A stretch of DNA of 64,000 nt from assembly GCA_002269645.1 (NCBI GenBank), contig NIVC01000646.1, forward strand, positions 62,001 through 126,000, in the 5' to 3' direction. The translations under genes were made by a program, and so were the position numbers. Under the pieces are notes generated by a model. The model had not been told where the DNA came from. It worked only from the letters and a program-made list of their open reading frames with translations, and did not search any database. Positions within the stretch are counted from its first letter, which is position 1, and every line of letters starts with the position of its first letter. This DNA is from Macrostomum lignano (taxonomy: Eukaryota). Below are positions 1 through 64,000 of this stretch, piece by piece.

Positions 1-2828
1 AAGTTTTCGGGTTTGCACGCTTCAGTAATAGATGTGTGTGGCCCGAGGTAAGTGAGTCTGGCCCGCGTGAAGGCGGGACAGATGCTGACGAAATGCTCAG
101 CGGTTTCGTCACCTGAGTTGCAGAAACTACAGGTGGCGTTGGTGGCGTTGCCCTGCAGGTACTGGTGCCTGGAGAAGCAGCCGTGACCAGAGAGGGTCAT
201 GGTGGCAGCCCGGATGTCTCTGCGCGAGAGGCGCAAGAGGAGCTTCCGGAGCTGGTGAGAGGGCTGAGGGACAGCGCCTCTGGATTGCCTGCAGTTCGTG
301 CGGTTCGCCCAAGTCGAGCGGTGCTGAGTCCTGATCCACGCTTTGATGCGCGAGTCGATGACACAGCCAGGGATCGGGACAAGAGGTTCGGGGCCGAGAG
401 AGGAGCCGGAGGCACCAACTTTTGCAAGGGTGTCAGCCAACTCATTTCCTCGGATCCCCACATGCCCCGGAACCCACTTAAGGGTAATTTTGTTGGCGGA
501 ACCCAACACATTGAGGAGTTTGATACAGTCAAGGACTGTAGCAGAGTTGGTGCTGCAGCCACTGATGGCGTGCAAGGCAGCTTGGCTGTCCGAATGGAAA
601 ATGATGTTCTTACCAGTAACGCCAGTGGCGAGAAGCTCTGCAGTGCAGGAGCTGATGGCCAGAACTTCATTTTGGAAAACACTGGAGTTGACCCCAGTGT
701 ATTGAGCGTGGGTAGCGATGACCCTCCCGTTCAGAAAGATTCCAACACCAAAGCCGGTGTTGGCTGACTGCTTAGAACCGTCGGTGTAGCAATGAAGCTC
801 ACCAGGGTTCCAATGGTCATTGATGTTATCGCGCGAGTCGATAGCTACGGAGTAGCGCTGTCTCAGGTTGAGCGTTGAGGCAATGCCATCGGTGAAGACG
901 CGATTGGCCTGACACTCGTTGAGAAAGTTGAGGCACAGATCGCTATGCGGGACAAGGTTCCGCTTAGCAGGTGCTCTCATGTAAATGAATTTGACGCCGG
1001 CATCAATTAGACGCCGCGTCGTTCTAGCCGCCTCACCCCTGATGAAGAGGTCAAGAGGCGGAAGATTAAGAAAGGCCCCCATGCCAGCAAAGGGCGTGGA
1101 CCTGGTGGCGTTGCAGATGAGCCTACACGCTCTGCCTTGGATCGTGTTGAGCAGGTCTGCATGGCTTTTGACCTGGGTAGCGCTAACCCAGACAACAGAG
1201 GCGTACGTAATGGCAGGTCTAACTACGGAAGTATAGATCCACCAAAGCCGCTTTGGGGATAGACCCCAAGAAGTGCCAAGTGCTCGTCGGAGCTGGGCCA
1301 GGATGGCTGAGGCACGCTTAGCTTTTGCTTTCACGTGGAAGGACCAGTTGAGCCGGTGGTCAAGTGTGACCCCGAGACATCTGGTCTGGTGCGCGAAGGC
1401 AATATCTCTGCCGTAGAGCTGCAGAGGACGTATGTTCCAGCGTAGTCTGCTGGTAAACATAATGGCAACGGTTTTGGGCTCAGAGAGTTCCAAACCATTG
1501 TCATTGGCCCAGGATTCTGCTTTGCGGATAAAGCTCTGCATCAGATCCCTGAGCGTGCTGGGAGACGGTCCTGCCACAATGGCCGTGACGTCATCAGCAT
1601 ATCCGACTTTGAAGACGGGGTCAGGTCGGGAGTCACTCAGAAGAGCGTCCATGACCAGGTTCCAGAGCGTCGGGGTGAGGACTCCGCCTTGGGGTCCACC
1701 CTTACAGACTCTGGTGGAGGCAGTTTGCCCAAGAAGTTGGGCAGTGACCGTACGGTTGGAGATCATGTACATGATCCACCGTATGAGGGTAGCATGAGCT
1801 TTGCGATTTTGAAGGGCCCTCTGAAACGCTTCAAAGATAACGTTGTCGAAGGCGCCAACAATGTCAAGAAAGAGAGCCAGGGCGTAACCGTCACCCAGTA
1901 CCGCCCGTTCAATCTTTTCGACAATCGCATGCAGGGCGCTGTCAGTCGACCTCCCGGTACGGAAGGCGTGCTGATTATTGCTGAGGGGCATCGCTGTCAG
2001 CTCGCAGGAGAGCAGCCGCCAGAGAATAAGCCTCTCAGTGAGCTTAAGCATTGCTGACGTTAAGCTAATTGGCCGGAAGGCCTTGACGCTTTGGTAGTCA
2101 CCCTTCCCAGGTTTGGGAATAAAGACTACTCGAGCTTCAGTCCAGCTTTTGGGAACGTATCCCAGCTGGATAGAGGCCCGCATAAGATTGCGGGTGAGTC
2201 TCAGGAACGAGGGTATCTTGGCTGCTTCACGAAGGAGAACAGGGTAGATACCATCAGGTCCAGGAGATTTGAAGGGTTTGAAGGTTCTGACCGCACGAGC
2301 GATTAGGTCTTCAGTGACAATGCCCGCCGCTAGGGTGGCTCCATCCATCGAATGGTTGGGCTCCGGTCTAGCAGTAGGTACCCTCGGGAAGAATGTGCTA
2401 AGCATATGCTGAAGCACTTCTTCAGGGTCTTTAGTAAGAGAGCCATCATCTTTTTTTATCATGGCTAATTTGGACATTTTGTCCATTGTAAGGGCCTTGA
2501 CAAGCCTAGAAGTAGGTCTGTCTTGATCCAATTCATTGCAGAATTGGCGCCACTTACATTCCTTGGCCTTGCGCACTTCAGATTTGAAATTGCGGGAGGC
2601 TTGCCGGAAAAGCTCCATGTCCTCCGGGTTTCCGGTCTTCATGGCACGGCGATGAAGGCTTTTGGCCTTCCGCCTGAGTTTCCCCAGCTCCGGGTTCCAC
2701 CACGGCGCCGAGGTCTTGCCTCTGTAGGCGCGAGCAGGACAAGCCGCTTCGTAGGCTGCAATAATGCAACCTGTCAGCGTCTCAGCCATATGATCCAGTG
2801 ACCAGTCGCATTCGACTGCATTGGGTCC
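1..2828 (-). mobile_element. 5'-truncated non-LTR retrotransposon (R1/Loa-like, I group) ORF2 with RT, RNase H and C-terminal CCHC; runs off the left window edge
   Basis: Motifs sampled on the minus strand all fall in one frame: PWWNPEL (~2700), LFLDIVGAFDN (~1865), PQGGVLTPTLWN (~1690), GYADD (Y codon at 1601), RNase H VFTDG (~899), and TCSFCNSGDETAEHFVSICP (~134). An upstream in-frame TAG is at 2831-2829 and the first Met is at 2789. No endonuclease domain is present. It is probably absent from the ORF track because no stop falls inside the window. Confidence 0.92.
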
Positions 2829-3069
2829 CTATTAAACTGGATAAGAAATATAGAATAGAAAGTGGCAATATTATGCAGCTTCTAATTCGTTTACAGTTAA
2901 GGAATGCCTTATACAAAAACACAGGCCATGGCGTGCAAACATGCCTGGGAGATCGGGTATTAAGAAAGCCAGTGTAGCTACACGCACTTTGGGTCTTGTT
3001 TCCGTTCGCCTTCGCTGCGTTGGAATGCTCATGCAAATTGCCAGCAGAATAAGCTAACGTTAATGGTTG

Positions 3070-3665
3070 TCCAGACCGGGATTAAAGGGGTGTCCAGACC
3101 GGGATTACAGGGGTGTCCAGACCGGAATTTTAGGGGTGTCCAGACCGGGATTAAAGGGGTGTCCAGACCGGGATTAAAGGGGTGTCCAGACCGGGATTAC
3201 AGGGGTGTCCAGACCGGAATTTTAGGGGTGTCCAGACCGGGATTAAAGGGGTGTCCAGACTGGAATTAAAGGGGTGTCCAGACCGGGAATAAAGGGTTGC
3301 CCAAACCGGGCTTAAAGGGGTGTCCAGACCGGGATTTAAAGGATGTCCAGACCGGGATTAAACGGGTGTCCAGACCGGGATTACAGGGGTGTCCAGACCG
3401 GAATTTTAGGGGTGTCCAGACCGGGATTAAAGGGGTGTCCAGACCGGAATTAAAGGGGTGTCCAGACCGGGATTAAAGGGTTGCCCAAACCGGGCTTAAA
3501 GGGGTGTCCAGACCGGGATTTAAAGGATGTCCAGACCGGGATTAAAGGGGTGTCCAGACTAGAATTTTAGGGTTGCCCAGACCGGGCTTTAAGGGGTGTC
3601 CAGACCGGGCTTTAAGGGGTGTCCAGACCGGGATTAAAGGGGTGTCCAGACCGGGCTAAAGGGAT
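3070..3665. repeat. 23-bp minisatellite (CCAGACCGGGATTAAAGGGGTGT), about 26 copies
   Basis: Direct reading. Variant blocks recur as a higher-order unit of about 180 bp. Confidence 0.95.
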
Positions 3666-4625
3666 GTCCAGATAGGATTTCAGTGTGTCCTGGGCAGTTC
3701 CTAAATTGTCCAAAGAGGATTCACAAAGTGTCTGGACACGTTCTCAAGGCTATCCAGAGTTGAAAGGCGGCTTTTAAACCGTGTCTAGTGTGCCAAAAAA
3801 CTAAAACGGACATTGCAGCTGCCGCAAAATGACGCAGGCAAAAGTCGATCAGAATGCAGTTCTGCGCAAGACACGCCACAAAACTGTCGGTATAAGACGG
3901 GCAAGTCAGACCTTAAGTCAAAGTGTCCCTAATAATATCCAACACGTGTGTATATTTATCAATAATCAGTAAAGCAAAAGTTCGGTAATGCGCAATCGCT
4001 CCGCTACAACCAACAGAGATTAAAGTGCCAAGGGAATAACAACATCGATTAAAAATAAATTATCAAATCCAGCAGATCAAAAAAGCAGAAGTGCAAGCCA
4101 AAAGAACCAACGTGCCTAGAAAAAACACTTGATTTAACAGTAATCAGGTTCTAATACAAGTTCAGCATAATATGGAATGGCAATTAAAAATTGTGTTCGT
4201 TAAAACAACAATATTTGGTACAGCTGTCACAGGTTATCGAATGTTAATAAAGCTGCAGAGGCATGTAATGAAAATCAACAAACAACAACAATGACTAATT
4301 GGAAGTGCTAGCGGGCCGCGAAAAAGTACATTAGTCGGGCGACGCTTAAACACAAGTTTTGTGACGCGAATAAACAAGACAAAAAGACGGCTTCTTTGTT
4401 TCCAAAACCGCGGGTAATAAACGGTGAATTGCGATCACAACAGATTCCAGTTGGCAAGGCTCAGAAATGAAAAAGGTAGAGTCAGCTATTCACCAATGAC
4501 TGTGATGGCGAACTTTAAATGTAATTTTCTTGCAATAAGTAATACGTTTTTATCACAGAGGCAAACAGCCAGCATAATACGCTGTAATATGTGCCTGTTC
4601 GATATCTGCTGCAGGAAGAAACTGT

Positions 4626-5240
4626 GGGAGAATGTGGAGTGGCGGGGTCAGGGGTCACTTAAGGAACTGGGGTCACTTAAGGAACTAAGGAGAATGGAGT
4701 GGTGGGGTCAGGGGTCACTTAAGGAACTAAGGAGAATGGAGTGGTGGGGTCAGGGGTCACTTAAGGAACTAAGGAGAATGGAGTGGTGGGGTCAGGGGTC
4801 ACTTAAGGAACTAAGGAGAATGGAGTGGTGGGGTCAGGGGTCACTTAAGGAACTAAGGAGAATGGAGTGGCGGGGTCAGGGGTCACTTAAGGAACTAAGG
4901 AGAATGGAGTGGCGGGGTCAGGGGTCACTTAAGGAATTGGGGTCACTTAAGGAACTAGGGAGAATGGAGTGGTGGGGTCAGGGGTCACTCAAGAAACTGG
5001 GGGAGTATGGAGTGGTGGGGTCAGGGGTCACTCAAGGAACTGGGGGAGTATGGAGTGGTGGGGTCAGGGGTCACTCAAGAAACTGGGGGAGTATGGAGTG
5101 GCGGGGTCAGGGGTCACTCAAGAAACTGGGGGAGTATGGAGTGGTGGGGTCAGGGGTCACTCAAGGAACTGGGGGAGTATGGAGTGGCGGGGTCAGGGGT
5201 CACTCAAGGAACTGGGGGGACAATGGAGTGGCTGGGTCAC
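4626..5240. repeat. 41-42-bp G-rich minisatellite (GGAGAATGGAGTGGTGGGGTCAGGGGTCACTTAAGGAACTAA)
   Basis: Direct reading. It produces the repetitive RRMEWWGQGSLKEL pseudo-ORF. Confidence 0.95.
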
Positions 5241-5352
5241 CGAAAAAAATCTAACAAAATATTCAGCAGCGTAAAACCACAGAAAGAGCATCAGACGCTG
5301 TCACAAAACTGTCAACTCTGAGCAGTGCTTGTTCAGGGATTAAAAATTGGAT

Positions 5353-5645
5353 TTAGGCGGTTGCCGTCGCCTCGTCAGGCGCCTCGTAGGTGCCCGTGGA
5401 GCATTCGCTCTCCTGCAGCCCGGTCTCGTCTATGGCCGAGCCCAGCTCAACATCCGGCGAGCGGAGCACGTCCTCTGGTCGCAGTCTGGGCACCTCGATT
5501 TGCTGAGGATTGAGCCACGGCTTCCAGTCTGGTCGGTTCTTCGACTTCCAGGCGTCGTATTTCAATGCAGCCTTGTGCAGCCCGCGAGCCACTCGGGGTG
5601 CCACCAGCGTTGAAGCCTTGTTCACCACCCACGCTGGCAGCTTGC
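5353..5645 (-). CDS. STARD10: START-domain lipid transfer protein (STARD10/PCTP-like), exon 5 (last)
   Basis: Acceptor CCCCACAG|GC at 5646/5645. Translation GKLPAWVVNKASTLVAPRVARGLHKAALKYDAWKSKNRPDWKPWLNPQQ matches the STARD10 C-terminus (GSLPKWVVNK...KPWLHPEQ). TAA at 5355-5353. Confidence 0.92.
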
Positions 5646-5663
5646 CTGTGGGGAGCGGGTTGG

Positions 5664-7400
5664 CTGACTGACTGACTGACTGACTGACTGACTGACTGAC
5701 TGACTGACTGACTGACTCACTGACTGTCTGACTGACTGACTGACTGACTGACTGACTCACTGACTGTCTGACTGACTGACTGACTGACTGACTGACTGAC
5801 TGGCTGACTGACTGACTGACTCACTGACTGTCTGACTGACTGACTGACTGACTGACTGACTGACTGACTGACTGGCTGACTGACTGACTGACTCACTGAC
5901 TGTCTGACTGACTGACTGACTGACTGACTGACTGACTGACTGGCTGACTGACTGACTCACTGACTGTCTGACTGACTGACTGACTGACTCACTGACTGTC
6001 TGACTGACTGACTGACTGACTGACTGACTGACTGACTGACTGACTGACTGACTGGCTGACTGACTGGCTGACTGACTGACTGACTGACTGACTGACTGAC
6101 TGACTGGCTGACTGACTGACTGACTCACTGACTGTCTGACTGACTGACTGACTGACTGGCTGACTGACTGACTGACTCACTGACTGTCTGACTGACTGAC
6201 TGACTGACTGACTGACTGACTGACTGACTGGCTGACTGACTGACTCACTGACTGTCTGACTGACTGACTGACTGACTCACTGACTGTCTGACTGACTGAC
6301 TGACTGACTGACTGACTGACTGACTGACTGACTGACTGACTGGCTGACTGACTGGCTGACTGACTGACTGACTGACTGACTGACTGACTGACTGGCTGAC
6401 TGACTGACTGACTCACTGACTGTCTGACTGACTGACTGACTGACTGACTGACTGACTGACTGACTGGCTGACTGTCTGACTGACTGACTGACTGTCTGAC
6501 TGACTGACTCACTGGCTGACTGACTGACTGACTGACTGGCTGACTGACTGACTGGCTGACTGACTGACTGACTGACTGACTGACTGGCTGGCTGACTGAC
6601 TGACTCACTGACTGTCTGACTGACTGACTGACTGACTGACTGACTGACTGGCTGACTGACTGACTCACTGACTGTCTGACTGACTGACTGACTGACTGAC
6701 TGACTGACTGACTGGCTGACTGGCTGACTCACTGACTCACTGACTCACTGACTTGATTTGATTTGACTCTTTGATTTGACCTGATTTGACTCTCTGACTG
6801 ACTGACTGACTGGCTGACTCACTGACTCACTGACTGTCTGACTGACTGACTGACTGACTGACTGGCTGGCTGACTGACTGACTGACTGACTGGCTGACTG
6901 ACTGACTGGCTGACTGACTGACTGACTGACTGACTGACTGACTGACTGACTGACTGACTGACTCACTGGCTGACTGACTGACTGACTGACTGGCTGACTG
7001 ACTGACTGGCTGACTGACTGACTGACTGACTGACTGACTGACTGACTGGCTGGCTGACTCACTGACTCACTGACTGGCTGACTGACTGACTGACTGACTG
7101 GCTGACTGACTGACTGGCTGACTGACTGACTGACTGACTGACTGACTGACTGACTCACTGACTGACTGACTGACTCACTGACTGACTGACTGACTCACTG
7201 ACTGACTGACTGGCTGACTCATTGACTCACTGACTCACTGACTCACTGACTGACTGACTTGACTGTCTGACTGGCTGACTCACTGACTGACTGGCTGACT
7301 CACTGACTGACTGACTGGCTGACTGGCTGACTCACTGACTGACTGACTGACTCACTGACTGACTGGCTGACTCATTGACTCACTCATTGACTCATTGACT
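5664..7400. repeat. (GACT)n microsatellite with CACT/GTCT/GGCT variants, about 1.74 kb, in STARD10 intron 4
   Basis: Direct reading. Confidence 0.98.
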
Positions 7401-8404
7401 TGCTAATAGTACAATCGTCAAAAGCTAACCAGAAAGCTACGAGAAAAGTTGTTCAACATTCAAAAGCTGACCAAAAGTTGAGCAAAGTACTACTCCAGAC
7501 TTGTTCGAGACAGTTGAGATTCGATGACAGATGGGGCAGGTTTCGATAAAAGGCTTTTATGCAAATTATAACTCAGCATATTATACGAATGAGAGCTATA
7601 TCATTCTTGAAATCCATTGTACGACTCGTAGAGGATGAAAATTCCCTAACCTGGCTTTCCAGTCCAGTTCTGAGGCTCAGCAAAATTTAGCGTCTCTGTG
7701 ACTGACTGACTGCGTAAAACTCTCTGACAAAATGCCACTTGACCAAAATAGGCCATCAACACAAGAGCTGGGGAGGGAGGGAAGGTAGGGGAGCAACGAA
7801 CAACGAGGGGCTCCTAACCTGCTCTCCCCGCGATAGATCACATCGGCCACACACGCACAAGCTTATAAACATCTGGTGTCCTGTCTGAGGGGAGCCATCA
7901 TTCCGGGATGCCGCCTCAGTCGGCCATCACCCGCCCGCCCCCATTCCAAAGCCTTAATTGCGAACAAAGCAATTCAAAAAAGACGAATTTCTGTGATTTC
8001 AAGAATCAAAAGATGCTAAAGTGACAGATGACAGCAGGAGTGGCGGGGATGAGCCCTATTTACCTTCATTCATACATACGGTAGTATACATTTAACCAGA
8101 TAGCTGAATATAATAAAATTTTACTCGTGGTCTTGTCTGTTGATTGAACCGAACCAAGTGGCCCTGCCACCTGCCCTAAATAACATAGAAAGGCTTTAGT
8201 ATTACTAATAAATAATAATCACCATTTTATGCTGCATTTCTATCTAGTATTTGATTGAAAAATAATTATATTGACACTTAACAGATGCTGAGTAGACAGC
8301 AGACTGTACTTTTGACTCTGCCACTCTCACTTTGTCTGGTCTTGGGTCCTTATTATAGGAATTTATATAAACAACAGATTAAATTGACACGCGACACTTT
8401 ACAA

Positions 8405-9610
8405 TAGCAGTCCATGGAGCTACAATGGCAGTCCATGGAGCTACAATGGCAGTCCATGGAGCTACAATGGCAGTCCATGGAGCTACAATGGCAGTCCATG
8501 GAGCTACAATGGCAGTCCATGGAGCTACAATGGTAGTCCATGGAGCTACAATGGCAGTACATGGAGCTACAATGGCAGTACATTGAGCTACAATGGCAGT
8601 CCATGGAGCTACAATGGCAGTACATTGAGCTACAATGGCAGTCCATGGAGCTAAAATGGCAGTCCATGGAGCTACAATGGCAATACAAGGAGCTACAATG
8701 GCAGTACATTGAGCTACAATGGCAGTCCATGGAGCTACAATGGCAGTCCATGGAGCTACAATGGCAGTACATTGAGCTACAATGGCAGTACATGGAGCTA
8801 AAAATGGCAGTCCATGGAGCTACAATGGCAGCACATGGAGCTACAATGGCAGTCCATGGAGCTACAATGGCAGCACATGGAGCTACAATGGTAGTCCATG
8901 GAGCTACAATGGCAGTCCATGGAGCTAAAATGGCAGTCCATGGAGCTACAATGGCAGTACATGGAGCTACAATGGCAGTACATTGAGCTACAATGGCAGT
9001 ACATGGAGCTACAATGGCAGTCCATGGAGCTACAATGGCAGTCCATGGAGCTACAATGGCAGTACATGGAGCTACAATGGCAGTACATTGAGCTACAATG
9101 GCAGTACATGGAGCTAAAATCGCAGTCCATGGAGCTACAATGGCAGCACATGGAGCTACAATGGTAGTCCATGGAGCTACAATGACAGTACATGGAGCTA
9201 CAATGGCAGTACATTGAGCTACAATGGCAGTACATGGAGCTACAATGGCAGTACATGGAGCTACAATGGCAGTCCATGGAGCTACAATGGTAGTCCATGG
9301 AGCTACAATGGTAGTCCATGGAGCTAAAATGGCAGTCCATGGAGCTACAATGGTAGTCCATGGAGCTACAATGGCAGTACAAGGAGCTACAATGGCAGTA
9401 CATTGAGTTACAATGGCAGTCCATGGAGCTACAATGGCAGTCCATGGAGCTACAATGGCAGTACATTGAGCTACAATGGCAGTCCATGGAGCTACAATGG
9501 TAGTCCATGGAGCTACAATGGCAGTACAAGGAGCTACAATGGCAGTACATTGAGCTACAATGGCAGTCCATGGAGCTACAATGGCAGTCCATGGAGCTAC
9601 AATGGCAGTC
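8405..9610. repeat. 21-bp minisatellite (GTCCATGGAGCTACAATGGCA), about 57 copies, in STARD10 intron 4
   Basis: Direct reading. It is the source of the MELQWQS and CHCSSMD pseudo-ORFs. Confidence 0.97.
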
Positions 9611-9707
9611 TAGGACTCCAGGGCACTTAATGCCCTTAAAACTAGCGATCAATCTAAACTAAAGCGTTTAAATGGAATCAAAGAATTTGCAACTGCCAAA
9701 GACTCAC

Positions 9708-9825
9708 CCCTGGGATCGCACTGGGCCACGTAGGTGAGGTGGCAGGACTTGACCCCAGTAGAGATCAGCCAGTAGCCAGTGATGAAGGAGATGCCGCGAA
9801 CGAAGCCTTTGCGCGGCGGGGCGTC
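9708..9825 (-). CDS. STARD10: STARD10-like exon 4
   Basis: CCGCAG|GAC...AGG G|GTGAGT. Encodes [39 protein letters not shown] (compare human YPPRKDLVRAVS...VITYLAQVDPKG). Phases match the neighbouring exons. Confidence 0.92.
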
Positions 9826-10310
9826 CTGCGGATTAAGGTTTAATACAGACTAGCGGTGACGCTTATGACAGACATAATGATGACACAGAGATTGCGGGTC
9901 ACTTTACAGAAAGATTCATCGACAAGTTGAGGGGGGCAGCCGTGCGCAAACATTCATTTGGTGCTTGTGCTCGAAAATTTCCAACCCCAAGACAGTGTGC
10001 ATGCCTGACTATTAGAACACCAGGGCCGCTGTGCACCCTGTGTGAGCGAGTGTGAGTGCGTGTCTGCGTACAGTATTGTCGCGCTTGCATGTGCCCAGGA
10101 GTCAGCGGAATGTGCCTCAGCGATGGGTGTGGGACGGTGTCGCCAAAGGTGTTGCGTGAGGGTGCCCGCAGCCTACTGCCTACGTGTGAATATTTATGCA
10201 CTCTTTTGTACTGGTATATAGGGAACCTTTATATTTAAATATAAATCATCCTTAGGATCTCCCCCCGCTTGCTGCCTTTACTAGCCCATGCGTGAGGGTA
10301 GATATAAAAT

Positions 10311-10428
10311 AGACAGACAGACAGACAGACGGACAGACACAGACAGATAGATAGATAGATAGATAGATGATAGATAGACAGATAGATAGATAGATAGACA
10401 GATAGACAGACAGATAGATAGATGATGT
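10311..10428. repeat. compound (AGAC)n/(AGAT)n microsatellite
   Basis: Direct reading. Confidence 0.9.
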
Positions 10429-12017
10429 GAGAGAAACGTGCAAGTACACATAGATTTGCGGGGGGAGGCGTTTCATCGCGTATAACGTGCTATGCACGAA
10501 ACGAGAAGGCTTGACGCTTGAGGCGGGGCGAGCGTCACGTGCGCGTACACTAAGAAACGAATACAATAATAAATACTGAGAGGCGATCACACAGGCACAT
10601 AGGTTGAAGGACAATGCTTTAATATAGGCTTGTACAGAAAGCAAGAATACTTCTCACACTTGAACTTTTGTCAGCGAATACTGAAGTTCCGTCAAACCAC
10701 CATGAAGAACATTAGTGGCATCTTATATTCCTATTGCTTAGCACGACTTTTTTGTGCAGCTTTCCCTTTTTCCTGACTCCTTCAATATTTTTCTGTCCTT
10801 TTCCCAAATCGGGTGAGTCATTGATTCACACGTTAAAGGCCAAGGAGTACTCTAAAAAGAACATCTGGAGCGTGAGTTTCTTTAGTTTATGACCTGCATC
10901 AGGGAAGCCTCCTTAATCACTTCGATTAAGTTTAGGTGCTATGATGAAAGTGGATGTTTAACTTTAAGGCTCTGTGAAATTTAGGTCTTGTGAACCCCCC
11001 CCCGTTTGAATTTACTCCAGACGGCTAATCCTAGAGCTCCATGTCGCAGGCCGCAAACCCATTTTCGAATGTGGTATCGGCTTTTCAGGGATTCCCAGCT
11101 TTTCTTCGCTTTTGCAAATCGTTTCGGGCCCACAAAAATACCAGTTACCGACCGCAGATTCCAGCCGTGTCCCCTCGAACCCCTCGAATAATCATCTCGC
11201 ATCAGTCATCGCTTCGCCAAGGAGACCCAGAACCACGGTCTGGAGTAGAAGCTCTTGCCTAAACACCCTTAGCCTAATTTCAGACTTTAGGCTGACACAG
11301 TTCTGTTTAGAAGGATTATCAAGATTTTCTTTGTTTGCTTCCAATTTTTAAGCTTCAAAATGAGACCAAGTTTACAAAAGATCCGTTCAAACAAATTGAA
11401 GCTATGAAACAAATTATGTAAACCGAAATACTGAATTCAGCCTAAAGTTGTCTAAATAAAGGGTTTATAGGGGAAGGTTGGCTTACTCCAGGTTTTGGTT
11501 CCATAGGTCTCCTTGGCTGCGCGAACGGCTTGGCCAAAGCACACAAAGAATCGTTCAACAAGGAGGTGACACATCCGGGACGGCCAAAAAAGTGGAGCCA
11601 ATATAGATCAACCAGGAATCCATATACTAAAAATTATTATCTTAAAGTTCCAAGGAAAATTCGGAACAGCTTTTTTAACCAGTTAGAGAATTAATTCAAA
11701 ATTCAAAACGGCGTGTTGCTTAACGGACTGCACCGTTTTGAAGTGATTAAGCTCAATTTTCTATTTCGACCTTACCTTCCTGTCAATCTGTGATCGCTAG
11801 AACATGATTAAAAAAATTTTGAATTAGACATACAGAAGGCTATGAAAACCATTTTTGAAGAGAGAACGATTTTAGCATTCAAATAATAAGGACAAAGTGG
11901 ATCAAGATGATTAGGGAAATTCTATAGCAAGGGTTTTAATGGATTTGTGTTAATTAGAAACGGAAACCCTTTAAATATTGAACCAGAAGAATATTCCTGC
12001 TGCGCCTGGGGATTATG

Positions 12018-12850
<833 letters not shown>

Positions 12851-13548
12851 AAGCCTGAGGGTCCTGAAGAAAGCCGTATTTAAGACAGCAAATTTGCGTG
12901 ACACTTTTGAGAACAGGAAATATCACAGCCATAGGCTTCCTTGCAGAAGAAATTTAGCTTCCATTATCTCAGATAAAAAACAACTGCTTTCTACCCCACA
13001 GCGCCCAAGGATTAAGAGGCGATAATTGAATTTAGACACACTTAGCAGACACAAGCGAATATTAATTGAAAGCTTTTGCAAATCTATTGACTATTTATTT
13101 AGATAGGCGACAAGAAAAAGATGATTCATTACGGAGGAAAAACTGCAGGATGAGAAATGCTATTAAGGACAAAATTCAAGCCAAGGAGAGCTAGTCATTA
13201 GCCACCTGGAATTGGCAACTCCGCCCAAATCAGCAGAATGAGTTGATTACTTTTAATCCAGATCCTATATCCAATTGATCTCCTGATCTTGATAATGATA
13301 GCAAATCACTAGGGGGTGGCAAAAGCGTCGGGCATTATGAGACCTGCGGGCATCATCTTTGACAGGTAGGGGTGGCTGATGGACTCCTGGAGTCAACACT
13401 AGCTAATAATCAAGCCTATGTGCAGATTTAGTTGTTAAAAATGAAGAAATGCCTGCGACTGAACGGACAGGGAACTGTTCCTGGGGTAAGAGTTTTGGGG
13501 AGCAGATAGGATCAATGCTTGAGCAGAGTCAATTCTCATGCATATTAG

Positions 13549-14796
<1,248 letters not shown>

Positions 14797-14975
14797 CGTA
14801 GAAGCTGCAAGAAATTTTAACGACAGTCTTTTCGTCTCGTTTGACATTGGAATTGCATTTATTTATTGTCCTTCGGAAAAAATAGCTTTTTAATATCACT
14901 TACGAGTACATCTGCTCACCGATAGTATCAAACGGACGTAAATGATATTTAAAAGTCAAATATTGGCCGCAACTT

Positions 14976-15018
14976 TTTGGCCTGACGAAGAGCTAAGAGG
15001 CTTGAAACCAGTTGGCAA
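14976..15018 (+). ncRNA. degenerate minimal type-I hammerhead ribozyme motif of Penelope-like element type
   Basis: TTGGC-CTGACGA-AGAGC taagag GCTT-GAAA-C CA GTT-GGCAA has the CUGANGA and GAAA cores, a short stem II, a 2-bp stem III, a GUU triplet and a stem I with one mismatch. Confidence 0.55.
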
Positions 15019-15057
15019 TTTTAGAACTCCAGGTATTTAGAACTCAATACGCCGTGA

Positions 15058-15058
<1 letters not shown>

Positions 15059-15128
<70 letters not shown>
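15059..15128. repeat. (CT)n microsatellite
   Basis: Direct reading. Confidence 0.95.
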
Positions 15129-15131
<3 letters not shown>

Positions 15132-15935
15132 AAAAAACATATCCGCAGCTGGAGAAATCAACAGAAGCCTTTTACGCCAATTGCACTATACGTTTAAAAG
15201 CCAAAGATGAATTATGTCCTTTTTTGCTTTTCCCACTCTAGCTTCTTTGTAGCAAATATTGTCGCATTTGAAAAATCTCGCACATTTAGAAAGTTGAATT
15301 CTTTGTTAGTAAGAAACTCAAGGAGATTGAAATCTAAGGCATTACTCGTAAAAAGAATCGTGCGATTTTGGCTAAAAACTTGACTAAAAATGTAAGCCAA
15401 CCTATCTACGTGTCAGCTGATGTCTGAGAAAAAATATGAGTATATTTCTACAATAACTTTTTGTCCAGAATCAAAACTCTCGTTCTAACATAGCAAAACA
15501 GGAGACTGTGAGATAAAACGAAAATAAAAAATAATGACATAAACATGAAACCATGCTGCCCCGACAACATATGGCTAAAAGAAAGGAAATAGTACAGCAA
15601 AAATTGCCTTAGAAACAGGATGCCGCTAGGGAATACAGAATACCGAGTTTTGCCAATCCTGGGATCCTGGATGAAAAAGTTTCTATTCACCTTTGTTAGT
15701 GCAATTTTGGTTTACGAAGTCATCTAGTCTGATTTTAAAAGGCTTTCAATAATAAAAGTAGAGCAGAATGCATTATTTTGCAAGCAGACGCAATAGATGT
15801 GCTTTTTTACATGCCAGTATCAGCTCAGGAAAATCACACTTGATTTTGCTGTAACCTGGGCAACGACAGCTTACAGAACTATGGCCCGAGGTACTGATAC
15901 CAGGGTAGAAGGCGATCAGACCTCAGCCACAGATA

Positions 15936-16376
15936 CTAGAATAGCTAGATGGGTCGCTCAGCACATTTGCGTGTAAGCTACTTTAGTTCAGTAGTAAATT
16001 GAACAGAAGCATTTTAATGTATTTTTAAAGACAAGGCTTAATTTATTGGCTCTTACCCCCCAGCCTAAACCGGCCTCCAGTCGCGCCTTTCCACACTACC
16101 CCCCGCCCCGCCCCAATTTTATTGCCTTTCTCGGAATTCCAGCCTAAAGCTGCCATGTACATTTCAGTGGCTGGCTAATGTACATTACTGCTGAACCAAT
16201 TAGCAAGTTGTTTACGCCTGCAAGCTTGGCTTCTAAACTTATCAAAGTCATTTCAGCTGCCTTTTTTTATAAAATAGCTTATGCATCTTTTTTGCTACTG
16301 AACTGAAAGTAGAAAGCTGTTTTGCTAAGTACGAGTATATATGCCTGAGCCTGAGTGGCCCATCCAGTCATTCTAG
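15936..16376 (+). mobile_element. MITE, about 440 bp, with imperfect ~26-bp TIRs; copy 1
   Basis: Left end CTAGAATAGCTAGATGGGTCGCTCAG versus the reverse complement of the right end, CTAGAATGACTGGATGGGCCACTCAG. A homologous inverted copy lies at 59406-59850. Confidence 0.75.
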
Positions 16377-17767
16377 AATTTTTGACCTCACCTTCCCAGG
16401 GGCACCCGACCTAGATGGAGAATTGGTAGCTTGGGTTGTGGTCCGATAGCTATTCTAATCCCAACTACGGGCCAAGAAGGTATGAACTGCTTAAAGTAGT
16501 TCTGCCACCAACCCTATTCTGGGCATCTAAAGGATGGTCCTGACAGTGCCGAGAATGAGGTCTTTTGCATAGGGTCGAGATCTGCGCAAGGTCGAGACCC
16601 CTGATTTTAGCTAGGGTTTGAGATAGAGGGAGAGCTCAAATGAGCAGTTATGATTCGATTCCCGTCTGACAAGCGCTGTGATGGGAAACGATGAGGGATT
16701 GGCCTCTATTGCTTCAGGCTCTGTGCACAGGTTTTAGAATAATAATTACATAAGTCTCCGAGTACCGTATGCGTACATCTGCTTCATAGATCGTATCCAG
16801 CCAGTTATGATCCACTTAGTAAGTAATCCAGTCTTATAGCCCTAATATAACCTTATACCGCATATCCATTCATTTATTGAAGTTGTGAGCTCAAAAAGTC
16901 TATAAAGAATAGATTTGTTTTTTTAATTAAAACTTGAAACTTGGCAAACAAATGAATGTCAAAAACGGGAAATAATAAACAACCTCTATCCCGCGACCTC
17001 TAAAAGCTGCGAGTGGGTGTTTGAGTAAATACGGGCTGCTTAAGGTGCTTTACATGAAGGTATAGCATCTCAAAAACAGGTGAAAAAATAGTCAATTGCG
17101 AAAACAAAGGGGCTACAAGAAATCTTTAATTCTAAGATTAACATGAGAAATCCTATATACTAAAAATGGTCTGTCTGTGTCTATGTGATCGATTAGAGAA
17201 AAAATGGCTGTACCGATTTTGTTCGAACTTGCACTGTTCGATCAGAAATTTTCCCGTGACGGTACATGCATCGTGGCTAAGAAATTTCTTGATGCTAAAG
17301 GCATTAAATATTCGAAAAACATGCTTTTTTGCAAAGGTCAAGCAAACTTTTCGACTTGAAATGCATTGTAAGAATGCTAGAGAAAAAACTGACTGGTTGA
17401 ATTCTGATTCTGAAATAGATTGCATCATAACTGAATTGTAACTCCGACTTGAATTGAAAATGCAGTGTGGAAGCGTAGCACCAGACTTGATTTAGATTGC
17501 GTAACCATATTGTTAACTGATACTGACTGACTGAGAAACTGATTATGTCATAACTGCTTCGTGTGATTTTTACTCTATGCTTGGATTTTAAAGTGTTGAA
17601 TTATATAAGTGCAAAATTTGATGTTATCAAAACGATGAGAGCTAGCCTAGAGGTGAACAAACTGAACTGTTAAATGCAGCGACGATGGTTCGAATTTTCA
17701 TAGAGTATAATTTTTTAATTAAAGCTTTTCAACGTCAGGAAAACTAAAAGACTTTTTAAAAAGAATC

Positions 17768-19030
17768 GTCATGTAAAAATCATAGAAGCGTCATGTAAAA
17801 AATCATAGAAGCGTCATGTAAACAATCATAGAAGCGTCATGTAAAAAATCATAGAAGCGTCATGTAAAAAATCATAGAAGCGTCATGTAAACAATCATAG
17901 AAGCGTCATTTAAACAATCATAGAAGCGTCATGTAAACAATCATAGAAGCGTCATGTAAACAATCATAGAAGCGTCATATAAAAATCATAGAAGCGTCAT
18001 GTAAACAATCATAGAAGCGTCATGTAAACAATCATAGAAGCGTCATGTAAACAATCATAGAAGCGTCATGTAAACAATCATAGAAGCGTCATTTAAACAA
18101 TCATAGAAGCGTCATGTAAACAATCATAGAAGCGTCATGTAAAAAATCATAGAAGCGTCATGTAAACAATCATAGAAGCGCCATGTAAAAAATCATAGAA
18201 GCGTCATGAAACAATCATAGAAGCGTCATGTAAAAAATCATAGAAGCGTCATGTAAAAAGCATAGAAGCGTCATGTAAAAATCATAGAAGCGTCGTATAA
18301 ACAATCATAGAAGCGTCATGTAAACAATCATAGAAGCGTCATGTAAAAAATCATAGAAGCGTCATGTAAACAATCATAGAAGCGTCATGAAACAATCATA
18401 GAAGCGTCATGTAAAAAATCATAGAAGCGTCATGTAAAAAGCATAGAAGCGTCATGTAAAAATCATAGAAGCGTCGTATAAACAATCATAGAAGGGTCAT
18501 GTAAACAATCATAGAAGCGTCATGTAAACAATCATAGAAGCGTCATGTAAACAATCATAGAAGCGTCATGAAACAATCATAGAAGCGTCATGTAAACAAT
18601 CATAGAAGCGTCATGTAAAAAGCATAGAAGCGTCATGTAAAAATCATAGAAGCGTCGTATAAACAATCATAGAAGCGTCATGTAAACAATCATAGAAGCG
18701 TCATGTAAAAATCATAAAAGCGTCATGTAAAAATCATTGAAGCGTCCTGCAGAAATCGTAGAAGCGTCATGAAATAATCATAGAAGCGTCATGTAAAAAA
18801 TCATAGAAGCGTCATGTAAACAATCATAGAAGCGTCATGTAAACAATCATAGAAGCGTCATGTAAACAATCATGGAAGCGTTATGTAAAAAAATCATAGA
18901 AGCGTCATGTAAAAAGCATAGAAGCGTCATATAAACAATCATAGAAGCGTCATATAAAAAATCATAGAAGTGTCGTGTAAAAATCATAGAAGCGTCATGA
19001 AAAAATCATAGGAGCCTCATTTAAAAACTA
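17768..19030. repeat. 22-23-bp minisatellite (ATCATAGAAGCGTCATGTAAACA), about 55 copies
   Basis: Direct reading. Confidence 0.97.
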
Positions 19031-19928
19031 ATGAAAGTGTCATTTAAAAAATTAAGAAGCATCATGGTAGAATAAAAGAAGCGTCATGTCAGACATGAAG
19101 GGTGTCATGTAAAAATTAAATGCAGCTATAATGCTGTGCTGGGGAGAAAAACTGAGACGTAAAGGCTCTCAGAGAATAACTGAGATTACGGGGGGGGGGG
19201 TTCTGAGATGTCAAAGCAAAAGTCAGAAGCTACTTCAAAGTTCATGTACTTTACTCAATTTTTTTATTGCATTATTTGTTGGCTCGCCACGGGGGGGCGC
19301 TGATAGAAGAAGAGTCATGTAAAAAATAAAAGTAGCACTACGTATACATAAAAGAAAAGTCATGTCGAAGTTAAAAGATTCATTTGGGAATTGCTACGAT
19401 GTCAAAGCTTGGTGGAAATCGTTATAGTGCTGTGATTCTTAAAGAAGGAATCACTAAAATGTCAAGGCTTAGGGGAGAAGAATTGCTGAGATTTCAAGGC
19501 TTTAGGTTGGGTTAAAGTTAGGTTTAGGTCAGGTGTGGGTTGAGGGTTATATTTTATCGGATTTCAAGGTTAACAGAATAACAGGGGATTTTTTAGATTT
19601 CAAGGTTTATGGGGCCATCGCTGACATGTTAAGACTTACGGGGGGAATATCTGAGATGTCAAGGTTCACGGGGGTATAAATGAGATTTCAAGGCTAAAGT
19701 CAGAAGCTACATGTAGTTTATTGAAAACTTTTTATTACATTATTTGATGCCTCCTCTGGGGAGGGATCGCTGATAAAAAAGCGTAATGTAAAAAATAAAA
19801 TAAGCTTCATGTCGAAGTTAAGAGATTCATTTGGGAATCTCTACGATGTCGAGGCTTGCAGGGAATCGCTATAATGCTGTAGTAGTGCTATAATGACTCT
19901 TAGAGAGAATTACTGAAATTTCAATGCT

Positions 19929-19990
19929 TTAGGGTTAGGTTAGGGTTAGGGTTAGGGTTAGGGTTAGGGTTAGGCTAGGGTTAGGGTTAG
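19929..19990. repeat. short interstitial (TTAGGG)n run, about 9-10 units
   Basis: Direct reading. A more degenerate copy is at about 19501-19550. Confidence 0.85.
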
Positions 19991-20404
19991 AAGGTTGACA
20001 GATATTTTTAGATTTCCAAGGCTTATTTGGGGCATTGCTGAGATGTCAAGGGGGGAAGTTGATATGTTAAAGCTTGTGGGGGGGGGGGAATTACTGACAT
20101 GTCAAGGCTTACAAGGTTTGACAGGAGATTTTTTAAGATTTCAAGGATACATGTAGTTTATTAAAAAAACGTGTATTGCATTTCTTTGGCTCCCCAACGG
20201 GGGGCGTAGATTGCTAGTAACGTACTAAGTACTTAAACTTCAGACGAAAACTAGTTTCATTTTTTAAAGCTTTTTCAGGCAAAATTCAGTTTAAAACAAT
20301 CATAAAGAATATTTACGAGTTTTAAGCATAAAAGATTAACATGAATCGTAATGAGGTTTAAATAAGTGAAGAAACAAAACACTTAGAATTGCTGGGGTGC
20401 AGTA

Positions 20405-22008
20405 CAGCAGCATGGAGAAGGGACAGAGCAGACACAGCAGCATGGGGAGGGCACAGAGCAGACACAGCAGCATGGGGAGGGCACAGAGCAGACACAGCTG
20501 CATGGGGAGGGACAGAGCAGACACAGCAGCATGGGGAGGGCACAGAGCAGACACAGCTGCATGGGGAGGGGACAGAGCAGACACAGCAGCATGGGGAGGG
20601 GACAGAGCAGACACAGCAGCATGGAGAAGGGACAGAGCAGACACAGCATGGGGAGGGGACAGAGCAGACACAGCATGGGGAGGGCACAGAGCAGACACAG
20701 CAGCATGGGGAGGGGACAGAGCAGACACAGCATGGGGAGGGGACAGAGCAGACACAGCTGCATGGGGAGGGGACAGAGCAGACACAGCAGCATGGGGAGG
20801 GGACAGAGCAGACACAGCAGCATGGAGAAGGGACAGAGCAGACACAGCTGCATGGGGAGGGCACAGAGCAGACAGCAGCATGGGGAGGGCACAGAGCAGA
20901 CACAGCAGCATGAGGAGGGGACAGAGCAGACACAGCATGGGGAGGGCACAGAGCAGACACAGCAGCATGGGGAGGGGACAGAGCAGACACAGCATGGGGA
21001 GGGGACAGAGCAGACACAGCATGGGGAGGGCACAGAGCAGACACAGCAGCATGGGAGGGGACAGAGCAGACACAGCATGGGGAGGGCACAGAGCAGACAC
21101 AGCAGCATGGGGAGGGGACAGAGCAGACACAGCATGGGGAGGGGACAGAGCAGACACAGCATGGGGAGGGCACAGAGCAGACACAGCAGCATGGGGAGGG
21201 GACAGAGCAGACACAGCATGGGGAGGGCACAGAGCAGACACAGCAGCATGGGGAGGGGACAGAGCAGACACAGCATGGGGAGGGCACAGAGCAGACACAG
21301 CAGCATGGGGAGGGGACAGAGGAGACACAGCTGCATGGGGAGGGGACAGAGCAGACACAGCAGCATGGGGAGGGGACAGAGCAGACACAGCTGCATGGGG
21401 AGGGGACAGAGCAGACACAGCTGCATGGGGAGGGGACACAGCAGACACAGCAGCATGGGGAGGGCACAGAGCAGACAGCAGCATGGGGAGGGCACAGAGC
21501 AGACACAGCAGCATGGGGAGGGGACAGAGCAGACACAGCATGGGGAGGGCACAGAGCAGACACAGCAGCATGGGGAGGGGACAGAGCAGACACAGCTGCA
21601 TGGGGAGGGGACAGAGCAGACACAGCAGCATGGGGAGGGGACAGAGCAGACACAGCAGCATGGGGAGGGCACATAGCAGACAGCAGCATGGGGAGGGCAC
21701 AGAGCAGACACAGCAGCATGGGGAGGGGACAGAGCAGACACAGCTGCATGGGGAGGGGACAGAGCAGACACAGCAGCATGGGGAGGGGACAGAGCAGACA
21801 CAGCAGCATGGGGAGGGCACAGAGCAGACAGCAGCATGGGGAGGGCACAGAGCAGACACAGCAGCATGGGGAGGGGACAGAGCAGCAGCAGACACAGCAG
21901 CATGGGGAGGGGACAGAGCAGACACAGCAGCATGGGGAGGGGACAGAGCAGACACAGCTGCATGGGGAGGGGACAGAGCAGCAGCAGACACAGCAGCATG
22001 GGGAGGGG
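20405..22008. repeat. 27/30-bp minisatellite (CATGGGGAGGGGACAGAGCAGACACAGCAG), left part of the array split by the LINE
   Basis: Direct reading. The same unit resumes at 26770. Confidence 0.97.
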
Positions 22009-22075
22009 TGGGCAATGGGACCGCTTTCTCGTAGCGCCCCCGAGCACATGGATCCCCCATGTGGCGAAGTGTCCC
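22005..22075 (+). ncRNA. HDV-like self-cleaving ribozyme at the 5' end of the LINE
   Basis: P2 GGGAC(C)/(G)u-GUCCC; P3 GCU/AGC; L3 UUCUCGU; P1.1 UC/GA; P4 CACAUGG/CCAUGUG; G-G pair flanking P4; J4/2 C22065-GAA; P1 3' strand GCCCCC pairing with GGGGU (22005-22009). Confidence 0.8.
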
Positions 22076-25000
22076 TCCTTCCCCGGACAGCACGTACGAA
22101 GAGCAACGATTACGACAACGGCCCACCCGATCAGCGGGAAAGCGGGAACCTCGATCACGTCCTCCGCCTACGGGGCGGCAGCGACCCCCCGTCTAAAGGA
22201 AGCAGACACGGCAACCGTCGCAACAGGCGCCATGCTAAAGCACTGGAAGAGCTCCTTATCCTACAGTTCAACTGTAACGGCATTAGAGCCAGGACTCCGG
22301 AACTAACCAGGTGGCTGGATACGCATCGCCCTGCGGCAGTCCTTCTGCAAGAGACAAAACTAACGCCGGACACGAGCTACACCGCCCCGAGCGGCTATAG
22401 TGTAGCAGCCCGTGCCGACGGCAGCAACAAAATTGACATTTTCCCAGGCTCAGACGCCACCGAGAGCGCAACAGAAACTGCCACCGCCACCCGGCCATTC
22501 CAGCCCGGCGCCACGTGCACCGCCCGCACTTTCCCGCGAAGGCCACGGTGCCGTCTACGCTGGCCTGATGACAGAACTGACTGGTGTAAAGGCTGCAGAT
22601 CATCCCGATCGGCTTGCACCCGGCGCAATGAGCCATGGCCAGACGCGAAGGCCCAAATCGGCGCGGACAACCACAATAAAACCCAAAAAAATAACAACGC
22701 GCAATCCGGACCTGACCGCCACACGGCCACGACGCAACCAAACGATACAACCGGAGCGACGTCGGGACCCCTCGGCAAAAACACCACTGAAAAGCCGAAA
22801 AACATAAACTTGCAACCCGGTCTCGACACCGCCTCCACATGGCTGTGCGCAGCCTGCAACAATATCATTACCAAACGCCAGACTAGCCTCCGCTGCAACC
22901 AGTGCTGGAACTGGCTACACCTGAAATGTAGCGGCCTCAAGCGCAGTAAAGACTGGAACGACGAATACATCGGAAGCTGCTGCTCGACACCACAAGATGC
23001 GAGCCGATCCAGCACACCGTCAACATTGCCCAAGTCTACACCTAAAGATCCAGTAACGGTCAGACCAGCCAACCCGTCGACCCCACCGCAACGCCGCTCC
23101 AAGAGAGCCGGTCGGGGAGGCGCCCTCATCATGGTCAGAAACGATATCAACTTCACCACCCTGCCCGACCAATCCAAAGCCGCACTTGATATTGCTGCGT
23201 GCACTCTCCACCTCAAAGGTCAAGGCGACCTCAACATCGCCAGTGTGTACGCTGCCCCTCACAGTAGCCAACGCCAACATGAAGCCTGGACTCCGGATCT
23301 CTCTTGTATACCGATAACGGGCAACACCGTCATAGGCGGAGATTTCAATTGTCACGGTTACTGGGACCCTTTCCAGCCCGGAGACAACAGGGGCGCCGAA
23401 CTGGAAACCTGGGCGAGTAATAACAACCTCAACATCTGCAACACCAGGAACTCTGCGACAAGACTCAACCCAGCGACGGGAGGCAATTCGGCACCGGACT
23501 GCACCTTGGCCCGAGGCCGTCCGAGCGCAGTTGTTTGCAGAACCTGGTCCACCGCTAAAGATCTGGGCTCCGATCATCTGCCTATCACCTTCTGCGTGCA
23601 AGCGCGTCGCCCTCATCGACAACAACGACAAGCGCAGTGGTCGTACAAGAAGGCGAATTGGCATATATTTAAAGAGACCCTTCAAAATCATGTCCAGGAC
23701 GCGGCGGAATCCCCCGAAGCAGAACACAAACGTATCTGCAAAGCCATACTGCAAGCCGCCGCAGCAGCTATCCCGAAGGGAGCCCGGAACGGCGCGCAGA
23801 ACATTTCGAGACCTTTCTGGAATGACGAATGCGACACAGCGCTACACAGAAATCAGCAAGCCCGCAAAAATGTCGAAACAGATGCATCCGACACAAACAT
23901 GCAGGAACTCACGCAAGCGCGCACGTGCCTTCGCAATACCATTCACAACGCCAAAAAAGAATTCTGGTCGGAAACGTGTAAAGACATGAAGCTAGACACC
24001 AATCTCTACAGGACCCTCCGCAACATGAGAGGCGAAGCCAAACCACAAGCATCCAGCTCCACCATTAGTTATACCAACCCAACTTCTGGTAGGACTAAAG
24101 TGGCTATCACTAAAAAGAATAAGGCCGACCTCTTCATGCAAATTTACGCTAAAGAATCCCGGCTAGATAAGGGAGACAACGACGAGGCTATAGTGAAAGA
24201 GGCTAACCGCATCCTCCGCAACTGCAGAGCTACCGCCACCAACCACGGCCCGGAATCAGACTTTACTATCGGCGAATTCCGTCACATAATCCGCAGACTT
24301 AAATCCGGTAAATGCCCTGGCCCTGACCAGGTCAGCAATGAGATGTTGAAACAGCTCCCCCTGGCCATGGAGCTTCAGATCCTCAACCTTCTGAACAGAG
24401 TCTGGAAGGGTGACCAAGTCCCCACCGAATGGCGAAGAGCCACTATCATACCGATTCTTAAAAAGGACAAATCGCCAAGCTCACCGTCCTCGTACCGACC
24501 TATTGCCCTTACGAGCTCCATCTGCAAGGTCGGAGAGAAACTCGTACAGCAAAGACTTAACGCTTACCTCGAACGTGAACACAAACTGGCCCCAGAGCAG
24601 GCGGGCTTTCGCCAGGGCAGGAGCACCGAAGAGGTCCTCGCCCACACCTGCCAATCGATTTTTGATGGTTTTGAGGAACAACCAGCGAAACGCTCTGCCA
24701 TATGCCTACTCGACTTCAGCAAGGCCTATGACAGAGTATGGCGCGCTGCTCTGACTGTTAAGCTATACGAGCTCACGGTACCTGCTAGATTCATCCTCTG
24801 GGTGCACAAATTCCTCAGAGACCGCCGCGCCAGGGTGAAATGGCAACAAACTATCAGCAGGGAAAGAGTCCTCGAGGAGGGCCTTCCACAAGGAAGCGTC
24901 ATCGCCCCCACCCTGTGGACTACGTACGTCAACGACCTGCCGACGACCATAAAAAGGGCTAGCCCTGATTGTAAAATTAACCTATACGCCGACGACAGCT

Positions 25001-26559
25001 CACTGCTAGCCACCAGCAGGAAGCTAACGGACTGCGCCGACATCCTGCAACCAGCCATTGATGCGGCCGCCGAATGGTGTAAGCGGTGGAAGGTCACCCT
25101 CAGCACCGAGAAATGCATCTACTCGACCTTCACTCTCTCGCCACAAGAGAACAACGGCAAAGTCCGACTCAACCTGCACATTAACGGAGCCGAACTTAAA
25201 TACGATCCGCACCCTCGACTCCTAGGCCTGACCCTTGACGATCAGCTAACCTTCAACAAGCATGGAGCCGAGGTAAAGGCCCGCATGGCCCGGCGCAGAG
25301 GCGCACTCACGGCCATTGCCCACCGCAACAGTGGAGCGGACCAAAACATCCTCCGCTTGGCCTATATCACCACTATCAGAGCGTGTGCAGACTACGGAAG
25401 CGGTATATGGCTAACCGGAGCAGCGCCTAGCACGCGACGCATGATCGAACAACAGCAGTCGATATGCGCGCGGATGATCACAGGCTGCTGCAGTACTACC
25501 CGCAACGAGACCACGCTCAACATCGCCAGGCTCCCCCCGATCGGCTCGATCGCCATAGAACGCGCGGCAATGCTTCGCGAGCGCATTCTTCGTCTCCCGC
25601 CGGACTGCCCGGCAGTGGATACCGCCGCCCGCTCGACGAGACCCCGCCTAAAAAATCGAAGCTATGACCCGCAAGACGAACCGGGAAGCGGAATAGGAGC
25701 CCGAGACCGCGAACGGCCACACCGCGGATGCTGGAGGAGGGCCGCACGAGAACTCCCTGTTGTAGCAACGCTCGATGAAATGGCGCGCGAGCAGATCATC
25801 ATCGCCGCCCCCTGGGAAAGCGACACCAGCGCGGAAGTTATCTTCGACACAACGGCGAGTATGGTCAACCGCAAAGCCCCGGCAGAAGAACGCGCCAGAG
25901 CGGCCGACGCGGTCCTCAGAGCGGCCCAAGAGCTCGAGATCACGGCCTGGACGGACGGCTCCGCCAACGAAGGCTGCACCCACGGAGGGGGAGCGGCCGT
26001 GATCCACTATAATGGTACCACCACTGAGCACCTAGCACCGGCCGGGACATACTGCAGCAGCTACCAAGCAGAAATGACTGCTATCGCAACCGCCCTTCGT
26101 GCCTCGTTGGAGCTACACGCCGCCGCCAACAGTATAGCCATCCTCACTGACAGCCTCAGCGCCCTGTCGGCACTGGCCCGCGGCCCGGCCGGCCAGCGTA
26201 ATGCTGCCGGGCACGCCTGCTGGGACACCATCGCGAGAGCCACCTACTCCAAGGTCTACTTCGGATGGGTACCTGGCCACTGCCAGATTGCCGGCAACGA
26301 AGCGGCTGACAGAGCGGCGGCTACGGCAGCTACCCTTCCGCAGAGCGAAGCTGCCATCACGTTAGACTCCGCGAGGGCCGCTATCCGCCGCGATCGCCGA
26401 CGCCGCGACGCAGAGCCTACCAACCAGCCGTCACCCACCGACACCACCCGCAATCGACGCGAGCAGGTGTTGGTTAATCAACTCAGAGCGGGCGTCTCCA
26501 CCATCTGCGCCGCCACCCGCCAACGTCTTGGTCTCCAAGAGGACAAAAAAGTGGAGTGA
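22015..26559 (+). CDS. LINE polyprotein: leader ending in LRLRGG, APE endonuclease with PHD insertion, reverse transcriptase, RNase H. The terminal CCHC lies in a shifted frame ending at 26722.
   Basis: APE motifs QFNCNG, LQETK, GGDFN and GSDHLPI; RT motifs LLDFSKAYD, PQGSVIAP and YADD (24985-24996); RNase H motifs WTDGS, YQAEMTAI, TDSLS and WVPGH..GNEAAD. The ORF-track start at 21688 is read-through from the minisatellite; the first element ATG is at 22015. Confidence 0.92.
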   Translation: MGPLSRSAPEHMDPPCGEVSLLPRTARTKSNDYDNGPPDQRESGNLDHVLRLRGGSDPPSKGSRHGNRRNRRHAKALEELLILQFNCNGIRARTPELTRWLDTHRPAAVLLQETKLTPDTSYTAPSGYSVAARADGSNKIDIFPGSDATESATETATATRPFQPGATCTARTFPRRPRCRLRWPDDRTDWCKGCRSSRSACTRRNEPWPDAKAQIGADNHNKTQKNNNAQSGPDRHTATTQPNDTTGATSGPLGKNTTEKPKNINLQPGLDTASTWLCAACNNIITKRQTSLRCNQCWNWLHLKCSGLKRSKDWNDEYIGSCCSTPQDASRSSTPSTLPKSTPKDPVTVRPANPSTPPQRRSKRAGRGGALIMVRNDINFTTLPDQSKAALDIAACTLHLKGQGDLNIASVYAAPHSSQRQHEAWTPDLSCIPITGNTVIGGDFNCHGYWDPFQPGDNRGAELETWASNNNLNICNTRNSATRLNPATGGNSAPDCTLARGRPSAVVCRTWSTAKDLGSDHLPITFCVQARRPHRQQRQAQWSYKKANWHIFKETLQNHVQDAAESPEAEHKRICKAILQAAAAAIPKGARNGAQNISRPFWNDECDTALHRNQQARKNVETDASDTNMQELTQARTCLRNTIHNAKKEFWSETCKDMKLDTNLYRTLRNMRGEAKPQASSSTISYTNPTSGRTKVAITKKNKADLFMQIYAKESRLDKGDNDEAIVKEANRILRNCRATATNHGPESDFTIGEFRHIIRRLKSGKCPGPDQVSNEMLKQLPLAMELQILNLLNRVWKGDQVPTEWRRATIIPILKKDKSPSSPSSYRPIALTSSICKVGEKLVQQRLNAYLEREHKLAPEQAGFRQGRSTEEVLAHTCQSIFDGFEEQPAKRSAICLLDFSKAYDRVWRAALTVKLYELTVPARFILWVHKFLRDRRARVKWQQTISRERVLEEGLPQGSVIAPTLWTTYVNDLPTTIKRASPDCKINLYADDSSLLATSRKLTDCADILQPAIDAAAEWCKRWKVTLSTEKCIYSTFTLSPQENNGKVRLNLHINGAELKYDPHPRLLGLTLDDQLTFNKHGAEVKARMARRRGALTAIAHRNSGADQNILRLAYITTIRACADYGSGIWLTGAAPSTRRMIEQQQSICARMITGCCSTTRNETTLNIARLPPIGSIAIERAAMLRERILRLPPDCPAVDTAARSTRPRLKNRSYDPQDEPGSGIGARDRERPHRGCWRRAARELPVVATLDEMAREQIIIAAPWESDTSAEVIFDTTASMVNRKAPAEERARAADAVLRAAQELEITAWTDGSANEGCTHGGGAAVIHYNGTTTEHLAPAGTYCSSYQAEMTAIATALRASLELHAAANSIAILTDSLSALSALARGPAGQRNAAGHACWDTIARATYSKVYFGWVPGHCQIAGNEAADRAAATAATLPQSEAAITLDSARAAIRRDRRRRDAEPTNQPSPTDTTRNRREQVLVNQLRAGVSTICAATRQRLGLQEDKKVE

Positions 26560-26769
26560 CTGCGGCGCGGTGGACACGGCCGACCACCTCCTCCGCCGCT
26601 GCCCAAGAGGTGACGCCGCCAGAGCCCGCTACTTCGGCGTCGAGGACCCCCTATCGGCGCCGACAGGCCGGATCATCGCGTTCGTACGTGCTGTGGGGCG
26701 CCTGAGCCCCCGCCAATATTGACGCCGAAGCGTCAACGGCGTGCCGGGAAACAGAAGAAGAAGAAGAAG

Positions 26770-27337
26770 CATGGGGAGGGGACAGAGCAGACACAGCAGC
26801 ATGGGGAGGGGACAGAGCAGACACAGCATGGGGAGGGGACAGAGCAGACACAGCATGGGGAGGGCACAGAGCAGACACAGCAGCATGGGGAGGGGACAGA
26901 GCAGACACAGCATGGGGAGGGGACAGAGCAGACACAGCTGCATGGGGAGGGGACAGAGCAGACACAGCAGCATGGGGAGGGGACAGAGCAGACACAGCAG
27001 CATGGAGAAGGGACAGAGCAGACACAGCTGCATGGGGAGGGGACAGAGCAGACACAGCATGGGGAGGGCACAGAGCAGACACAGCAGCATGGGGAGGGGA
27101 CAGAGCAGACACAGCAGCATGGGGATGGGACAGAGCAGACACAGCAGCATGGGGAGGGGACAGAGCAGACACAGCAGCATGGGGAGGGGACAGAGCAGAC
27201 ACAGCAGCATGGGGAGGGGACAGAGCAGACACAGCAGCATGGGGAGGGGACAGAGCAGACACAGCAGCATGGGGAGGGGACAGAGCAGACACAGCCCCAT
27301 GGAGAAGGGACAGAGCAGACACAGCATGGGGAGGGAA
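26770..27337. repeat. 27/30-bp minisatellite, right part of the split array
   Basis: Direct reading. It ends about 40 bp from the STARD10 exon 3 donor. Confidence 0.97.
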
Positions 27338-27375
27338 TATCCTGTAAGGAGACAAATACCAATGACAATTCTCAC

Positions 27376-27479
27376 CCTGTGAAAGACGGAATGATTCAGA
27401 ATGATGCATTCCAGCGGCGTGGCCATCCAAGACCGCTGCGTCACAAAATCGCGATTTTTCAAGGGCGGCAGGCTCTGAA
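27376..27479 (-). CDS. STARD10: STARD10-like exon 3
   Basis: TTTCAG|TT...CAC AGG|GTGAGA. Encodes (I)[34 protein letters not shown] (compare human PKPLKNRDVITLRSW...IIMNYSVKHP). Confidence 0.93.
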
Positions 27480-27794
27480 CTGAAATGGTGATTGTTTTAC
27501 ACGAAATAGGCGGGGACTGTCGCTTTCGTGTCTGCTTGACCGCTGATTAGCAAAGACTTGATTTATTTCTTTTTTCGAATGTCACGTGAATCCGACAATT
27601 TAGCAGCAGATGTTAGTTGCAGAAAACACAGATCTTTGATTATGCTAATCAAGGCAACTAGATGCAAGACAGCAAAATTATCCACTCGCTGCCAAGTTTC
27701 ACTACTTATAGTAAAAGATTTAGTCAATGGCAGCGTTTTTGCATCCATTGTCTACCCAATATGACGCATATATTAATCTCAATATATCTCAAGT

Positions 27795-28268
27795 TCGACT
27801 TATCTTAATGATTTAGTCTATGGGCAATCTAATCCATCTCGATTTAGTCTATGGCCAATCTAATCTATCTCGATCTAGTCTATGGCCAATCTAATCCATC
27901 TCGATCTAGTCTATGGCCAATCTAATCCATCTCTATCTAGTCTATGGCCAATACAATCCATCGCGATCTAGTCTATGGCCAATCTAATCCATTTTGATTT
28001 AGTCTATGGCCAATCTAATCCATCTCGATCTAGTCTATGGCCAATCTAACCCATCTTCATCTAGTCTCTAACCAATCTAATCAAACTCGATCTAGTCTCT
28101 AACCAATTTAATCCATCTCCATCTAGTCTATGGCGAATCTAACCCATCTTGATCTAGTCTCTAACCAATCTAATCAAACTCGATCTAGTCTCTAACCAAT
28201 TTAATCCATCTCCATCTAGTCTATGGCCAATCTAATCCATTTCCATTTAATCTCTCGCCAATCTAATC
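27795..28268. repeat. 31-bp minisatellite (TCTAGTCTATGGCCAATCTAATCCATCTCGA), about 15 copies, in STARD10 intron 2
   Basis: Direct reading. Confidence 0.92.
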
Positions 28269-28281
28269 AGCGGAGACTCAC

Positions 28282-28429
28282 TAGCATAATATCCGATATC
28301 GTTATTCGCATCAATGTGGCAGAGGTCTCGGCCCTCAACCATGCAGCGGTCCCATAGGCGTCGATAATCAGGGTCGTGCAGCACGTCGTAGACAAGCTCC
28401 ATTGACACGTCGCTCAAATCGAAGTCGAC
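28282..28429 (-). CDS. STARD10: STARD10-like exon 2
   Basis: ATTCAG|GTC...GCT A|GTGAGT. Encodes VDFDLSDVSMELVYDVLHDPDYRRLWDRCMVEGRDLCHIDANNDIGYYA (compare LYDVLHDIEYRKKWD...NADVGYY). Confidence 0.94.
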
Positions 28430-28695
28430 CTGAATGGGATACGGTACGGGTGGAGTAATAAAAATATACTGATTGACATCAATTATTTCGCTTTCCTACT
28501 AATAGCAGCTATTTGAAAAAGCAAACTAGTTTTGCTGAGAAATTTTGAGTTGTGATTTAGATATCAGCTTGTGACTGAGATATCAGTTTGTGACTGGTAT
28601 CTCACTTGCTAATTATATGGCACTATTTAACACAGCAAAATTGCATAGATACAACCTGCTCAGAAACCATGAGACAGCAAGTTTTAGGGTCGAAC

Positions 28696-28863
28696 CTTCA
28701 TCATTTTAATATTGGTCTGGTTAGTAGACTTGGTGCACACTTCTGTCGAACCTTTCACGTACTCCTGCTTCCAGCCATCGCGGTTGGTGCACAATGCTTT
28801 GAAAGTCATGAAATCTTCGTCAGTGGCCACGCGAACTTCGCCAACTTCAAAGAAATTTGCCAT
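28696..28863 (-). CDS. STARD10: STARD10-like exon 1 (coding start)
   Basis: ATG at 28863. Encodes [56 protein letters not shown], then AAG|GTTCGA. The five exons total 831 nt, giving 276 aa plus stop. Confidence 0.88.
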
Positions 28864-29160
28864 AAGTGCTAGCAGAGTGGGAAATGACAGGACTTCTTTA
28901 CTTGCTGTTTGTAAACTTGAATAACGTTTTAAATTCACTTATTCTAGATGACTGGGCCCAAGATATAAACTTTATTATCATGAAGTATAGCAATAAACAA
29001 AAATTCCAATATTCAATAATATTTCAAAGTATATTAATAAGATTTGATTAAAGTTCAAGTGATCTATATAGATTTTAATGTTAAAAAATTAATGCTATTT
29101 TATACATATCATTTTTATTGTAGTAGTGTTAATTAGTAAATAAGCTCTTTAATAAGCATA

Positions 29161-29588
29161 TATTGGTTTTTGCGAGCTATCTCAGCCAAGGAGCAAGCAA
29201 ACTCATCCATCCCATAGATTTCAATACGACGAAGGAGGTGGTTTGAACCATAGACTATCACATTTTTTCAATCAAACTCATCCAACGGGCGAGCAATCTT
29301 AGCCATAGCTTGTTTATTAAGCGAAAAATTTAATTGGTTCATATATAAGAGACTTTATGATAGAGCAGCACATCAGAACACAGGAAATTGAGGAGGAGGA
29401 GGAAAGAAAGAAAGGAAGAGGAAATGAATGGGCAGACAAGCTATGGCTGAGATTGCTCGCCCGTTGGATGAGTTTGGTTGAAAAAACATGATAGTCTATG
29501 GTTCAAACCACCTCCTTTGTTGTATTGAAATCTATGGGATGGATGAGTTTGCTTGCTCCTTGGCTGAGATAGCTTGCAAAAACCAATA
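29161..29588. mobile_element. foldback element/MITE with 153-bp inverted arms and a ~122-bp spacer
   Basis: 29161-29313 is the reverse complement of 29436-29588, with about 7 mismatches. Both ends read TA, compatible with a TA target duplication. Confidence 0.88.
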
Positions 29589-30758
29589 CTTTTTCAATGA
29601 AGCAGAAGGAAAACACACCATATATACTACTGATAAGTAGAATACTAACAAGATCAAAGTGACATGAAGTACCCATAGATATCAGAAATATACATACAGT
29701 GTTAAGAAGGACATGACCATCTAATCTTAGTAATGCCTAAGGATTGGATTAATGACTAGGTGGATACCCTGCACTTATGCAGATAGGATGATATTCTCAA
29801 GTGGCTGTGCCCAATCTATCAAGTCTCAGAGAATTGTTTTGAATGAGAATTGAAAAGATATCTACACTCTCACAATGACTTTCATAGGTCATGGCTGCTT
29901 TTCTAAGCACTGTTTCCTTTAAGGCAACCATTAGGGCAAACTTTGCCCCTTTTGCAACCTTAAGAATAAAAATATGAAGCACTTTGTCCACTACTGCCTA
30001 GCTTTCAACTGAGACTAGCTCCATTATCTTGGGCCCAACTTGTTCCTAGACAATGCTTGCCAGCCTAATAATATTTCATGGCTTAATCTATTTTCTTAGC
30101 GCCAAGAAACAAGCCTCTTTCTTCCTTATTGAAGACCATATATGCATATTACCTAGCCAATGTAAGTTGCAAAAATGTTTATACAAAAAATATATGCACA
30201 GTTATTAATTAGATAATGAGGCATTTAGCCTTAATAATAAAGTCATAGTTATTCTTGCCATTTACCCAAAATTATGTTAAACTTTCCTTACATTTCTTTT
30301 ATATATAAGTTGCATTTCTAGTCAAAAACTACCAACAAACCTACCAACAATAATAGCAAGAATAAGCCTATGTCAGAATAAAAATTCTAGTTTTTGTTAT
30401 TAGACCATAACTCTAAGCTACTAATTTTCTATTTAAGAAGGTTCTATAGTAGATGCCATGGCCATAGGACTGCCTAGGAGGGTGATGTTTGATTTCTTTT
30501 TATCCTAATATCAATAGGCCTAGGCCTTCCTTAGGCTATTGCTTTATAAACTAAACTCAATTATGTTATAATCAAATGTGTTTTTCTAAGCTGATAGCGA
30601 TACTAACATGTAAAAAGCACATCTATTAGGTTTATATATACTAGTCTATATATCACATTCCAATTTAGAGCTTACAATAAGTTTCTTGTTTACAAATTTT
30701 TATATCAAATTAGATGGCTTTATAAACCAAAATTGTACTATTAGGCCCTAAGGCCCCT

Positions 30759-31350
30759 ATAGTCAGGATGATGTATAATATGCCGGAAATTTCTGGCGTA
30801 CAATTGAAAATTTTACTTTTTTGGTGTACAATTGGCATAAAAATGAGGCAAAATATATTTGGCATACCTTTTGGCGTGATGCCATGACGTAAATATGCCA
30901 AGCAGCTCATATGCCAACTCCAACCTTCATGCCAAAGTTAATATTAACAATTGTTGGCATAACGCTATAACCTCAGAATCTTATTATAAAATCATAAAAA
31001 CCATAAAACTCATAAGATGAAAGTTTATAACCATTTGTGATTTATAAAAATAAAAAATTCTATGCAAACTAATTGTGTAATTTTTTAAAAAAACTTAAAC
31101 AAAAATTGATTTTTTTGTTGGCATTATCTGTAAGCCAATTTAGGCCCTACTTTAAATGAAAACCACACATTTGTTAAATAATTTATTTGAAGAAAAATGT
31201 GTAACATGCAAAAAAGGTCATTTATTGTCGTAAAGCCTAGAAAACCTGGCGTAAGTTCCTAGGACCTTGGCATACGTTTCAGTATGAAGTGGCGTAGATT
31301 TTTTAGGGGACTTTTTATTCCAGCGTATACCATGACATGATCCTGACTAT
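30759..31350. mobile_element. MITE, about 590 bp, TIR ATAGTCAGGAT(G/C)ATGT
   Basis: 15/16 inverted match between 30759-30774 and 31335-31350. Shares the terminal ATAGTCAGGA with the element at 48648. Confidence 0.6.
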
Positions 31351-34249
31351 GGCTAGGCCCTAATATAGATTTAAAAATGTTCAACCCTGGGACCCTAAGA
31401 TCCTGGTTCAAATAGTTGGGATCTTAGGATTGGCAAAGTATGGAATATTTCAATCTTAAGAATCCTTTGATTGACAAAACTTAGGATTTTTAATTTTGTA
31501 AAATATAGCTATAGGCCTAGCCTAAGGCCTATCCTAATATTTATTCAATAGGGAGGGGGGCTATAAACCTATAAATTATGAAATTTGCTAAGCAGCTTAT
31601 TGATTGCTACATCAAAGCTACTACACTAGTGACTAGGTCAGATTATCTCATAGCATAGGAAAAAGAATGCATGCAAATTCAATAACAAACAAATTCAGCA
31701 ACAGAAATTTAACTCAGACAAATTTAACGAACACAAATTTGGCAACAAGACTTCAAGTCTGATTTTATGATTGCAACCAAGGCTTCAGATATAAGCCATC
31801 TGTCAGACCAACCCCATCCCCTTCGATAACAGTACAACACAACACATAACTTAACTTAAGTACGAGATGTGCATCGTCAGCAGTGTCAGCTGAGCGCACA
31901 GCAGAAAAATGTGACACTGTTTTTTTCGCCAGAGACAAGGTGCAAAATCGCACTCTGTGCCCAATTTCAGGGTGCGATTTTAGGGCTTAGAGTGCAATTT
32001 CTTTTATTAAATGAGGCTTACGCCTTAAAAGGAAAATAGGTTATGAGACCGCACCTAAACCGCACGCACTTTTCTATTTCAGGGTGCGATTTCAAAATTT
32101 AGGGTGCATACGCACACTCTACTGACAAAAAACCAAGAACGTACATGTATGAGAAAATTGAGAAGTACTGTCAATTGATACTACTGCTGTACATGAGGGT
32201 CCATTGAGATTTCTGTGCAAACAAGTGCCTTAAATCTCCAGCCACTAAACTCCTGAGTGCTGCATGACCTATAATAGAAGAAACTGAATCAGTCTGAGTG
32301 ATCGATCGAAATAGACAGATGTCGCGCGTCTAAGTTAAGAATGAATTATGAACATTTCTTTGAAAGCAACTTTTAAAAAGTACAGGAAATAATGGATAAA
32401 ACAAACTCAATTAAAAAGAAAGCTAGTATGCATTGTTTGCCACTATTTTACTGAAATAATTGATAATGTTATACAGAATTATTATGATGCTAAATTTGAT
32501 TAGATTGTCGCTGAATTTGCTTTCGCCGAATTTGTCCATGGTGAATCTCTGTCCACCCTCTGTCGCCGAATTTATTTGTCGACTAAGTGGTCAGCACGGG
32601 TCCTTCCAGGGGAGCATAGACATAAACAGCGGAGTTCATATTTTAAATACTTAGTTTTAAAAAGCACCATATGAATGACTTATGCGAGTTTAAAAAATGG
32701 CAAATCGAAATAATCTAATGTACATGCATCTCTGCACATGAATATACATGTAAATACGGATGCATGCTAACTACCTGAAAAACTGCAGAGTGCAGTATGA
32801 CTCCACTGTCTCCACATTCGATTTTTCTAGAAATGAGCTAGAGATTCGTAAGGGGCGCCATCACAAACCCTAAAAATCACAACCTCGAACGCACCTCCGA
32901 TCATAAACGATCCTTAATTAGCATGCCTGCATTTTGGATTTTCGAGAATATGATTTTTAGGGTTTGTGATATTTCGGGTTTATGATTTAAGGTGCTTCGA
33001 GAATTTGATATTTGGATTTGTGATGCCCCCGATTCTTACGGAACGATGTTTGTCGAATCGCTAGTGCATGCTGCTCTCTACTAGAATGTTTTTCGCGGAT
33101 TTCTGAATTTTTCTGGTTTATTTGGCGAAACCCATTCAGCTCTTGTCTCTAGATCATATTAAATGCACTAGCGATACGATAAATGTGTATGGCTCGATGT
33201 TCCTTTGGCCTCCGTCTCATTTTATAGAAAATCGAATTTAGCGACCCTTCTACCTGCAGTACATATTAACATTATTAGCATGTAAAATAAGTAAGAGCTA
33301 TTAGGACAGATACACTGCGAATATAATAGCTATACAAATAATCTTTTTACTTGGAAGAATATTTGCGTGCATTAATCTGATTGACTTCAATAACACATTC
33401 CGAAGAAAAAGTGTGGCAATCACGTCATATGACTCTCTCAGACGGCCAGGCAGAAACTGGTACTCTACTTTTTTACCTTCCAGCTGATACTGTATATATG
33501 AAAATGTGGTGCCACCTAAAGAAGACGGCATTAGAATAAAGAATCCAGAGAGCAATACAGAGAATCCTGTAAGCCAGATGAATTACAGAAATAATAAAAT
33601 AATAAAAATACCATTGCTACTGCCAGTAATATTCATGGTACAGCGAGATCGATTTTAGATTTGTCTGTATTTTTTGTAAAAGGCCTTTTTTCCTTAACAA
33701 TATTGCATAAATAGACTGTCTACAAGCAACGTCTAATTGCCTTGCGTAAGTTAACTGCAATATTGTATCCATGTAAATTTACATATAACTGCATGCTGGT
33801 AGTCTGCACTAAAAAACGTCACAAATTTGACAGAAATATCTGGGCTCAGGTGCAACAATCCAGCAGATAAAAATACTTCGGTTATCTACAAACAATTTGC
33901 TGACGCAGAAAAATTTTAATTGTAACGACCACACCTCTTAATTGATAAGATATGAAAAGATTGATAATATAACGACGACACCTCTTAATTGTCGAGGACC
34001 AGAATCTAGAACAGCAACTCGTCCCCCAAACCCAGGCTATATTCAGCCAACATTAGGCTGACTCCAGCCTTTTTTGGTTGGCTGGATCGATTTTTAGTGA
34101 ACGTTGATGTCATTGTAAAGATGAATAAAAATGATCAACAGTTCCGTTTGGCGTAAAAATTTTTGCTTTGCAAAATGGAGATCGCCAATAAAGGCAGGAG
34201 CTGGCAAACTCCGGCCCGCGAAGCTCCTCTCTATCTGGCTTTGTGTCTC

Positions 34250-34530
34250 TTCTCATCTCCTCTCTCTCTCTCTTCTCTCTTTTTTATCTCCTCTCTCTCT
34301 CTTCTCTCTTTTCTTATCTCCTCTCTCTCTCTCTTCTCTCTTTTCTTATCTCCTCTCTCTCTCTCTCTCTCTTCTCTCTTTTCTTATCTCCTCTCTCTCT
34401 CTCTTCTCTCTTTTCTTATCTCCTCTCTCTCTCTTCTCTCTTTTCTTATCTCCTCTCTCTCTCTTCTCTCTTTTCTTATCTCCTCTCTCTCTCTCATCTC
34501 ATTTTTCCTCTTGACTCTCCTCTAGGCTCA
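34250..34530. repeat. CT-rich ~30-bp degenerate tandem repeat
   Basis: Direct reading. Confidence 0.85.
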
Positions 34531-34767
34531 ATTGTCTCTCCTTCCTTAGCTCATCAGACCCGCGGCGATGATCTGAATTTTTTCCGAGGCCCCTAATGTA
34601 ATTTAAATAGTTTGCCGAGGCCATGCAGCAAGCTCGATTTTAAAACCAGAACACCATTCGACATGTCATCAAAATTTCTATTTGTATCTACATGTACTTG
34701 TACCCACATTAACAGTTATATAGTTAAAATGAACAGGATAGGTATAAAGTGTTGTGCCGATAATAGA

Positions 34768-34782
34768 CCGACAGACAGATAA

Positions 34783-34851
<69 letters not shown>

Positions 34852-34900
34852 AAGACAGACAGACAGACAGACAGACAGACACACAGACAGACAGACAGAC
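34768..34900. repeat. (AGAC)n microsatellite
   Basis: Direct reading. Confidence 0.95.
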
Positions 34901-35138
34901 GGCTAGTATCTACGCTCGTATGGTTCGAACACAAAATAGGAGTAGGAACACCTCAATCTGTTCATCGAAAAAAGATAAGCTATAAAACTCCGTGTGATGT
35001 ACACGCACGTGTCAGTAGTATATTTTTTGATAAAACCGAGGTATGCAGTAAGCAACAAAGAATTTAATTAACATTCTCGCATTTCTTCGCTACACACTCG
35101 TCGGACAGACTGACTGTAAGCTCATTCACCGCATCGCG

Positions 35139-35206
35139 TCAGGGCTGCGCGGCTGGTGGCGACATGGCCGACTTCTCCTGCTGCTCAGCGAGGCGTCGCT
35201 GCTTGT
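35139..35206 (-). CDS. uncharacterised single-pass membrane protein, last exon
   Basis: TTTTGCAG|AC completes phase 1 from the upstream exon. Encodes (D)KQRRLAEQQEKSAMSPPAAQP, then TGA at 35141-35139. Confidence 0.6.
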
Positions 35207-35763
35207 CTGCAAAACCAATGGGCGCGTGTCGCGTTGTGACGAATTAAAAAAACAAATATTTTTACTTCTAGTAGTGTACATTATGATTGTAATGTTTTTT
35301 AACGTTTTCGCTATTTTTTACTTTAAGTAGTCGTAACGTTTCGTTATTTCTAACATGTTTTCTCACACAGTTTAATTATCAACGATCGACTCTATGCTTC
35401 CTGTCAATCACTGCAGCCTCCTGGATTGATGAAGATCGAGCTACTCTCCAAGCTGGGACAATAAGCAATTTCATGCCACTGCTGCTGGCCTTCTTTATGA
35501 ATCATTCTTGTTTCCTTCCTTGTAGAAGCTGTCGCACAATGACAAGCTGAAATATGTTTTGCCTATGGAAACCTTTTTTCCAAAATAATCAGAGATGTAG
35601 AGGGGATGGGAGGCATAAGCGTTTGCGGGTGAGCAGATAAGAAGGGTGGAGTGCCGATAAAAGCAGAGCAAGGCGAGCGGGAGCTGGAGAGGCACGGGGG
35701 AGTGCAGTATAACAAAAGAGAATTTTTTGAAGCGAAGACTACCGTACGTATAATAGGGAAGGA

Positions 35764-36408
35764 ATAGCAGAGAGCGGATAGCAGAGAGCGGATAGCAGAG
35801 AGCGGATAGCAGAGAGCGGATAGCAGAGAGCGGATAGCAGAGAGCGGATAGCAGAGAGCGGATAGCAGAGAGCGGATAGCAGAGAGCGGATAGCAGAGAG
35901 CGGATAGCAGAGAGCGGATAGCAGAGAGCGGATAGCAGAGAGCGGATAGCAGAGAGCGGATAGCAGAGAGCGGATAGCAGAGAGCGGATAGCAGAGAGCG
36001 GATAGCAGAGAGCGGATAGCAGAGAGCGGATAGCAGAGAGCGGATAGCAGAGAGCGGATAGCAGAGAGCGGATAGCAGAGAGCGGATAGCAGAGAGCGGA
36101 TAGCAGAGAGCGGATAGCAGAGAGCGGATAGCAGAGAGCGGATAGCAGAGAGCGGATAGCAGAGAGCGGATAGCAGAGAGCGGATAGCAGAGAGCGGATA
36201 GCAGAGAGCGGATAGCAGAGAGCGGATAGCAGAGAGCGGATAGCAGAGAGCGGATAGCAGAGAGCGGATAGCAGAGAGCGGATAGCAGAGAGCGGATAGC
36301 AGAGAGCGGATAGCAGAGAGCGGATAGCAGAGAGCGGATAGCAGAGAGCGGATAGCAGAGAGCGGATAGCAGAGAGCGAATAGCAGAGAGCGGATAGCAG
36401 AGAGCGGA
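35764..36408. repeat. near-perfect 14-bp tandem repeat (ATAGCAGAGAGCGG), about 46 copies, intronic
   Basis: Direct reading. It begins about 10 nt from the donor at 36417. Confidence 0.98.
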
Positions 36409-36417
36409 GCGGCTCAC

Positions 36418-36868
36418 CCATCTCGTCCACCCGGTCGGACATGGACAGCGTCACGCCGATGAGGATGACGCACATGGCCAGCAGGGCGAAGGCCACCGCC
36501 ATGACGATCCGCGCCACACGCCGCTGCTTGGCCGTGGGCGGCCCGGCCTCCGAGTCGATGAGCACCGTCGGCGGGTCCGGCTCGCCTCGATAATCGCCGC
36601 CGCCGCCGCCGATGTCGTCGCCGCCACTGCCGACATTAGCCGCGGCCTTGCCGGAGCCGCCGCTGAGCAGCTCCAGCGTCGACATCGGCGCCAAATCGAC
36701 GCCGTCAAGAGCGAAGCCGCCGATGTCGCCTTCGACGTCGGCATCGTTGTGGCTATCGGCACCCGATGAGTGACGGCGCTGGCGGTGGCGCTGACGGCCA
36801 GTCGATTCGGACCCTGCGGACGTCCCCTCCGTGGCGGCGAGATCGTCAGCTTGGAGAGCCGCGTGCAT
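36418..36868 (-). CDS. uncharacterised single-pass membrane protein, main exon
   Basis: GC-rich codon-like ORF from ATG 36868 (it could extend 5' through the acceptor at ~36882). Disordered N-terminal part, then a basic-hydrophobic segment RRVARIVMAVAFALLAMCVILIGVTLSM, ending at ATG G|GTGAGC. Confidence 0.7.
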
Positions 36869-36957
36869 CGCGAAATCAGATCTGGAGACTGTCAGGGGAG
36901 TCAGGGGAGTGAGGGGATCTAAGAGTCAGGGGCAGTCGCCTAAATTGACGCCAGTTC

Positions 36958-37492
36958 GGGCGCCAAAACTGACATCAACTGGTGGCGCCAAAACTGACAT
37001 CAGCTGGTGGCGCCAAAACTGACATTAGCTGGTGGCGCCAAAACTGACATCAGCTGGTGGCGCCAAAACTGACATTAGCTGGAGGGGCCAAAACTGGAAT
37101 CACCTGGTGGCGCCAAAACTGACATTAGCTGGTGGGGCCAAAACTGGAATCACCTAGTGGCGCCAAAACTGACATTAGCTGGAGGGGCCAAAACTGGAAT
37201 CACCTGGTGGCGCCAAAACTGACATTAGCTGGTGGCGCCAAAACTGACATCAGCTGGTGGCGCCAAAACTGACATTAGCTGGTGGCGCCAAAACTGGAAT
37301 CAGCTGGTGGCGCCAAAACTGACATTAGCTGGAGGGGCCAAAACTGGAATCACCTGGTGGCGCCAAAACTGACATTAGCTGGTGGCGCCAAAACTGACAT
37401 CAGCTGGTGGCGCCAAAACTGGAATCAGCTGGTGGTGCCAAAACTGGAATCAGCTGGTGGCGCCAAAACTGGAATCAGCTGGTGGCGCCAAG
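36958..37492. repeat. 25-bp minisatellite (GCTGGTGGCGCCAAAACTGACATTA), about 21 copies
   Basis: Direct reading. Confidence 0.95.
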
Positions 37493-38409
37493 TTGTCGGC
37501 GCTAATATCGACAGTCAAAATTGGCGTCATTCGGAGATCAGAAGATTTACGAGCTCTTAACGCATGTCCTGTCGCTGGTCCAAAACTCGTGCCCCAGTCA
37601 TCATTCATCACGTAGAGATCAGCTGCAGAAAATGTCTAAAACAGGTCGCACAAAAAAAATTTGACCCTAATCCCGTTGGATCCCACTGGCAGCCAGAGTA
37701 TGGCTCTATAGAATTCAGTTCACGGGTGAACGCGCGCCCAGTCACGAAGTACTAGACGTAGCATCTGGAGTGGAAACTATTGCCAGACATTTGAAAGCAA
37801 CCTGCATCTCTACCGCGGCTCAGGGCTGCTGTCCGATCATAGCAGGGTGAATTGGAGTTCACTTCAATTTGCCAATAGCCGCTCCCTGTGTACTAACCGC
37901 GGCCAGCTTTGCTTAACTTGCAGTCCTGGCGTCTAGAGCTATCCAATTTTGTAGAATGCTATCCAGTTTTGGCGCCTGCAGCCTGTGTTTCATTCACATG
38001 ATGAAGAACACGAGGCAGAACATCCCTGCCTAAAATTCTCCCACAAGAAATCATTCAGAATCGGCCAAAATGCGCATTTCAATTTGAGAACAATAAGCGC
38101 AATAAGCAGAGCTCTCAGCTATGCTGCTCCTGTTTCGCATTTTCTGTCTTTCTCAGTCCCGTTCTATTCAGAGCTCCAGCCTCCATTGTGATTGAGCGAG
38201 CTTCATCGGACCCAGCAATATGGCTGAGACTGAAGCTGAGCGAAAATGCAGATATAAAAGTGCAAAACGGTTGAGCAGTTTTCGGCTGGGAAAATTTAGA
38301 AGGCTGATTCTGTCATTTTAGTCTGCTTTCAATATCTTTTGCCCTTTGTATACTAGTAGTCTGAACCCTGCCATTTTATCCGTCTATTCAGCTGCATGTC
38401 TGCCTTTCC

Positions 38410-39000
<591 letters not shown>

Positions 39001-39848
39001 GCATTCCTGTCCGAAATGCTCACTCCAGCCCGCACCGAGAGGAACTCGGTGCACGGGAACTTGCCCGAACACTCTCAGCACTAGTCCGTGCAGTGTGATC
39101 CCCACACGCATTAGTGGACACTCAGATTCGCTGGTGGGGCATGCTGGTCAGTTTCCCACACTCAACATAGTCAGTCAGCATTATACAAGCATCTGTCGCC
39201 TCAGCATTTCGCAAGCTCGTGCAGCATATAGCAAGCATTTGCGTGAGCTGGGAATCAGAGCCAAGCCACTCGTCTACAACCTCAAGAACGAGTCGCAGCT
39301 TGAATTCTCCGCGGTCTTTAATGTGAAGAATTTCTTATTCTATACTATTCTATTATTCTTTCCTTCGTGCATTTAGTGAATGCACTCTCCCTGCATTCTA
39401 CTGATGAATATTTCATGGCAAGCGCCGACCCTATCAGGGCTGGGACATCCAGACCAGCGCATGGCTATGCTATGGACCAAGCCGTCTCTTGTCTGTCCAA
39501 CTCATCGCCCTCTACCCCGCCTTATCCCGCCAAGCTTATGGCCGAGATGCATTACAGAGATTGTTTTGTCATTCCTGCCAGTCTTTTATACGGCTTTTAG
39601 TACGATCTCGGATCGATTTGATAGAATATATATAGCTATCATCGCATTTCTAGTTGACTAGCGGGGAAATTTCGCCATCATAATAATTTAACGTTACAAG
39701 CGCCACATTTCCTTTGGGAGGCGATTACAACCGCAAGTGTGGTTGTTACTCGTAGTAGAGAAGCATGTTTTCTATAGTTTATCTGCTGATTGAATGCCCA
39801 GACTCGTTAGGGAGGACTCCCCCTCTCTGTGCAATTCTGTTTGCAACT

Positions 39849-40172
39849 ATAATAATAATTATAATTATAATAATATATATCTGATTACACCTGCCCTGGT
39901 GGGCACATGTGCAACCGACAGCTCAGCCGCAGCTATTGCGCGACGCATCTGAAGGCTGCGTACAGCTGTTCAGTCCAAGGACTGGGGGGTCGCCACACAC
40001 CCTCAATTACCCCAGCTAATGCTGGCACCCATTTTACAGCTGGGTGAACTGAAGCAATGCAGAGTTAAGTGTCTTGCTCAAGGACACAAATTGTTCCGGT
40101 GGGATCGGGAATCGAACCCTTGACCCTCAAGTCGTGAGTCCCACGCTCTTACCACTAGGCTACAAGCCCTGC
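39849..40172 (-). mobile_element. tRNA-derived SINE with a CORE/Meta-type central domain and an AT-rich tail
   Basis: The minus strand has box A TAGCCTAGTGG and box B GGTTCGATTCC, then GTGTCCTTGAGCAAGACACTTAAC...CAGCTGTAAAATGGG (MIR core is CCTTGGGCAAGTCACTTAAC...CTGTAAAATGGG), then an (ATT)-like tail at 39849-39880. Confidence 0.82.
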
Positions 40173-41789
40173 AATTGTAAGTAGAATGTCTAAGCGTGGA
40201 GAGGGTTGGTGGAAATGGTTTCTTGAAGTCGGGTTTGTGAAATCTCTGAGGGATTTGTGAAATTTCTGTGGGGTTTGCGTGAAGAATCTGCTTTGTCAGC
40301 ACATCCCGAGTTTAGGAGTCGCTGAGATTGGGGCGTGAGAAAGGGAGAAGAGCTAAATTAATTGGCAAAAATGCGACGAGACTGTGGGAACTAAAAGCTG
40401 TTTAAATTGACAGCATAGAAAGATTCTAGTCCTCTTGCGTTGCGTGTTGACTTGCCCCCGTTTATCCGCGCACTGCCATGCACTCTCAATTTCATTGAGT
40501 CCTTAGACTAGCTAAAGGGGCGGCTGGGATGATTTTTTGAGTCCATTTTCAGAGCAACATCTACTCCTGATGCTCGATAGTTAAACTGACCTGTTTTAGT
40601 TGTCGGCTCTGTTGAATGGCAATAATTTACTAACATCTATATTTGGTGCAAATCACGGATATATTTAATCCCCTACGCTTTGTTCCGCGTAGGAGCAGGG
40701 CTATTGGGATCGAACAGCAATTAGTTTGAAAAATTGATTTCTGCCCTTACCTTTACACCTTCCGAGGGGAACTACTGGATGGGGATCAAAAAGGGATCGA
40801 GCCGGAGGCGGAAACAAAGGCTCTAAGCAGAATCCCACAGGAGATGAGGCAATCGTGGCCCGAGGGAATTTGAAAGCTACTGTAGAGCTGGGGATTCGGA
40901 GAGAGGATCAAACTGAGGATCTGGGTGAGGATCGTCCGCGTAACCGATATAAACTTACCGATTTGAAGTTAGGCTGCTGCGGTCGCTTCGCCTACTTTCT
41001 GGCTTTGCTCTGGCAATCGTCACCAGATTGGAGACTCCGAAATTGAGAGAGAGGGAGGGAGGGAGCCGGGAAGAGGCCAGGTGGCGGCAATGCGGGTTGC
41101 GCGACAGACAATAGAAGGAAGATATGGCGATGCAGGGGAGACTGCGCGGCTCTGGCAGTGACTGGCTGAGAGTCGCAAGCTGGGCAGGGCCGGATGGAGG
41201 GGGGAGCAGAAATTTTCTAGCTAGCTATTGCTTCTAGAAGACGGGAAGCAGCAAGCAGCAGCTCGAGTGAAGCACGAGCGCACCTAGTTCCGCGCTCACT
41301 TACTGCAGGGATCTGAATTATGCACTGCATTCAGGAAGGGGATTGAGTGGGGTGGGGAGGCAAGAGGAGGAAGGGGAGTCCAGAGCTAAGCTCCCAATAG
41401 CAGGGGCTGCTTGACATCCAATCCGGTATGGAGTAGCCGCGGGGCACTGAGAGGATAGGGAGGTTGATGTTTTCTGATCAGGACAGCGCTCGGCTCGAGT
41501 GGATTTCTATTAAAATTGACACGCACACCTGTTTAAAACCTGCGGTAATACATTCGGGACTCGAGTAGCAATTGGGGCGGGGCTATGCTTGAAGACAGCT
41601 AGAGAAGGATTCTAATCGCAAAAAGCTATAAACCACCACCCCGTTGAATCACTATTCCCCAACTCGAATTTCGGTTCGACTATGAAGACTTGAATGCATA
41701 TCCATATACTAAAAATGTTTTTTTTCCAGATTTTCCAAAATCCCAGACTCGAATCCCTTGACCCCAAACTCAAGTATTTGACTCAATAA

Positions 41790-42648
41790 TCAAATTCCTT
41801 GATTCAATACTCAAAACCCTGGCCCCAGATTTGAATCCTTTGACCCCAGACTCAAATCCCTGACCCAGACTCGCCAGGTTCGAATTCCTGACTTAGACTT
41901 AAATCCCTGACCCAGACTTGCCAGGTTCGAATCTCTGACTTCGCACTCGAATCCCTAATCTCAGACTCGAATCCTTGCCTTGCCTCTAGACTCTAATCCC
42001 TAATCCCAGACTCGAATCCCTGATCTCAGACTCGAATTCCTGACTTCAGACTCAAATCCCTGACCCAGACTCGCCAGGTTTTAATCTCTGACTTCAGACT
42101 CGAATCCCTAATCTCAGACTCGAATCCTTGCCTTGACTCTAGACTCTAATCCCTAATCACAGACTCGAATCCCTGATCTCAGACTCGAATTCCTGACTTC
42201 AGACTCAAATCCCTGACCCAGACTCGCCAGGTTCGAATCTCTGACTTCGCACTCGAATCCCTAATCTCAGACTCGAATCCTTGCCTTGACTCTAGACTCT
42301 AATCCCTAATCCCAGACTCGAATCCCTAATCTCAGACTTGAATCCTTGCCTTGACTCTAGACTCTAATCCCTAATATCAGACTCGAATCCCTAATCTCAG
42401 ACTCGAATCCCTAATCTCAGGCTCGAATCCCTGACCTCAGACTAAAATCCCTGACCTCAGACTCGAATCCCTAATCTCAGACTCGAATCCCTAATCTCAG
42501 ACTCGAATCCCTAATCTCAGACTCGAATCCCTGACTTCAGACTCGAATCCCTGACTTCAGACTAGAATCCCTAATCTCAGACTCGAATCCCTAATCTCAG
42601 ACTCGAATCCCTGACTTCAGACTCGAATCCCTGACCCCAGACTCGAAT
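41790..42648. repeat. 20-bp minisatellite (CAGACTCGAATCCCTAATCT) with higher-order blocks
   Basis: Direct reading. Confidence 0.92.
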
Positions 42649-43132
42649 CTATATATATGATCTTCCTTAGCTTAAGGTTGATTCGAATCGCCCAAGTTTG
42701 AACAATTTGAACTCACTCACCGCCTTTGTCTATACGAGCTAAATGGAGATTTCATATTTTGCAGCCATAAAAAGGACTGCAAGATGCAAACCATGCAGGT
42801 ACTTACAGCCTTCTGAGAACCTGCAGCGTCAGCTAAAACTGGCTATTAGGAATCTTAATTATACTACTTACATGAAGTAGTAGTAGCAAGAGGCATTACC
42901 AATATTTTATTTACTTGAAAAGTCCCGTTTTTAAACACAAAAAACCAACAGTCATGAAACTGCCGCACAGCATCAATAATTCGTTTCTCTGCCCAAACGA
43001 AAACAAATAACATTTAACCCTTTAGGAGCTTTCATTTTGTTTATTGAAATTCAATGCAATGTAGCAACTTGCTAACCACTTTAACTCAAACGCACTAATC
43101 AAACGCCTCATCTGCGCACTAGCGAATGTTTC

Positions 43133-43639
43133 TCAGTCTGCCCCGTCCCCGTTCTCATCGCCGTCGTCGCCGCCGCCCTCCTCGTCGTCGTCTTCGTCAC
43201 CATCGGAGTCCTCGTCGCCGCTGACCTCCTTATTAGCCAGTTCGAGGTCTTCGAGTTTCTGTTTCAGCTCGGCCTCCTCAGTGTCCGAGATGACCCACGG
43301 CTCGCGTTTGATGCTGAACACGCCGCCGCGACCCTCGATATTGGCCTTGACGTCGTCCAGGGCGGCGCGCATCTTGACGAGGCCTTCCTGCCTATCCAGC
43401 GTTGAAGTGGTCACCACGTATTCAGGCGGCGCAATCAGGTTAATGTGCAACGGGAACTCCTCGGTGGCGTGCTTTAGACCGGCCTTCAGCGCGGCTTTAA
43501 CAGCGTCGATGCCTTCGTAGGTGAAGCAGGACACCTCGATGTCGCTGCGGATTCGCACTGACTGCGGCATCAGGCGCCGCCGGATGTTTTCTAGCAGCAC
43601 CTCCTTGGCCTGGTCGTCGATCTCGCATTCGTTCAGAAC
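43133..43639 (-). CDS. EIF2S1: eukaryotic translation initiation factor 2 subunit alpha, exon 2
   Basis: VLNECEIDDQAKEVLLENIRRRLMPQSVRIRSDIEVSCFTYEGIDAVK...INLIAPPEYV, with an acidic C-terminal tail. TGA at 43135-43133. Confidence 0.95.
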   Translation of the reverse strand, partial: VLNECEIDDQAKEVLLENIRRRLMPQSVRIRSDIEVSCFTYEGIDAVKAALKAGLKHATEEFPLHINLIAPPEYVVTTSTLDRQEGLVKMRAALDDVKANIEGRGGVFSIKREPWVISDTEEAELKQKLEDLELANKEVSGDEDSDGDEDDDEEGGGDDGDENGDGAD

Positions 43640-43691
43640 CTTCAATGCGCGAGTTTTGTTTTGTTACTAAAAGCCTTTTAAGCTTTAGAGC

Positions 43692-46360
43692 AGGTAACTG
43701 AGGGAATAGGGGCTGGGTAGCAACTGTAACTGAGGGATTAGGGACAGGGTAGCAGCTGTAACTGAGGGATTAGGGGCAGGGTAGCAGCTGTAACTGAGGG
43801 ATTAGGGACAGGGTAGCAGCCATAACTGAGGGATTAGGGGCAGGGTAGCAGCTGTAACTGAGGGATTAGGGACAGGGTAGCAACTGTAACTGAGGGATTA
43901 GGGACAGGGTAGCAACTGTAACTGAGGGATTAGGGACAGGGTAGCAACTGTAACTGAGGGATTAGGGACAGGGTAGCAACTGTAACTGAGGGATTAGGGG
44001 CAGGGTAGCAGCTGTAACTGAGGGATTTGGGACAGGGTAGCAACTGTAACCGAGGGATTTGGGGCAGGTAGCAGCTGTAACTGAGGGATTAGGGACAGGG
44101 TAGCAGCTGTAACTGAGGGATTAGGGACAGGGTAGCAGCTGTAACTGAGGGATTTGGGACAGGGTAGCAACTGTAACCGAGGGATTTGGGGCAGGTAGCA
44201 GCTGTAACTGAGGGATTAGGGACAGGGTAGCAGCTGTAACTGAGGGATTAGGGACAGGGTAGCAGCCATAACTGAGGGATTAGGAACAGGGTAGCAGCTG
44301 TAACTGAGGGATTAGGGACAGGGTAGCAGCTGTAACTGAGGGATTAGGACAGGGTAGCAGCTGTAACTGAGGGATTAGGGACAGGGTAGCAACTGTAACT
44401 GAGGGATTAAGGACAGGGTAGCAACTGTAACTGAGGGATTAGGGACAGGGTAGCAACTGTAACTGAGGGATTAGGGACAGGGTAGCAGCTGTAACCGAGG
44501 GATTTGGGGCAGGTAGCAGCTGTAACTGAGGGATTTGGGACAGGGTAGCAGCTGTAACTGAGGGATTAGGGACAGGGTAGCAGCTGTAGCTGAGGGATTA
44601 AGGACAGGGTAGCAACTGTAACTGAGGGATTAGGGACAGGGTAGCAACTGTAACTGAGGGATTAGGGACAGGGTAGCAGCTGTAACTGAGGGATTTGGGA
44701 CAGGGTAGCAACTGTAACTGAGGGATTAGGGACAGGGCAGCAGCTGTAACTGAGGGATTAGGGACAGGGTAGCAACTGTAACTGAGGGATTAGGGACAGG
44801 GCAGCAGCTGTAACTGAGGGATTAGGGACAGGGTAGCAGCTGTAACTGAGGGATTAGGGACAGGGCAGCAGCTGTAACTGAGGGATTAGGGACAGGGTAG
44901 CAACTGTAACTGAGGGATTAGGGACAGGGTAGCAGCTGTAACTGAGTGATTAGGACAGGGTAGCAGCTGTAACTGAGGGATTAGGGACAGGGTAGCAACT
45001 GTAACTGAGGGATTAGGGACAGGGTAGCAACTGTAACTGAGGGATTAGGGACAGGGTAGCAACTGTAACTGAGGGATTAGGGACAGGGTAGCAACTGTAA
45101 CTGAGGGATTAGGGACAGGGTAGCAGCCATAACTGAGGGATTAGGAACAGGGTAGCAGCTGTAACTGAGGGATTAGGGACAGGGTAGCAGCTGTAACTGA
45201 GGGATTAGGACAGGGTAGCAGCTGTAACTGAGGGATTAGGGACAGGGTAGCAACTGTAACTGAGGGATTAGGGACAGGGTAGCAACTGTAACTGAGGGAT
45301 TAGGGGCAGGGTAGCAACTGTAACTGAGGGATTAGGGACAGGGTAGCAACTGTAACTGAGGGATTAGGGGCAGGGTAGCAACTGTAACTGAGGGATTAGG
45401 GACAGGGTAGCAACTGTAACTGAGGGATTAGGGACAGGGTAGCAGCTGTAACCGAGGGATTTGGGGCAGGTAGCAGCTGTAACTGAGGGATTTGGGACAG
45501 GGTAGCAGCTGTAGCTGAGGGATTAAGGACAGGGTAGCAACTGTAACTGAGGGATTAGGGACAGGGTAGCAACTGTAACTGAGGGATTAGGGACAGGGTA
45601 GCAGCTGTAACCGAGGGATTTGGGGCAGGTAGCAGCTGTAACTGAGGGATTTGGGACAGGGTAGCAGCTGTAACTGAGGGATTTGGGACAGGGTAGCAGC
45701 TGTAGCTGAGGGATTAAGGACAGGGTAGCAACTGTAACTGAGGGATTAGGGACAGGGTAGCAACTGTAACTGAGGGATTAGGGACAGGGTAGCAGCTGTA
45801 ACTGAGGGATTTGGGACAGGGTAGCAACTGTAACTGAGGGATTAGGGACAGGGCAGCAGCTGTAACTGAGGGATTAGGGACAGGGTAGCAGCTGTAACTG
45901 AGGGATTAGGGACAGGGCAGCAGCTGTAACTGAGGGATTAGGGACAGGGTAGCAGCTGTAACTGAGGGATTAGGGACAGGGCAGCAGCTGTAACTGAGGG
46001 ATTAGGGACAGGGTAGCAACTGTAACTGAGGGATTAGGGACAGGGTAGCAACTGTAACTGAGGGATTAGGACAGGGTAGCAGCTGTAACTGAGGGATTAG
46101 GGACAGGGTAGCAACTGTAACTGAGGGATTAGGGACAGGGTAGCAACTGTAACTGAGGGATTAAGGACAGGGTAGCAACTGTAACTGAGGGATTAGGGAC
46201 AGGGTAGCAACTCTAACTGAGGGATTAGGGACAGGGTAGCAGCTGTAACTGAGGGATTCGGGGCAGGTAGCAGCTGTAACTGATGGATCAGGGACAGGGT
46301 AGCAGCCGTAACTGAGGGATTAGGGACAGGGTAGCAACTGTAACTGAGGGATTGTGACAG
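43692..46360. repeat. 32-bp minisatellite (GGGTAGCAGCTGTAACTGAGGGATTAGGGACA), about 83 copies, filling the eIF2-alpha intron
   Basis: Direct reading. Confidence 0.98.
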
Positions 46361-46415
46361 GGCAGCTGAAGAAAAGGAGAATTTGAAACAAAAAACAGCC
46401 AAGCGCAGCGCCCAC

Positions 46416-46892
46416 CTCAGGATTAGTGACGGAGTGCTTGAAGGTTTCAAAGCTGGCCCCGGGCCTGTTGTACTTGCGATCGAAATGCCAGGCAGTTTTG
46501 TTGTACAGCTCCTCCAGCTGTTCGTCCTTCTCGTAGCCCAGCTTTTCTCCGACGCGTTTCAAAATTTGATTGACAGCCTTGGCTTTGGCGAACTTCTCTT
46601 CGCATTTTTCCACTTCCTCCTGGGACACGCGCCGCTTGGATAGATCGATGTAGCCTTTGTTCTTGTCTACTCGGATCACCAGCACAACTTCGTTGCGACC
46701 GACTCGAATGAGCTTATTAATGGAGCGAATCCGCCGACGAGACAGCTCGGATAGCAGGATCATGCCCTCAATGTTGTTGTACTCCAATAGGTGCACATAG
46801 GCTCCCATCTCCTGGATGCTGCGCACGTTCACCATGACCACCTCTTCTAGTTCGGGGAACTTGCGTTCATAGTAGCGACAGGAGAGCGGCAT
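46416..46892 (-). CDS. EIF2S1: eukaryotic translation initiation factor 2 subunit alpha, exon 1
   Basis: [26 protein letters not shown]..., with an S1 domain and the conserved [13 protein letters not shown] (Ser51 phosphosite context). Donor GAG|GTGGGC. Joined CDS is 984 nt, giving 327 aa. Confidence 0.97.
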
Positions 46893-48647
46893 TGCTTTGC
46901 CTTCTAGTGCTGCAACATGCGGTACATGAATAGCAAACTATTGTGTAATTTCTGCCTGACTGCTGGACTGGATGGCTCTTCTGGGTCCAAGCTGAGCCAG
47001 ATCAGTTCACAATTAAATGAAATACCAATATATCTACCCTACCCATTACCAAACATGTGTAACACCCGGCCAATCCAGCTGGCTGGCGAGGGGCCTAACC
47101 AAGGTAAGTCACAAAAATGCCCATCAAAAACAGATGAAGTGCTAATTAGATGACGAGGCATTTAGCCTTAATAATACAGTTACAGTTACTCCTGCCGTTT
47201 ACCCATACTTATGTATTTTGCTATTTATTGTATTTAATAGGTAAGTTGCATTTTTGCTCAAAAAGTTGCATAGCCAGTATAAATCAATGGGGTTGCGCAT
47301 GTATGCCATTTACACTTCTAATTACTCAAATCTAACAATTGAATGAAATTTTGAAATTTAAAGAATTCCAATAATTATAAACTTATTGAAATCTTGAGAA
47401 AATGAGTAACAAAAATATGGAACTTAAAAATAAATAAATATATCTATCTTGAAAAATTAGGTTCAATTTTAATTACTGAAAATTGAACACATATACCTAT
47501 CTTAAAAAACAGAATGCCAATTTATTATACAGGGTCCAAATTTAGCTAAGTGTAGGATAGGATCCTAATTCCAATCCATTTATTAAAATTAGGGACTTCA
47601 ATGAGGGTTTAATGACTTGATAATATATATGCAAAAGGTAAATTTATATAAAAATAGTTTTTTTGCAAATAAATAACTTTGCAATGCTATTGCATAGAAT
47701 GAAAAGCAAATATAAACCATAGTCTAGATTATATTGGTCCATGCCCAAAAAAATTGAATAGTTACAAATGCATGCCAAAAAATGAGTGTATACCTATACT
47801 CTCAAATCTAGACTAATGTTGCAATAATAAATGACCTTTTTAGCAATATGTAAAGGACTTTTATTAACTAATAATTTGGTTGATTATTCATCTTTCTTGT
47901 CTATACTATTTATAGCACAAAACTGATACACATAAACATTTGTTCAAATGCTTTACTATAAGCTTAAAAAACTAAAAAGCTTGAAATTTATGCTTAAACT
48001 AAAAATCGAATTTTCTATCTTTTTTTCACTTAACTTAACACTAACTCTTTTGCATGATTTGATAAAGTGTATACCAGGTATGTATACATACTATTTCTTA
48101 GGGGTAATGCATGCCAACTAACTTTTGGCATGCAAGGTCAATGCATGTAGTGGTATAAAACCAAGACCACCACACTTAGGGAAGTATTTTAAATACTTCA
48201 TTGGGCATTGTTTCATATAATCAGACTCAAAGCCTATGTAGCTGCCCTATAGATTGCGCCATATTTTTAACTAGGCCCTATACCTTTAGCATGCCAATTG
48301 TGCCATATTTTTTATCATTGCTTTGAGCATGCCAAAAAAGCATGCCATAAACATCTGGCATACCATATACACACCAGAAAATTCCAGCATATCCGTCACT
48401 TTCCTTAGTATAGCAAAAGAGGAGATGAGTAGGTAGGAGAGCCAGTAGGACAAGGCTATGAGAGAGGAACCTATGAGAAGAATAGCAATGCTAGAAGATT
48501 AGTAGCTCCCCCTCAATACCAGTAGCCATTGATAGGTATAGCAGTCTTAGATTTTGGGGCATATACTAGGCCTACATGATCTAGAGACCAGAGTGTAGAA
48601 CAAACTAAAAAGAAACAAAAATTTTTTTATAGACTAAGACTAAAGCC

Positions 48648-49064
48648 ATAGTCAGGAAGGTGGCATAGTGTGCACTGGAATATTTTTTTTGCGCCGTCTT
48701 TGCGCTGTCTATGTGCCATTTGTACACTATCTGTGCACCATGTCTGTGCCCTTATTTTATGTATTTTACGTAATTTATGTAATTGATATAATTTACATAA
48801 TTTTTGTATTTCATGAGAAATTTACAAAATTCTTAAAATTCATGTACACTCAATATGCTACACCAGTTTTATGCTAATAAAGATTCTATTTTGATTCTTT
48901 ATGCACCAAAGTTGTGCATAGCACCACATATGTTAGGGACCTTATGCGCCGCATGCGCCAGGGACCTTAGTGTGCGCTATGATTATGCCACTCTGCACCA
49001 AGTGCACCAAGGACCCCTTGTGTGTGCCAGAATTTTCCATGGCAAAAGCCACCTTCCTGACTAT
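48648..49064. mobile_element. MITE, 417 bp, with a perfect 17-bp TIR (ATAGTCAGGAAGGTGGC)
   Basis: 48648-48664 is the exact reverse complement of 49048-49064. Confidence 0.8.
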
Positions 49065-49333
49065 AGGACTAGAGAAACATTTTATAGGCCTAAATATATA
49101 CCTGGCTTTCATTGGGATGATAACTATATCATATTTTATAAAAGAATTATTAGAATCTATAATACAAAATAGGGGCTTTTAGGCCTAGTTGGGTAGTTTA
49201 TAGTTTTGAAATTGAAAAAAATAATAATTTCAAGCATAATAGCTTAATTTAGGCCTATAGGCCTAAATTTAAAATACAAAGCCAATATAATAAACTTTTT
49301 TCAATTATTAACCATTTTTTGTATTAGATATAT

Positions 49334-50037
49334 GGCATTCTTTTGTCTTACGATGCCTGCTATGCATTTCAATGGGATGGCCCCCATTCGTTTTACGATA
49401 CCCATAGAAAGCATATGGCATAGGCGTGATGGTGTAGTTTCTGTATAATTTTCGTTTTATGGCTATACACGTATTTTGTATTTCGTATACTTGACCGATT
49501 GTTGTTCATTAATGAAAGTCAAGCTATATATTCCGTTTCATTTTACGATGCCTTTGGTGTAATTCAGTCTATTATGGGCATCGCAAAACGAAAGTGAGGG
49601 GGGAGGGTTACTTTGGGTCCTTAAATTGGTTTACCGCTTTTGTCTCCTCTTCTTTATCAATTCACAGGACTCTTCATATAATGTATGAGTTCGAGTCTGA
49701 GAGTAATAATAGCTATAATATCCGTTTCATTTCGCAATGCCCCAGACGTTGTAATTATTCTTATTCATAAGGCATCGTAAAATGAAACAGATTATAATGG
49801 CTCGATAGCTTCAGTTGCTAATGAGGGCAGACACAATGTTAAAGTGCGTGAGTTGTGACATTTTCGTGGAAATACAGTCAGAAGTACAAACCAACTATGT
49901 GACTGAATTTAAGACCTTTGAAACACTACACTCTTCCGTCGTAAAGTATATATTTTAAAAGCCTTCTTGCTTATTTAACATGGGCATCGTAAGACGAAAA
50001 AGATACAATTTTGGGCATCGTAAGACAAAAGAATGCC
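49334..50037. mobile_element. MITE, about 700 bp, with a perfect 24-bp TIR (GGCATTCTTTTGTCTTACGATGCC) and a probable 8-bp TSD (Merlin/hAT-like)
   Basis: 49334-49357 matches 50014-50037. Flanks are AGATATAT and AGATATAC. The internal motif TTTTACGATGCC / GGCATCGTAA recurs several times. Confidence 0.85.
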
Positions 50038-51065
50038 AGATATACTTGAAATTGCTAAGGTCAAGGAGTAAAATTCTTGTTTTTTTTACTAGGCCCCCTA
50101 GCCTAGCCTAGGCCTATGCCTACCCTACTAAGCCTAGGCTTACAATTTTTTTAGAATAGAATTTAGAAAAGGCTTGGGGTGGGGTGGGGCCTAGGCCCCA
50201 GTGGCATTTGTATAGGCCTACTAATAGTTTTTTAGGATCATTGTATATCCACAAAAATCAACAAATTTTTAATATCCACTCATTCTCCACGTCATTGTAT
50301 ATCCACAATTTTTTTACTTTTTGTGGATATAGATACGGATACGGATATGGCGGAACTTTATATGCTATAGTTTATGTCGATCTAAAAACGCTCTGTAATT
50401 TTTGTATAGTGCAATATGGGAGAAACAATTGTCCATGAAGCCCAGATACATGGTAATTTATCATTTCCTAAGAAATCGCCAAAGCGTGAAAACTAGCAAG
50501 GCCCAACTGCTATGATAAACAAATTCATTTAAAAATAGACTCATTGAACGTTATCGAAAAAAATTGTTTTCTATACAATAAATTAAAGTTACAGAAAAAA
50601 TGAATTTTTTTAAAAAACATTTCAAGAGAATATTTAGGATTGGGCAAACCGTAAATTGGAGAAGGCATTGGATCCTTAGTCGCCCTGGGATAAGGAGAAT
50701 TAGGAGCAACAAAGAGAGTAAGAAGAAAGAAGGGGACAACAGGATATCTAAATTAATAAATTATAACAAGTCGTACTGCGTCCTGCTTTCTTGTGTAAAT
50801 CAAGGAGCACGGACTACTTAAGTAGTCCGTGTCAAGGAGGCATTGAAACCAAAAAGTGACGTGTACAGAATTCTTAAGCGCGAATTTGTCGACTAGACAA
50901 CACACAATTAAGCTGACGGATGGAACCTGCAAAAAATGTGAATTAAGTCGGCATTCCTCACTGAAATCATGAGTTATTTTAGACTTGATTTTGGCTCTAT
51001 TTGTCTTTTGTCCTACAGCTAGTGAAACACCAATCAATCATATCCAGCTTTTGACGGGGCCGTCC

Positions 51066-51152
51066 TGCGGAGCCGAGACCTGGACGCTGACGGACTCGGT
51101 TGCAATGCAAGTTGACGCGGCGTTCGCTGGCCTGCTAGCGGCGCTTCGCCTT
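51066..51152 (+). mobile_element. short diverged RTE-like RT fragment
   Basis: CGAETWTLTDSVAMQVDAAFAGLLAALR is homologous to YNAETWTLTATLERQLDSAHSGLLRAAF of the element at 51.8-53.0 kb. Confidence 0.6.
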
Positions 51153-51544
51153 AAAAATCGGTGACGAGCGCGAGTTAACCTATACTCAGCTGTGCTCTCC
51201 TGTAACTATATACATTTTAAATGTATAATGTATATATATGTACTCGTACATGTACATGCACATGTACGAGGGATCCACATGTACGAGGGTACATGTACAT
51301 GCACGTTAAGGCTTTGGATTATATAAACGTAAGCTGCATGTTTTTAGTTGGTTCTCATTTTCTTTTTTTCTTTTTAGGTGAGCTGTGGCTAATCCAGCTA
51401 TGAAGCCAAACAGTATAATTAACAGTCCCTCAAGTTTAATTAAGTGATAATTTTTGGTAGCCAAGCTTCAAATTCGATGTCTCAGAAAGTTATGCTGCGG
51501 TTGGTTTTCCACGGCACGAAGACACGTCAAAGTATTTCATGTCT

Positions 51545-51796
51545 TCATAGCCGCAGTAGGTAACTCAATCTCAAGTAGTTCTCAGTGCTGTTCTCCGTGC
51601 TTGCTGTATCAGTTATGCAATAGCCCTCATTAGGAAATGTGAATTTTATTGTCCTCAACATCCTTTGAGCAGCAGTCCTTCTTTCTGATGAAAATGAGGG
51701 AGCCAAAGTGCTCCGGCTTTCTGGAATGGTGGCGAATGTTTCTGGGTTTGAGTCGGTGGTCTGTCGGCAGATGTCGCTTCCAGCTCCTTTTTCTGG
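51545..51796 (-). CDS. tentative 3' part of the exon interrupted by the RTE insertion (unknown protein)
   Basis: After removing the insertion and one TSD copy, the frame from 53028 continues for about 80 codons (GAGSDICRQTTDSNPETF...) to TGA at 51547-51545. Confidence 0.4.
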   Translation of the reverse strand, partial: PEKGAGSDICRQTTDSNPETFATIPESRSTLAPSFSSERRTAAQRMLRTIKFTFPNEGYCITDTASTENSTENYLRLSYLLRL

Positions 51797-52999
51797 TCAT
51801 TTCAGCATTTCATCATTTCATCATTTCATCATTTCATCAATGGTCACGCTGATCATTGTCTTCGTTGACTTTCGAAAGGCGTTCGACTCGGTGTTGAGAG
51901 CCGCGCTTCCCTTTGTCCTTCGAGCCTACCGGGGACCCCAGCAGCTAATAGACGCAGTCATGGCGCTGTATTGCGATACTCGAGCTGCTGTGGTGACGGC
52001 GGACGGCCTGTCTGACCTGTTCGATACTTCATCAGGAGTTCTGCAGGGCGACACGCTAGCGCCGTTCCTCTTCGTGCTGCTGCTGGACTGGGTGCTTCGG
52101 ACCGCTCTCCCCTCGGCTTACGACGGCTTCCTGCTGCGCAGACGCATCGGTCGACGCCACGGCGAAAAGCGCCTAAGCGTGCTTGGCTACGCCGACGACC
52201 TCGCCCTCCTGTCCTCGTCCGTTGAAGGCGCCCAGCGCCAGATCGACAGGCTGGTCGAGGCGGCATCGAGCGTCGGTCTGATTGTCGACACGCTGAAGAC
52301 CGAGGTGCTGACTGTGCCGGCCGACATCCCAGCGGACCTGACGTGCCGCGGCGCAGACGGGCAGACGACCAGGCTCGCACGCTGCCAGCGGTTCACCTAC
52401 CTCGGCGGTCTGGTGCCCCACGTGGAAGAGGACCTCCGACGGCGCAGAGGACTTGCCTGGGCGGCCTTTCGTTCGATCCGAGCCGTCCTCCAGTCCGAAG
52501 CGCTGCCCGACCGCCAGAGGGCTCGGCTGTGGCAGGCGGTGGTCGAAACCGTCCTGCTATACAACGCCGAGACGTGGACACTGACGGCTACGCTGGAGCG
52601 GCAGCTGGACTCGGCGCACTCAGGGCTGCTCCGTGCGGCCTTTCGAGCTGACGAGAGCGTCGGGACCGAGGCCCTGTACGATCGGGCCAAGCTGCAGCGC
52701 CCGTCCATCAGTCTGCGCCGGCGGCGACTTCAACTGGCGGGCCACGTGATCCGGGCCGAGGGCTACTGCCCCCCAACCTGTTCAGGACGTCCTGCTGCTT
52801 ATCTTGCGGGGTCCGTTCAGGCGGGGTCAGGCCCGAACCCGTCGATACGTGGACTGCCTGCTGTACGACGCTGGGGCGCCCGACACTGCCAACAGAGCAG
52901 ACTTTGTTCGCTCCCAGGCTCTGCGGCGCGCCATCTGACGCGCCCTGCTCTAACTGTGACTGTGCATGCGGGGTCGCGTATTTTGTTGTTGTTGTTGTT
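51797..52999 (+). mobile_element. 5'-truncated RTE-type LINE (RT domain to 3' end) with a (TTG)n tail and a candidate 9-bp TSD
   Basis: Motifs FVDFRKAFDSV, GVLQGDTLAPFLF and LGYADDLALL. A frameshift in a C-run near 52770 is followed by an alternate frame ending at TGA 52936-52938. TTG tail at 52981-52999. TTTTTCTGG occurs at both 51788-51796 and 53000-53008. Confidence 0.88.
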
Positions 53000-53028
53000 T
53001 TTTTCTGGACAGGTGAGCTTGGCCTTAC
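53000..53028 (-). CDS. tentative 5' part of the interrupted exon (unknown protein)
   Basis: Acceptor TTTCAG|GT AAG GCC AAG CTC ACC TGT CCA GAA AAA is phase-compatible with the donor at 53140. Confidence 0.4.
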
Positions 53029-53140
53029 CTGAAATTTATTGAAAGAGCAGCTCAATGTACTGAAGAGATGTTAAAACTGGACCAGATGTTGCTCTAATTG
53101 GTCAATTATAAGGGACTCAACCCAACCAAAACTGACTCAC

Positions 53141-53429
53141 GAGAGCAGAAGATGCCGCCTACGGGCCGAGAGCCGGTCTCACACAGGTCGCACTCTGTCA
53201 TGTCGGTCTCAAGCGCGAGAGCAAAGTTCAATTCGCACTTTTTGCACTCCATCGCTCCCAGAGTCCGAATAAGTTCCTGGCGGGCACTCGCTGCATTTCT
53301 CCTTGCCAAAACCTTTGCTGGAGTTGATGAAGCTGCCAGGTTGGCAATTTGGTGGCGATCAGCTCTGCCGGGAAGTCTGCCGCAGCTGGCGGCGGAAAGT
53401 ATTGCGAATGGACAAAGTAAAGCCTGCAT
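53141..53429 (-). CDS. tentative exon of an unknown protein with a CxxC...CxxC motif
   Basis: Open frame MQALL...MECKKCELNFALALETDMTECDLCETG...IFCS, ending at a consensus donor C|GTGAGT. The start is uncertain (ATG 53429 or 53252). Confidence 0.45.
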
Positions 53430-53926
53430 TCTCAGCACAGAAATTGAGCAAATTATGGCACTGCTCGGTTGCAAAAAGCAGAAAATGTCTTTGAAATAAA
53501 TCTAAATTTGCTGTTTTGCCTCTGCATGCTTTGGGTAAAGTTTTTTTGACATTTGCATGCCCCTCATTTCTGCAGGAAAGATATTTCTGGGTTAACTCAA
53601 TCAGCAGGAATGCCAGGCCGTTTTCCTCCCGGTGGCACAACCAAAATAGGGGGAGTATAATGGGGATAACTCCTCAAATTCCGTACAGGAAAAGACAAAC
53701 AAAAATCAAGTTATCAGTTCGAGAGATCGACGAGATATTCAACGATAATACCAAGTCGGATTTTTCCCATAAGTGCTTCCCATAAGGGCTTTACGCGCAG
53801 CACCAGGGGGCGCTAGCACCAAGGGGGCAACTACCGAAGCTACTGGAAGGGGATACCCTAGATTTTTCCCTTGGTAGACAATCTGTGTGCAAATAATCAA
53901 GCCACAGTAACTCTACATTTGATAGC

Positions 53927-53998
53927 GGTCCCATGGTGTAGCGGTTAGCACTCAGGACTCTGAATCCTGCGACCCGAGTTCGAATCTCGGTGGGACCT
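53927..53998 (+). tRNA. tRNA-Gln (anticodon CTG)
   Basis: 72-nt cloverleaf with acceptor stem GGTCCCA/TGGGACC, anticodon arm CAGGA-CTCTGAA-TCCTG and T-loop TTCGAAT. A T-run Pol III terminator follows immediately. Confidence 0.97.
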
Positions 53999-54727
53999 TC
54001 TTTTTTAAATAAAAACAATTTTTCTCTACTGCTGCTTTCTTCAGCCGGTAAGGATAACGCCAATTTGTGCAGAATAATATAATTGTTGTTTAATATTGCA
54101 GTATGCAATAATTGCTAATCGTTGATGGCATTACCTTAACAGTGTATACACGCTTCACTTAGAACTGTCCGATATGTATCGAAAAGATTAATTTAATAGC
54201 AGGAAAGACATCTATATTTATTACTGGAATAAAAATAGGCATAAAAATGATTGCCACTTCACTTTAAGTAGTTAATGTAGTATATTTGTAAAAAATAAGT
54301 ACAAAATAGTAAAACAACAAACTGGAATTAAGTTTGCATGAGAAAGTTTTTATCTTTTTGTTACTCCTTATAGTGAGAATATGAAATTTTGACCTCTATA
54401 AAACTGGACTAAATAAATGAAAGAGCATAGACAATCACAGGCAACATTCTTGTTTAAGTGAAAGAAAGTAAAAAGCTGCAATCATGCTGCTCGTATAATC
54501 ATATGATATTATTTTCTGACCAATAGATGGCACAGTAAAGCCCAGTACATCGATGTCTTCAGCCAAAATAATTAAGAGAAATCCTCACAGAATAGTTGTT
54601 TTAATGATATTAATTTTTATTGATTAGAAATAATAAAAAGTTACAATGGAAATGGGTACAAAGAAGAGCTTAAAAAATAATAGGGGAACGGATGGGGAGA
54701 CAATATTTGGGATTCTAAGGGGAAGAA

Positions 54728-55171
54728 TAAGCGGATAAGGGGGCGGAAGAAGCGTATAAGGGGGCGGAAAAAGCGGATAAGGGGGCGGAAGAAGCGGATA
54801 AGGGGGCGGAAGAAGCGTATAAGGGGGCGGAAGAAGCGGATAAGGGGGCGGAAGAAGCGGATAAGGGGGCGGAAGAAGCGGATAAGGGGGCGGAAAAAGC
54901 GGATAAGGGGGTGGAAGAAGCGGATAAGGGGGCGGAAGAAGCGGATAAGGGGCGGAAGAAGCGGATAAGGGGGCGGAAGAAGCGGATAAGGGGGCGGAGG
55001 AAGCGGATAAGGGGCGGAAGAAGCGGATAAGGGGGCGGAAGAAGCGGATAAGGGGGCGGAAGAAGCGGATAAGGGGGCGGAAGAAGCGGATAAGGGGGCG
55101 GAAGAAGCGGATAAGGGGGCGGAAGAAGCGGATAAGGGGGCGGAAGAAGCGGATAAGGGGGCGGAAGAAGC
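54728..55171. repeat. 21-bp minisatellite (GCGGATAAGGGGGCGGAAGAA), about 21 copies
   Basis: Direct reading. Confidence 0.95.
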
Positions 55172-55234
55172 AGCTAAACGGGCGTCAATGGTGGACCGGT
55201 GCGGTACATTAGATTAGGTTAACTTGTGAAGCAG

Positions 55235-55690
55235 TCAGTCGTGGCTGGGCGCCGCCTGCTCCAGCACGGTGCGCACGAACTTCACGCAGCCTGGGGCCAT
55301 ATAGAATCCGTCCGGTCCGCGCGCCTTCTCCATGCTGCACAGGTAGACGGCGTCCAGCGGTTGTTCGCCAAAATCGACGCCCTCGGAGCCGGCGTAGAGG
55401 CGCGGCGGGATGAGGCGCGAGCCCAGCTGCCGGGACACCGGTCGGGAGGTCTTCAGCAGAGTGACGTGCGGCACGAACTCGTGCGTCTCCAGCACCTGCA
55501 GCCCGGCGGCCCGGATCACCGCCTGCAGGTGGTCGACAAAGTCGGTCAGGCCGGCGGGCGCCGGGTCGACTCGGGCGTGCAGCACCCGGCCGAAGAAGCA
55601 GCCGAGGCCGCGCAGGCGGAGCGGCTCCCGCGGCAGGCTGGCCAGCAGCTCGGAGCGGGCGGCGGACAGGGCAGCGGAGCAGGCGGACAC
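55235..55690 (-). CDS. RWD-MJ1316-2H protein (LENG9-like), exon 3: second half of the 2H phosphoesterase (AKAP7-like)
   Basis: ACCAG|GTG. Contains the second HxT motif (FVPHVTLLK) and FGEQPLDAVYLCSM. TGA at 55237-55235. Confidence 0.88.
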   Translation of the reverse strand: MSACSAALSAARSELLASLPREPLRLRGLGCFFGRVLHARVDPAPAGLTDFVDHLQAVIRAAGLQVLETHEFVPHVTLLKTSRPVSRQLGSRLIPPRLYAGSEGVDFGEQPLDAVYLCSMEKARGPDGFYMAPGCVKFVRTVLEQAAPSHD

Positions 55691-55717
55691 CTGGTTGAAT
55701 GATTGAGTGACAGTGTA

Positions 55718-55738
55718 GACAGACAGATAGAGGGACAC

Positions 55739-55816
<78 letters not shown>

Positions 55817-55846
55817 GGACAGACAGACACAGACAGACAGACACTA

Positions 55847-55890
<44 letters not shown>

Positions 55891-55978
55891 GGACAGACAG
55901 ACAGACAGACGGACAGACAGACAGACACTAAGACAGACAGACACTAAGACAGACAGACAGACACTAAGACAGACAGAC

Positions 55979-56025
<47 letters not shown>

Positions 56026-56032
56026 CAGACAC

Positions 56033-56067
<35 letters not shown>

Positions 56068-56068
56068 G
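55718..56068. repeat. (AGAC)n microsatellite filling almost the whole intron
   Basis: Direct reading. Confidence 0.97.
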
Positions 56069-56077
56069 CATCCTCAC

Positions 56078-57123
56078 CTGCTCTGCGGAGTCCAGTCGCA
56101 GGGTGGCCAGGGTGCAGTGCAGCATCTCCGGCGGGATGCAGCAGGAGGCGAAGGCGGGCTGCTGCCGGACGATGCTGGCCTGCACGGCGGCAGCGGCGGA
56201 GGCGACGGCCGGATCGACAACCCGGACGCAGACAAAGAAATTTGGGCGCAGCAGGTCGCGCCAGTAGACCTTGGCGGTGCCGGAAAGTTGGGCCTGGTCC
56301 TCGCCTTCGCTCAGACTGTCGCCGTCATCGCCGCACCGCTGAGCTGCGGACTCGACGACGCGCCGGTCGAGCCGCACCTGGACGCCGTCGTCGTCAGATT
56401 CATCAGATTGGTCGGATTCGTCAGCCTCCGAGTTTGAGGACGACGCGGCCGAGGCCATGGACGCCTCGCCGTCCGGATAGTCCTCGTCCCGGTAGTTGGC
56501 GATGAGCTTGTAGATGTCGGCGCCTTCAGCGACATCGTCGGCAGTGGCCGTGGAGCCGAACACCAGGTCAAGCCGGCGCCGCTTGTCCCAGATGACCGCG
56601 CGCCTGTACTTGAAGTAGCAAATCCGGTGCCGGGGGATCACGAACGTGTAATAGTCGACGCTGGCAATGTCCTCCCAGCTGAATTCGTCGAATTGTTTTT
56701 CAACTACGCCTTTGAACCTGTCCAGATAGCCGATGAAGATGTCCTGGGCCGGAATGCCCTCGTCCCATTGGATTCGCTTCAAGACATCGTCGGCGGTTTT
56801 CATTGGCTTCAGTTTGGCCTTAAAACTGGCCGCCTGCTTGGACTCGTCGGCTGCGGCGGCCGCGGCGGCTCGCCGGCGTCGCTTGGTGCGGGCGGACTCG
56901 TAGCGACGCTGGCGGGACGGCGGGGCGGCCGCCTGCTTGCTGTTGGAGACTTCCGCGGCTTCATTCACAGCTGACAGAGCAGCAGTTCCCGCAGGGAAGG
57001 CGGCAGCGGCCAGCTGTTGCAGCATGGCTCGGCCGCGCAGCGAGTTGGCCAGTGTGGCCAGTTCAGCTTCCGTAGCTGGGGCGGAGCGGACCGACACGCA
57101 GGGCGGCTCCAACGGGTATTGGT
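56078..57123 (-). CDS. RWD-MJ1316-2H protein (LENG9-like), exon 2: RWD C-terminal half, MJ1316 domain, first half of 2H
   Basis: QYPLEPPCVSVRS (RWD YPxxxP); MKTADDVLKRIQWD..IGYLDRFKG..IPRHRICYFKY...IWDKRRRLDLVFGS (MJ1316/DUF504); RPNFFVCVRV...LHCTLATL (first HxT). Donor CAG|GTGAGG. An alternative in-frame acceptor lies at 57153. Confidence 0.88.
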
Positions 57124-57261
57124 CTGCCGTGTTGGTGCGATGGAATCGAATCTCTAAATAATTTAGCTTTTACATGTGCGCTACATACTACTTACTGTAC
57201 TACCAACCACTGCTTATGCTTGTATCAACATGACAGTCGCTCAGGCAGGGAAGAATTTAGT

Positions 57262-57552
57262 GCAGGGTTTAGGAATTAAGGTTTAGTGTAGGGTTTAGGA
57301 ATTAGGGTTTAGTGTAGGGTTTAGAAATTAAGGTTTAGTGTAGGGTTTAGTGTAGGGTTTAGGAATTAAGGTTTAGTGCTGGGTTTAGGAATTAGGGTTT
57401 AGTGTAGGGTTTAGAAATTAAGGTTTAGTGTAGGGTTTAGGAATTAAGGTTTAGTGCAGGGTTAGGAATTAAGGTTTAGTGCAGGGTTTAGGAATTAAGC
57501 TTTAGTGTAGGGTTTAGGAATTAAGGTTTAGTGCAGGGTTTAGGAATTAAGG
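57262..57552. repeat. 26-bp telomere-like minisatellite (AGGGTTTAGGAATTAAGGTTTAGTGT), intronic
   Basis: Direct reading. Confidence 0.9.
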
Positions 57553-57831
57553 TATAAGGTACATATAGGCCCTGGTAAGGGTGTAGGTTACTCGTAATTT
57601 AGAATTACGTTCGGCAGTCAATTGTCGTAGCGACAGTTCAGAGTTTTTTAAATTACAATTACGCTCGTAGCATGACAAAAGAAGTGGAAGGGAATCCCGA
57701 TCTCGAAATCTCTGTATTTCTCAGCCTAAATTTGGAACCCCTAATTCCACCATCATGAAAAAATCTTTAACCCATCTGAACCTATTATTATGGCACCAAT
57801 TAACACCAGTATACAATATTTCATATCTCAC

Positions 57832-58009
57832 CAGTCAGTTGCAATTTAACGGCCAGCTGCGGTGACCGGTCGCAGGCCAGGCTGACTACAAACTGGAATG
57901 AGCCGACATTATCAATCACTCGACAACGGACGCCAAGCTGTTCGGTAATTGCGCTAATCTCGTCTAGCACCTGCTGCTTTGTGTGGGGCTCGAAAGATGA
58001 TAATGACAT
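57832..58009 (-). CDS. RWD-MJ1316-2H protein, exon 1 (RWD N-terminal half)
   Basis: ATG at 58009. Encodes MSLSSFEPHTKQQVLDEISAITEQLGVRCRVID...LAVKLQLT, with a phase-1 donor G|GTGAGA compatible with exon 2. Confidence 0.7.
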
Positions 58010-58749
58010 GACTGGAAGTATTGCAAGAATTCTTAGAATATGGCAGAACAAAATCAAACGCGAATTTCTTTTAATGCCTCTCTAACCTTAGCAGTCTTGT
58101 CACTTGCGCCCGCTCACTGCATTTAAATAGGCCATGCAAGGCGGAATCTATTTTTAGCAACAAGCGTCATGTGTGTTGCAATCCGGCCGGAGGGCTGGGG
58201 AATCCCTCTCTCCGCTAGTCTATTTTTAGCACAGCGTTGGCATTACTAATGCAAGCAAGCAATTTAATCGAACTAATCCATTTTAACTTTCAAAGCTATG
58301 TACACTACAGACAAAATGACACTCTTGAAGATTAGCACGTTGTCACACTTTTTTACGTCTACATGTATGCGTAGTTCGGTGAAGTATCATACTGATGCCA
58401 TTTAGTCGTCACAACAACAACGTTTAAATACAAAGATAAATTGAGATTTCTCAAAACATTAACAAATCCCACTGAGAATTTATAAATTTACTACACCTAA
58501 TATTATTCCCAGACTTCCATATTTTAGAATCTTTCTAAATAGAATCTTTCAGAGTTTTTTTAAAATGCAATCCATATACCTGTGCCATCAGAAAAGCTAT
58601 TAGTCAAAAGCTAAAGTAGCTTGCATTTTTGCTTGTGTAAAGAGCGTTGTTAGCCTTGCATATAATGCGAGCATGCATAAATAGCATGGAGTCTTTTTTG
58701 AAGCAGTCGATTTTCCGCAGTCCACAGTCATATTTTCTGCAGTAATTTT

Positions 58750-58975
58750 ATCCACAGTCAAATTGCCCCCAGTGAAATTGTCCACAGTCAAATTGCCCCC
58801 CAGTGACATTGTCCGCAGTGAAATTGTCCGCAGTCAAATTGCCCCCCAGTGAAATTGTCCGCAGTCAAATTGCCCCCCAGTGAAATTGTCCGCAGTCAAA
58901 TTGCCCCCCCCCCAGTGAAATTGTCCGCAGTCAAATTCCCCCCCCAGTGACATTGTCCACAGTGAAATTGTCAAA
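58750..58975. repeat. ~30-bp minisatellite (CAGTCAAATTGCCCCCAGTGAAATTGTCCG)
   Basis: Direct reading. Confidence 0.88.
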
Positions 58976-59405
58976 TTATCCGCAGTTAAATTGTGGCAGT
59001 CGATTTGCGTGCACCCACAAGAGAAATGCAACGTTTTACAAAACATGGCTAAAAAACAGTAATATCCTATTTCAGTTACTTATAGTAGCAATGGAGACCT
59101 TAAGGTTAATTTCTCAATTCAGAAAAAAACAATGCCAATACCAATAAGATGGCGGCCGGCAGTGTACGAGTACCGTATTTAAAGGTGTATTTGTCATATA
59201 AAATAACAAAATCATGAAATGCGCCCCAGTCCACAGAGTCCAACAGTTCATTCGGGGACATTTACTTTTCTAGGACAGGAGCTCTATTTTATATACAACG
59301 GACAATCGATGATTGGAGACTGCAAGCCATTAATGAGAAAATGGGCTTCAGAAATTAGGGACAAATATAACTGATTCGTCTGCCTCTGATTCTAGTGCAC
59401 AGATT

Positions 59406-59850
59406 CTAGAATGACTAGATGAGCCACTCAGGCATATATACTTAGTGAACTTAGCAAAACAGTTTTCTACTTTCAGTTCAGTAGCAAAGACTACATAAGC
59501 TAATTTTATAAAAAAAGGCAGCTGAACTAACTTTGATAAGTTCAGAAGCCCAACAAAAGCTTGCAGGCGTAAACAGCTTGCTAATTGGTTCAGCAATAAT
59601 GTACATTAGCCAGTCCACTGAAATGTACATGGCAGCTTTAGGCTGGAATTCCGAGAAAGGCAATAAAAATTGGGGTGGGGTGGAAAGGCGCGGCTAGAGG
59701 CCGAAGTTTATGCGGGGGGGGGGGGTGGGTAAGAGCCAATAAATTGAGCCTTGGCTTTAAAAATACATTAAAATGCTTCTGTTTAACTTGCTACTGAACT
59801 GAAAGTAGCTTACATGCAAATGTGCTGAGCGGCCCATCTAGTTATTCAAG
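59406..59850 (-). mobile_element. MITE, about 440 bp; copy 2, inverted relative to 15936-16376
   Basis: Shares long internal blocks with copy 1 (for example the reverse complement of GCTGCCATGTACATTTCAGTGG) and the same TIRs. Confidence 0.78.
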
Positions 59851-60226
59851 TATATATGGTTCAGAATCAGTGTTAACTAATTTTAATTTAGATTCTAATA
59901 AGTTCTTATATCACTAAATTAATTAAAAAGCTGTGTTCCCTTGTTCATAAACAATATTCTGTAAATTTCTTATTCTGATTTAAATTCTATAATTAACTAT
60001 GGGGATTCAGGTAAATCCATGTGAAGGTGTTCATTATTACGTAATTAAATGAGTAGGATTCTACAGACAGAACAGGCAGAAAACTTAGGAATTGCGACTG
60101 TAGAGTCCTTTTACCCGAGTTGTCCAATATGGCACGATATGAACTTCTTGGGGAAGAAACAGACCTCGTCATTCAATAATGTAAGAGCTGATGACGCCAT
60201 TATTTGGCACCAGGCCCTTCAACTGA

Positions 60227-60535
60227 TCACTTGGACTGAACTTTGCGCTGCTCGGTCTGCATGGCCCGACTGTCCTCCCACGGTCGGGGTCCGCGCAGAT
60301 TGTCCCAATTATCGATGTCGCGATTGCCAAGCATGTCGTTCAGCATCTTCGGCGCATCTGGTATCTTCATTGACGCGTCGTAATAAGCGTTGCTTTGCAA
60401 GCTTTTAATTCGATGCAGCCTGTGCCGAGTGTCGGCCATTGACCCCACCATGAAAGCCAGGGCCACCAGGCCTCCTATGAACGGCAGGCCGGGCCGGATT
60501 AAAGAATAAAAACTGCTGCCCTTGCCCGGTATCAT
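60227..60535 (-). CDS. COX16: cytochrome c oxidase assembly protein COX16, 102 aa, single exon
   Basis: N-terminal TM segment (GLPFIGGLVALAFMVGSM) and the diagnostic C-terminal motif DNWDNLRGPRPWED (human DDWKNIRGPRPWED). Confidence 0.88.
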   Translation of the reverse strand: MIPGKGSSFYSLIRPGLPFIGGLVALAFMVGSMADTRHRLHRIKSLQSNAYYDASMKIPDAPKMLNDMLGNRDIDNWDNLRGPRPWEDSRAMQTEQRKVQSK

Positions 60536-60639
60536 TGCTGCTTTCTAAGGAGATTCTTGCAGTCTAGCTGGGTTTGGCAGCAAAACAGCAAAAATTGCAT
60601 TGCACTGCAGACTACTCACAGATACTATAATGCGTTTGC

Positions 60640-61405
60640 TTAGCCTGGCATTTGCATTGCCTGACTTTTGCTTAGCCTGACAAATGCTTAGCCTGGCATT
60701 TGCTTAGCCTGACATTTGCTTAGCCTGGCATTTGCTTAGCCTGACATTTGCATTGCCTGACATTTGCATTGCCTGACATTTGCTTAGCCTGACATTTGCT
60801 TAGCCTGACATTTGCTTAGCCTGGCATTTGCTTAGCCTGGCATTTGCTTAGCCTGGCATTTGCTTAGCCTGGCATTTGCTTAGCCTGGCATTTGCATTGC
60901 CTGACATTTGCTTAGCCTGACATTTGCTTAGCCTGACATTTGCTTAGCCTGGCATTTGCTTAGCCTGAAATTTGCTTAGCCTGGCATTTGCTTAGCCTGG
61001 CATTTGCTTAGCCTGACATTTGCTTAGCCTGACATTTGCTTAGCCTGGCATTTGCTTAGCCTGAAATTTGCTTAGCCTGGCATTTGCTTAGCCTGACATT
61101 TGCTTAGCCTGGCATTTGCTTAGCCTGAAATTTGCATTGCCTGACATTTGCTTAGCCTGACATTTGCTTAGCCTGACATTTGCATTGCCTGACATTTGCA
61201 TTGCCTGACATTTGCATAGCCTGACATTTGCTTAGCCTGGCATTTGCTTAGCCTGGCATTTGCTTAGCCTGGCATTTGCTTAGCCTGACATTTGCATAGC
61301 CTGACATTTGCTTAGCCTGGTATTTGCTTAGCCTGAAATTTGCATTGCTTGATATTTGCTTAGCCTGGCATTTGCTTAGCCTGAAATTTGCATTGCTTGA
61401 TATTT
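60640..61405. repeat. 16-bp minisatellite (GCTTAGCCTGGCATTT), about 47 copies
   Basis: Direct reading. Confidence 0.96.
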
Positions 61406-62155
61406 GCTATATGGATATGAGCCAACATATTAGATTTATAAATAAGCCTAGCTTTTTAGTAAGATTAACTAAATAATGCATCATATAGCAATATCAATAT
61501 ACTCATAGCAGTTAATATATAATTATAGAACTTAGTCTCTACTTAATATGCATTAAGAAATAACACATTTGCAAAGGACAAAAAAGTTTTGAATGAGTTT
61601 CAAGGTAGGTAGTACTTTTGATTTAGTAATTTATTAAATTCAATTAATATGATCAGTAAAATAATTTTTGATTGCTGAAACTTTTTAGAATAGTCTATAT
61701 GATATAGCAAGATATTAAAAATTATTGAATGATAAAAAAGTTATTTGCATCATTTTTAAACTACAAATTTAAAATAAATTTAGACAATATAAAGATAATT
61801 GATTTCTGCATATTAGAATAATTATACAATATTTGTGTTTAACTTTGAATTATAAAAGTTTCTATAAACCAAAAGATTTGTTCCGTAATTTATAATAGAA
61901 GTTCACTATAAGCAAAATTTTCCTATATTAATATCTATAGCCATATCTCAAAAAATTTCCCATAGTCTATTTTATATCCATATATATAGCTTGTAAATTT
62001 TCTGTAACTTCATACAATGTATAACTTTCTTGCTGTGGTTGCAATGTGCTACTAGCCAGCAATAATTGATAAGAATGTCACTGATTAGGCATTAAGAATT
62101 TTTGCTGCTAACTGTTCCAATTTGAAGAATGCAACTATAAATAGCATCATACATG

Positions 62156-62257
62156 TGCAACCTTGGGAATCACTTGGCCATTTCTATTGGCAAAACACAT
62201 GTATTTCGCTAGCACTGTTTTGCCAATAGAAATGGCCAGGTGATTCCCAAGGTTGCA
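62156..62257. repeat. inverted repeat with 42-bp arms and an 18-nt loop, plus a third diverged copy at 62274-62315
   Basis: 62156-62197 matches 62216-62257 with one mismatch. Confidence 0.9.
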
Positions 62258-64000
62258 AGGGCAGACATACATGTGTTTTGTCAATAGAAACGGTCGAGTG
62301 AATCCAAAGGTCGCACCCAAGCATGAATAGCATTCTATAGACAGTGTAGAATCCATCTGTGGCACTCAATGCCTATCAACTTGATCACATTTTAAACAGT
62401 TTTCTCTATTTTCTTACCTCTCTCCTCTCTTTCCTCTCTTCTATTTCCTCACCTTTCTCTTGTCTCCTCTTTTTTCTTTCTCCTTTTCTCTTTCTTCTTT
62501 CTCCTTTTCTCTTTCTTCTTTCTTTTTTTCCCTCTCCCCTTTTCTCCCCTTATCTCTTTTCCTCTTTCCCTTCTCATATTTCTTCTTGTTATGTTTAAAT
62601 AACTCAAGTAACAAAATCTTCAATGCTTACCAAGATCTCATATGAGAGTGCTAGCCTGCTTGTCAGGGGTCTTTGTCATTTCATCAATTGGAATTTTGTC
62701 CACTGGCCATTTTATCAACTTAGTTTCAAATTGGTCATTTTGTCAACTAGCCAATGAAGCAGTCTTAAACCTTGGTCACTTTGTCAACTAGCCAATGGTG
62801 AGTTCCCCACCTTGATCACTTTGTCAACTGCCAATTAAAATACCCTACATAGCCAAAAAAAACTAAAACTGAAACCTCACGCAAGACTAAGGTATCTAGC
62901 CATATGAATATCCATACCATGGATCCTAGACACTTTGTCATCTTACAACTTCATGTAAGATATAAGATTGGTTTCATTCCGGTTGCCTTTATATACTAAA
63001 TAACTAGTATAATAGGGTGTACTAAATAACTAAATAGGGTACATGTTGGAGTAATGTATGGTTGAGATGGGATGGTGGACAGAGGTATGAAAACTTGAAG
63101 GGTGGGCTAAGATGGATTGAGGGAACAGGTGCCAACACAAGGTCTCATGAGCCTATTGGATGCACATTGGATATGGAGGTGCTTTTGTACTTGCTTTGTT
63201 TGGAATAAAGTGAGGGTGGGGTGGTGGGGCAGAGGTATGAACACACTTCACACTCTAAATTGTCAAAAAGAGGTGTCAAAACTGATTTCATTAAAAGAGT
63301 TAAAAGATAGGTGCCAACACAATGTCTCAAAATAACAAAATTGTGTGCATATTGGAGGTGCCAACACGATGTCTCAAAATAACAAAATCATGTGCATGTT
63401 GAGGGTGATATAGGGTGGGGAAGGGTGGTTTTGTTTTAAATTTGAAAACTTTTGTTTTATAGATGACAAAGTATCCACAAGTCTAAGTCACTTTGTTATC
63501 CACCCTCTGAGATATTGGACAGATTGTCATCTAGATGACAAAGTTATAAGATGACAGTGTCCAGGTATCATATACCATTTGCAACATTGTCCTGCTTCAT
63601 TACAAAATATAATGCACTTAAAAGAAACTAAAAAGTATAGACTTCAAGACACTATACAAAGATAAAACCTCCCAATTAAGCTTTAATGATGAGAAATTTC
63701 TTGTAAAAAAGCAGCTACACATGCACAAAGAAAGAGAACTAAGCCAAAAGCTAGACAACTAGCACTATATTAAATACTACAAAAATGCTTACCTTTACAA
63801 AAAAATCTGCAGACCTGCCTCTTAAATTACTTTCCACATCTATTTAGAAATAAAAAATTATGGGTGCAATCCATTAAGTGATAGGCCTACATTTGAATAG
63901 GCTAGGCCGAGAACATGTATTAAAAAATTTCATCTAGGCCTATGCATATATAGTATAATAATATAATATTGGTAGGCCTACTACTACTATTAAATGTTTG

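What the first reader, a model, noticed from the sequence alone, without database searches (positions are those of the whole stretch)
22132..22182. Ubiquitin C-terminus mimic (QRESGNLDHVLRLRGG) as a putative host-DUB cleavage signal ahead of the endonuclease
The short leader ends in QRESGNLDHVLRLRGG|S, closely matching the ubiquitin C-terminus QKESTLHLVLRLRGG (LRLRGG at 22162-22179), about 25 residues before the APE domain. There is no room for a full ubiquitin fold upstream: about 49 aa from ATG 22015, partly encoded by the ribozyme. Host deubiquitinases cleave after LRLRGG in ubiquitin fusions. Related APE-type elements are known to carry 2A-like peptides at an equivalent position to release the enzyme from a leader. 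The inference is a ribozyme plus DUB-site module that gives the polyprotein a defined N-terminus whatever upstream frame or start is used; here the frame is open from inside the minisatellite at 21688. Novelty could not be verified without a literature or Repbase search.
Basis: partly seen in the sequence, partly recalled or inferred. Interest (0 to 1): 0.85.

Follow-up and report, generated by a model that had tools for sequence, protein, structure and literature searches.

The report
Ubiquitin-tail cleavage motif in a LINE
A jumping gene (LINE) in this window carries, just before its first enzyme domain, the last 11-13 residues of ubiquitin; its few close relatives keep them and sister elements carry a 2A "skipping" peptide at that place, so it probably lets a host ubiquitin-tail protease cut off a throw-away leader, which is not yet tested.

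Summary
Window 22132-22182 (+) encodes QRESGNLDHVLRLRGG|S. It lies 55 aa after the first element ATG (22015) and about 27 aa before the APE domain of a near-intact LINE (22009-26769: APE, RT, RNase H).

The motif is not chance. The only close relatives found have N-L-x-x-V-[LM]-R-L-R-G-G at the same position: P0001, Macrostomum lignano P0019/P0173, and Logan contig P0169. The motif has 8 of 11 invariant columns, against 1 of 24 upstream and 3 of 28 downstream, and the invariant residues use different synonymous codons.

Profile comparison matches only ubiquitin residues 64-76. No ubiquitin fold is detected, and the leaders are otherwise unrelated.

Of 106 relatives with a recognisable APE start, 50 carry a 2A (NPGP) peptide upstream, including sister lineages with the same split APE. 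The RLRGG clade nests among them and has no NPGP.

An HDV-like ribozyme at 22008-22075 is supported by position and by covarying helices in two sister elements. Rfam does not detect it.

Best reading: a leader-release site cut by a fold-independent host protease, with ZUFSP/ZUP1-type enzymes as the candidate. Cleavage is inferred, not shown. This is a new variant of the known ribozyme + 2A + APE module.

The parts
21997..22008 (.). Left target-site duplication CATGGGGAGGGG, inside the 30-bp minisatellite
   Evidence: The same 12-mer directly follows the 3' tail at 26770-26781. The minisatellite unit is interrupted exactly here.
22008..22075 (+). Candidate HDV-like self-cleaving ribozyme. P1 is 22008-13/22036-41 (one U.C mismatch). 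J1/2 is AAU. P2 is 22017-21/22071-75. P3 is 22023-25/22033-35 with L3 UUCUCGU. P1.1 is 22027-28/22042-43. P4 is 22045-51/22057-63. J4/2 is GCGAA with the putative catalytic C at 22065.
   Evidence: Manual fold checked by script. The same nested architecture, with different and compensating P1/P2/P3/P4 sequences, sits at the ORF start of sister elements L007 and L009. My loose descriptor hits exactly at the element's 5' end. Rfam gives no hit, and the descriptor alone is not specific: about 3 loci per shuffled window.
22015..22179 (+). 55-aa leader (Met1 to Gly55). About the first 20 codons overlap the ribozyme.
   Evidence: Leaders of the four family members are unalignable apart from the terminal motif.
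22147..22179 (+). Conserved ubiquitin-tail motif NLDHVLRLRGG. The predicted scissile bond lies between Gly55 (22177-22179) and Ser56 (22180-22182).
   Evidence: 8 of 11 columns are invariant in window/P0001/P0019, against 1/24 upstream and 3/28 downstream. hhalign against ubiquitin/NEDD8 aligns Ub 64-76 with E = 7.6e-5. Synonymous codon differences are seen between the window, L012 and L001.
22180..22251 (+). Arg-rich linker between GG and APE (SDPPSKGSRHGNRRNRRHAKALEE). It contains no in-frame Met.
   Evidence: An equivalent basic stretch follows RLRGG in P0001 and P0173, and follows NPGP in P0164 and P0165.
22252..22422 (+). APE endonuclease, N-terminal part (LLILQFNCNG...QETKL...ARADG)
   Evidence: Pfam Exo_endo_phos at aa 83-128. 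28 of 57 columns are invariant across the family.
22423..23109 (+). About 230-aa insertion splitting the APE domain. It holds a Cys4 knuckle CRLRWPx5WCxGCRSxRxAC (22549-22617) and a PHD-like finger (22840-22983).
   Evidence: The Cys knuckle is shared with P0001, P0173, P0016, P0018, P0022, P0027 and P0168.
23110..23592 (+). APE endonuclease, C-terminal part
   Evidence: Pfam Exo_endo_phos_2 at aa 407-524, E = 8e-14.
24457..25125 (+). Reverse transcriptase domain
   Evidence: Pfam RVT_1 at aa 815-1037, E = 2e-34.
25939..26331 (+). RNase H domain
   Evidence: Pfam RNase_H at aa 1309-1439, E = 2e-11.
26558..26605 (+). C-terminal Cys/His knuckle (DCGAVDTADHLLRRC), now in a shifted frame after a frameshift near the A6 run at about 26545-26555
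   Evidence: Three-frame translation compared with the C-terminus of P0001, VCPDCGARDTEQHILFDC.
26753..26769 (+). 3' tail, (GAA)n
26770..26781 (.). Right target-site duplication CATGGGGAGGGG

Best explanation
The element at 22009-26769 is a single-ORF APE-type LINE. Its 5' end has the same layout as the L1Tc-type module, which is a 5' HDV-like ribozyme, an in-frame leader-release signal, and then APE-RT-RNase H. The difference is that the release signal here is not a 2A peptide but the last 11-13 residues of ubiquitin (NLxxV[LM]RLRGG).

Proposed mechanism:
1. (Inferred, with structural support.) The ribozyme cuts the co-transcript at about 22007/22008.
2. (Inferred.) Translation starts at AUG 22015, inside the ribozyme. 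This makes a 55-aa leader whose sequence is dictated partly by RNA structure and is not conserved.
3. (Inferred, not shown.) A host cysteine protease that recognises the ubiquitin tail without needing the ubiquitin fold cuts after Gly55. ZUFSP/ZUP1-type enzymes are the best candidate, and UCH-type enzymes a weak one.
4. The cut releases an ORF protein that begins at Ser56 with an Arg-rich stretch followed by APE.

The same cut would free the protein from any host peptide in read-through fusions, such as the M. lignano copy that is fused in frame to a zinc-finger gene.
For: Conservation:
- The motif is invariant at 8 of 11 positions in three lineages only 41-49% identical to one another. The flanking leader is 1/24 and 3/28 invariant.
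- It is also present in P0169.
- The invariant L, V, R, L, R and G residues are encoded by different synonymous codons in the window, L012 and L001. This points to selection on the peptide rather than on the RNA.

Position:
- GG lies 26-32 aa before the APE start in all full members.
- Sister elements with the same Cys-knuckle split APE carry NPGP 46-50 aa before APE, followed by a similar basic stretch (P0164, P0165).
- 50 of 106 relatives have NPGP upstream, and none of the RLRGG members does.
- The RLRGG members form a clade nested among elements with 2A and PHD.

Other support:
- There is no Met between GG and APE, so the motif is always translated.
- The residue after GG is S, D, N or G, and never Pro.
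- Pfam finds no protease domain in the window ORF, P0001, P0015 or P0173.
- The match to ubiquitin is specific to the tail: hhalign covers Ub 64-76 with E = 7.6e-5.
- ZUFSP-family DUBs cleave RLRGG-AMC faster than Ub-AMC. They hold the R-x-R motif by two salt bridges and apparently accept N-terminally truncated ubiquitin (PMC8776766).
- There is precedent for the module. L1Tc has an HDV-like ribozyme plus 2A in frame before APE (PMC5814959), and 2A sits in the N-terminal region of ORF2p in many clades (PMC3708506).
Against: - No cleavage data exist.
- Most DUB classes require a folded S1 ubiquitin, and their activity on RLRGG peptides is orders of magnitude lower (PMC8776766).
- No ubiquitin fold is present. 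Pfam finds none at E <= 10, hhalign matches the tail only, and a single-sequence AF2 model has pLDDT 52 with no beta-grasp, which is weak evidence.
- The family is tiny: the window plus three other lineages. P0001 lacks the RT core, L012 is decayed after about 8961, and L001 lacks the N-terminal part of APE.
- The window ribozyme has a U.C mismatch in a 6-bp P1 and no Rfam hit, so its activity is uncertain.
- If the ribozyme and AUG 22015 are used, it is not obvious why a 55-aa leader has to be removed.
Confidence: 0.5

Rival explanations
1. The motif is conserved for a function that involves no cleavage. With the Arg-rich stretch after it, it could be part of a nuclear or nucleolar targeting signal or of an RGG-type RNA-binding segment. 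It could also be a docking site that binds ubiquitin-tail readers or DUBs without being cut.
For: RLRGG is followed by an Arg-rich segment in every member. Most DUBs would not cut it without the fold.
Against: Conservation extends to the hydrophobic N-L-x-x-V-[LM], exactly as in ubiquitin 66-71. That is not expected of RGG boxes or NLSs. The Arg-rich stretch itself is not conserved in sequence (3/28). The ZnF-UBP readers described in the papers I saw bind the free ubiquitin C-terminus/diglycine (paper abstracts listed). The equivalent position in relatives holds a known separation signal.
Confidence: 0.17
2. The site is cleaved, but not by a housekeeping host DUB. The enzyme would be a papain-like, OTU or Josephin protease supplied in trans by another mobile element or a virus in the same genome.
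For: LINE ORF2 proteins fused to Josephin or OTU DUB domains have been reported in Haematococcus and Symbiodinium (PMC13405545). From general knowledge, viral papain-like proteases cut after LxGG.
Against: No protease domain was found in this element or its relatives. Dependence on a second element would be fragile for an autonomous LINE. Nothing of the kind was seen in the window.
Confidence: 0.1
3. The motif is a decayed 2A peptide. It would be the remnant of the helix upstream of NPGP, kept for a ribosome-tunnel or translation-rate effect or simply not yet eroded, and its likeness to ubiquitin would be coincidence.
For: hhalign aligns NLxxVmRLRGGx with AHLA-LLLLRAGD of the sister 2A peptides in the same register, E = 0.006. 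The P0164 2A reads LIRLRAGD, and P0026 PAHLARMLLMRAGD has identical spacing.
Against: All four members have lost D[VI]ExNPGP completely, yet they keep V[LM]RLRGG exactly, with synonymous codon turnover. The match to ubiquitin is stronger than the match to 2A: score 27 against 16, probability 62% against 6%. From established 2A biology cited in PMC3708506, the upstream helix alone is inactive for skipping.
Confidence: 0.08
4. Chance resemblance with no function.
For: The motif is short. One unrelated RLRGG occurs inside the APE of P0157.
Against: Four occurrences at the same position in diverged elements, as the only conserved island in the leader. 0 of 100 shuffles matched.
Confidence: 0.03

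Closest known systems
L1Tc / ingi-type LINEs of trypanosomes (HDV-like ribozyme L1TcRz/Pr77 + L1Tc2A + AP-RT-RH-NAC)
   Same: Single ORF with APE, RT, RNase H and a C-terminal Cys/His motif. There is a self-cleaving HDV-like ribozyme at the very 5' end of the RNA. A short in-frame signal just upstream of APE separates a leader from the enzymes (PMC5814959). A trypanosomatid (Novymonas) element is among the RT-level hits (P0005).
   Different: The separation signal here is a ubiquitin tail (RLRGG) with no NPGP, so the mechanism would be post-translational proteolysis rather than ribosomal skipping. The APE is split by a Cys knuckle and a PHD-like finger. Clade membership by RT phylogeny was not tested.
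2A-bearing APE-type LINEs of metazoans (Rex1, Crack, L2, CR1, Ingi clades; Odon et al. 2013)
   Same: Signal in the N-terminal region of ORF2p. A PHD finger is often present. These are mostly single-ORF elements (PMC3708506). The nearest relatives recovered here are of this type.
   Different: Those carry D(V/I)ExNPGP. The RLRGG clade does not, and its PHD-like finger sits inside the APE instead of between the signal and APE.
Natural linear ubiquitin/UBL fusion precursors (polyubiquitin, Ub-RPL40, Ub-RPS27a, FUBI-S30)
   Same: A downstream protein is released by host-protease cleavage directly after ...LRLRGG. PMC10296562 and PMC10611586 were listed; I read their abstracts only.
   Different: Those carry the whole 76-aa beta-grasp fold, which most DUBs require. 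Here only residues 64-76 are mimicked.
ZUFSP/ZUP1 deubiquitinases acting on RLRGG peptides
   Same: This enzyme class has the specificity the model needs. It has high activity on the bare RLRGG pentapeptide, its R-x-R recognition matches the invariant R-L-R-G-G, and it is present in animals, plants and fungi (PMC8776766).
   Different: No natural linear substrate of this kind is described in that paper. Whether ZUP1 cuts a peptide bond to Ser/Asp/Asn/Gly in a protein context was not addressed there.
LINE ORF2 proteins fused to DUB domains (Josephin, OTU)
   Same: This is a link between LINEs and ubiquitin-type proteolysis (PMC13405545).
   Different: Those elements carry the enzyme together with 2A. 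This one carries only a putative substrate site and no protease.

Membership tests
APE-type non-LTR retrotransposon (LINE) | APE endonuclease and reverse transcriptase in one ORF | tested here: met
   Pfam Exo_endo_phos/Exo_endo_phos_2 and RVT_1, E = 2e-34.
APE-type non-LTR retrotransposon (LINE) | Target-site duplication and a simple-repeat or A-rich 3' tail, with no LTRs | tested here: met
   12-bp TSD CATGGGGAGGGG at 21997-22008 and 26770-26781. (GAA)n tail at 26753-26769.
L1Tc/ingi-type 5' module | HDV-like ribozyme at the 5' end of the element RNA | tested here: inconclusive
   A nested double-pseudoknot fold sits exactly at the 5' junction, and helices covary in L007 and L009. There is no Rfam hit, P1 has a mismatch, and self-cleavage is untested.
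L1Tc/ingi-type 5' module | Functional 2A (DxExNPGP) in frame upstream of APE | tested here: not met
   No NPGP in the leader of the window element, P0001 or P0173.
L1Tc/ingi-type 5' module | RNase H domain and C-terminal zinc-finger motif after RT | tested here: met
   RNase_H, E = 2e-11. The Cys/His knuckle is in a shifted frame.
Ingi clade (by RT phylogeny) | RT domain groups with Ingi/L1Tc reference elements | not tested
   No reference LINE set was available. The only hint is a Novymonas hit at E = 5e-23.
Ubiquitin / ubiquitin-like domain | Beta-grasp fold of about 70-76 aa detectable by profile | tested here: not met
   Pfam finds no ubiquitin family at E <= 10 in four leaders. hhalign aligns only 13 columns, Ub 64-76. 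The leaders are not alignable to each other. The AF2 model has low confidence and no strands.
Ubiquitin / ubiquitin-like domain | C-terminal LRLRGG tail | tested here: met
   VLRLRGG at 22159-22179. The family consensus is V[LM]RLRGG.
2A / StopGo peptide | D(V/I)ExNPGP at the C-terminal end of a helical segment | tested here: not met
   Absent in all RLRGG members. There is only weak similarity to the upstream helix (E = 0.006, probability 6%).
HDV-like ribozyme | P1-P2-P3-P1.1-P4 nested double pseudoknot with a catalytic C in a CNRA J4/2 | tested here: met
   Helices verified by script. J4/2 is GCGAA and L3 is UUCUCGU. The descriptor hits 22008-22075.
HDV-like ribozyme | Match to a curated covariance model | tested here: not met
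   No HDV-type Rfam family at E <= 10 on 21960-22200, nor on L001, L007 and L009 at E <= 5.
HDV-like ribozyme | Self-cleavage 5' of P1 | not testable with these tools
   Needs in vitro transcription.
Linear DUB substrate | RLRGG followed by a non-proline residue | tested here: met
   The P1' residue is S, N, D or G in the four members.
Linear DUB substrate | Cleavage after GG by a deubiquitinase | not testable with these tools
   Biochemical assay required.

The most novel reading that the evidence does not exclude
The RLRGG site arose in place from the 2A peptide of an ancestral element by one or two substitutions. Sister 2A peptides read ...LIRLRAGD(I)ELNPGP, and A->G gives RLRGGD, which is what the M. 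lignano copy has. That change would have switched leader release from co-translational ribosome skipping to post-translational cutting by a fold-independent host DUB (ZUP1 type), after which NPGP decayed. If so, this would be a natural case of a mobile element using a bare ubiquitin tail, without the ubiquitin fold, as a processing signal. It would also give ZUFSP-type enzymes a natural linear substrate.
Probability: 0.25. Interest if true: 0.8.

Novelty: new variant of a known kind. Interest (0 to 1): 0.64.

Why it matters
LINEs that ride on host transcripts need a clean 5' RNA end and a clean protein N-terminus. The known answers are a 5' HDV-like ribozyme and a 2A skipping peptide. This family appears to keep the ribozyme but to replace 2A with the ubiquitin C-terminal tail.

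If the tail is cut, three things would follow:
- As far as I could find, it would be the first retrotransposon shown to borrow the host deubiquitinase system for polyprotein processing.
- It would do so with a 5-11 residue tail rather than a ubiquitin domain, which conflicts with the rule that DUBs need folded ubiquitin. It would therefore point to ZUFSP/ZUP1-type enzymes, whose preference for bare RLRGG that paper leaves mechanistically unexplained (PMC8776766).
- It would give a short, genetically encodable, post-translational alternative to 2A tags.

It also offers a concrete case of one release mechanism turning into another through a one-residue intermediate.

Full-text searches found no paper describing a ubiquitin-tail motif in a non-LTR element. 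The library is incomplete and Repbase could not be searched.

Tried and rejected
- Rfam searches for HDV-type ribozymes in the window, L001, L007, L009 and L012 gave only noise hits.
- Plain MFE folding of 22001-22100 is not better than shuffles (z = -0.84). This is expected for a pseudoknot.
- My own loose HDV descriptor is not specific. It finds 6 loci in the window against about 3 in shuffles. The ribozyme claim therefore rests on position and covariation, not on the descriptor.
- MAFFT misaligned the three ribozymes, so helices were checked by script instead of with the count of structure pairs.
- Pfam found no ubiquitin domain in any leader.
- The single-sequence AF2 model of aa 1-135 was uninformative (pLDDT 52).
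- The metagenome-contig scan returned only distant 2A-PHD-APE elements.
- The third word-based protein search, using the M. lignano N-terminus, found no further members.
- The M. lignano 5' end (L012 about 6843-6960) and the region upstream of L001 do not fit the same ribozyme model. Whether the RLRGG clade in general keeps the ribozyme is open.
- The idea that P0169 keeps more of ubiquitin (KLIYDGGE against RLIFAGKQ) was not borne out by hhalign.
- The source organism of the window could not be identified.
Full report
**1. What is there**

Window 22132-22182 (+) encodes QRESGNLDHVLRLRGGS inside a 1623-aa ORF, 21688..26559. The DNA for VLRLRGG (22159-22179) occurs once in the window, and 0 of 100 shuffles matched it.

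The ORF belongs to a non-LTR retrotransposon. Pfam finds four features:
- an APE endonuclease in two parts (aa 83-128 and 407-524, counted from ATG 22015);
- RVT_1 at aa 815-1037, E = 2e-34;
- RNase H at aa 1309-1439;
- a weak C1/PHD-like finger.

The element spans 22009-26769. It interrupts a 30-bp minisatellite (20404-22008 and 26768-27326). It is flanked by a 12-bp target-site duplication, CATGGGGAGGGG, and ends in (GAA)n. Its GC content is 58%, against 36-37% in the flanks.

The copy is almost intact. The only defect seen is a frameshift near an A6 run at about 26545-26555, which puts the C-terminal Cys/His knuckle out of frame.

The leader from Met (22015) to Gly55 (22179) is 55 aa. An Arg-rich 24-aa linker follows, and then APE.

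**2. Is the ubiquitin likeness real and more than chance?**

BLASTP of the leader against ubiquitin gives 11/16 identities, pairwise E = 0.001. The stronger argument is comparative.

An exhaustive HMMER search with aa 1-560, two word-based searches and a cluster look-up recovered the only close relatives:
- P0001 (UniParc/MetaClust): ...ENLLSVMRLRGG|NSD
- P0019/P0173 (Macrostomum lignano): ...ANLHRVLRLRGG|DSN
- P0169 (Logan contig L001): ...HNLLHVMRLRGG|GAG

In the full members GG lies 26-32 aa before the QFNCNG start of APE.

In the three-way alignment A2, invariant columns are distributed as follows:

| Region | Invariant columns |
|---|---|
| Leader upstream of the motif | 1 of 24 |
| Motif | 8 of 11 |
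| Between GG and APE | 3 of 28 |
| APE N-terminal part | 28 of 57 |

The invariant residues are encoded differently in the three available DNAs:
- Arg: CGC, CGT, CGG
- Arg: CGG, CGC, AGA
- Leu: CTA, CTA, TTA
- Gly: GGC, GGA, GGG

. The constraint is therefore on the peptide.

A second LRLRGG at 19183 is a G-run directly behind a stop codon and is chance.

**3. Tail only, not a ubiquitin domain**

- Pfam finds no ubiquitin family in any of the four leaders, even at E <= 10.
- The four leaders cannot be aligned apart from the motif.
- A profile-profile comparison with ubiquitin/NEDD8 aligns 13 columns only, Ub 64-76 (probability 62%, E = 7.6e-5).
- A single-sequence AlphaFold model is low-confidence and shows no strands. 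This is weak evidence.
- Position 69 of ubiquitin, a buried Leu, is H, R or S here. That fits a free tail rather than a beta-5 strand in a fold; this last point is inference.

**4. What sits at this place in relatives**

Among 106 relatives with a recognisable APE start, 50 have an NPGP-type 2A peptide upstream. Only the four RLRGG proteins have xRGG there, and none of these has NPGP.

The sister lineages from TARA and JGI metagenomes share the unusual APE split by a WCxGC Cys knuckle. They carry 2A 46-50 aa before APE, followed by a similar basic stretch:
- P0164: ...AHLALIRLRAGDIELNPGP
- P0165: ...LLILRAGDVEENPGP

.

A neighbour-joining tree of the APE C-terminal half places window + P0001 + P0173 in one clade, together with the N-terminally truncated P0015. 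That clade is nested among elements bearing 2A and PHD. This is a rough tree without support values.

The literature agrees. 2A peptides occupy the N-terminal region of ORF2p in the Rex1, Crack, L2, CR1 and Ingi clades, sometimes with a PHD finger between 2A and APE (PMC3708506). L1Tc combines a 5' HDV-like ribozyme with a 2A before AP-RT-RH (PMC5814959). Neither paper mentions ubiquitin.

**5. The ribozyme**

Rfam gives nothing. However, 22008-22075 folds into the HDV topology:
- P1: GUGGGC/GCCCCC, with one U.C mismatch
- J1/2: AAU
- P2: GGGAC/GUCCC
- P3: GCU/AGC
- L3: UUCUCGU
- P1.1: UC/GA
- P4: CACAUGG/CCAUGUG
- J4/2: GCGAA, with the putative catalytic C at 22065

L3 and J4/2 resemble those of genomic HDV. 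That comparison is from my own knowledge.

Two sister elements have the same architecture at the same place relative to their ATG, with different, compensating helices:

| Helix | L007 | L009 |
|---|---|---|
| P1 | UGCCGA/UCGGUG | GGACGA/UCGGUG (3 standard pairs + 1 G.U wobble, 2 mismatches) |
| P2 | GGAGGC/GCCUCC | GGAGGC/GCCUCC |
| P3 | UCC/GGG | CCCC/GGGG |
| P4 | CCCCUCC/GGAGGGG | UCCCCC/GGGGGA |

A loose descriptor I wrote hits 22008-22075, L007 1799-1866 and L009 35-105. It also hits upstream of the 2A of L003 and L006. It yields about 3 chance loci per shuffled window, so the weight lies in the exact 5'-terminal position and in the covariation.

The ORF's ATG lies in J1/2-P2 in all three elements. 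About the first 20 codons of the leader are therefore fixed by RNA structure.

The M. lignano 5' end and the region upstream of L001 do not fit this model.

**6. Mechanism**

Shown:
- a conserved ubiquitin-tail peptide at the site where relatives have a protein-separation signal;
- no Met between it and APE;
- no protease domain in the family;
- a residue after GG that is never Pro.

Inferred: after ribozyme processing and initiation at AUG 22015, a host protease cuts after Gly55 and frees the Arg-rich N-terminus of the APE-RT-RNase H protein.

The main objection is that most DUBs need folded ubiquitin. The ZUFSP/ZUP1 family is an exception. It cleaves RLRGG-AMC faster than Ub-AMC, holds R72 and R74 by salt bridges, and seems to accept truncated ubiquitin. 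UCHL3 and PLpro act far more weakly on such peptides (PMC8776766). The invariant R-L-R-G-G fits that specificity.

In M. lignano, the annotated protein P0173 fuses the element in frame to a Q-rich C2H2 zinc-finger gene whose uninterrupted paralogue is P0172. This shows the kind of read-through product from which such a site would free the enzyme. That copy is decayed, and the fusion may be only a gene-model artefact.

I put the cleavage-site model at about 0.5. The rivals are:
- a non-cleaved role for the motif (0.17);
- cleavage by a protease supplied in trans by another element, given that LINEs with Josephin/OTU domains exist (PMC13405545) (0.1);
- a 2A relic (0.08);
- chance (0.03).

**7. 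Origin**

There are two routes.
- Capture of a ubiquitin 3' coding end.
- In-place conversion of a 2A helix. hhalign aligns NLxxVmRLRGGx with AHLA-LLLLRAGD in the same register (E = 0.006, probability 6%). P0026 (PAHLARMLLMRAGD) has identical spacing, and P0164 (LIRLRAGD) is one A->G change from the RLRGGD of M. lignano.

The ubiquitin match is the stronger of the two. The evidence does not decide between the routes. Convergence on the DUB specificity starting from a 2A helix would explain both similarities.

**8. Novelty and verdict**

Full-text searches found no description of a ubiquitin-tail motif in a non-LTR element. Repbase could not be searched.

The finding is a real, conserved feature. 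I class it as a new variant of a known kind, namely the ribozyme + release-signal + APE module of L1Tc-type and 2A-bearing LINEs. It is not a ubiquitin domain and not a 2A.

Its limits are the small family (four lineages, two or three of them defective copies) and the absence of any biochemical evidence. Interest: 0.64.

Noticed in passing
window 22423-23109: The APE domain is split by an insertion of about 230 aa. It carries a Cys4 knuckle, CRLRWPx5WCxGCRSxRxAC (22549-22617), which is shared with P0001, P0173, P0016, P0018, P0022, P0027 and P0168. It also carries a PHD-like finger (22840-22983), which in 2A-bearing relatives lies between 2A and APE instead.
   Followed up: partly
window 20404-22008 and 26768-27326: The element sits inside a 30-bp minisatellite with a 12-bp TSD. 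The 5' flanks of the M. lignano copy (L012) and of L001 are also CAG/CAA-rich. This could be a target preference or coincidence.
   Followed up: no
window 22009-26769 vs flanks: Element GC is 58%, against 36-37% in the flanking 5 kb on each side. The whole window is packed with long micro- and minisatellites: 36 TRF rows, including arrays of over 800 bp of (GATA)n, (TATC)n and CTGA.
   Followed up: no
window 26545-26605: A single frameshift at an A6 run separates the C-terminal Cys/His knuckle from the ORF. It could be a real mutation or a homopolymer assembly error.
   Followed up: partly
window 408-2765 (-) and 51708-53042 (+): There are two further LINE fragments. One covers RT to RNase H at 24% identity to the main element. 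The other is an RT-only ORF (RVT_1, E = 5e-15). Neither has an N-terminal region in the window.
   Followed up: partly
L012 6836-7104 (M. lignano NIVC01000089.1): The family copy is annotated as an in-frame fusion to a Q-rich C2H2 zinc-finger gene (P0173; uninterrupted paralogue P0172). Its 5' end starts TGGGACCG, like window 22016-22023, but it lacks the upstream P1 strand and has a different 50-nt structured stretch before P4.
   Followed up: partly
P0001 and P0015 (proteins): Both closest relatives lack the RT core. APE is followed by RNase H after about 400-480 aa, against 785 aa in the window element. They may be internally deleted, non-autonomous derivatives.
   Followed up: no
L001 440-465: In the defective Logan copy, the sequence after the Cys knuckle reads TAETNPGP where the window has TRRNEPWP. 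This is an NPGP without the D[VI]E context and is probably chance.
   Followed up: no
L003 2131-2198, L006 1635-1702: The HDV-like descriptor also hits about 130 nt upstream of the 2A peptide of distant 2A-PHD-APE elements from metagenomes. This suggests that the ribozyme + 2A pairing is widespread in this group.
   Followed up: partly
window 55964-57112 (-): An intron-less ORF with MJ1316 (RNA cyclic-end recognition, E = 2.5e-24) and AKAP7 2'5' RNA ligase-like domains. It is the only clear host-type gene seen in the window.
   Followed up: no
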